This document shows positions 1-64,000 of a DNA stretch of 64,000 bases, one piece after another. Source of the DNA: Trichoplax adhaerens. Taxonomy: Eukaryota > Animalia > Placozoa. The notes below the pieces were generated by a model, which was given only the letters and a program-made list of their open reading frames with translations, was not told where the DNA came from and made no database searches. Within the stretch, counting starts at the first letter, position 1. Every line of letters starts with the position of its first letter. The stretch spans positions 794,445-858,444 of the forward strand of contig NW_002060957.1 of the NCBI RefSeq assembly GCF_000150275.1. The letters run 5' to 3'. Made by a program: the position numbers and the translations under genes.

Positions 1-119
1 CCGGATCTAAGTGTATTCGTAAGACGTGTATGTGATAGCGTTATATATTGTATTAGAGTCGAAATATCTGTGTTAGGATAATATTATTAGCCCATCCTTA
101 TTTAGTTAACATCTAATTG

Positions 120-540
120 TAATTGTAACTTACTTATGTTAGATCGTAAATTATCGTGGAAATGTTCCGTGATAGAACATATTTGTAATCTGACTATTCT
201 GTTTTAGTCATCAGATGTATATGTTTGTAAATACTGTTGTTTGTATTAGGGAGCAGTAGCAAAATTAATGTCTAACTCAGTGAATGATTTCAAAGTTAAT
301 CGTACTAACTATGACTCATGAACTATTGAGGAAGAGTATATAAACGCAATATATCGTGTAATAAAGTTAATTCTTAAACTAAGTGTTTAACGTAAAATAC
401 GAGGCGTCTGAGTCTTTGTGTAGTCTACTAGTAGAGCAAAAATATTCCTGATAGTGCAGATATCGTTCCTTGATACGTGGATAAAGGAATTGACTTATTG
501 ATCGTACATAACGTTATCTTATTACAAAGCTGTTTTGTGA
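120..540. repeat. Interspersed repeat, copy 1 (inverted relative to the copy at ~16318-16745)
   Basis: The reverse complement of 361-540 (cgcctcgtattttacgttaaacact; acaaaacagctttgtaataagataacgt) aligns by eye with 16318-16500. Similarity continues to ~120 vs ~16745. Confidence 0.75.
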
Positions 541-1089
541 CAGTGTAATATTTTATGTAAAATTCAGATTTATCTCTTACCGAGTTAGCCAAGGACTTCG
601 TCTAGTTATCCATAAAATAGGTCACGATAGTATTTTAAAAATGGAAAAAAATTTATACAATTAACTTTTTAGTAAAAACTAAGAGTACTGCAGTTATCAA
701 AATATATAAGGGTATATCGATGCACAAAAAATTATACTATAATTTATGTAAGGTGCGCTATAAAATATATAATATATTGCACATTTCGTCTGCACTATCT
801 CTGCAAGAACTTTATTACTTCATATCTAAATTAATAAATAATCACTAAAGCATAAAGCTCACTTTTTGATACGAGCTAAGAATATTGATACCGCTACTTG
901 CAGTTATCGTAGGTAACTATGTGTTTTACGCATGCTGCATAATGAAGTCGGTAATTAAATTCACATGTTACAATATCTTGTCGTTAAGTTATTTTTTAGT
1001 AAAGTCTATCATTTGAGTCTTTAATAATTGCTGATATAGAAGAAATTCGCTATAAAAATATTAGATGTAAACTTGCATGTGATTATCTT

Positions 1090-3231
1090 AGACTTATGGA
1101 CTGAAATTGGAGTAACTCACTAGACCCATAATGTTGATATCAGGCAGTTTAAATGATATAAATGTGTTATTAAATCAACGTGCAAATTCTGCATTTAATG
1201 TTATCTTGTGATACAAATTAAGATGTTATAGTGTTTGATACTTCAAGATATTTGAGCTATCGAGATAATTTAAACAAAATTAGCCATCACAGTAAGCTAT
1301 CATGTAAGCAAAATCATATATAATTATTTGAGACTTACGCGCTGAAATCGGAGTAATCGCCGAAGCCATAATGTTGATATCGTATAGTATATATTATAGA
1401 AAATATATAATTATATCAGTTCTTAGTTCCGTATTTGAAAGTTTTTTATCTTAAAGCTAATTTGCAATACTTATTGCGATATAATAGTGAGCGATAGTTC
1501 TTGATATTGGAGGTATCAAGATAATGTAAACAAATTCAATTATCAAACTATTGTAAAGCAAGGCCATAAATGTTTGTTAAAGACTTACACGCTGAAATTG
1601 TAGTAGTTGTTAGAGCGATAACATTGATATCACGATATCATACAGTGTAAATAATAAAAAATGAATACGTTAATCAGTTTTTAATTCTGTACTTGAAATT
1701 TATCTTATCACAAAGTTGATTTGTGACACACATTACGAAATTATGGTATTTGATAGTTCATGATATTCGAAATATTGAATAACATAAACAAATTAACTAT
1801 TAAAGTATCATAAAAACAAAGTCAATATATGACTATAAAAGACTTACGCGCTGAATTCGGAGTAATCGTTAGAGCGATGATGTTGATATCATACAGTATA
1901 AATGATAGAAAATTTATAATAAACATATTGTGATATTTTATCATTTGATAGTTCGTGATAGCCGAAATATTGAGATATTATAAACAAATTTTAATATTAA
2001 ACTTTGACAACATAAAGTCACATATATAATTAAATAAATTATTAAACGATCATAAAAATTGTATATAATAAATTAAGACTTACACGCTGAAATTAGAATA
2101 TTCGTTAGAGCGATGATGTCGATATCATACATTTTAAATGACAGAAAATATACAATAAAGACGTTATGGTATTGTTTTGTTTGATAGTTCGTGATATCGA
2201 GATAATATAAATAAATTTAATTATTAAGTTATCATAAAAACAAAGTCAGACAAGATCATTTGAGATTTAATGCTAAAAACCAGAGTAATCGTTACAGCCA
2301 TAATTTTGTCAAAATATAGTGTAAGTAATACAAAAAGTATAATTAAAATTGAATACAATATAATTTTATAGTATTCGATAGATCATAATATCCTTAATAT
2401 CGTGATAGTATATGCAAATTTAACTATTAAGCTATCATACAAACAAAATCAAATTTTATCATTTAATTAAGATTTATATTCTGAAATTGGAGTAATTACT
2501 AGAGCCATAATGTTGGTATCATAAAGTATAGATGATAGAAAAGGTATAATTAGCACAGTTCTTTATTCTTAATTTAACAGTTATTACGTCACAAAGTCGA
2601 TTTGCCACACATATTGCGATATTTTAATTTTAGATAGCTCATAATATCTGATCTATCAAGTTAACTCTTACGAACAAATTTAATTATCAAAGTATCACAA
2701 TAATAAAGTCATATATACATATTTGAGACTTACGACTGAAAGCTGTAATGCAATTTGAAACCATGATGTTCGAGTTATAAAGGGGAAATAAGAAAAAAAA
2801 TATGAATTAATTTCTTAAATATTCTATATTCCATGCAATCTTGAAACATAGCTTGTTTTTATTCGCTGTATCATTTAATATTTCAAAGTCAATGATATTT
2901 GATATATACGTATAGCCAATAGACAAGAATTTTCTAGCAAAGTTCTACAATTATTAAAAACATTGGTACATGTGATTACGCTCGTCCAAACTCATTGTAA
3001 TTGGAAAGATAATTAAAATAGAGGCTGCGTTTCACATGACACGCATATTGGATAAATTCGTGTAAATTGCCATCAGACCTTAAGATTTACATTAAATATC
3101 ATCTTATTTCAGTGCTAACTTATAATATCATATAGTTATTTCAATGCATTATGCTTGATGATATTTGAAGTATCGAGATAATGTATGAAATTAATCTCTA
3201 TTACAAAAAAAGATTCTTTGTATGTGTTTAC
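1090..3231 (-). repeat. Diverged tandem array, period ~190-260 bp; each unit is an intron plus a micro-exon cassette
   Basis: The + strand anchor agacttac-NNN-ctgaaat..gagtaatcgttagagc..atgttgatatc recurs at ~1090, 1331, 1581, 1840, 2076, 2263, 2470 and 2726. More decayed in-register donors lie at ~2979 and ~3231. Unit bodies share gttcgtgatatcgagataat..tatcataaaaacaaagtca. Confidence 0.9.
1339..2086 (-). CDS. Four putative 3-nt micro-exons, each one Arg codon: 2084-2086 CGT, 1848-1850 CGC, 1589-1591 CGT, 1339-1341 CGC
   Basis: The minus strand reads ttcag|CGY|gtaagtct in all four. A CTCTAAC branch point with the A at -19 is present in three (gttagag at 1609-1615, 1868-1874, 2104-2110). Only the synonymous third base varies, and the upstream exon ends in phase 0. 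Confidence 0.6.
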
Positions 3232-3445
3232 ATGTCCGTCTTTTTATCAAAAATTGCAATCTCAGATGTTCGTTGATCTAATTTTTTCAGGAGTTGTCAT
3301 TATTATATATTTAAAATTGCAATATGACTAGATAAAGGCTAAAGCGAATAGCTGTTTGGATGATCTTAATAATATAATTAATCAAAGCATGTAGTACCGG
3401 TACCCAAAGAAACTAATCATTTTGTATAATATTTCCTTAACTTAC

Positions 3446-3625
3446 CTTCGCTTCCATAATTTTGCGAGCTTCTTCCTCATCAATAATATTCTCTTCTGCC
3501 AACTCACTTAATTTTTCCTCATCCATGAATTCTGGAGAGTATTCTTCATCAGATTTATCTTGTTCAGCATTTGCAAGAACAATGGCACAGAAGAGCGTAG
3601 CAATCAATATGATCTTGGTATTCAT
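3446..3625 (-). CDS. First coding exon of a secreted prepropeptide (signal peptide plus acidic pro-region; antimicrobial-peptide- or neuropeptide-precursor-like)
   Basis: Acceptor ttttaatag|CAATG at 3627, ATG at 3625. MNTKIILIATLFCAIVLANA (basic, then hydrophobic, then AxA signal peptide) is followed by EQDKSDEEYSPEFMDEEKLSELAEENIIDEEEARKIMEAK. The exon ends in phase 0 at a perfect donor, AAG|gtaagt (3445). Confidence 0.85.
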
Positions 3626-6600
3626 TGCTATTAAAAGGTAAATAAAAATTAGCAACCATAGCAATTTGCTTTTAACCGATTACATAAAATAGAATACTAT
3701 TTTTATTATATCAGTCATAAGATAATATAAATGCCACGGCTAAAACCCGAATAAGAGGAAAATTTTTAAAATTTCGAGCTTTAGCTGGCTATGCAAGTGC
3801 CTATAAGTACAATGTTCATCATATTTAACCATTTTATTACCCTACGAAAGTGTTTAATTTGATTGGATGCACTGTAAAGACTATAAGAAGTTTATTTGCT
3901 TCCTCTTTAGCAAATAATCTTCCTTAAAATACTTTTATTCTTATTCCGAGCTTTGATCAGCTATTACGCATAACAGCCGGGAATTACGCTTTATCGGTAA
4001 TGTTAATATTAAAACTGTACTAAGAAAGCTAATATAATTAGTTTACTTCCTCGTTATACTACCGCAGAAATAATTCTGCTTAGGTACTTGTTAGGCAATT
4101 TTGTTAGACAGCACACTAAAAGTAATAACTGTTAATGATTCGTTATTTGTAATCGAACATTTTACCTGTGAACGAAACCACATAGACCTACGAACAAGAA
4201 CTGAAAACTACTACAGTACCTCTTACTAGCTACATTTTGCATTACGATATGATTTAGCAGCCGGAAGACTAACGACTATACAGTACAATTAGATAGTTAA
4301 TTACAGATAAGTTTATTCACACGTCTCAACATTCCGCATGAAATTACAGGTGAAAGTGAGCCATGACAGGTATCTCCCCATATGATAATACCTGTCCTTA
4401 GTGCAGAATTACGATTGTGACAAAGTATAAATTCTGATTTACCCAAAATTAAAGCAATCAATGATTACTTTACTGATCATTTACGTATTATCGATTACAA
4501 CATCGTATTAAATACTGCATATGATATACGGTATGCCATAACATTTCTCAAAAATCTTTAAATCTGCAAGATCGTATAAGATAAATTAGTTCTTTCGTGA
4601 GGTCTGTATATAAAGGTTCAATACATAATAAATTTTACAAGTTAGCTCTTTAGCCATAAAGATAATTGTCAACGGATGAAGAGTCTCTGAACTTAGTGAG
4701 AGTAATTTTTTAACGACAATTTACTTATTTGAATAGCTAAACGCGTACATTTATAGTATTATCATCTATTGATAGCGATAAACCATTATGAAATTTTTCT
4801 TAAATATGCTTCAGATTAGGCCTTAGTAATAAATCTAATGAATTTATAATATAGAGGATTTTAGTTTCTACGCACTTCTAATGATTGAAGTACGTTACTG
4901 TTCTAAGTACTATTGCAGATAAATATCAAAGACAGGTTTGAAATTAATTCATACTGCAAATCTAAGTTAATAACGAGATGGCAAATATTGAATGGAAAGT
5001 GAATATCATCTCTCAGTTTCAGGACTTGTTTTATCGTGGATTTTTATCCGTAATCAGATATGGAGTCGTGTGGTTTGTTCTACCGAGAAACATCAACTAT
5101 GCTACTATAAATATTGCAAGGTTATCGTTTCTCCATTGGCTAATACCGGTGATTAATATCCAAATACGCTTGTATTCATATCCTTATAAATATTCACATT
5201 TACAAAAAAGTGTAAAGTAGCCTCCATGCCTCTCATTTAAGTTATCTCTAGTTAAATTACTTAAGCCTGAAATATCGCAAGCTATAAAGATCTCTGCTAC
5301 AATTTTAAACTCACAAATAGCGTAGAAAATCATTACTTTTCCTTTTTCTTAACTAATTTAATATGTCAATGAAGGATCTTAAAAATAGGACCAAAAGGCA
5401 CGATTTGTACCAGAGATTTGACCTTCGAAATAAATCTTCTTTTTTACATAAATGCACGTAACATTTCTTTCATATCTAAAATGTAAATCTGTAGATTAAG
5501 GATCTACTACCAGTAGGTAGGGAGTGTAAGAATACCGGTTGACTTGTGCGAAGCAAGAAAAGTCCCCAAATTTATAAAAGTAACTAGGAATAACATCTGT
5601 GGTAAATCTTTATAAATTACTGTTGATGCACAGCTAGATGCATGAGACTTGGCTAGCTTTCAACAAAATTAATTGTCAGTTACGTTTGCTGAAGATAGTT
5701 AGACTGAATATAGGTAGCCTTAGCTAATTTAGAAGGCGAAGTAATTTATGTGAGAAAGTGAAATATCACAAGAAATATGCACAATTTCCTGTGAGAAAAT
5801 TAGTAAGACATTGTAATTAGTTACACACTTACTTGTACATCAAGTAACATTGTTACTAACTATTCTTATGACTGCAGAGTAAAATAAATTCGTTTACGTT
5901 TTTGAATAGCTGCTTCTAATCTATTGTATTAGTTACCCGTATTTAGCTGACTAAGGCGGTACCACAAGGTGCAAAGGTTACAAACACTTAGTAGCCTCTA
6001 GCTTAGAACTAGCAATAATTTTAATAGGGAAAGCTATCTGTGTTACATCTGTGGTTGTGACAGTTGCGTTAATTTTAATTGTATTGATAATATGCTCATT
6101 TATGGAATGAGCTTGGAAAGCTCGTAAGATAGTCTAACAAATGTAACGTATTATTTATCTTACTCGATATATAGCACACTAGCTCTAATCGATTCGAAGT
6201 CTGTGGTACAGCAGCTTAACTTACGTTTATTTGCTAATATTTTACCAATCATGCTAAATGATGTTTAACTATACAACGTGGCACGAGTTGGGGATTTAGA
6301 CTCTCCAGGCACTGAAGAAGCCCGTACTAAGACCATAGAACTACAGTTATATTATACTATAAATATTTATATCGTTATGTAGGCAACCATTTAACGTGAA
6401 ACAGCTACGCTTCATGCCTAATATACTGCTTCTTGATTAAGAGTTTGCTCTTATTACCGTACATCTTACAAAAACCAGTATACACAAAAATGTATCACCA
6501 TAAATGATTCAGACCATGTTAACCAAACTAGAACATTTATTGATGCAGGACAACATAACTAAGAGAATTAAAATCGTGCTTGACTTTATAAGCCTTTTGA

Positions 6601-6634
6601 TAGTTTAAAATCAAAGATTAGGTCAGAGACTTAC

Positions 6635-6722
6635 CGAATGAAAATTTTGAATTACCGTTAGACCTTGGTTAAAATACAAATTTGTAATGGTAGTCAGCTG
6701 TTTCTAATAGGCGGTATTTATA
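6635..6722 (-). promoter_or_regulatory. Candidate TATA box and short 5'UTR exon of the prepropeptide gene
   Basis: TATAAATA on the minus strand at 6715-6722 and a strong donor TCG|gtaagtct at 6635/6634. The coding exon starts 2 nt before its ATG, so an upstream UTR exon is expected. Confidence 0.4.
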
Positions 6723-9700
6723 GATTCGATCAGACTTTGAAAACAGCAATAGGTAAACATCCCTAAACAAATGTACCAACAGGTGATCTATCAAGAAAAA
6801 ATAAAATTTTCTATACGACTAGCAACAAAGAAATCTATAATTTTTTAAGGTAAAGAAATGCTATTGATTTGCAATGTAAACACAGCTTTACATTCCTGAA
6901 TTTGATGGTAAAGAACAATTAGATTACTTTTGTGCTGATTATTCTAAGCCTGAAGGGACTGTGAAATAACTTATTATTGTGATTTTAGGCCATTAGCCAT
7001 GTTTATTTGATGTACGGTAGTGTCTTTTCTATATTTATCTTATGATATATTAAGTAGCCCATAATTATAGACTGTACGGACAGATTGTTTGCTAAAGTAC
7101 AGATGACTATATACGGTAAGGTGTTTATAAAGCTACTAATAAGGTTAGAGGTAGAAAATAGAATTGTAAATCATATATTGGGATATGCTTAGTTCATTGT
7201 ACTTTGAGAGGTAGGAATAATGTCTACGAAAATAATGTAATCATTTCTATTTTGGATTAATAAAATATAGCGGTTCTCTGTAAAATATTTTGAATAGTAA
7301 TAAGCTGAATATATGTAAAATATGATTGTAGTTGCGAAGGCTACAGAGAGTATAAAAGCAGGAGACGTTAGATTATTATCTGATTGTTCCTTCTAGAAGT
7401 CTTTCAATAGCTATATTCGGCTAGAATAGAGCTATCCGTAGCTATTCTTTGTATTAGATCCAATAAAGTTCTAATTTTCTACAACTTTGGAATTTTCGTA
7501 ATCGGACCTAATCACAAGGACCTAATTATAAGCGTTACATTGATTTTACTGATTAATACTAAAAAGAAATACAGTCATCGCCGCTCATTAACCTTACGGT
7601 ACTAAGCCCCGAAATTAGTTCAATCCTAGATTTATCTTAGTCTACTCTACATAACAATAGCCCAAGGATTTATTTTATAAGTCCATCATATCGACTGATT
7701 ACCAAATACTCAGGTATCGAAGGTTCCAACTCGTGACATATAAAACAGTGAAATAGATAGGTTACGTGGTGGCCTGGAACGAAAAGGTTTTGAGTCTAGG
7801 GAAGAATTCGATAAATTTGATACTGACTAGAGTAGATTTTTTGAAAGCAACCTATGAGACAACTATCTTAAGAAAAACATTTTAAAAGTAAATAAAGTAA
7901 ATAAAAACGTACTCAAAAAGCAATATATTATCGTATATTTGCAAAAATAAAAACCTATCGAATATGCTTATTCGATTAATAAGCGGAAAACGCTTCGCCC
8001 TAGGGTTTGCTGTTTAATTTAAGGGGTTGTGACTGTATTTCAATTGACTGTATTGAAATACCATTTTATTATAGAATACAATTTCAATAGGTGATGATTA
8101 ACTTATAACGACATTTCTTTACATCTAATTAATCTCCATAAGCTATTTGATTATTACTTACAGTTCTTAAACAGTTATGTAACAAAGATATTGTAAGTTG
8201 TAAAAATTCTTTAAACAATAACATGAGCTAAATGAATAATGTTNTGAATCGCAAATAGCATAATATCTTAAATCAACTCCTGTTTCAAATTAACTTGGCT
8301 TAAGGGCCTAGTATTATGTCTATTATTAGTAAGATACAGAAATAGTTTCAATGCGATTGCATTGTCATTACTTGACATAAACTGACGACTTATATTAAAG
8401 AAGTTTGTAATGATTAATTACGTCTAAGCACATGTTATTTCAGAAACTTGTTGATTTTGACGTTGGCCTTGCCACTCATAAATGATTCATACGTGTATTT
8501 TATTTATTGAACGAAAGGAGTAGAATTAATAAATGGTTAAAGAAGCAATATAAGGGTTGCTTTGATAGGAATCGACGGTCTTCGTTGCTTTATCCAATAA
8601 GTACAAAATTACTATATTAATTTACATTTTAAAACTAGCTCCTGTAACTGATTATTCCATTAACCTTAAATTCTGCATCGAAAAATGTATCGAATATCTA
8701 AAGGAGACATAATAAAAATATTGATGGTGCTAGATTAATGTATCATCGAATCTAAACAAATAATTTATCCATCATACTGTATTTTATTTTGGATAGCAAT
8801 TGTATTTCCTAAAACTATCTAATTATTTTATTTTTGTTACGTCTTTAATTGCCCGCTGTTAATAAGTTAACGTTAGCAATAGTTTCCCATTCTTAAGTCT
8901 TAACAAGATAATACTTCCAGTTCAATTACATTTTACACAAAGACATTGTTACAATGTAACTATTTACGGTTATGTGAATATTATGACCAACTTTAACAGA
9001 AATAGCAATTAAGAGCTCCTTTAAGAGTTTTATTTTCGTAGCTTAAAATTCAGCAAGAAAGAGTTTTAAATCTAGACATTTGCTCTTTTTTAACGAATCA
9101 AGAAAGGCCTGATCAAATGATAATTAAGAGTACGTAATTCAATCGCTCTTATTTTATAACGGCTGCACAATATCTAAATTTAAATTATGTGAGAAATCTT
9201 AACAACAAGTTAAATATTAATGTCTATGTCGTAAATATCGAATAACTTAGTAACAAATTTATAATTTAAGAAAACACTTAATTTTGAACTGGTTGTAATC
9301 TTATCGCGACTTGACGAAATACTAAAATTAGTGAATTAAATTCTTCTGGTCCTGTGATAGAGCAGTTATACGTCTAAAATAGGTAGCTGAAGCATATGAT
9401 CTAAAATGAGCTGATTGTTAAGACAACTTCAAGTATGAAATTGATCAGTATTTCAAATTTCTCTATATGATAGCTAAATATTAGATTATATCTTTACCTT
9501 ATTATACTGTTGTCAATCTTCTTAATTTTATACAAATATTTATTTAACGTTATTCATGTGTATAATTGAAAATAGAAACGCCTTTTACGTATTATGAATT
9601 ATGCCAAGGTATAGCATTAATTAAACTTTAGGAAGCTTGGAAAAGTCAACAGTGTAATACACTTACAGCGTTATAATTGGAAAATATCTGAGTATGACTT

Positions 9701-12464
9701 TTATCCAATTTAGGCATTCTGAATCTGCCTAGTAAGAATGTGCTAAGGTACGCGTATATCGATTTTAGAAAAGTTTTAAATTTATTAGATTCTGGCGTTA
9801 TCAGGTGTTCCCTTATGAACGCGATATCATAGTTGGCATGGCTTTCTTACTGATATTGTTTACATGAAGAAATATCTGATAACGTATGAACCTAAGCAAT
9901 TTTAGAACTTTTCTGAAAAAACAGTATACCTTGAAGCATGTATCGGTACTGTTGATTTTTCTTTTCTTTTTAGCAATGCTTCTCAAAACAGGTTCGCACT
10001 TACATTGAATGCAGAAAACATTTTACTTTAACTTGAATAATTTTGAAAACGTTCGAAGATCTACGTCTCTAGCTACTTCAAATCAGAAGCTATAAAATAT
10101 TGGTAATAAAACTAATGTCATAGCTTACAGACATAAAGGTCACTCACTCAATTATATATTTATGATCTGGTTATAATAAGCAGTTTTATAATAGTATTGG
10201 TCAGTTACGATTGATTGTTTACTTTTATGTTACAACAAAGCTTATTTGGATCACACTGATTTGTCTTCCAAAATTTAATAACGATAGAAATTAGAACAAT
10301 GAGCATGAACTTTGCTACGTTGAGCATGAAACCTAAGATTACGTAAGAGTAGAACCATTCGGCTTATATTGATGGAAAAGCTTTTTTATGATTAGGAAAA
10401 AAAGGTTTATTTCTAGCCAGAGAATATTCATTATTTGATACTTTATAAGATTTAAAATAATTGCCTGTGGCAATTTCTAAGCTAATAAGGCAAACAGTCT
10501 GCGCAGTAGGAATAACAGAGTTTTTCGGTAGCTTTAACGATAATGTTACGTTATGCTGAGATGTTGATTGCAGCAAGAATCTATAGCTAGTCTATGAAGC
10601 ATCTGAGAATAGAATTTCTTGAGATTATACAGACCACGATCAAGCTATCCGTAATAAATAGATTTTAAGCTAAAAGTAAAACTTAAATCTAAGTCGTTAG
10701 AAATTATAGTTTTTTTAAGCTAATGGCGAATAAATTTTATTGTTGTACCACATTTTCGAACTATCACAGAAAAAACAACCATTCTTTATAATACGATCTT
10801 ACTTCATATTTATTATGCCCAACAGAACATCATATGCTCGCTAGGGGATTGTAAACCTGTAAAGCTGCTGTCTACGAAATTAATTACAATTAAATTTTTG
10901 GTACTGTGTACTGGACTTTGAGCAATTGTCATAAACCAGCTTCGTGACAAAGATAACGTAAAACAAATCTCTAAATTATTATAGTCTCCGGGATTCAGTA
11001 TCCCTAAACTACCTCACAAGAATTTAGACGCCTTTTCTTCTACCTTAAAACAACTATATAACTCTTCTTTTATTCAACTATCTGCCGAGCTCAAATACCC
11101 TTCGGCAGCAGCTATCATGCATGAGTCATAACAGTTCATAAAACTCAGCTTATATCGGATATCTAAATTAATACAGACATTATTTATAACTTTGGACGTG
11201 TACTGAACGATTCTAGATAATTAGATTACAGTATGTCTACACACAGAATTATTTATAGTATCGTCTATAGATGAATATCTTCAGGATATTCATCACAAGC
11301 GTTACAATACATATCACTATAATTAAATAATATTAGCTACCTTATGAGAACTCTTACTACAGTAGAGCATAATTTACTGTGACTAAATAATAACTACCGT
11401 AGTTTTTACTATAAGTCATCATTATTTGTCTCCATATATATTACTGTTAAACACTAAATTTAGCCGCTTACCCTTCTGGGTGGTTCGTACTGTGACAGCA
11501 ATATTTCAGCTAATTGCAGTAGTTCCGTAATTAGATGGTATAGCAATGCTGTAGGATGAATTAAAGAACTTTTTTATGCAAAATAATTGGCTAGACCTAA
11601 TAAATTAATTCTATTAGCAGCTAAAAGCTTCATTCATTACATTATTTTAATTACAGAAAGGTGAATAATTTAGTTTTTAGCGCATATTATGGCTACTACC
11701 ATGATTTCAAATCACGTAATTACAGTAGTGAATACCGTAACTATAAAGGCTTCGTATAATTCACAGACTACTAAATATAGGGAGGGATTTGGGATTTAGT
11801 GGTCCACAGCTCAAATGCACTTCATATTTCTACGCTTAACCCATTCTACTTTACCATAGAGTTTTCATAGTCTATTACGAGTATGACGTACTTTCAAATT
11901 TCACAACTACAGTAATGATTAGCTGAAGCTTCTACGGTTACGCTGTAGATTTTTCACACGTAGCCTATTTTACATTACCTTAGCAATATGAATTAATATA
12001 GTCGGCCCTGTAAATGTTAGAACCTTCTACTTCAATCACTTTTAGTACATATTTTAATAAGACTGCCCTTATGATATATAATGTAAGAATAACTATTTAT
12101 CCGATACTGAAAACCTTACCATAAAGGTATGGTCTCTTATATTCGTTACTGTATCGAATTTTGATAATTATGCCCGAGACAGGGATTAGTACGTATTTCG
12201 GCTAGCAGAAAAAATCCTTTCACATAAAAAAATTGATTATTAAACACTACCATGCACTTGAACTCCGTATTCATCAGATGCTCGCGTTGAATATGTCATA
12301 TCCTGTACTATTCGTAAACATCATCAAATACCTTCGTATCGATTCTAACAGACGTACAATAACTAATATCAAAATCGTTATTATATTTCATCAGCGCGAG
12401 TGAATGTTAAAACGAAGAAAATTTATTTATTTGATCAAACCAAATAATTAACCTGTAATAAAGC

Positions 12465-12625
12465 GCTAAAAGCAGAGTCCATTATAACTTTTAGCAAGTA
12501 GCTATTTGTAATGGAATTAAATGTGCAGAAACCAAGCTACGAAACTTCTAACAAACTTTGATTCTACTTTCTTTGAACTCTATTCGACTTAACAAAACTT
12601 TGACACCGAATAAAATTGGGGAAAA
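12465..12625. repeat. Inverted fragment of the same element family
   Basis: 12507-12625 is the reverse complement of ~15400-15515 and ~13990-14105. 12465-12505 resembles the TIR tip (ctaaaagcagagtcc). Confidence 0.7.
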
Positions 12626-12631
12626 AACCTA

Positions 12632-14322
12632 TAGTAAAGGACTAAAAGCAGAGTCCTTTATGGCTTTTAGTATGTAACTAGTATTATTTATTATTTTACT
12701 ATAGAAAATACCTAGAAAGTGATAGTGTCTTTAAGTTTTACCCTGCCAAATCATCATGTCGCCATCCTTTCTCCTTCATAATTTTACATGGTATTATATA
12801 GATTACTATAGAAGTAGCCTTAGAGCAATCACCTAATCTAAAGAAAGGGCGTTTGATAGTCTATTCAAATTGTAAATGAATTTGACTTAGCAACAAAACC
12901 CTATCCATAGAGAAAGGGGATTTATAACATGACAGTAAAGTACTGTAACGTAGTCTATAATCGTACAGTTACCGTACAAATTGACGCTAAAACATCAACT
13001 GTCAATACTCAGCGATACTAATGTCAGAAAAGTAGTCGTAGTAGCCATATAAAATTTCTTGATAAGCAATTACTGTAATCTTTATAAAATCCGGATTTTT
13101 CGGATTCAGATTCTGGAACCGGTCGAATTTATCTGTTATAATTTTTCCTTGTTAATATCTAGATTTTAGTTTATGGAAAATATCATAAGAGTTGATTTTT
13201 GAAATTTGAACTTTTTGTTTTGAATTTGAAACTTTGGAATGTTATGACGTGACATGAAAGTGTGGTAAATCTTATAGTGTTTGCTTTTCATACTTGGAAG
13301 TAAATAGTTTAAATATTTGAAATTTGAACTTTTTTATGAATTTGAAACTTTGTAATTTTATGACGTGACTTGAAAGTCACATTAGGAAAGTTTAGTTAGG
13401 AAAATAGAAATAAGATGGAAATTGGCAGAGGTTGTGTTGATTGTTAAGTATTTAGACTATAATTTTCATGACTAAATCTTGATGTTTAAAAGTTAATTTT
13501 TAGACATTTATAATGTCTTAATGATAGAAATTATGTTAGAAGCGAAGTTTGATGTATTTTATAGCTAAATTGTTGGTTTTATAGTGTTTTGTAAGGGAAT
13601 CATAGGGTAAATTGGGTCTGAACTTTGAATGATTTTTGTTTTCTTAAATGGTGCAAAGTAGTTTCTAAAATGGATCTTAAGAGCGCTTGGTTAGTAAATG
13701 TTTAGTTTTAAATACCTCTGACGGCTCTACGAAACCTATAAATGATAATGCAATTAGAAAATTCAGAGGGAGAGTAGAAGAAGATTGTTTTGAAGAACTA
13801 GTTGAATTTTAAAAGGAGTTCGGGGTCGAATTGTCGTAAGTTAAAACGTTATTTTTGAAAGGTTGTTTGGTTGTTGACAGTTTTTAAGTCTTTCACTTAT
13901 TTTCTTAATACTTAAATTTAAGTATTTGTAAAGTTGTTCGGTTTATACTTCTCTCCATTTTTTTTGTAATAAATTGTTGATCGATTATTTCCCCAAATTT
14001 AATTAGGTGTCAAAATTTCGTTAAGTCGAACGGAGTGCAACGAAAGTAGAATCAAAGTTTATTAAGGTTTTGTAGCTTGATCTCTACACCTTTCATTTCA
14101 TTACATATCAAATGCCCTTTCTTTAGATTAGGCGATTACTCTTAGATTATTCCTATAGTAATCTATATAATACCATGTAAATTAATGAAGAAGAAAAGAT
14201 GGCGACGTAAAGATTTGGCTGGGTAAAACTAAAAGATACTATCACTTTCTAGGTATTTTCTATAGTAAATTAAAATAGTTACGCACTAAAAGCTATAAAG
14301 TACTCTGCTTTTAGTCCTTTAT
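12632..14322. mobile_element. ~1.7-kb non-autonomous element with ~220-bp terminal inverted repeats (foldback/DNA-transposon-like)
   Basis: 12632-12859 is the diverged reverse complement of 14107-14322 (taaaggactaaaagcagagt...ctatagaaaatacctagaaagtgatagt...cctaatctaaagaaagggc). There is no intact ORF inside and no TSD was identified. Confidence 0.65.
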
Positions 14323-14345
14323 TGCATATTGTACTTTACTACGGT

Positions 14346-15517
14346 ATAGATTACTATAGGGATAACCTAAGAGCCTAATCTAAAGAAGGGGGCGTCTGAT
14401 AGTCTATTGAGATTATAAATAAATTTGGCTTAGTAACAAAACCCTATCCATAGAAAAGAGGAATTTATAACACGACAGTAAAGTACTGCAATGTTGGCTA
14501 TAATCATACAGTTACCGTACAACTTCATGCTAAAACATCAACTGTCAATACTAATGTCAGAAAAGTAGTCAAAGTTGTCATATAAAATTTTTTGATAAGC
14601 GATTACTGTGATCTTTATAAAATTCGGACTTTTCGGATTCGGATTCCGGAACCGCTCGGATTAGTGTCCGATATAATTTTAATTTTGGATAAGGTTGTAA
14701 GGGTTGATTTTTGAAGTTTGAATTTTTTATAGTAAATTTGAAACTTCGGAACTTTATCACGCAAAATGAAAGTTACATTAGGAAAGTTTAGTTAAGAAAA
14801 TAGAAAATAAGATGGCAAATGGCAGAGGTTATGTTAATTGTTTAGTAGTTAGACTGTTATTTTTATGACTAAATCGTAATAGTTGAAGATTAATTTTTAG
14901 ATTTTTGTAATTTATAATGATTAGAAATTATTTTAGAAATGAAGTTTGAAGTATTTTATAGTTAGTTTAATGGTTTTGTAGTGTTTTGTAAGAGAATCAT
15001 AAGGTAAATTGCGTTTGAACTTTGAACGATTTTTGCTATCTTAAGTAGTACAAAGCAGTTTTCTAAAATGGGTACTAAGAAAGATTACTTAATAAATATT
15101 TAGTTTTAAATACCGCTGAGGGCTCTGTGAAGCCTATAAATGATAGTCCAATCAGAAAATTTAGAGTAGAGAGTAAAAGAAGATTCTGTTGAAGAACTTG
15201 TTGAATTTTAACGCCTTTGGGTTCGAATTGTTGTAAGTGGAAACGTTCTTCCTTTTTTATTAGATTGTTTGGTTTTTGACAGTTTCAGTTCTGTCGTTTT
15301 TTTTATTTTCTTTACGTATAATACTTAGAATTAAATATTTGGAAGGTTGTTTGATCAGACTCTGTGACGTTTTCTTAATAAATTGTTGATCGGTTGTTTC
15401 CCCAATTTTTATTTGGTGTCAAATTTTTGTCAAGTCGACCGGAGTGTAAAGAAAGTAGAATCAAAGTTTGTTAGAAGTTTTGTCGCTTGATTTCTACACA
15501 TATCATCTCATTACATA
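14346..15517. mobile_element. Second, truncated direct copy of the 12.6-14.3 kb element
   Basis: Colinear with 12797-14106, from tatagattactatag to ttacata. It lacks the right TIR and most of the left TIR. Confidence 0.7.
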
Positions 15518-16080
15518 CCGGCTATGCTAGCCGTAACTAGAGAAGTCACCGATGCTCCTACTATTAACTTAAAAACTTTCAGCTACTCCTATATCCAAGT
15601 TAAGGCTTTGTGAGAGATATAACATAAGGTGATGGGACATGAATAAAAGTAATGTTAGCTCATAGACAACTGTTGCTTTTACAATTTTTAATTTAAATAT
15701 TTTACGATCATGCTACAATAATGAAATAAAGAAAAAGCCATTCTTGAATGTTCTATCTAGGCGAAGTAAAAGTAAATAAGTTCCTATCAATCAATCATAA
15801 TTTAAGAAATGAAGTATCGCAAGCAGTATATTCTACTAGAATTTATAGTAAGCCTTTAATGTTAAATTTGAAACTGAACACTCTATACGATACCACATTA
15901 ATAATATATACTGTATGCGTTAGTTATAGCTATTGGTCATTACCTATTAAACGTAATTGAATTAAATTCATTTCATAAGCAAAGCTATTGTATAAAGTAC
16001 AATATGTTCACTAAGCATAAAGCGTAGACCATATTTATAAATTGGTCGATAAAATTTTATAGAATTTTTAATTTATTGCA

Positions 16081-16221
16081 NNNNNNNNNNNNNNNNNNNN
16101 NNNNNNNNNNNNNNNNNNNNNNNNNNNNNNNNNNNNNNNNNNNNNNNNNNNNNNNNNNNNNNNNNNNNNNNNNNNNNNNNNNNNNNNNNNNNNNNNNNNN
16201 NNNNNNNNNNNNNNNNNNNNN
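16081..16221. other. Assembly gap (N run)
   Basis: Run of n characters. Confidence 1.
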
Positions 16222-16317
16222 TATTGCAACGTACAGGCTTTCGTTAATAAAAATAACTAGTATGATTCTATATATACGTGAAATTATAATTCAAATCTTA
16301 AACACCTATACCTTTAT

Positions 16318-16745
16318 TACAAAACAGCTTTGCAACAAGATAACGTAATGCACGATCAGTCAATCGATTCCCTGAACTATGTATCAGGGAACAATATCTA
16401 CCCTTTCAGGAACAGTTTTCATATACCAGTTGACTACAAAAAGACTTAAACGCCTCGTATCTTACGTTAAACACTAATCATAAGAACTAAGTTTATTATA
16501 CGATTTATCACATTTATACACTCTTTTTACAATAACAAAGACTTCCTTGTTGGTAATTTTAACGCTGAAACCTGATAATTAATCAAAAGCTAATTTTATC
16601 TACTGCTACCTAATGAAGACAACAGTATTTACGAACAAAGACATCGAATGACTAATACAAAATAGTCAGATTACAATATATCCTATCGCGGAACATTTCT
16701 ACGATAATCTACAATCTACCATAAGTAAATTATAATCACAGTGAT
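16318..16745. repeat. Interspersed repeat, copy 2 (inverted copy of ~120-540)
   Basis: Shared blocks with copy 1 include cgcctcgtat-ttacgttaaacact, aatagtcagattacaa and cggaacattt-acgataat. Confidence 0.75.
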
Positions 16746-18175
16746 TCGAATTGTAAGATTATTCTCGATTTTCTAATTAAACTGCTAATTTCAGTAGGTT
16801 GTATATATCACCATAAAAGCTAGTGCTATATTTAAATATCACATATCTAAATTAGAAACTCTACATATAAGGGTAAATCAACAGAATTATCGTAATATAG
16901 ATGTTTCTACTATAATCTCGATATTACAGAATTAGTTTGTGTTGGCTACTTACCGATTTTTTTTAATCTTGAATTTATAGTAATCGGAAACAAATTTAAG
17001 ATATTAAAATGCATCAACTGTTATAATCTTCTAAACTTCGTTGGTAAATTAGCTCCAGAGCTACCGTACTCCGATTAGTCTCTCAATAAATAGTTCACCG
17101 TTTTATCCAACAAAATAAATACTTTTATTTCTTAATTTCTTAAATTAACACAAATTTATCTTCCTAATAAAACCTGGGACTAAACCAACTAAATAGCCGA
17201 CTCGACGAGGTGAGCTAACTCCTAAGCTGCTGTTACACAGTCGCTTGTATACTGTAGGAATTGAGGACTGAGAGTATATTTTCAGTAATTTTGATTACTA
17301 CTGTAACAAAACCAATGACAATTAAAGGTATTGATGATGGATGTGTATATTTATATTATCAAAATGTAAATATAATTTTGATCATCTCCTTATCATTAGA
17401 ATTTTTATCTTCTTCCTTGTGTTCACAATGTACGTCATATAATAGCGGAGCTCTATCAAGTAAAATTTGAGTTGATAATACCGTCAACAAGAGGCTTTCT
17501 AATTCTTCTTAAGATTAATCGCCACCGTATTACAAAATTGCAATGTGACTGAACTCAGGTTAAAATGAACACACAAAATGTCTAGTCTATATGCTAAATA
17601 CCGAGTCAATTCGTGAAATGCGTACTCAGTTCGTGTTTTCATCTATTAAGTTAATGGGTGTATCTTTATTATATAACACTATAAACTATAGAAGTAGCTG
17701 AAGCAGCTATATTATTACAATCAAGTATAGTTATCGATGTAATAAAATATAGGATAAATCACTACATTACATAAGGCATCAATTAATTTCGAATAAATGA
17801 TTGACTCATTCTGCAAACAGACAAGGAACGCAAAATTAATTGCAAGCATAATTTATTACTTTAAATTGCTTTACTGTTGAAGTCTACCAACATATATATA
17901 TTTATTGATTAATATATAAATATGGCTATGAAGTACATTTGAAGATGAATCATTCTCCGATAATTAATGAATATCTGCTAACATTAACTTAAGTATTAAT
18001 ATGGGTCAACATTAATCACGATCACAAATGTTAAGACAGTCACTCTTATTCTAATCTCTACGATTTATCCACTTATCTAATGCGATGGCTACTAGTATTT
18101 ATCAGCTGAGACTAGAGCAAATCGACATGCTTCACAGTTGCTTTAGCGTTGCGATTCGTAAAGTTATGCTTACTC

Positions 18176-20668
18176 TTAAGCTTCCATGCCATCATCACTG
18201 ATTAATCTTTCTTGTGTGCTTAGACTCCTACTAAAAGCTGCTCTAGCGGCAAAAATAAAGGGCGGAATCATACTTACGATGCTAATGCCCATAAAGACAT
18301 AGTCAAATATAATAGAGACACCGATGATTGGTGAGGAACTGAAAGGTCTGATGATGAACATAAAGACGATTAAAGCCACAGCACAAATAGCTTGCAAGAA
18401 AATGAACAAATTGGTAGCAAAATAAGCCAAATTCTAAATATATCGTATGTAAGAAAACGTTAGCTTGAATTATTTAGTTCTAATTGAATATGAATATTGA
18501 TAGTTTGTTAGAAAATATGCAATATTCTACTCACCAATGAGTCAGTAGCAGAATAATTCGAGGCAATGCCAATTCTTGAAGCTGTATAAGCCTATAAAAA
18601 TAAAACGAACATCCATGTTATCTCTTGGTTCATTTATTAATTTATGACTACGTGAAATATAATAGGTTTAATTTATTTGAAATACTGCATACCATGCATC
18701 CTACGATTAACGAAATGTAGCCATAGCTGGCAAAACCCATCGCTGCCATCATGAAAATAGCAATTCCACCAGCGAGAAGACCTGAAGCCATAAGACCAAT
18801 ATTATTGATATTTCGAGATGTATTTTCTGAATTAATTTTGGTTGGGGTAACTACTACATCATTTGGATATTGTGATGAATGACTAGCTATGACAGTAGTT
18901 ACAGCTCCAATAATGGTCATAACAGACTGAGTTAAGGCCAAAACAGTAAAATCAGCTCTCTCCCACATCGAAAATTTAAAGCTATTAGTATAGTGGACCA
19001 TTGTCTGAACAAGAACTATCATAGCAGCTCCACTAACACATGATGAGAAGATAGCCATAGTTTTATGCCAAACATTCTAGCAAAGAATATTGGAAATACA
19101 TTCTTTAATATTACGGAATTAGAAATCATGAAATAAAATTACTTAAACTTACCAATTCAGCAATGTCTTTATCATGAGCAATCAAACCAATTACTCCAGT
19201 AGCAAATAGCTAATAAGAACGAATAAATAATTGCAGCATAAATATTTGAACGATGGACTGGAACAAGATAGAATCATGGATATATATGAGTATACCAAAT
19301 ATATATTAGTTATATATAAGCTAGTTTCAAATCAATGGTCTTATGCGAACTGACTTAATGAAACAGTAGCAGTATGAGAATACGAATAAATATGACATTC
19401 TAGTTTAGTTAAATTGATTACTTAGTTTTATAACATACCATAACTCCGTGGAAATGAATAGAAATAACTGAAAACCTATACCATCGTTCCTGTAATATAG
19501 CAACAGCAAGGCCAAATACGATAATACCAAGAATAACCATGATAATGGAGAGTGTGAATCTGTTGATACCAGAGACTGCATAAGACTGCGAGATACTTCC
19601 TCTATTTTGTATTCTTTTACCCTGTTGGATCGCAACTATAAGGGAAACAATGCCAAAAACAGCAGTACCAGCTATTTCGAATGTCATCGGCAAATACCAT
19701 CGAGGTTGATTGTATCCTCCGCCAAATAAAATACAAAATAGCCTGGTAATATTAGCAGGAGATAAAACAACTCCAACAATACCAAGGGAAAGTAAAGCCG
19801 AGGCCTAATGAACGAAGAAAAATTACTTAATTAAATTAACTTTGAAAAAGTATCCTTTCTAACTATAAATTATATCTTGTAGCCTTATGTAGTAAATGAA
19901 ATAAGAAGCTATATTATCATCCAAGCTAGCAATGCTTAAGAATATTTCTACTCTTTACACGTAGGTTTCCATATGTTTATGTAAGCAAGATGTAGATAAA
20001 AACGAGCACTCATCGCACGGCAATACTTAAATTAGGTTTTTACTCTTTACGTCTAGGCTTTGCCAGATATTAAAGTAAACAAGATTTAGAGAGAAGCAGA
20101 CATTCATCGCAATTGTTACTCAACATTGCTGAACACGATTTGGCTGAAAGCAAAGTTCTAGGTACAGTGTATCATAATATACCTCGGTCTGAGTAGGGGA
20201 GTCCGAATCCTTAACTTTGAAAAGAACTGCAGCTAGAACAACAGCCTGCGAAAACAGCATCGAAAATAAAATTTAAATTTTATACAAGGTTATAAAGAAA
20301 AATCTTTTTATGGAATAGTATTTCTGTATAAATTCACTAATTTCTACTATGCACTCTAAAATTATGATAATAGCAAAAAGATACCGATGTAAACATGAAT
20401 GACTAAAGTATAAAATACGAAAATGCTCTTTTCATCCAATTCCTTATAGAATAGATCGCAAAAATGTCACAAAATAAAACTATTGTTGATATTCTATGGT
20501 AATAATTTCACTACGTACCAAGACTGCCGACCATGTTGGGTCAAAAATAACTGGACCTGCTCTTATGTTTATCAAGTAAGGAGTCAAAAAAATGGTAGCA
20601 AGCGCAGATGCAATGATAGCTATCGCCGAGATTATCAAAATAGCGCCTAATGTCTGTCCACGGGTCAT
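18176..20668 (-). CDS. Multi-pass membrane protein, ~444 aa, three tandem MS4A/CD20-like 4-TM modules (paralog A)
   Basis: Exons 20668-20519, 20245-20183, 19804-19439, 19209-19153, 19076-18693, 18591-18535, 18433-18176. All introns are GT-AG and phase 0, giving one continuous frame with ~12 hydrophobic segments. The family call is an inference from motifs (FDPTWSAVL|AVVLAAVL; FHGVM|LFATGVIGLIA). Confidence 0.85.
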
Positions 20669-23600
20669 CTATAAAGTGATCAAATAGAGGGAAAAAAGTT
20701 ATTAGCTTTAATAATACAGTATAAGGAAGCATAGCTGAGTCAATTAACTTGCAACAAAACTTTAATTTTTATATTTAAATTCTCAATTCAATGCTAAGAT
20801 TAGACTTACGCTTTAGAATTGGAAAGATAAACCAAAGGTGAAAAAAAGTATTCTATAACTTGACTTGATTCTACAATCCTCTCTAAGGGCCTGTTTCAAG
20901 CTGAAATGTTTTAATTTGAATATCCGTATTGGACATGGATATAGCTTTATATGCACTTGGACTAGCAATTTAATGACATCATAGTTTAACAGGAAGGATG
21001 TTTCTGTTGTTTACCTATTAACATTAGAGAAGATAGCCAGCTTTATCAAGTTTACCACAATCTCATCTTTCTAAAGTAAATAGTTGTATGATTTGCATGA
21101 GAATAGAGCTCATACAACACTCTTTTCTTGATTAACCATACCGTTGCTATATACCGTTCAAAGATAGCGACCGGTCTAGCCTACTTTCAATAGATTGCAT
21201 GTTTATTCTTGGATGCTATTCTTTGCAGTATTTACTTCCAAATAAGGTAAAGTCTATTCTTAGTAGAAGTTAATATCCACTAGACTGTAACATAACTCCT
21301 TATTGTTATAATATATTTTTAACTGTTCTTCTTACGCCATAAAAGCTATCTTCATGTATCTATCTCATTAGTTAGTTCTGTTAGTAGACGGTAAGCCTGC
21401 ACACTTCACGGTCTTCACCTATTCTACTTTACTATAGCTATTCAATTAGTAACGTTGTATTCATGCTGTAACTTCACACTGTTATCCACTTTACATTAGC
21501 TCAATAAAGACACACAAAGATTTTATAGGCTATTGTGAAGTCATAGTAATTGACAAGACTGTTTTATTCAGTTTCGATAGAACCTGATCCAGGCAGATTG
21601 TGCGGGCTTGCTGGTATTCCTAAACTAAATTAAGCTATTTATCGAGAATTTCTTTTAGTTTTTTTCTAAGGAGGCTAGCTCATACCTGAAATGGCCTTAG
21701 TAAACCTCACCACAGCATTCGTCTGCACCTCGAACACAAGATAATTGTGAACGATGATTTTCCTATCGTGATAATTCTGACATTCACATTTTAGTATACG
21801 TTTTTCGAATTATAGGCACTACATGTGGCAGCATGCTATACTGGGTCGACCGTTAATATTACGTCATAATTTTTATATGTTTGCAGATTGATAAGGGTAA
21901 GTCTATGCTATGTATAATGCTTACGAGTAATGGCCAGTGAATACAGGTATTACTCCATCAGAACAATAGTAACAAATTAATATTGTGATAATTATAAAGG
22001 ATATTATATTTTGCAGGTTGTTTGAATTAATCGAATTTTAATTGCCCACAATGATTAATACTCAGTGCCGATTGGCATTGTTCGGAATGGGCAGAGAAAC
22101 TATAGCCATTAATGGAACTAATTATTCGTGCTTAAAATAAGCAATACTTCACAAGATATCCAGCAATATAATATAGTGCGGTACAAAATTACATTTTCTG
22201 CTATCGATAGTACTTGAACTTTCTATTTTAGTATGGGCTATCGGTAGTACTGGCTATATTCTGTTCTTAATGTGCAATATTCTTGTAGGAAAACTAGACT
22301 GCGCTGAGCCCTGAGTAAATAAGATAGTAGATTAGCGGTGTTAGTGGCACTCTATCTGGTGTAATAGGCGTAGCGGATTATTAGTTGATAATACTAAGGA
22401 TGTTAGTCGTACGGTTAAGTGGGACTACTTGGCGCCTTGATAGGTGGTACCGATACGTCTCAGTAGATGCCGTATGATTGGCCCAAAGTGAGGGATGACA
22501 ATTATACGTAGCTTGGGGTTTTGTACTCGCAAGGCCATATTGAATATAAATTAGATTTAGGAATAGTATAAGAAGCAAAAATAAACTGACTGATATATTA
22601 CAATTGTATAATACAAATCCAATGAAAATTACTATTTTCTATCACCATAGTCAGAATTTAGTGTCCGTCTGTGGATAGTCGTGATTATATTTTGTTATTG
22701 ATACATAATATTCAGTAGCACGATTCAGTATATAAATTTTTGTCATTGCTATCAGAAATTAACAAATTACATGCTGTGATCGTCGACTGTAAAAAATTTC
22801 ATTTTGTCCTTGATATGCAGTATTAGTGATTTTAGGCATTTTATTTATTCATCATGATAATAATTAAGACAAATAGTATTATTAATAATCACTTAAGATT
22901 GGCAACAGAAATCCTGTCTACTGACTATGAGGTGGCTTAGTTCAGCGTATGTGCTCAAATCTGATTAGTTTTTAATGAAATTTCTGAACTTTTTTGATTT
23001 ATGATTTATGGTCATCCGTATCGAGAATTTAAGACAGGTCTTTCTCGCTAGCAATGTCAAACCTAGCATATGCAATGATGTTGATGGCTCTTGAGTAATT
23101 ATTTGAAAACCGTGTATTTATTACAGAAAATAATTTCTCAAAAGTTTGGTATCTATCGTTTCAATTAGAAATTTACAAGGAAAGCATGAACAGGGATGTT
23201 ACAGTTCAACTTTTTCAGCAGTTTATTCGATAACGCCGCAAAATTTGGATAATTTTCAACATTTAGAGTTTTGTTAAATACGAAGTAGCCCTGTCGTTTG
23301 CAAAAGTTTGCGACTTCATATAAGTATAATACAAAAATTGGATAAAATAATTTTTTAAGTTTGGCTATCTAACGATAATTACACTGTTAGTATAGACTAG
23401 GAGAGTGTTACGAGTACAGGTTGTGCTACTAGCCTAGTGCAGAGAAATATAAACAATGCATAGCAACGTTAAATTTTAAATGATCTCTTTATCAACCCAA
23501 CATTTTTAAGACCGCAACTGTTGAAAAGATTTCAGCGACTACCGGGAGCTAGGTAACTTGCCAACATTTTATACCTTAATATTGATTGTGCCTTACTTAT

Positions 23601-24290
23601 TACGGTAATTCATTCACACCCATTACTGTACAAAGCTATATCGAATGTAATAATTTCATTTGCAAATTTAAAGGAAATTATACATATGTAGTAAAATTTA
23701 TTCAATATCGAATTTGTATCAGGCAGGCTTCTTGAAATCAATTTTAGTATAGAAAAATCAATATTAAGTCCAAGTTCGAGAGGGAAGATTATTTTATTAC
23801 TTAAAGAGTTTTAAATCTAGACAGCAAAGTAAAATATTCTACTACAGACGCGCTTACTTTACAAATTAGTATCTTTAGTTAGTTAGTTTTAAACGAATCC
23901 ATATTTCATTCCGCATACAGTATCAGCCTCTATATACGGTATTAAATATGGATTTAAACTTATGTACTACGTATAATCTCTTAGCAATTCAACGTAATAT
24001 TACATTGATAATTATTAATGTCATCATATGTAATAAAATAAAAAGTCAAACATGCTAAGCATATAGTAGAAATTCCTGACTAATAGAACGTTTAAGGCTT
24101 CATCCAATCAACACAAAACATCAGATTATGGATCCACTTATTGTGATTAGTAATTTGGATATGTGTTATAAATAATTACAGATAGAAAATTCTTTACGAA
24201 ACGAGAAAATTACCGCAATTTATAAGAGTCCCAGCTATATATATCCTAACAAGGTGAAAGTTATGTAAACTGATATTACAATCCTTAGGT

Positions 24291-27195
24291 CTATATATCA
24301 GGATTGTCATCTAATATTAAAGATTCTTGAGGTTCTTTGTAGCTTTCATAAACTGCCTTAGCTGTCAATAGTGTTATAGGAACCATACTAGCTATGCTTA
24401 TGCCCATAAAGATGTAGTTATATGCATATGAGGTTTCTATAATAGCAGATGAGCTAAAGGGTAATGCAATATAGTTAAATATAATAAGGCCAATAGAAAA
24501 TAACGTTTCCACATGAGTAAGTAAGTTGACGGCTAGGTATGGGTGTTTCTAGAATATAGGAGGAAAAACGATAATTTTATTGATTTACATACCAGTCGAA
24601 CATAAGAAAAAATGAGAAATACAAATGTCTACGATAAATTCGGCAATCGATTGTAGAAAATTAATTTTGAAGATACTGTATATGTTGAAATGCATTTTTA
24701 AGAATCTTTTAATCCGACTAACCAATACGGTGCTTTTCGTTGTTTGAATTGCATATCCAATTCTAGATGAGGTATAAGCCTAGCATAAACGCAAAGTATT
24801 TTATCGTTAGTAACATAATTTGATTGATACTTAGTTGCAGCCTTATTTTTTTTAACAATGATAGTTTACCATTGCGCCAGCCATCAATGCAATGTAACCA
24901 TATGTGGAAAAATTCATAATAGCAACCATAAATGCGGCAATTCCACTTGCAAGAAGACCTGATACTAGGATTCCAACATTGATAGGATCGCTGTACTCTG
25001 CAATGTTCTGATCATCAGCTGGAAACCGAGATGCATCTATTGCTAGCATGGAAGTTACAAATCCAATTATGATAAAGGCTGCCTGACATAGGGTTAATAC
25101 AGTAAAGTCAGCTCTAGACCATTCCGAATCTTGAATGTTGTTGACATAATGGACTAAGGTCTGAACAAGCACAACCATACCAGACAGACTAACGCCGGAA
25201 GCAAGCGTGGCAAAGACCCTATACCACACATTCTGTCATTTTGAAAGACAAATCATAAGAAAATATGCCACCTTAATTACAAATATAGCGTATATTCTAT
25301 TCATACTAGTGTTCAGAAAATCTTATCTCTGAGCCTGGCTACGTCGCTACTGCTTAGTGAATATATTCGTACATGTACGGGCATAGTCGCGAACGTAGCA
25401 AATTTGTTGTTTTACTCCAGACTATACTGAGATTTTTCAACTTACCATTTCGTCCGTGTTCTTTTTATGAGTAATTAAGCCAAGTATTCCTGTAACAAAA
25501 ATCTGCAATGGAATTCCAAATTAAAAGAAATAGCTGATACATTTACTACAGTCTTTTTCATTATCATCATCCAATGAATAATTATTTATAGAACGTTATC
25601 ATACAAACTAAATTAATATCACACGGTTTCTGCTTAAACAACCCATTTAAGGCCTATAGAACTTACCACAACACCTTGGAAATGTAGAGAGATGACAGAA
25701 AAATTGAAGAAACGTTCTGAAAATATTGCTAAACCAAGACCGTAAATGATTCCACCAGTAATGATCATAACGATGGATAGGGGAAACTTGCTAATACCTC
25801 TATGCGATTGTTGACCTTCCTGAGAGGATAATAGCTTACCTTGTTTAACAACTATCACGAGTGAGACAAAGTCTATAACTAACGTCGAAGCTATCTGAAA
25901 TCCGGTGGGCATTGAATATCGAATTTGGTTATAGTCGTTTTCAAATAAATCAATAAAGAGTCTGGCTGTGCTTGCAGACGATATTACGGCGGACATGATA
26001 CTTAGTGATAATAAAGAGGCAGCCTAAGAATAAATATTGCAATTAGTCTCATCACTATTATTGAAGATTGATAATACCAATTCTTTAATCGGATCATTTT
26101 GATATAATTGACAAGTTTAACCGAGCTCATTAACTCCTATTAAGCCTCAATACCGTTTTATACCTACATTTTGTGATATCATTTGTAGGATTAATGTTTA
26201 AATCATGTATCAGTATGCTATAGCGTGTATTGACTGGTTCATTATGCGTCGAAAAAATGATGGCTAGTTAATTTATCTTACAAGGTGACAAAGTAAGCAT
26301 CTAGTTTAAGTGTTTACGGATGGAACTTTGATAGGAGTGTGTTCCACAAATCAATAGTGACGTATTTCACTTTAGATGATGAAATAATATTGAATTGTTA
26401 TTGAAGCAACTATTGGGCAAACAAATTTTCATATTTAGTGTTAAATACATTTTAAAAGAAGTGAAAGCCATAAAACGCATGGATATTCCTTCAGCTCTAA
26501 ATCGCAAACGGCTTCAGCATGCCGCAACAGTTAAACTAGAATTAAGCAAGTCTGAGCCGAGCATGTTCATAAACTCTATACTAATTTACCTTCTAGCATT
26601 AATTAATATTCAATACTTATAAATTTCATGATATCAAATACACGCAGTTTTTTTTATGATTCCGAAAGGTCCATCAACTTACTTCAGAAGGTGACGTCAT
26701 AGTTAGATCTCGGACTCGCAATAAAAAAATACCAAGAACAATTGCCTAGTCAAATTAAAGTTAATACAATAATTAGCCATCTTGTATAACGTGAGATGAA
26801 CAGTAAATTGAAAGGAAAGTAACGATTTCAACATCTTTGTATTTCATAGTGAAGCACTTTCAAAGCTAGAAAATGTCGCTAAGATGGAGTAATGCAATGA
26901 TAATAGTAATTAATTCTTGGTAAAAGAAGAATGGAGAAAATGGCAAGTCGGGAGCTCATGACTGTAAATTAATGATTGCAGAAGGACTGTAGCTAGTATG
27001 ACGATTAATATTCTAAAGTGATTCACGTAGGACTAGATAACTCACAAAGTTGGCAGACCAAGCTGGGTCAAACAACAGTGGGCTAATGTATATTTTAAAC
27101 ATAGCAGCATTGAGAGAATAGGATGTAATTCCTGTTCCAATCGTTGCTAAAGCAAAGAAAATTAATATTCCGCCAAATAGTCGTCCAGAAGCCAT
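24291..27195 (-). CDS. Multi-pass membrane protein, ~434 aa, three tandem MS4A/CD20-like 4-TM modules (paralog B)
   Basis: Exons 27195-27046, 26745-26683, 26023-25667, 25502-25446, 25232-24870, 24779-24723, 24548-24291. Sizes 150/63/357/57/363/57/258 mirror paralog A (150/63/366/57/384/57/258). Shared motifs: FDPxWSA, FSVISxHFxGV, RADFTVLxLxQ, SGLLAxGIA, FMGISIxSMxP. Confidence 0.85.
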
Positions 27196-30100
27196 TATTC
27201 ATCAACACAAATACGTGACCAGCAAACCTATGGCCAAAAGATTATCAGAAAAACTTTCACTATAATTAACGATTCACTTTCTTCTCGCTGTCAGAAGCCT
27301 ATCATCATTGTAAATGAATTTCTTCACAACTTACAGTCAAGTTCAATAATTTTTTATCCAAACTTTCAACTTGAATTACTAAAGCACGGCTGTCGGTAGT
27401 AACCTACTACAAAAGTTGAAAATAGAGTTCTCTAATGGCTGTTGTTAATTTGATTTACCAATCTATTCAATATATAGAGTAAGGGTCTACGAAAGCTGAT
27501 ACTATCATATCAACAGAAGAAAATTCGTTGAGTAGATGAGCAAAATTGCATACTTTAATAGTGTAATTTAACTTGGATTAGTTCCTGAAAGATATTAAGA
27601 CCCTTCATGAAGTGAACAAACAATTAACTCGATAGATACGACTAGATAGCATTATCTACTAGTTAGCCAATACATTGTCTGTGATGAATGATAACGACGC
27701 TCGAACAAAATAATACAAAGAAAACTGTTAGCCAATAGCTTGGCTTAAATATGATGTCATAGTTTGTCCCATTAATTACAGCCCGTACATATTTACCTGT
27801 TCAGTAATACCGGACTTGGTGTTAGCCTTTATACCTCCTATAATACTGAATTAAACTAGTAGCGAACGACTAGGATAAGTATAGAAAATCAATTCTCTTT
27901 TCCTAGATAAAGAATGCTAGAGATCATAGAATCTCTCATAGACACCACCTAGTTAGTAATAAGCGTCTTATTCTTAGATCATAGGCAAAAATCTGCTTTT
28001 CTTTAGAATTAGCTACATGATGTTGGATTAAAAATTCTTAAAGACCCTTTCCATTGGTGAGCCAATCTAGTTTAAACTTTATTATGTAAAGTGCATACTT
28101 GTTAAGAATCATGATATCGAAAAATTGTACCACTAAATTAATATTTTCCATCTGCCCATACATCAATGTCGTAAGTGCCATCCTTTTTCTTTTCGATTAA
28201 GAGGTTAACATGTGGACGTTATCCATGCACTATAGACTTCTGCGGGCTTTAACTTATAGAAGGTGTAGCAAAGCAATTCACTTCAACAGCAAAGCTACGA
28301 TCGAATTCTTTATTCCACAACGAATATAAGGTTGATGCTCAATCAGATGTAATTAATTCATTAATTTAAATTCATCAGGCTATTTGGAGTACGGTAAATT
28401 TTAGATTATAGTCACAATTTACTTAAAATAGGTTCTATGAAATGGCAATTTAGAATACTATGGATTATAAATGACTTTATATACGTATATAGTGAATTAT
28501 ATTTAACGAGGATTCGTTAAGATCTAGGATATTTACGGCTTTGATTTTTGGTATTGTTTATGGAAATAAATACGCTAAATCGAATATCATGTTGCAAATT
28601 CTGGGTTAGGTTGTCACTTAAATAGAAATATGTCTTCATAATAGCTACGATCGATCCTGTAGATTCATAAATAATATAGCGAATGTACTACTAATAAATA
28701 ATACAATCTGAGACATTCTGAACTATTTTTTCAAAACATCAGCAAACACTTAGAGGAATAATTCTTCGACTACTTTTATCGAGTACTGAAATAATTACCT
28801 CAAGCTAATTAGAACTTTAATAATTTGGGATAGACTACTGTTTGCTGAAAACTAAAATTACAATAAAATCCATAAATGAGCCCTTTTAAATTACTGGAGT
28901 ACATTCAAACTAGATAGAAAAGGGATACAATTAAAATTATCTGAGTTCAGTTTACAGGCATTATCAAATAAACATGCCGTAGAAGAGCCTAAAGTTTTGA
29001 TTTTAAGCGACAGATTCGGAGGTCATGTCGGTTTGATGAAAGTCTAGGATATTTTGGGTTGGGTTACAGCTTAATAAAAATATGATACAAGTTATTGAAC
29101 GTAAAAAATGAATTTATATTAGATAAATAACCCAACTTAAGGCATACTGTATCAACATGTATTTCGTTAACATCAGCGATGTCAGGTTAAACTTTAGCTT
29201 TAGATACAGTCATAAGGTTACGGCATCGCCTTAATTAGAGCCTGACAAATTCAGGGCTAAGTGACAGTTTCTGAACTGTGAACTACTGAAGAGCTTCGAA
29301 TAATCTTTTTTTCGCTTACTAATAGCATGCAATTAGCCCATAACTGCATGCAAGATAAAATCCAATATCTTAAAAATACTTATCAGCATCTGCAGCAAAT
29401 GATAAGACATTTTGTTCTCCTATAAGATGTATTCTGAGGGCAATTAATCACACTTATTATAATAAGAAGAATTTACTTAGCTCCTGGTTGGATTATATTC
29501 CTGGAAGCGTAATTACAGTAGTTAAAAACTTGATAAAAATTGCCTATTAACGTATAAACAAGATTAATTTAAGATGTTATCATTTTTTACGAAGAAATAG
29601 TAATCGTTTTAATAGCGATTAGTTTAATTTCAGGATCCAATGAGTATGGGATATATTTAGAAGCGATCAGAAATTATGCCATAAATGAAATCTTAGGCTA
29701 AGGTACCGAATGTATTAGGTCTATCTTAATTGTTGATTAAAAGCCCTTGATGTTGTTTAAAGCTATTCATCCAGCACTTAGAACAGCTCAAATTCTCACT
29801 AAGTAATAAATTAATATCCGTGACTTAATAGTAAATCTTTTTGATACCGTTTTGTAACTAGTACTCAACAACTATGAGATAAGTTTTTAATTCCGACCCG
29901 GTAAGCTCAATATTTCAGAAGAGCATCTCTGCAAAGGGCTATCTAGAAAATTGCATTATAATCTTTTATTGACCAGAAGCAAAAGCTTTTCTAATTTATA
30001 TAAATGATATATGCCTATATAATGTTTAATGATCATGGAATCATGGATCGAGAATGATGTCATAAATATATACTAACAGTCTAGGATGTTTATTAGTGAA

Positions 30101-32801
30101 TATTCTAGCGATATTTAATTGTAAAACCGGAATCTTCGTAAAATTTAATGAACGAGTAAATCAATCTGTCAAGATTGCTCTACTTATGTAAATTGCAATA
30201 TGAAGTAATGCCTCCAACTGTTCTTATTCTCTTGCAACAGCTTCTTAAAGTTTCAATAGCCTTATGCATATTTAACGAGCTAAAGATGAGACAGTAAAAA
30301 TGTGTATTAAATCACCGTTCAACATGTAAATTACTCTGCTATTTTTCAGACATGATTTTTCGAAGACGTAAATGATGTCAAATGTTATTTAATTGCTGTG
30401 AAGTTTCATAACCTAAATGTTAGCGTCACGATCGAGATTGTAATACAGAGGGATAATATTAAATAGGTATACTCTACCTTCGTTAATCAAGTACAACTGC
30501 CTCGTAACTCAATATTTCATAGAATTACCCTTTCAATATTAGTCTTTAAAACTGTATAATCGGTAATACTCTACCTTTTATCCTACGGACAACTTTATGA
30601 TCAACGTGTATACTAGTCTAGTTTACTATTGGCTTTTTAACTTAATTTACACAGTTTAGTCTTAAAATTTTGCATAGATGAATCAAATACTAAACTTGAA
30701 TCAAATGAAGGAAAATCAATGTCGGTTATAAGCCTTTGTGTCGTTTCTCAACTACTATATCGGTTAGCATATTCTGTTGTTATGTTCTAAACTGCCATTT
30801 TCTACACGCAAGATTAATAAATCATCTAAAACCTGTGTAAATGACCGTTATCAAAACTATCGAAACTCTCAGCTTTCAAACATGCAGATAGAGAGCTGAT
30901 TCCCTTTACAAGAACTACCGATGACAAATCGCTATGAAAATTTATATGGTTATCATATTTCATATTTACGATATATGCCATTACATGCAAATCAACCTTA
31001 TTAAAATATGCAGAATAAAAGCATACATTTAATCCAGAAATTTGTAATTAATACCTAAGTTAATTTAGACTTTAAATGTCCAGAATAAATTTAATGAACC
31101 ATAAAATATTTTCAATTAAGGTATTAAGAGTTAAAGTATTTTAAGCCTATGTATTCAAATAAGTTTTCATAATATGGATCTAAAATCAAGACTATCAAAT
31201 GAATATATAAATGTTTATTTCTGAGATACTTATAACCAATCCGTAGCATTAATAAAAAATAGAATCAAAACATTCAAATTAATGACCAGCAATACAGAAT
31301 ATTAATTATGAAAAGGATGAAATTATTTCAAATCTTAAGATAGTCAGCAGAGTTGAAATGTTTCAAAAAGTAACCAGAAATCACCTTATCTTAGAAAGTT
31401 CGTTTCATTCTCTAAATTTTGGTGATAATTAAAATGTAATGAAAAATTTATGTTTTTCAGTGCAAGTGGGTTAAATTTACTTTTAATGATAGATCAGGTC
31501 AACAGCGGCAAAGTGTAGTGCATAACCATAACTAAATTCCAGCTTGCACATAGGTATTTTCGTTAAAATGTACTTTAAGCCTACCTTATTATTAATATGA
31601 TCGCCAACTATACAATATGATCTACTCTCACGAGAGATATAATAAAATCAAACATGATGCATGTGGACCTTAATCAAATCAGTAAAGGTTGAAAATTAAC
31701 GTTACTGCAAAAATTAAATTTTATTCATTATTTCAGATGATACTACAGTAAATAACACAATTTACGTTTTAGAAACTTCTTATAGTAATTTAAAGTTTTA
31801 TGTTACTTTCAGCTAATATGATTTCATGGCTAAAACGTAATATTAAGTCTGCTCCATTAATTCTTTCAGCTAAAATTTTATTCTATACAAGCACTGGTAC
31901 AAGTAGACATAGCAGGTTCATTTGTGATAACGAACGAAAATCATATATGGTAAAATTAATGTGCATAAATATTCGTATGATATCCGGTAATCAGTTTACG
32001 GTATGAGGCTGATCTCTCCCTATCAACATATTACAGACTCAAGGAATAATTATTACAATTAGAGGAAGAGCGTTATGTTTTAAGTTTAATCGATCCATGA
32101 TTGTTTACATGGTGCATGGAAATCAAGCTCTAGCAACTGCAAAAGTTGTAATATTGTGCAATGTATCCTAAATTATCATTCGCTTCAACATTTATATTAA
32201 CTTCTATCACATTAGAATTACACGTATATTTAATATATTGCTGCTATATTAGCTACTGACATTGCCTTTCAGAATTAATGTTAATCAATAATATTCTGAA
32301 TATTGTACTAAAGGAAATTTTTAGCGGATTACGTCTTACTTCGTAAACTGTAAAGCAACATAAAAATTAATATATTTACTATGGCCAAAAACTGTCCTCT
32401 AACCGTACTTCTTTATTTCTATTTTATTCATAGATCTGTGGGTAATGTTATTTTAAGCTATTAATTCTGCTTTCGCTGTATTAACAACTATCTGTTAAAA
32501 GATGCTGGATCGATCTAATGCACTGCTTTTTCTCAATGGACTTGTTAATCTGTGTTGGCTTCTCTTATATAGCTAGAATATGCTCTTAATCAAACTAATA
32601 ATTATAATCATGCTAATGATTAATATCATTTTTTGAATAGAGGTAATAATTGTATAATAAGTAAGAGGAAGATTGTTTTAATAAAAATTTATATACGAAG
32701 TTGCATTGTCTAATGAGTACAGTATGAAAGTAGCGCATTCAGCTATAATATCAAAACAACCCCTATAGCTGTTTAAGACAGGTTATTAAGTTTGTCCATG
32801 C

Positions 32802-33211
32802 ATTTGCTGCCTAGTCAAGTTATAACTCGTCCGCTGGCAACGATGAATTATAAGCTGACTAATCAACTTATAAATTGACATATTACCAAGTCAGTTCATA
32901 AACTATGGCCCATATATTCCGCCGTTTATAAAGTACCGAAGCAATATTAGCTGTATCATGCACTGATGTCGAATATCACCCAGTACATTCGGCCGTTTTT
33001 AGACCGATGCTTGTAATCAAATATCAGATACGAACTGACTTGTTGATACATCAGTTTATAAGTTGACAGTGGCTTTGCAGTTTATGAACGGCAAAATTTA
33101 TGGGCCACAGTTTATAAACTGACTGTGCGATACGTCAATTCATAAGTCGACTAGTCACTTTATAACCTATCATTGCCAGCGGACCAGTTATAACTTGACT
33201 ACCCAGCGAAT
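32802..33211. mobile_element. MITE-like ~410-bp element with ~140-bp imperfect inverted arms
   Basis: The left arm tagtcaagttataact-gtccgctggcaa...aaactatggcccata..tccgccgtttataaa is the reverse complement of the right arm tttatgaacggc..tatgggccacagttt...ttgccagcggac-agttataacttgacta. Confidence 0.75.
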
Positions 33212-34665
33212 AAATAGACTAGCAGAATAACCAGTCTGTAGCAATTGATAAGTCATTTTTGATAGCTCTTGTTAACAGATGTTAATTGTATAGTAGCATA
33301 GTAATAGGTAGGTTTTAATCATCTAAATTTGGAAATCAGCTAATAGTAAAGATCAAAATCTATTAATAGTTAATATAATAGTCTTTTAATTAGCATTAAT
33401 TAACTACCATTAATATCTTAGTTAGCTAACTAAATATTTAATATATGTATGAAATAATGCTAATTTCTTAGTGACAATTAAGAACAATGAAGGATTAATA
33501 GTGAGCTATAACCACTTTACTACTATTAATGCTTGTATGCTACTAAGTGACTGCAATGTAAATGCATCACAATGTCCTATCACCCAATATGGAAATTCGG
33601 AAATATGCCTATGAATATGCTCTGATTTTATTATCAGTATGTCTTCAATACTAGAGTAGTAGACCATGAAGTTGTTGTGGTGTAATATAAGCAAATTACA
33701 AAGTGCTACTAATAGCCTCACTGAAAAGTTTTTACTGGTCAAAATCCTTTATTTCGCCGTATGGATAACCAAAAATTAATCGCGCGTTACTTTTGAGATT
33801 GAGTCTTAGCTCATCGCAAATATTCGTAAACCAACAAATTATCATACTCTAGCTACACCAGTATTCATTAATTGTTAGTAACGCTAATTTTAGTAAATAA
33901 AGGAAATTATCAGCAACTGTATTCTTACTACAGATACACAACGATAAATTACTTTGTATGTTATATAATAAAATTTCAACTCTTTCTTTAACGGGAAATA
34001 TAGCTAAGATACAGTATCTTAAAAATAATGTATCGAATATTCATTTCTTTTTTACTCTACGTTATTGCATGCATTAGCTCTTTATCAATCTAATCTGAAA
34101 GCAAAATCTATTTCGGGCCTGCACTGCAACAAATCAAACAGGATCCCTATATTTGAGTGCTCCAGCAGTTGCAGCTGTTATAGATTACATGAGTTCATCG
34201 TTAGTATTATTGACAAATGTCAATCGGAACGCTTATAAAAACAAAATGATTCTCGTATGATAACATATCTGTTTAATCGCTTTATTCAGAAAAATAGTTC
34301 ACTCAATATCTGTTTTTTTTCTTTCCTAATCATAATCATATAAGCCTATGTCAAATAAATCGTTATTAATAATCCGTTCGTTACTAGACGAATCGCCCAT
34401 CATACAGCATTACCCAATTAAAAGATTTATTCATACACTAGTCATTTTTAGCAAAGAATTAGATAAACCAGCTATAATCTACTACAGCACAGGATAGAAT
34501 ATTTGATATTATATTAGTTATTAATGTAATGTATTAAACTAGCAACCACTCAGTAGTTGATACTACGTACGTCTTATCAGAGCGCTATCTACAGAGATGC
34601 AGCAAACAACTTGTTAAATTTAAGAATTAGTGAAACAATGAATGTTTTATCAAAAGTTAAAATAA

Positions 34666-37600
34666 CTATACATTTCCATTGATATTAGCCATCCAAACTT
34701 CTAAATCGCACATATATGCTTTCATTCCTCTAATTTCGTCCTCATCAAACAAAAACCCGTAAAGGAACATTGTCATCGCAATTGTGAAGAAGAGTGGACA
34801 AGCAACGATAACAGCAAGCTTTATCCATTCGTTATCAGATGAATGATAATTGATGATGCCAGAAAGGATTGCTAGTGCTAAAGACAAAACAACCAGGAGA
34901 CAACGATGAAAATGCCTGAAATTGGCAATTTTTACATTGTCGTCTAAAATAGCATGAGTTTCCTGCAATACTTGCATCGTTTCCGTCGGATCCCCTATAA
35001 AATGTAAACGGAAAAAGATGCACGTTAGAATTAGCGATAAATACTCTAGCAATATTGCGACATAAAAATTTATAATCGTTAAATTAGTAAAGATCCGTTC
35101 ATTGGCATGTTGCAACAGCATAACTATGATAGAACCTACCAGCCATATCTTGACGTTGTCTCAATCTTCTAGCATTTAATTGAAAAGTAGCTTCTACACC
35201 TTCGTGGTCAGAATAGTTAAAGGCTGCATCTGGAATTCTGCCTAGAGTGACTTGACAAGCTTGACTTTTCAAATGGTCACCACTATATAGAATGTAATCG
35301 ATTCGCTTCTCAATTTCATTTGCGGGAGTAAAGGAATTTGTCTTTGCAGCACAGGTAAACCCACTCATCTGCTATATAGAGCAAATAAAGCAACGGGCGT
35401 CAATATCACTTTGTATATTTTCAGAACAACTACACCCGGCAATTTCCTACAGTGGTAACGTTTAACGAGTCGGAATAATCAATATTATTTCTAGTATACA
35501 ACATTACCCCATCACCAGCCTCGAGCCATGCATCTTTAAGATCCAGCGAAGTAGTAATAAATCGATAGCCAATGTCTTCAGGCTCAAAATTTAAATCACC
35601 AATTAAAATTACCGGGCTATTACCTGCAGTAAATCGTATTAACTGGCTCAATTGTACGATTTCAGTAACCCGATGAGGCAAGTAAACGTCATTATCTCGA
35701 TTATATTCGGCATGGATCTAATCAAGGCAAGGAATAATAGGCAGCATTAATGACTATGTGTAATTTTATCCAAGCAAGTTATCGAAATTTGCGATTCATA
35801 CATTCAATATGGCAATTGTTTCAGAAGTAATGGCAAGATGAACTCAATCTTACATGTGTTACATAGACATTTAATATGGTGCCATTGACATCAATTTTAC
35901 AAAATCCCACGCCCTTTTTGCCAAGCCAATCGCCATGGTTTAGTGCATACGGATAACCACTTAGTGTGTATGCGGTAAAAGAGGTTGCAACAATAGGAAA
36001 ACGTGAAAAGATACACTTGCCACTTCCAATTTTTCCACTGTAATAGGCCAAAATGAAATTGATTTAGTCATCTGAAATTTGTAATTTGCAGTTACAGTAT
36101 ATATTATCGACGTACGTCGCAAATTTAAAACTATTTTAATGAGACAAAGTACCTATAAAAGTAATGAGAGTGAGGGAAGACAGCTTTGAGAGCAACCTTT
36201 AATGCTTCATAATTTTTGATGAGCCATACCTAAAGTATTTAAAATGTTACAAAATATAATCATATCTTGTCATAAAGAGATCTATCAGCTGATTTTAAAG
36301 CGATAGTCTAAATACAAACTTCTGACATTAGCTGTTACCACTAATCATGCCCGTACTGGTAAACACGAAATATATTGTACTCGTATTTATGATTTTGATT
36401 TATTGCATATACAGTTGGTCTAAGTGATGCATAATCACATGCGTGCATAATTCGTTTAGAATATTTTACGCTAATAGTAAAAATAAATTTTTGAAACCTC
36501 TTGCAATCCAATAATGTCATAATCGCTTTGTCGTAACGCTTCAGCAAGGTACTTGAATCTTTCATCGCGATGTGGCGAAAGCGAAGACAATGGTAGACCC
36601 CTATAAAATGAATGGAATACATAGGTGTTAAGTAATAAGCTTGTATAAATAAATTTATTTGGCCATTATGAGGTACGCTTGAATCCACTAAGAGCGTAGA
36701 ACACGCAATGTAACAAGTGAGCACTAATTGTAACTTTCATCCACTATCATCACGGTGTTATGTAGACACTAAACAATCTCTAACAGTAAATCGGAATCTG
36801 CTAAATCATTATTATCCCAAGCGAATACAAATCTAATCAATTAATATTAAGAGGGCACTTTGCATAATTGCTGTTCTTATCTAGTACGGTGCCAGTTGTG
36901 AATGCTGATAAAGATTCATTGCTTGTGGAGTTGTGGTTCATGTATAGCTTGATCAAGACAATATAGAATTAATTAATTGCTGTATAGGCAAATACTGCAC
37001 CAGTATAGTATTGTCATAAGAGTACGCATATTGTTTTATTTTAGTTATCATCCAAAAGATTTGTACATGAACTAGCAGCTGTACTGTGCGAAAAAGATCG
37101 GGGACCGACGATCTAAACTACTATACAACATGACTCTGTTGTCGGACAGAACTATGGTCAGAACACAACGATGTGCATACCACTTACGCTGAAGAGGAAA
37201 CGGATCAACAGTAATATCAGACTCCTACGAGGAAATTACTAGTTGGCAGCTGCCTACACTGTCATGATAACGATTTGGGATGAAGTCTTGATACACCATT
37301 GGAGTTATCAAGGCAGTTTCCATTATTGATGGTATCAGTGATTACAAATTGACCTTAGGAGATTGTTCAACTCGATTTTGCAGCATGAGAGTCTATGCGG
37401 ATACATTAGACTGGTTCAATATGTGATATATGACATGGCCAATTCTACTGTAATGTAGTCTTTCCATAGTGGTCATTGTCAATACAAAAAGCGATAATAC
37501 GCTATCTTGTACGAACAGCAGCACCAGAGCTGCTGTAGAGAGTTTTTCGTACATCGATCACTGCATCTACTGTGCTCTGCTATAACATGGCATACTGTAA

Positions 37601-37800
37601 TAACTGTCAAAGGATAAACTGCAATATTCGATAATACTGTCGATAATTAATATTACAGAAATGGATTACTGCCATTGCAACGATGCACGTTAATCGTACA
37701 TTGTATTAGCACCAAGAGAGCTAAAAATTGGAAAAATGGTGAAAATGCAATCTACGTAGACTTACCAACAGTTCAAAGTTAGAACGCGCAGTTGAACCAT
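34666..37800 (-). CDS. SMPD2: Neutral sphingomyelinase 1 / ISC1-like (EEP fold, two C-terminal TM helices), ~388 aa
   Basis: Exons 37800-37766, 36600-36498, 36229-36153, 36037-35854, 35717-35508, 35368-35140, 34994-34666. Motifs LRVLTLNCWG, YDIIGLQEVW, GSGKCIFSRFPI, HGDWLGKKGVG, THIHAEY, GDLN, KRIDYILY and SDHEGVEA. Confidence 0.92.
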
Positions 37801-38522
37801 ATCGTGTAGCTAGGAGAGTTTACAAGTTCAAAATAATGCAATATCAATCTTGTAATTTTTCACTGTTTTCAATTCAATGCACAGCGATCAAAATGAACTA
37901 GATACAGTCCTTCAGACCGTAGATATGCAGCCTGCCCGTACCTTTGAGAAGCTTGCCTATTGTCCTTTTCGGATTATGCAAAGTTGCCCAGGTAATGAAA
38001 AGCATTGGGTGTACAGTAGCCCGTACTTCGTTTGGTACAGTAGCCACTGTAAATACCACATGACTAGGCATTAACGGGGATGTAAAGGCAATAACGCCCA
38101 GCTAGGTGTATGCAAAGCAAATAAACCAAGTTTTGCTCATGGAATAATCAATATATGCTGGAGTATCTACGAGGGCAATTGCAAACGGCGATATGGTAAT
38201 CGACGTGTGCAATTCCCTGCAGCCATATTACTTGACCCCAAAGCGTGATATCTCTATGTCCATGGTACAAGCTTTCATAATACTACAGTGCCCACTTAAA
38301 CAGCCAACCAATCAGATGGGAGAGATCGCCGACCCACCAACACACAGATAAAAACGGACCACATAATTTTGGGAGAAAATTACTGATTTGCCACTGTACA
38401 GTGTACAGTACAGTACAGTATAATTTAATTTCATATTTACCAATATGCCATTTTAATTTCAGTATAAATTATGCAATCTGCGATAGGATAGTAATTTATA
38501 CAGTATATACAGTACTGTAAGG

Positions 38523-38608
38523 TATATAAGAAGAGAAGTGGAAGAAGAAGATAAGATAGATAGATAGATAGAAGATAAGAAGAATATGATAGATAAATAG
38601 ATAGATAA
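38523..38608 (+). repeat. Purine-rich low-complexity tract with (GATA)n
   Basis: aagaagaagataagatagatagatagatagaagataagaagaatatgatagataaatagatagata. Confidence 0.8.
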
Positions 38609-39661
38609 TAATGACATCGCTAAAACCCGACCTCGGCTAAATGCAGTCATACGGTATTCATAAGAAGGGCGAGCTCCACCCATCTTAGCCAGGGACTGTA
38701 AGAATAAGAAATAATTAATAGTAGTAATTAATTAACTACTGTACACTGAGTGTACACATTGTTGAGCAGGAAATTTTTTCTGATACTGTACAGTACCGTG
38801 TACAGTTCAGTAAGTTACTGTCTTGGCTCCAAAATTTACTGTTGATCATTTTGGACTAGCAAACTGTAGGTTGTAGACGAAGACAGAGACTGCTCAATGA
38901 GCAATGCTCATAGACAAGATCCTTTGTCTTATGAGGAGTCCTTGACTAAGATAATCAGCCTATCACTCATACAATGCTGTAGCATCGATTCTCCTGTAGA
39001 AATCGTCAAGAATCATAGTATGAAACTACTAGATGTACATTATACAGTACTTGATATGGGATAAAAATGAGAAAACGCTTGGTCTACCGAACATCTCCGC
39101 CGGACTCAACATACAGTACCTAAGCTGTAACTATGAGACCGAGCTGAATCAGCTACACTTTACAGCAGTGAATGCATTTCCGCATTTTTATCCACCTTAC
39201 ACCATACGGAAAGGAAACAACATTAGAGTTATAGGAGCAACAAATGAAAATTGTGATGCAACAACTAAAAAAATTGCCATCATCTGACTCTAATTCTACA
39301 GTACAGCACTACAGTATGTTATACTGAAGTGTACAGTATGTACTGTAAATATGTCGAACAGTAGTGGATTGCACCATCCTCGGTGTCCGAGCGTCCGAGC
39401 CAAGCGCTGTAGTAGAAATTTTAGAGAATGCGCAATGTGTAAAATAGATGTCGTAGCATGTCTAAATACGACACTACACTATGCTCGATACATCGTTGTA
39501 AACGACAGTGTATGAACGACATCTATTTTGCATAGTATGGTGAATGCTACATACAGTACTGTACACTATACAGTATCGTACTGGATGGGTGTTGGTTTGA
39601 CAACGTTGAACCCACGCCATATTGGTCTGTATCAATGACTAAATACTGTCTGTACTATGGA

Positions 39662-39684
39662 TTCAAATGGCGGGAAATTTGAAA
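39662..39684 (+). promoter_or_regulatory. E2F site flanked by CHR elements (cell-cycle/DREAM-type promoter) upstream of BLM
   Basis: TTCAAA-T-GGCGGGAAA-TTTGAA: an E2F consensus with an adjacent TTTGAA and an inverted TTCAAA, ~200 bp before a strong donor (CAG|gtaagt at 39881). Confidence 0.65.
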
Positions 39685-40953
39685 GCCGATGAATGTACAA
39701 AACAGTACGTACATTCGAGTACGAACGACATTGTCAAACACGTCAGGCGGAAAGACGACGTGTCCAGTCAAGTCACTCACTGAATTGGACGTTGCCATAC
39801 AGATTGATTCAACAGCGTCCGCTTAGGGTGGAATTGCGAAGTCCTGAGCGATTGTCAACGAATTTTCAAGAACTAATTCAGGTAAGTTAATAGCATTTAA
39901 AATTTTTAGAAAGTAGAAAGTACCAAGATAACTTGAGTCAACAACATTTCGCCATTTCCATGATTTGTGTCTATCCTTAATAAACAGTAGAGAGATGTTT
40001 GATTTCGTTCAATGTCTATGACAACTGTGGAGAGTCAATGACTGTCCATTGTATTGGCATGAAAAAAAATAGTCATACTGACTGTCTACTGTAGGTTGTG
40101 AAGTATTCCTACAAGCATTCATTTTATACTCGACAGCAGTTTTACTTTGATAAATTAAGATTTCAAGGTAGTAAACAGTAAAATGACAACCCAATGACCT
40201 ACCAGCTCACTGGTTGACAACTCCATTAGTATTGCTTTTAGCCTTTTTCTTACATACACAAGAATTTCTTTAACCAATGGTTTAATCATTCACTTAGTGA
40301 AAGGAAACGTAACACGAAAGTATACTTCATGCTGTACTGTACCAGCAATGACTGGACTCAGACTTGTCTTAATACTTCTTACCTTAGGTAGGATAACTAT
40401 TTTGCATAAATGCATAACCAAGCCTAATTTCCATCTTGAAGACGTGCTACTTGGCTAAACTCTTTCTACGTCATGATCAATTAATGGTAAGCGAGATATC
40501 ATAAGCTAATCTGAGATAACTGATCATTCAATAAATTGTGTTATACATCGTTTACATGTCGAGAACGAATTAAGACATACTGTACTGATCAAGTCACAAT
40601 GGAAGCTTTGAATCCTATTAATTCATACATGATAGGATTTAATAAATATATGTACCTAATCAATCAAAAACATGACAAAGAATGAACTTTCACTTGTTTC
40701 ACTCAGTCGTCTGGTATTCTTGCCTACATTTGTATATATATATATATAACATGCAGTATAGACTTCATAGACACTATGTAGCAAGGAATACTGTACTATA
40801 TGTATCGATTCCGTCGTTAAATAACTTTATCGACGACTGATTATCGTTAATACTATCATACTAATTGTCCTCGTTTATTCTATCTCCTTGAGATCCAATT
40901 TCTCTCACCTTCATGGTTGAAAATTGAAATTTACTTGCTACCTCTTGGATGAA

Positions 40954-45465
<4,512 letters not shown>

Positions 45466-48400
45466 TGTACTATGCTGTAGCTTTGAGTCCCTACTTTAAT
45501 CAAACGACAGTCAATCTCTAAGTATTATATATGAATATACAATACAGTTAACGCAGACTTTCACAAAAGGATTATGTCTACAACGGCAAGAAAGTAGCTC
45601 GACAAATGCACTAGATTACATCATACGCAATATAAGCTTTAAAATAACTGTAATTACGAAACTTCAGAAGTTATAATTTTCCAAGAGTGCATTTGGTGTT
45701 TACTGTCATTTTACGTGCCTTGCTTCGTAAATATCACGACTCCAGTACTGCACTGATTTTTATCAAATGAAGACCGATTTATATGTTTAAATTTGCAATA
45801 TTGAACAAAATTTTATATATCTATATATGCATATTTTATAAGTTATCGTTATTGGAAAAAAATGAATAAGAACTAAATCGAAATCATTTCGTAACAGCAA
45901 ATTGTATAATTGTAAATTTGTTAGAATTTTGAAATATGATTTTGTGCTATATTAAATAGCCAATTAAGAAAAAATATTAATCATGGTGGTCAAGAATACG
46001 AAATATACGAGTTGAAATAAAAATGAAATATTTCTAACCTATGCAGCAAAGGAATCTATCTCAAGAAGGATTCAAGCTTTATGTGTAATGAAATATAGGG
46101 CGAAAAATGTTTGCCTCGCAGCTTTCAACCAAATCTTGTTTTAGGTAGGATATTTTTAAGGGAGGCAGAAGCTATTTTAATTTACTGACATACCCAATTA
46201 CATGTAAAAACGCCACATTATTTACTAGTAGCTCTGTTATAGAACATCTTATTCGGAATGCAGGCAACTCTTTCATTCTGCACTTGGTTATAATCTCATT
46301 GATGCAAATGTACTGAAAACGTACTGTAATTGTCATAGTAGTGAAACCAACCAAGGTTTGTTGTTGCGGGAGAGTAAGCGAACTGAGTGCATAAAATTTT
46401 AAATTAGTTTAATATGTACGCCGACACAGCTCATAGCAACCAAATCTTTGTACTAATTTAATATGAATCTTTCATATAGTTAGTAACCTTTCAAAAAAAT
46501 GTATAGAATTTGAAGTAAAAATAATAAATCTTATCCTAATACCGAATCTCAGCGACGAAACATTCAACATAATTTTCTTAGATAGAAGCATATCCTGTAA
46601 AAATATTGCTCATGGATATTGCTCAGAACATTACTGTAAATAAATCGAAAGATGATCTAGTTTCTCAACATCATTTCTAGTTTTATGATGCTTAATAGAA
46701 AGAATTTCAATTTCTTATTCGTCTGTCCTTGAATGATTTCCGAACCTTTAGAAAGTCTAACTGTAAATAGCAATTCTATTGCTATAAATACCCCTGATAC
46801 TATAAGAATATTGTTATAAGCCACTAATCCTACAGCACTGCAGCTAAAATTTCTTGCAATTTTAATCATCTAATTATATATCTAGAGTGTGATCCAAAGT
46901 AGTGTAAATATGCAATGTAGAGTTAGTGCTTTTAATTTAATTCCTGAAACAATTTAGTACTATTACATCTAATTAATTAATATTGTAATTTTTACTAGTA
47001 TTAAACATTGCAGGTCGGAGAGAAATTAAATTTAATTAGTAAATTCAAGTGCCCAATGAACTTTAATAAGATCAATTACTCAACAGAAAGTGTTAGCACG
47101 AATCAATAAATTCGATCTGAGCTTTTTTTCTCTCTTTTTATGCATGAAAAACGCTACTACTAGCTAAACTTCTAGAACTGTATCTGAAATTAACGACAAA
47201 GATATAGCTTTATTTATGGGGTTGCTCTCTGCTTTGCTATTTAATTAATGGCGGATCGGATTAAGTGTCGGTAATCCTTTACTCTAATTCAAGTCATTAA
47301 TGATTAAGGTTCAAAATGGCTATCAGAGTATTTTATACAATAATATTAAAGTAGATTGTAAAAGATTCCTCCACTTCTCCTCCAAGCTCGATCCTATAAT
47401 TATTCATTCAAATAATCTTAAACAGCGATTTTCATTTATTTTATTAAAGCGGATATGATGAAGGTTGATAAATGTACTGAAATTAGAATATTTTCATTTG
47501 CTCATAGAGAAGCTCTCAACTACTTTGGCAGTCAAAAGATCTATGCTCCTACTTTTTCAATATTTATTGAAATGATGGAGTTATAATAGGAAAGTGCTAT
47601 AGTTTTTAAATTCGTGCGTTTATTTGTCATTAATTGGCTACAATGCAAGCCGATCATGATAGCATCATAGCTATTTGGCCGAATTATTACTGAAAACCTT
47701 TATTAGCGCTCAAAATTAAGCATCAGTAGCCACTTTTGTAATCTTTGGTTAAATCTTCTTTTTACTGGCATATAAATTGCATGAAGTAATAATTTCGGAT
47801 ATGCAGTAATTATCGTATTTTAATGTCTGAATTCAGCAGTAAGTAGCTCATTATAATCTATACCAAAGACATTCCATGCTAAAAGCCGGGACTAATTTTC
47901 AACGAAATGATTTGCTTCTCTATTCTGTTCAAATTTAAAAATATTTACGATAATTTTCAGATTGTTTCCAATCTAATTATAAATCAGCAGCTGGTACTGT
48001 TATGTCGTACATCACGAAATATTTTCAATTTTCTTCATAATGAATTTTGGCAACTAGATTATTTTATTAAAATCTGTAAGTTTCTGCTACATTTTTTTTA
48101 ATTTTCTCAAAGGTATTCTTGAACTCCATACCTAAAATTAAACCCAGAAGTTTAAATACTTCAAATTTGATTATTTAGTATCAAGTATTTTCTTGTAGCA
48201 GTAAATAATGGTGACTAATAGAGGGAGTATTTCATTGGTACGAAACAAAAATCGATTAATTTACCATTAACGTATATTAAGTATTAAAATACATTATAGT
48301 ACCAACATATTTTTCCCTTGACTATAGCTGTGGTATTAGTCACTGTATATACTGTATATATTATTATTAGTGCACAAAGTCATACTATCGTCTCATTTCC

Positions 48401-50298
48401 ATATGGATTTTATTGTTAATAAGCCATATGTTTTACTAACTCAGCTGTCAACTTTATTCCTTGCATAGAGAATTATATCTATCATATTTTGCTTTGCTAA
48501 CGGCATCATATGATTATTTCTGCCTATGTTAGAAAAGAGTTGGAACTGGAAAGAAATTTAGCCAAAGTGTTTACAATACATTATTATCAATTTGATTCAA
48601 GGTAAGTAGATTGATTTAATCCATCCTTTCATTCAAGAGTTTTTATTACAGATCCTAGAATACTGTATACTACGGAAACATGGATTTCTTCTATAATTTC
48701 AGTATTATATGAAGTCCACGTCAATCATCTGATAGCAAAAATTAATTTCAATTTTGGCCATCTTTACGGGGTCCTTTTCATTATTTACTACGGCAAATCA
48801 AATTACAGATTTAGGGTTATCTGTAGTAAGAAAATCTACTTATAAAAATGCGTTCACATATTGTACTATCGTCAATTTAGATCTTCTGTCCTGTAAGACC
48901 TATCAAATATGCCATAAATTAATAAGATATCTATACAAGGATTCCACTTGCACTAGATGCTACAAAATTTGATATCTAAATTATATAGTTAGCCTTTAAA
49001 TTGGCCTAATAGGTTTGCTTTCAGATGAATAGCATACTTTCACAGAAGATAGTACTCATCATATAACGATACTTTTATACCACCTGTATATCAAATTAGA
49101 GATGCTAAATAATAATCTATACTAATTAATAGCTTATAAATGTACCAATTTATCCTTGCATCCCATTTTTAAATTTCTCATCTCTTGTATGCAAAATGAA
49201 ATTCAGCTACTGCGTAACAAACGAGTAGCTTTCAATTTATCCCCAAAATTTCATATGCAGACTATAATAAATGCAGTCTGCCAATTATCTTAGCTTCTTT
49301 TCGTGACACTTTTGGGTTTCAATTCTTTATCTTTAATAGCAATTAGAGATTATTTAACGTTTATTTTTTAAGCAATTCTTAATTTCTTTAACGATACCTA
49401 GTATTAATTTTATATAAGAACAACCTTGAATATAAATTCCTTAAACTTAACTTCTTATCAAAGTAAGCAAAGCGAACGATAAATTACAATAGCTACTTTA
49501 CAATTAAGCTATACGAGGTAAGCAAGCTTGGGTCAATTTAATGAAATACCAGCAAAAGAGTAGATATTATTACATAATACTGATCGAATCTATACAGGCT
49601 TGCAATATAAAGCAGTTAGTGTGTTAAAAATGATATCCTATTTGCTAAAGATACAGCATGTCCTTACTCTATTTTAGTAAAGTTGGTAAACAAAATATTT
49701 ACTTTGAAGTCCTTGCAATAGCATGCAATAGTTGTAATTAAAGAAATATAGAGACAATTTCGTTAAAATACACAATTCACTCTACAGTTATGAAATAAAG
49801 GTACGTACGATTAAAATTTCTTGTAGAAGGAAATTTTATTTTCGGTAGGGTAAAATATGTTTAATTTTTTATTATTATAGTTTGTCTTTTTATGTTACAG
49901 TTCAAGTTTTTGTATTGCTTTATAGTACTGTAAGTTGAAATATGTCAGTTTCTAATGTAATTTCTATTAATAAATATTTATATCGACAAATTATTTACTG
50001 TATTTCAGGAAACCGTAAGCTTCAGTAGTTAAAACCTAAATTAAAGAATTCAGTTTATATCGATATCCAGCAAGATAGTGGTTTATTTTTATAATTATTG
50101 ATCATATACGCGTAGTCTTGAACTAGACATTATCAATGCAAAAAGCAGCATTTAACATTAAGTTCCTTAAAGTTATAAACTTGATCTGTTATGTCGTTAA
50201 CATTCGATGGACTCTCTATGTTGAAATTAGACAAGCATCACAAACTCTACCTTCGCTTTTCCTGTTACTTATTAGAATATTCGAGAAAAGACAATACC

Positions 50299-53200
50299 AT
50301 GGCCGCGTTGAACAAAATTAATTTTGAATTTCCAATGTGGGAAAACGTTGACTGGCCTAAGCGAGAGGATGAAAAAGATGAGCAAGTCAAGGAATTGCTA
50401 AGCGAGAGTGAACAAGAAGTAAAAAAGGAACCGGATCAAGATAGTAAGTCTTGCATGCCATGTCAAGGGTTCTAATTTAACGGATAATTGGAATGTTGCT
50501 TCTTTAGATACACCTTTAACTAGGCTAATGAGTAGCAATTTACTAAAAGAGGTGCGAAATTTAAAATAGTATAATGGAAGTCAGAAAAGGATAGACTAGC
50601 CAAGTTATAATATGCACTTTGTTGATTGCAATTTGATGTACATCAAATATCCAATTCAATCAACTAACTATCTAAGAGAAGCCGATCAGAATAGCGTTAA
50701 AAAATAGTCAAGAAATAAGTCATTACCGTATTCCATACTGTTAGTTTGCATTTCGTAGCAAAATTTGGCATCACTTGACTAATACGGTCATAAAAGACTA
50801 TAAAATCCATTCTGTTTATGGCATCCATTGCTCGCACGAAACATCGCGCTGTAGTTAAATGATGGAAAGAAGTAATTAGGGGATAAAAGGGAATGGCAAC
50901 CTTGCTAATAACACTTATCGTTTGAAAAAATTGTTTATATAAAATCCCTCTGTCGCGATCAAGTGCTGTTCTTGACCACAAACGCAAAGTAATTATTGTA
51001 CCTGCGTAAACCCATTACTAGACTAATATTAGCCATTCCAATCGAAGAGAATCTTAGTATTTCAAAATAAATTGTTTGGTAAAATAGATTTTTGCCATCG
51101 TATAAAAGAGTAATGCTGGTACTGCAATCATGGGGCGTATTTTCCATCTCCATCAACGATAGCTATTTTGATACGCTGTATTCCCTCAGTTAAGTCAGCC
51201 CATAGAATACAGCATGTAGTAGCCATCGAAATGGCTAATAAGAATAATTGTAGATATCGTTAAGTGTCCTAAATGCTGTAATCCCTAGTTATGTAAGACC
51301 TCTCTACATGCTCCAGTTTATGATTCACGGCTTGATGTTTTGTGTGGGACTAGTTGCAGTTAAAGAAATTTTGTATCATTTTGTGGGGCATGTTCAAATT
51401 GATTACCCAGGTTGATCCCATTAAAAATGCTGTCTAGTTTAGTATACCCGTAAGCAACATTCGCGTGAAATATTAGTAATACTAAATGCTGTAATCCCTA
51501 GTTATGCAAGACCTCTGTACATGATCCTGCATATGATTCATGGCCTGGTGTTTTGTGTGGGACTAGTTGCAGTTAAATCGATTTTGTATTATTTTGTGGG
51601 GTATATTTATATTGATTACTCAGGTTGATCCCATTAAAAATGCTGTCTAGTTAATTATAGCCGTAAGCAATATTGCGCTTGAAATATGCGTGATAACCGC
51701 ATGAGAATGCAATTAGCTATCCATTAATAATAAGTAAAGTAACGTTTCAATACGCCAAGTAGAACGAGCGAGTTATATTGTAGTTTATAATGACATAGAC
51801 TACGTTATGGTACAGTCTAGCATAACCGTACAACCACACATTAATCGATGCTGGCATTCACCTTGGCTGCGTTCCCAAGTTTTGAATTTTTTGGATAGGA
51901 AGACTGTCAAGATTCCTCTCAATTTTAGCTATAGCCAGTACACGCTCAAGGTGCGTCTATCAATAAAGTATTAAGTCATGACTAAACAGCCCATTGTCCC
52001 TCCAAGTATCCCCTAAAATCATAATATTAATAACAATAAGTGGCTAAACTCATGGAAATTCCACGGAATAGAGTCCAATTTTGAGTTATTAGACCGAGAG
52101 AATCCGGTTTAGGAACGCGAATTTTTAGTCAAATACTCCTAACAGCGTAAGACACGTACAATCCGCTCGAGTTCACCATGATCTCTAGCAGCTTACTCTA
52201 CCCTACTTCACTCTACCAATTTCTAATTTGAACATTAAACTGTGGTCAGTCGATACTCCATTGGAACTGTTTTTGTCAATGTGAAAAGCAAATTATGGAA
52301 TAATAATCCCAAGCAACTGTTGGTTTTTCTTTTCGTACTCCATAGTTAGGAAAGACATTTTTGACAAATTGGCAGCGCAGCCCGGTCCCGATTTGGGACC
52401 GGTACGATTTTGATGTCAATGTCAATCAACACAGCCATGCATGCTACAGTGTACAGTACTTTACTCTTTCAGTCAACTTGAGTCCATCGCACTCAAACTG
52501 TAGAGTACGCACTGTAGAGGAGAGAAAAACAAGCGTATCGGTACACTTCCAGTACACAACCGCTAGACAGTAACAAGTTCCATTCACTACATCACTCCAT
52601 ATAGGCGTGACTCAGGGAGGCAATCCATTACTCGTTATCACCATGCTTGTACCGAAGGGCTGGATGGGCGCGGCACCCCATCATTGCGTCAAAACATTGT
52701 ACTGGACGATAACGGGATTCTTGTTATTCTTCTTGTAGCCAATGAACAATGTTATTGATTAGACGATTATTACCGTTATAATTATGAGTATTATTAACAC
52801 AGTTGGATTATTTGCTGATGTATTCCATTGGCAAGCTGGGATAATTTAGCTTTCATAATTTTGTTCTTGGCCATTGAATCGCTTCACCAGTTATTGCCAT
52901 CATGCGTAAATCGTTTCGTTTAAGAAAAGCCAAATCCAAAGGTAGGTGCAAAATTGTGATAGCCATGTAAAATGACCAGTGTTGATGTTGCAACGGCAAG
53001 ATAACGATGATCGATGCGATCATGAAGGAAGATCATGGTGATGAGAATAAGTTTTCTTTCATTGAAAGCTATCCATCGACTATCTTTATGGTAGGTAATC
53101 TACCTAAACATGACCTTCTATGCTGTATCGAAACAGTGGATCCAACGTGCAACGATGATCGACGACGACCAGACGCCAATTCCCGTCAACACTCTATTCA

Positions 53201-56200
53201 ACGGCCATCATCATCAAGGCTGTACGACTTAGTTATGGTTATCTTGCAATCGATTCATTTCCTTCATTAGGTTGTAATCGATCTTGACCGTCCATCAACA
53301 ACTTTGTTGAAATATGGCCTGTGATACAACGACGGCGATGATACAATCGTTGTAAAAGTCAATCACGCCCATGAAGATAGCCTACAGTAGTCCCTGATCG
53401 ACTTGTATTAGATGAGAATTGGTAGGCAGGCAATCGATTAGGAACTGGAGAGACATGATTATTTTTGTTTTGGGGGAGAATTTGCGGGAATTATCATCTC
53501 CTATACATTATCGCTTAAATGAGAGAAATAGTTTGGACAATAACGGGTTAGCCTGCAATTTTAGGCCTGGGAAATATTTTTCAATTTTTTGGATAATCGA
53601 TAACAAGTAGATTAAACGACTACAAGGAAACATCCAACACCATATTATTTTTACCTTTGCATCATCAATATTCCTTTCCATCGACATACTATACATTTGT
53701 AATGTACGATACAATCTTATCAAATTCATTAAATGTCAGAGAAAATGATCGCAATGAAACCGTTTGGAAAACCATTCTATCATCGTTCGACGTGATATAC
53801 AGTACTGTACTGTACATACTTTTCATGTTTGCTAGAGAGATTTCTCAGCTTTACAACGTATTATCATCTTCTATTTTTTATCGATTTGCCATTGTGTATA
53901 CAGATCTATTTTCCATTAACTAGACGTTCACTTCATCACTCAACATCTTTTCATCGAGTTTCCTTGCATCTACTGTACAATAAAATAGTTTATTCCTCTT
54001 ATCAATCACTCATTTTGGTGCGTGCTATTGGAGATTATTCTATTCCAATGCATTTTCTATATTATTATTTCGTCATTGACCACAGAACCAATACGTCAAG
54101 TTATATTCAACTTGATCATTCTTCTACTTTCTTGCTACTTTTAGCCGATAAACTCGATGCTACTGGTGATACAGATATCAAAGACATCACCGGATCGACT
54201 TTATCACTACCTGCAGACTCTCCAAAAAAGAAAAAGTGGTATTCTTCGATAGGTAAATCCAAATCCAAGAAGAAATTAGAATCACCAAACTCCGAATTAC
54301 CAACTAACCATGAAACTAACCATGAAACTAATGGATTCGCTGATGATTACCATGACCTCAATCACGATGTCCACACTGAAATATACCAAAATGAACCGCG
54401 AGCTGGTGGCAGTAATGCTGCGACTAACAACGGAAACACAAGTCCTACCAAAAAAACAAAGTCTAAATTTACATTCAATTCTAACAATCATCATGCTAGC
54501 AATGGCCAAGAGAAAGAAAGTAATGTTCGACCACGAATTGATAGTACTAGTGCACCATTAGCCGGTGAAGACACCGAAATTGGCAATAGTCAAAATGCTT
54601 CCCCGTCTCCAGTACACCGTAATGGAACACCTGGGGCTGAAGCACCAACAAATTCATTTTTCAGCTTTTTAAGCGGAAGTCCAACGACTAAAGAACCCAA
54701 GCAAAATCATGATGGAAGCGACGATAAGGTAAGCCAGATCAATCTAGGTCAACAATTTGTCTTTCATATTACGATCGTGTTATTACCCTCGCCCAACTAC
54801 TTTAATCTATTACATAATTAATGATCCAAATGAAATGACCGCCTATCCCTTTGCTTTGCCATGATGACCTTTTAATCGACAGGAATATCGTATTGGACAT
54901 TTAAAAATGCCTGAATTTTTCTTTGAACCGCTAACATTTTGATAACACATCACTGTGCCAATGAGTTGCTGTTATGACAAGCACTTTCAATCGCTTTCTT
55001 AATGTCTTTTTTAAGCCCTCAAAAAAAAAACGAAAGACGATATTCACAAATGTTATATGTAGCGATACATCATGTCGTTGCTTGAGAGGTTTAAAGTTAG
55101 CAATATTCGAAATGGTAATTCCCTCATACCCTCATGTAAGATGAACACAAACTAAAACTATCATGATTTTATGACAACAATTTTTTTACCCTACATATAT
55201 CTTTATTTTCCCAATAATGATGAGATCCTTCTAAACTACTCGATCGATATCAGTCACCGACATTGGTCTCGTATGCGTACAGATTTAAAAAGCTCCAATA
55301 GCAATGATAATTCAATTTAATAAACAATACTATTCAATAAAAATCTAGAGATAGAGAAACAAAGCAATGGTTGACAGTGAAATGAGTAGAATTTAAGTCA
55401 GTTTATCATTTGACTTGATAACGGCTTATTTCTACTCATACAGAATAATATTATCACTCCAAATTTACTACATATGTTATTTGACCTCCTGCTGAATTTC
55501 TTGATCGCATACGTGCAGTGCCAAATGTCTGCATCGACGTTTCTATACGACCAACTGACTCACAATTAAAAATTAAAAGACTAATAATGGCATTAGCAGT
55601 ATTTCCTTAATATCTATCTCTCTATTCGTTATGTAGTTGACTTTATGAATCAAAATAGGATATGGTTAAATAGTTATGTCATCTAGAATACTACGTTAAA
55701 GTGTGAATTTTTTTGCCATGTATCATTTCATGTTAACACCCGTGTATGTTATCAAGTTGAGATCTGCTTGTGCATTAGCTAGAAGTAGTTATCAAGGAAG
55801 AAAACCTAGTCCTAGTAAATAGGTTTAACGGATACTGAGAAACACGGCTGTAGTGGCGACACTGAAATCGATCAATTCTACATTAAAATAAAGCCAGTGC
55901 TGTGCTGGTAATGACAGGGATGTAATCTATCAAAATTCCTTTTTCTATCCGTTCATTATTAGTATTAAACTCCATCATGGGTCATTAGTCATTGGCAATT
56001 TATATCATTCATTTCTAGTTTATGTTAATACACCCTATATTTTATTATTAATGAGAAGCTAATGTGGTTAAGGATAATCTAACTTTACTGCAGTATGATT
56101 AACCACTAGAAGCAAGAGTGATTTTAAAAAGAAATCCTTCAAAAGTTCTATTGCATTCAATATAGAATATACTTTTATAGATTGAGTACTCGACAAATAA

Positions 56201-59200
56201 CGATGCTCTTTCGACAATTAATCAATAATTGCTCAACTACATTAAATTGACCTGTATTTTATGACAATAATTTATAGTTATGGATCACATGAATCAATCT
56301 ACAGTCAATCTTCCCCTCCAACTCTATTCCTGTTGCAATGATAAAATAGAAATAGAGTTGTTTATGCATAGAATATACGAGGCCATTGACTGCCACCAAG
56401 ACAATGTCGGCAATCTAGTCGTGCCTAATAATAAATATTAAGCAGTAATTAATGAATTACTCATCAATAGGTGAAAATGAGCATAATTAAATGTTTTCTT
56501 GTTTTTTATCGTGCGCACGACTTAAATTTCCAGTTAACAGATTCCTATTACGACAAAGTTTATACACTACATTGGCTATGAAGACATCAAAAGTTAATAA
56601 TTGTACGTTAAAACTACAGTATACTGATCACTATTTCAACTATTTATTTGATGCATTTACTTGGTTTAAAAAGATCTCTTCAAAGTGATTTATTGCATTT
56701 TTTATACCGTATAATTGAATCACGTTACAATTCCTTTTTCATATTAATTAATTAATGGCCTTATTTTTGCTTGTAATTGTATCTACAAACGGTACTACAA
56801 GCTCATCTTACTCCAATTTGATGTTGTGTGAAGTAAGAATAAATACAGTAAAGCGATCAGTGATAAAAAAATAATTCCAAGCATAGGGCTTATAGGAATA
56901 GACTTTACTAGGATAGAATATGCAATAATGTTAAAAAGCAGGTCTTATCCAGGTTAAAATAAGATGATTGTATCTTTTTTGGTCATGCCTGCAGTTTATA
57001 GCAAGTACTTACAATTCGTATCATTATTCGTATTACTCTGCTGATATCACAAAATAAAGTATGGAGGTACATTGACTACTAGGCAAGCAGACACAGCAGT
57101 ACGGTATCTTTCCGGTAGCCTAGAACAGATTAAAGCTCCCTTATTTTTTGAAATACTTCCGTCTTCAGATGGAATAATTATGATCATTGAGTACTAGTAA
57201 ATGGGGAAGAGGATCCAAATTATTAATACTATTTCTCAAAATCACATTTTTAAAGCTTTTTTACAATGCAGCCAATGTAATTACCTAGTCAGAATAGAAG
57301 AAATAGGCTATGGTTATGCTTTATTAATTAGTCAACAGGGGCATACAAATCGTAATTGCTAATGGAGTTGTTAAAGACAAAGAAATCTACAATAGAGTTA
57401 TACATTACTAAGTACTGTTTGATCAAATGATTGCTGGTTGATAAAATCTTAAAGACCGCTTTGTTAGCTAAAACTTTTATAGCGAAATCCATTGACTGTA
57501 AGCATTATTATGCCAGAAATGCAGTTTTACTTGAAGTATAACGCTAACCAAAACGTGGCTTTTACTTCAAAGAGATTCCACTTTCCATTTATAATCCATG
57601 CTCAATAAAAGATGCTTCTTTAAGTCAGGCATAACTTTTCGTATTCACACCTCTGCTAAAATTATACTTATTTAAGATCAGCTGATAGTAAAAGAAAAGA
57701 AGTATAGTTCCAAGCTATCCTCATTGATTATAATTTCTCGCTTCTGTCAGTGAATTTATTAAACATTCTATTCATATAAGAAGAAAAAATGTGGTCATAT
57801 TTGAATCAATGGTGTACACTATGCAGGTCGTAAATTCTTGGAGACTAGGGAATGCTTTCTCCTAGCAATTTAAATCATGATAGATAGTATTTGCTATAGG
57901 AGTTGATCCTTTAGTCTCAGTTGTGCCCGTATATTGTCAATACTAATGCAGTAATTTAATATCACTTTTCTCTGAGAATGATATAGTAGCTCCTGCTAAT
58001 CCAGTTGCTTTGACTAATTGCGCAAATTTTAAATGATAAATTAGTGATAGTGTAAGTTTTTTTTACTTAGAATACTTTGGCTGATGTAGTCGAGGAAGTT
58101 ATGCATAAATCATCGTTAAGTGCTGCAACCAGTAATGAAAGTACACAAGAAGAAAAAAAAGAGAAAAAAATTCTATATCCCATCAAGGGTGTTCCTTATA
58201 CCTTAGATATTAATTTGCGTGAAGGTGCCAATTTGATCGCCAAGGATTTATCAGGTAAACTCAGCAGATATATCGCATCATTATTAACAATAAAGAAGTT
58301 TTTCTATTTCTACTGACCCGATAAACACAATTCCAATTCTGTTAGTCAAGAATTAATTAATCATGAATTTCATTAGGTTTATTAATAATATTAATATATT
58401 ATAATGCAGCTGTACAAAATGGGCGTACATCGCTCATTCTATACCTGTAGGTTAAAGCGGAATTATAGAGTTAGGCGGCAATTGCTTTTAATATTGTTAA
58501 ACGGATAAACTAAAGATAGGATAGCGTTATTATTCATCGATCGTTACAACGTTAGTTATTATAAATCCGTTGTCTTAAAACAAAATTTGCAGCTGTAATA
58601 ATGCTAGCATTCAAGTAATCTATTTAAAAAGAGAACAAAATTACGATTTCGAATTTAAAGTGATCACGAATGGTGACGTTAATCGTGAACTCTGTCATTG
58701 AAATTAACAATGAAAACACTCAAAATGAGGATAGAATTGTCACTAAGTTAGCTAACATTCTTATTTCTTGTTATCCTTTCTTATTTGTGCAGGAACAAGC
58801 GATCCCTATGTCAAATTTCGCTATAACAATAAGCTATTGTATAAAAGTGCTACCATCTATCGTGATCTACGACCTCGTTGGTATGAAAAGTTCTCTCTGA
58901 ACATAGAAGATGTTAGTAAATTTCTTTACCTCAAAGTTTATGATTACGACTTTGCTCTGAAAGACGATTTTATGGGTGAAGCCTATGTGGATATGGCTAC
59001 ACTGGAGTTAGAAAAGTAAGAAATGGCATCATCGTAGTGTTTATAATTGCCATAATAAATGCCTTTGTATTGAAAAATTAATCTATTCTGTTCAATTTTG
59101 GCTTTTAATTTACCGCATTTAAACGATAGAAGATCGTTTTCTTTTAATAGTTACATCGATTATTATTCGGCTTTCATTATTCTTAATACTGATTGAATTG

Positions 59201-62200
59201 TTTCATGAACATTGCTCAGCTTAGTATCATTCAATTGTTGTGTAAAGTTTAAAGTTTAAAACTGTTTTACTACATTAGCTACATCTTTCACAAGCTATTT
59301 GCTCAAGACTAGTAAACTAATAGCACCTTGTACTAATATCAAAGAATAATACTTGTATATGCCACTCCATTTTTGGATAAAAATTTGGTAGATTAGTACA
59401 ATTTGCAGCGTGACATAACATTAATATTCCTTTTTTTACTTTATTACCTGACTATGCATTGTCCAAAATCAATATCTTATAATCACTAGTATTTTAATAG
59501 ATTATCTTAAACTAATTACTTGAGTCGGTTTTGCTTTGTATCGTTAGGTAAGGATTTCAACTGTTATGTAAAGTTCTTATGTGATTAAATTACAGCATAA
59601 ATATAGATAAATACGCGTATTTACTATGTGTTGTATAACAATTAACAGCTTTACTTAATTCGATATTTTCGTCAGTAAAAATAGGTAATTATCAATTTGT
59701 TGATTCAGCCACAGCAATTTATTATTATGACTCTCTCTCTGTTAAGGATAACCGAGATTAAATTAAAGCTAGAAGATCCAAATGCAGCTGGAAAGGACTT
59801 AGGCTATCTATTATTAACATTGACATTGACGCCAAAGAGAGAAATGAAAGAGGTAAATCAGAATGTTATGAACCAGTTATAACACATTTTGGATTGATCA
59901 TTATGTCTAATGTTTACTATAAATTCGAATGATACGCAACACAATTGAAAATCTTATGTAAAGCTATAATATTAAAATATTAAGCATCAACAACATCTGC
60001 ATCGTACATTTACTTCATGCATCAAGTTTCACATACGGTCAGATAACGCATCTTGTATATCATCATCATTTCATTAAAGATATAATGTCTACAGTTGGTA
60101 ATGTACTATAATTGCTAGATATATCGCGTTTTCCCTTACTGTTTGTTTTAATATAGTATGATTAATCTGAAGTAGTGATTTTTCCATCGTTTTTATCTTA
60201 AAAAATTTCTAAATACTGCAGAGATCAGTGAAAAGCTAATATTAAGTTATATTCTAGTACTAATTAAATCAGAGTTGCAAATACCAACCTGGCTCTTAGT
60301 GCTTAATAATATTTGGAATATTTTCTATGACTACCGTATCTACAGTATGACTCTACACCCGAACTGTAATTATTCCACATAGCTCTATAATAAGAACTGA
60401 CTTATTCAAGAATTTCAATCAATCGACATAGTAACAGAGCAAGCATTATCAATCTACTACTTGTAATGAAATTAAGATATCCTCCGTATGCTCGTTATTA
60501 TCCCATGAGTACCGATGTTATTATTCTTATCGGAACATAATATGCCAAACTACGCCCCATTGCTATAATCGTATTACAGTACTTTAACCCGTATTATGTT
60601 TAAAGTTAACCATATTGTATCATGAAACAATAATTTAAAGCATTTTGACACCAATTCGGAGTCAACGCTAGCGAACAATAAAATGGAGATAATCATTTAT
60701 AAATGTAAACAGCGAATTTAGATGGGTTACTGTAAGTATGGTGTTTACGTAGTCACGTTCTAGCAATTTCTCATATTTTGCTATATGTAGCCAATGACAT
60801 CATCATCACTGCACTTTTAAGAGCAATGGCTTATCATCATATTGTTTCCCTCCTATTTAATTATAGTTATGCACAGCATCATACATTTTGTCGCCGTATG
60901 CCTGTGTCCAGAAACTAATGCCAAATTTTAATTTACTATTTCACATTAACGTTACTTTTGCAACGAGTCCGAGCAACTGCTGATGATTTTATCCTTAAAT
61001 ACGTATTTAAAACTTACTTGAGCTATTTCTGTAGTCAAATAATAATTGCATGCTTAACCAATCGAAAAGTAATTTCGCAAAGATAAGAATGGTAACTTCA
61101 ACTGAATCTCCGCCGACTTCTAATGAGTTAAAATCAACTTTTCATCCTAGACAAGTATATCTAATATGTTGTGTTTTTATGAATATCAATCTTGAATAAC
61201 TGTAATTCATATATCTCTTCATATGAATAAAAAGCCCAGAATGCAATACTTCTTATCTAGTAACTAGTTTATTGCAAGCATAAACTATCAAGAACAGTTC
61301 AGTTCATATGATAATTAAGGCTAAAGATGTAAATAGGTATTCGATAAGGTATAAAGTAGTAAAAAGACAAGCAAGATTACTGCTCTTTACATCTCTGTAG
61401 CTCGTAGAAAAAAGACAAAACTTGCTAGAGCAGGATTTTTATGGAATAGGTAATTTGATATTATCCGGTAGCGCGGTAGTTGTCACTGCAAATATTGAAA
61501 AGTAAACCGTGATATACCTTTCTTATTGATATTCTATATATTGATGTATGTGTTTGCGTTCTATTTTAAATCTTATTTCCTTCCTACTAAAACTACCTAT
61601 TGCCTATTTATTGATGACATAAGACTATCAAGCTTATCATTAATATAGCATTCTATAGTTAGATATTTATTATAGCTGTTTAAATTGTGCCGTAACATTT
61701 AATATTATACGCACAATTTATATATTATTTACCAAAGGCAAAATCAAAGTCCTTAATAAGCACTCTAACACGTGGAAAATCAAAAAAGAAGATTGAAACT
61801 TCGGGCGTCGTTGATATAACAACCAAGAAACCTAGATCGCAGCATTCATGCGATTGCGTTTTGAATGTTGTACTATTAGAGGGTAAAAATCTGATGGCCA
61901 TGGATGATAACGGTAAATAGCTCTTAAATCGTAGTATAGAGTAATGCTATCTATCAATTTCTTAATACTGGTTCTTACCCATACTGAAATTATTATAGCA
62001 GTAAATAAGATACCATACTGACAGTACTAATATTTTTCAATCATCTCTATCAAATTAGGTAAAAGTGATCCCTATTGCAAGCTTAGAATCGGAAATGAAA
62101 AATTTAAAAGCAAGGTAGCTTTCAGATTGTAATTTAATAACTTGCTATCAAGATATAGTATAAATTAATCTGATTGTATTGCACAGACTTGTAGCAAGAC

Positions 62201-63994
62201 TTTAAATCCAGTTTGGAAAGAAGAATACGAATTTCATATTTACTATGACCAAACAACTATATTTGAACTGGAGGTTTACGATTACGATATGGCATCAAAG
62301 GATGATTTCATGGGAAAGTGAGTAAATGACCCTTTATTCGAGTATTTGCGCATTACTAGCCAGCACATGTTGGGCATTATTATTTTTTAAATAAAACGAA
62401 ACATTTTAAGATACAAATTCATAATAATTGACAATGACAGAGTTGAACTAGACGTGCTAGCATTACCAAAAGAAGACACCGTACGTATGGAGTTAGAACT
62501 AGAGGGAGGCGAAGGATTAATTTTACTACTTCTTACATTAACGGGATTTAATGATGGCAACAACATGACTGACGAGGATTTGGCTGGAAAGGAAGTTACT
62601 GACCCTAAAAGAATTGAAGACTTGGAAGATAAATATGTCAGTTTAATAATAGATGTTTTAATTTTTGACGATCAAAGATCAAGGCTTAAATTAATTTCTG
62701 TTGATAATGCAGGCACTTTCAAAGACATTTAAAGATAAGGCTGATATAGGCTATTTAATTATGAAAGGTTATTTCTAGAAACGATATTTAAGCAATTATA
62801 CATATCGATAATGATATGCAAAATCGAAAGTATAAATACTACTAGGACCAGAATTGAAGATGTATCATATTTATATTTAATTTTTAGTCATAAGAGCAAA
62901 GGAGTTACCCGCTGCTGACTTTGGAGGTAAATGTTTATTACTGACGACCGTTCACATCACCTTGGAATGTAAAATCGCGAATACTTCATTATAGGGAATA
63001 GTGATCCTTTTGTTATAGCTGAAGTTCGTAATAGAAGAATTCAAACACCTACAGTTTATAAAACTATTAATCCAGAATGGGGCAAAGTTTACCAATTGTA
63101 AGTCTTTTCATTTTAGCATATCGTTTATTGTGTCTTGTAACCTACGCATTTATGCTATGCGTCTACATCATCATTCTTCTGTGAAAACTGACGATACTTT
63201 TACTACGTTACTTTTATGCTTTAAGTGGAATCAAAGATATTCACGACATCGTTAAAATAAGCGTTTACGATGAAGATAAGGCTAAGAAAGAATTTTTGGG
63301 GAAATGCATGATACCCTTACTAGATGTATGTATAATTTATAGTGCTTCATAACGAGCTTATAAGGAATAGTTTATTACTATAATGTGGAAACTGAAATTT
63401 CTTTGTGATCGTTGGTTAGGTTGAATCTGGCGTCAGAAAATGGCATAACTTAAAGGATCGAAAATTTCGCGATAAAGCTAAAGGTCAAATTGAAATAGAA
63501 ATGACCGTTGTGTATAATCCGGTAAATTTGTAGCTAAATATCCGCATATTCTAGATAATGATTACTTTATAGCCTCTGTAAACATGTAATATGCTAACTT
63601 TTATCATCGTGGAACGGATGTCTAGATCAGAGCGGCTCTGCGCACCTTTAAACCTAGAGAAGAATATTTCTTGGAAGAGGAAATAAAGTTTAAACGTCAG
63701 GTATATATTTTATTACTAATAAATTTACAATATAATATGTTATGAACTTTACCCTTTCAGATAAAAGTGATAATTATCTATTATTTAAAAGTGATAATTA
63801 TCTATTATTTTACACACTACTAAGCAGTTCAAGAACTTATTTCTAAGATTTTTATATTATTATTGATCATATAGCTCCTCGTAAGGAATCTGAAACGTGT
63901 TGGTGGATTGGTAAAAGCGATAGTATCTTTTGGTGGTAGTATAAAAGATCTTTTTGAATGGAAACGAAAATCGAGGAGTGCCATTGCATTCATG
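50299..63994 (+). CDS. MCTP: Multiple C2 and transmembrane domain protein (5' part; continues past the window end)
   Basis: First exon 50299-50443 or 52902-52941, then 54145-54728, 58071-58254, 58793-59015, 59747-59852, 61738-61912, 62059-62114, 62187-62317, 62441-62636, 62713-62767, 62888-62926, 62995-63097, 63226-63325, 63420-63521, 63626-63700, 63875-63994. Three C2 domains ([28 protein letters not shown]), followed by [31 protein letters not shown], which is typical of MCTP1/2. Confidence 0.9.
51269..51687. repeat. Two-copy tandem duplication, ~213-bp period, in an MCTP intron
   Basis: ctaaatgctgtaatccctagttatg...gttttgtgtgggactagttgcagttaaa...caggttgatcccattaaaaatgctgtctagtt occurs at 51269 and 51482. 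Confidence 0.9.
63763..63810. repeat. Perfect 24-bp x2 intronic tandem duplication
   Basis: aaaagtgataattatctattattt occurs twice in a row. Confidence 0.85.
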
Positions 63995-64000
63995 GTAAAT

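What the first reader, a model, noticed from the sequence alone, without database searches (positions are those of the whole stretch)
1090..3625. Secreted peptide gene apparently built from an array of single-codon (3-nt) Arg micro-exons
Seen: downstream of the signal-peptide/acidic pro-region exon (ends ...MEAK, phase 0), the ~250-bp repeat units are diverged, yet their splice signals are conserved. Four units read ttcag|CGT or CGC|gtaagtct on the minus strand (2084-2086, 1848-1850, 1589-1591, 1339-1341). Three carry a CTCTAAC branch point with the A exactly 19 nt upstream. The exon triplet varies only at the synonymous third position. Inference: each exon adds one Arg (...MEAK-R-R-R-R), so skipping could change the Arg count one residue at a time without a frameshift. 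That would tune either cationic charge or the strength of a multibasic convertase site. Known context: signal + acidic pro-region + basic C-terminus is the layout of many antimicrobial precursors (e.g. Hydra arminins), and Schistosoma micro-exon genes diversify secreted proteins by skipping symmetric micro-exons. Gene finders and ordinary read aligners would miss 3-nt exons.
Basis: partly seen in the sequence, partly recalled or inferred. Interest (0 to 1): 0.92.

Follow-up and report, generated by a model that had tools for sequence, protein, structure and literature searches.

The report
Arginine codons as single three-base exons
Behind the first exon of a small secreted-peptide gene of the placozoan Trichoplax lie four repeat units that each look like an intron plus a three-base exon for one arginine; selection has kept them intact and sister genes write arginine runs on tiny exons, but I could get no RNA data to show the joins here.

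Summary
The window is Trichoplax adhaerens scaffold DNA. On the minus strand, exon 1 (3625-3446) encodes a signal peptide and an acidic stretch. It is followed by eight ~250-base units. Four of them read TTCAG|CGY|GTAAGTCT.

These four units are only 53-70% identical to each other, yet 15 of the 16 core bases are invariant. The one variable base is the third codon position.

Exon 1 belongs to a family of at least seven such first exons. Its paralogs carry arginine runs on in-frame exons of 15-24 bases, or on one longer exon.

My best reading (about 0.65) is that the CGY triplets are real one-codon exons giving ...MEAK-RRRR.

This is not shown. The gene's 3' end is unresolved. Two public gene models pick other second exons. 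The same unit also forms arrays at three other places that have no first exon of their own. Arg-count tuning by exon skipping is untested.

The scan has found one-codon exon arrays before on other DNA of this genome. According to those unchecked notes, RNA supports them, probably including a near-copy of this locus. I found no paper describing such arrays.

The parts
3446..3625 (-). Exon 1: 60 codons, MNTKIILIATLFCAIVLANA (signal-peptide-like) followed by a 40-residue acidic stretch (17 D/E, 5 K/R), ending ...MEAK in phase 0
   Evidence: Homologous first exons elsewhere in the genome. Present in JGI model TRIADDRAFT_60413 and in H2 model TrispH2_002920.
3440..3445 (-). 5' splice site gtaagt of exon 1
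3310..3363 (-). Rival second exon used by the H2 gene model (IIQTAIRFSLYLVILQF, then stop), reached through an 82-nt intron with an AAG acceptor
   Evidence: (P0004), compared with the sequence.
976..2866 (-). Array of eight diverged ~250-bp units, U0 to U7
2734..2742 (-). U0, decayed. It reads either ttcag|TC|gtaagtct (2 nt, frame-breaking) or acag|CTTTCAGTC|gtaagtct (9 nt, LSV). The branch-point motif is lost.
2478..2480 (-). U1, decayed: ttcag|AAT|ataaatct. The donor is dead and the branch motif is CTCTAGT.
2270..2272 (-). U2: the branch motif (GTAAC) and the acceptor tttttag are kept, but the donor is dead (ttaaat). If used it would read CAT TAA, giving MEAK-H-stop.
2084..2086 (-). U3: candidate 3-nt exon CGT (Arg), with CTCTAAC at 2104-2110 (branch A at 2105)
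1848..1850 (-). U4: candidate 3-nt exon CGC (Arg), with the branch A of CTCTAAC at 1869
1589..1591 (-). U5: candidate 3-nt exon CGT (Arg), with the branch A of CTCTAAC at 1610
1339..1341 (-). U6: candidate 3-nt exon CGC (Arg). The CTCTAAC motif is replaced by TTCGGCG.
1083..1100 (-). U7: intact acceptor and dead donor (ataagt). It reads TCC ATA AGT CTA AGA TAA (SISLR, then stop) and is a possible last coding exon.
543..1199 (-). U7 plus about 560 nt downstream. This stretch is 96.5% identical to C1365:16725-17380, which follows another array of the same unit. It is a possible 3' UTR or a conserved spacer. AATAAA lies at about 812-817.

Best explanation
The locus is a member of a Trichoplax family of small secreted, arginine-rich peptide genes built from tiny in-frame exons. 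Here the exon has shrunk to a single codon.

Exon 1 encodes a signal peptide and an acidic pro-region. Each of the four intact ~250-base units is an intron followed by one CGY (Arg) exon. The message would therefore read ...MEAK-R-R-R-R, followed by a short tail that is not yet defined.

The acceptor AG and the donor GT are only 3 nt apart, so they probably cannot both be bound at once. The introns would then have to be removed one after another. Each join would leave a normal donor context (codon|GTAAGT) for the next step.

The array would have grown by unequal crossing-over of an intron-plus-codon unit. Each such event adds or removes one residue without breaking the frame.

The KRRRR stretch would serve as a multibasic processing site or as the start of a cationic peptide, as in the paralogs.

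What is shown: the sequence anatomy, selection on the core, and family membership of exon 1. What is inferred: transcription, inclusion of the triplets, the order of splicing, and the function of the product.
For: - Motif and chance: the four sites are the only YAG-NNN-GTAAGT sites in 64 kb, against 0.86 expected.
- Selection: 15 of 16 core columns are invariant in units that are otherwise 53-70% identical. The only variable site is codon position 3.
- Decay pattern: across 55 units from all arrays, AG plus GTAAGT show 21 parsimony changes against about 49 expected. In my reading of the window cores, the four decayed units carry about 7 hits in 32 AG+GTAAGT positions and the four intact units carry none. 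Decayed units have often lost the branch motif as well.
- Frame: exon 1 ends in phase 0 on the same strand, directly upstream.
- Family: a profile of first exons finds at least 7 strong relatives. The paralog at C1400:~456-458 kb has exons ETSDKA, AYYRRRRS, VIRRRRW, YRRRFL, YRRRW, YRRRRF and YRRRRI, of 15-24 nt, all in frame. The C1410 paralogs have one exon reading (RRRR-YYI)n or RRR-YI/VFF/FY. CGT and CGC are the Arg codons used there too.
- Independent annotation: H2 model TrispH2_010970 contains ETSDKA and AYYRRRRS.
- No sign of an intronic RNA gene: no Rfam match, no conserved fold in 12 units, and fold z-score -0.87.
- In the young copies at C1400:17-30 kb, the triplets differ at 7 of 21 sites and the flanks at 93 of 1733 (p = 1e-4). 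All the substitutions among them change the residue; one pair also differs by a single-base deletion.
- Leads only, unchecked: earlier notes of this scan report RNA joins of 3-nt exons in such arrays.
Against:
- The 3' end is unknown.
- Three decayed units precede the intact ones. U2 keeps its branch point and acceptor and would end the frame after one codon.
- Two public models join exon 1 to other sequences. The H2 choice cannot be excluded.
- Arrays of the same unit at C1400:17-30 kb, C1365 and C1400:782-783 kb have no first exon of their own.
- Across the family, the donor G+1 and G+5 were each lost about 7 times, which is near the average rate for a column.
- Much of the extra change at the triplet in the family-wide count may reflect the generally higher rate at G/C columns.
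- A product of KRRRR plus five residues would be poor in aromatic residues compared with the paralogs.
Confidence: 0.65

Rival explanations
1. The units are relics. They were working one-codon exons for a long time, which explains the conserved core, but today the gene is decaying or is spliced differently. The mature message would then end at the H2-model exon (window 3363-3310), at U2, or by read-through, and the CGY triplets would rarely or never be included.
For: - Half of the units are already dead.
- U2 offers an earlier acceptor followed by an in-frame stop.
- The H2 annotation chose the exon at 3363-3310.
- The predicted tail after RRRR lacks the aromatic residues typical of the paralogs.
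Against: - The four central cores have no substitution in 15 of 16 positions despite 30-47% divergence elsewhere. Loss of function would therefore have to be recent.
- The two public models disagree with each other. Neither second exon resembles the Arg-rich exons of the paralogs.
Confidence: 0.17
2. This is one long gene rather than a short one. Exon 1 and the four Arg exons would be only the 5' part. Splicing would skip U7 and run on through the next arrays of the same unit, which lie in the masked stretch before the window and at C1400:783.3-782.3 kb. The product would be a longer peptide of the form RRRR-V-RRR-F-RRRR. This is a variant of the best explanation, not its opposite.
For: - The neighbouring arrays lie on the same strand, share the same spacer, and have no first exon of their own.
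- Contig C1365 is a 92-99% copy of the window's flanks. It carries exactly nine intact units, reading V,R,R,R,F,R,R,R,R.
- That count matches an earlier unchecked note in which RNA is said to join nine units in genomic order.
- The residue pattern resembles the C1410 paralogs.
Against: - U7 has an intact acceptor and an in-frame stop.
- U7 and its downstream stretch are repeated after each array like a gene end.
- Introns of 3-4 kb would be needed.
- Nothing was tested with RNA here.
Confidence: 0.3
3. The array is a non-coding tandem repeat, either a satellite or part of a non-coding transcript. Its conserved core would then only resemble splice sites, or would be spliced without coding meaning. 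Its position behind exon 1 would be a coincidence.
For: - The same unit forms arrays in a stretch with no evident gene at C1400:17-30 kb.
- The consensus of the whole unit is fairly similar between arrays, not only at the core.
- The last ~90 nt of the intron are more conserved than splicing alone would require.
Against: - The core matches both splice consensus sequences exactly, has a branch motif at the right distance, and lies in frame and on the strand of a phase-0 exon.
- CG is kept while the third position varies.
- No RNA family match and no conserved fold.
- Paralogs of exon 1 are followed by Arg micro-exons.
Confidence: 0.08

Closest known systems
Trichoplax arminin-like putative antimicrobial peptide precursors (AMP1-4; Mayorova et al. 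2025, PMC12013895)
   Same: [quoted passage not shown]
   Different: - TRIADDRAFT_60413 is not named in that paper.
- Those precursors are 150-250 aa long and end in Gly. This one would be about 70 aa with no Gly.
- I could not compare the sequences directly.
- The paper says nothing about exon structure ('exon' occurs 0 times).
Schistosoma micro-exon genes (MEGs)
   Same: Secreted products, a signal peptide on the first exon, and a coding region made of short exons whose lengths are multiples of three and which arose by tandem duplication. This comparison is from my own knowledge of the MEG literature, not from a tool result.
   Different: - MEG exons are about 6-36 nt; here they are 3 nt.
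- There is no sequence relationship, and the phylum is different.
- Exon skipping, the hallmark of MEGs, is untested here.
Isolated 3-nt exons (for example cytohesin-1, Drosophila homothorax micro-Ex8, MAP4K5)
   Same: Single three-base exons that insert one residue are known to be spliced (papers listed: PMC6314551, PMC7392893, PMC8632122).
   Different: Those are single exons in large genes. A run of consecutive one-codon exons, each on its own repeat unit, was not found in the paper search.
Recursive splice sites (ratchet points) of long Drosophila and vertebrate introns
   Same: Acceptor and donor signals sit next to each other, and splicing must proceed stepwise from 5' to 3'. This is from my own knowledge.
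   Different: Ratchet points leave no bases behind (AG|GT) and serve very long introns. Here 3 nt remain at each step and the introns are about 240 nt.
Paralogs in the same genome (C1400:~456-458 kb; C1410:4.75-4.78 Mb cluster)
   Same: Homologous first exon, a phase-0 donor, and Arg runs written with CGT/CGC on in-frame exons inside tandemly duplicated exon-intron units.
   Different: Their exons are 15-24 nt, or 84-90 nt, and mix Arg with Tyr, Phe, Trp or Ile. Their introns are not visibly related to the 250-bp unit.

Membership tests
Trichoplax Arg-rich secreted micro-exon peptide genes (MNTK-type first-exon family) | First exon with a signal peptide and an acidic stretch, homologous to other members | tested here: met
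   A six-frame search with exon 1 and with a 6-sequence profile finds at least 7 strong hits, E 1e-16 to 1e-23.
Trichoplax Arg-rich secreted micro-exon peptide genes (MNTK-type first-exon family) | First exon ends in phase 0 at a GTAAGT-type donor | tested here: met
   AAG|gtaagt in the window; ATC|gtaagt and GTA|gtaagt in the C1410 paralogs.
Trichoplax Arg-rich secreted micro-exon peptide genes (MNTK-type first-exon family) | Downstream in-frame exons that carry runs of Arg | tested here: met
   Four CGY units with intact signals. Paralogs have 15-24-nt exons with RRR(R). This is met at the sequence level only.
Trichoplax Arg-rich secreted micro-exon peptide genes (MNTK-type first-exon family) | The exons are joined in RNA | not testable with these tools
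Earlier notes claim RNA joins at related loci, but these are unchecked.
Arminin-like putative AMPs of Trichoplax (PMC12013895) | Length of 150-250 aa and a C-terminal Gly for amidation | tested here: not met
   The predicted product is about 65-75 aa. No Gly codon is among the window's triplets or in the U7 tail.
Arminin-like putative AMPs of Trichoplax (PMC12013895) | Signal peptide, acidic N-terminal part and basic C-terminal part | tested here: inconclusive
   The signal and acidic parts are present. The basic part exists only if the CGY exons are used.
Schistosoma-type micro-exon genes | Variation generated by skipping symmetric micro-exons | not testable with these tools
   No RNA data.
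Recursive splice sites | Acceptor directly abutting the donor (zero-length exon) inside a very long intron | tested here: not met
   Three bases lie between AG and GT, and the units are 233-256 nt apart.
Intron-hosted small RNA (snoRNA host gene type) | A conserved structured RNA inside each intron | tested here: not met
   No Rfam match at E<=1 on the array. RNAalifold predicts 0 pairs on 12 units. Fold z-score is -0.87.

The most novel reading that the evidence does not exclude
A secreted peptide whose cationic part is written one codon per exon by stepwise splicing. It might continue through three successive arrays as one long gene, with the number of arginines (and other residues) set by which one-codon exons are used and by unequal crossing-over between units. 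That would be a way to change peptide length and charge one residue at a time, both in evolution and perhaps from cell to cell.
Probability: 0.2. Interest if true: 0.92.

Novelty: new variant of a known kind. Interest (0 to 1): 0.72.

Why it matters
If the joins are real, this is close to the smallest possible coding exon, used repeatedly in a row. That raises a basic question: how does a spliceosome handle an acceptor and a donor only 3 nt apart?

It would also show that standard gene finders and read aligners miss a whole class of placozoan secreted peptides. Both public models of this gene appear to get the second exon wrong.

The peptides themselves, poly-Arg runs with aromatic residues in the paralogs, are candidates for the animal's antimicrobial or signalling repertoire.

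This window adds a small four-exon example that is directly linked to an identifiable first exon. It also adds a selection argument that does not depend on RNA data.

Tried and rejected
- Only exon 1 was searched, by reference.
- Tandem Repeats Finder found nothing; the units are too diverged.
- Rfam gave only a chance hit outside the array. RNAalifold and single-unit folding showed no structure, so I set aside the idea of a snoRNA host gene.
- Pfam gave nothing above threshold, and the ESM Atlas had no usable hit.
- The library of 1.8 billion protein representatives and the 90%-identity search found only the JGI model, two H2 models and a 60-aa record of hidden origin.
- Two scans, one strict and one relaxed, for signal-peptide exons upstream of the other arrays found none.
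- A tblastx test for 12-TM family exons in the spacers found none.
- No terminal exon could be identified after U7 or after the last array.
- The paper search found no mention of TRIADDRAFT_60413 and no paper on arrays of 3-nt exons.
- C1400:786170-794444, just before the window, reads as N for me.

Full report
**Where we are.** The window is G000:C1400:794445-858444 of a 105.6-Mb, 1414-contig, 32% G+C assembly. The gene lies on the minus strand.

**The observation.** Exon 1 (3625-3446) reads MNTKIILIATLFCAIVLANA, then a 40-residue acidic stretch ending MEAK. It closes in phase 0 at AAG|gtaagt.

- Eight units of about 250 bases lie downstream.
- Four of them read ttcag|CGT or CGC|gtaagtct, at exactly the coordinates given.
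- Three of these have CTCTAAC with the branch A 19 nt upstream of the triplet.
- They are the only YAG-NNN-GTAAGT sites in the whole window on either strand. Shuffles give 0.86 expected.
- The other four units are decayed. U0 has 2 nt, or alternatively 9 nt, between the signals. U1 and U7 have ATAA(A/G)T in place of the donor. U2 has TTAAAT.

**Is it more than a repeat that happens to be young?** It is. The four intact units are old copies. Outside the core they are 53-70% identical, and only 35% of aligned columns are invariant. Yet 15 of the 16 core columns are invariant, and the one that varies is the third codon position.

- The two longest invariant runs of the whole unit are TTCAGCG and GTAAGTCT.
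- In the four decayed units I count about 7 hits in 32 AG+GTAAGT positions. That is about the rate expected without constraint. The intact units have none.
- Over 55 distinct units from all arrays, AG plus GTAAGT show 21 parsimony changes where about 49 are expected.

The core is therefore constrained, and the constraint has the shape of two splice sites with a kept CG.

**The family context.** A six-frame search with exon 1, and then with a profile of six first exons, finds at least seven strong relatives in the genome and about twenty weaker ones.

- The C1410 paralogs have a late exon reading W-RRRRR-YYI-RRRR-YYI-RRRR-YYI-RRRR-Y, or RRR separated by YI, VFF and FY.
- The paralog at C1400:~456-458 kb has a row of in-frame exons of 15-24 nt: ETSDKA, AYYRRRRS, VIRRRRW, YRRRFL, YRRRW, YRRRRF, YRRRRI. 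Each sits in a duplicated exon-intron unit.
- The Trichoplax sp. H2 model TrispH2_010970 includes the first two of these micro-exons and then runs into an intron.

Arg runs on tiny in-frame exons are thus the hallmark of the family. In the window, the only Arg codons placed to follow the pro-region are the CGY triplets.

A 2025 paper describes arminin-like putative antimicrobial precursors in Trichoplax with the same signal/acidic/basic layout. It does not mention this gene or any exon structure.

**What speaks against it, or is open.**

- I have no RNA evidence.
- The two public gene models disagree with each other and with this reading. JGI joins exon 1 to AT-rich sequence at about 2950-2810. 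H2 joins it through an 82-nt intron to IIQTAIRFSLYLVILQF-stop at 3363-3310. The latter cannot be excluded.
- U2 keeps its branch point and acceptor, and would stop the frame after one codon.
- The 3' end is unknown. U7 reads SISLR-stop behind an intact acceptor. U7 plus 560 nt downstream is 96.5% identical to the stretch that follows another array. That fits either a gene end or a conserved spacer.

**The same unit elsewhere.** It does occur elsewhere:

- four higher-order copies at C1400:17-30 kb;
- two arrays on contig C1365;
- one array at C1400:783.3-782.3 kb.

None has a recognisable signal-peptide exon, and the C1400:12-32 kb stretch shows no evident gene.

C1365 is a 92-99% copy of the window's flanks, with a gap where this gene would lie. 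Its arrays, and the one at 782-783 kb, are on the same strand downstream of the window gene. They may therefore be later parts of one long gene. C1365 carries exactly nine intact units, reading V,R,R,R,F,R,R,R,R. An earlier unchecked note on a 5.5-kb stretch of 'another piece' says RNA joins nine such units in order. I treat this as a lead only.

In the young copies at C1400:17-30 kb the triplets read T,Y,T,G,R,R,R or A,S,G,R. Between copies they differ at 7 of 21 sites, against 93 of 1733 in the flanks (p = 1e-4). All the substitutions change the residue; one pair also differs by a single-base deletion. This fits coding sequence under diversifying pressure. Short gene conversion between units could mimic it, however. 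In the family-wide count, part of the excess reflects the higher rate at G/C columns.

**Rivals tested.** An intron-hosted small RNA is not supported: there is no Rfam match, no conserved fold, and an ordinary folding energy. A pure satellite does not explain the selective conservation of the core in old units, nor the in-frame position behind a phase-0 exon of this particular family.

**Mechanism proposed.** Transcription starts upstream of 3625. The exon 1 donor pairs with the first working unit. An acceptor and a donor 3 nt apart cannot both be occupied at once (general knowledge of U2AF and U1 footprints, not tested here). The introns would therefore be removed in sequence, and each join would leave codon|GTAAGT as the next donor. 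The result is MEAK-RRRR plus a tail. Unequal crossing-over adds or removes one codon at a time. All steps after the DNA anatomy are inferred.

**Verdict.**

- The reading as one-codon exons is the best explanation (about 0.65, including the long-gene variant), but it is unproven here.
- Arg-count tuning by exon skipping is speculation.
- The scan has already reported larger arrays of one-codon exons on other DNA of this genome, said there to have RNA support.
- In the papers I could search, only isolated 3-nt exons are described.

Noticed in passing
L041/L042 = G000:C1400:17281-29532 (+): Four higher-order copies, each a ~2-kb spacer plus an array of the same 250-bp unit. The triplets vary between units (ACT, TAT, ACC, GGC, CGC x3; GCT, TCT, GGT, CGC; and so on). 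Between copies the triplets change about six times faster than the flanks. No first exon or other gene was found nearby.
   Followed up: partly
L043/L044 = G000:C1365:8077-24239: This 45-kb contig is a 92-99% copy of the window's flanks and of C1400:778-786 kb. It is probably a second haplotype or an assembly duplicate. A 2.1-kb gap sits where the window's gene would lie. It shows the sequence that is masked before the window.
   Followed up: partly
L047 (minus strand) = G000:C1400:~455600-458530: A paralog with a signal and acidic first exon and at least seven in-frame micro-exons of 15-24 nt that encode Tyr/Trp/Phe plus RRR(R). The H2 model TrispH2_010970 stops after the second of them by reading into an intron.
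   Followed up: partly
L002, L003 = G000:C1410:4754299-4782243: A cluster of four paralogous first exons about 9 kb apart. Two were read: a 30-nt exon, then an 84-90-nt exon of (RRRR-YYI)n or RRR-YI/VFF/FY, then a conserved 6-nt GGAAAG (Gly-Lys) flanked by splice signals.
   Followed up: partly
window 2810-2950 and 3310-3363 (minus strand): The JGI model TRIADDRAFT_60413 and the H2 model TrispH2_002920 attach two different second exons to exon 1, and neither resembles the family's Arg-rich exons. A 60-aa database protein equal to exon 1 alone also exists, on a 21,019-nt NCBI contig whose identity is hidden.
   Followed up: partly
The next units of this locus probably lie in it.
   Followed up: no
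all units (alignment): In every unit, read-through of the donor meets an in-frame TAA five codons later (X-V-S-L-x-stop), because of a conserved ATAATCAT block. An unspliced unit would therefore end the protein at once.
   Followed up: no
L046 = G000:C1411:3633028-3633043 (+): A single isolated copy of the core, TTCAG-CGT-GTAAATCT, with no array around it.
   Followed up: no
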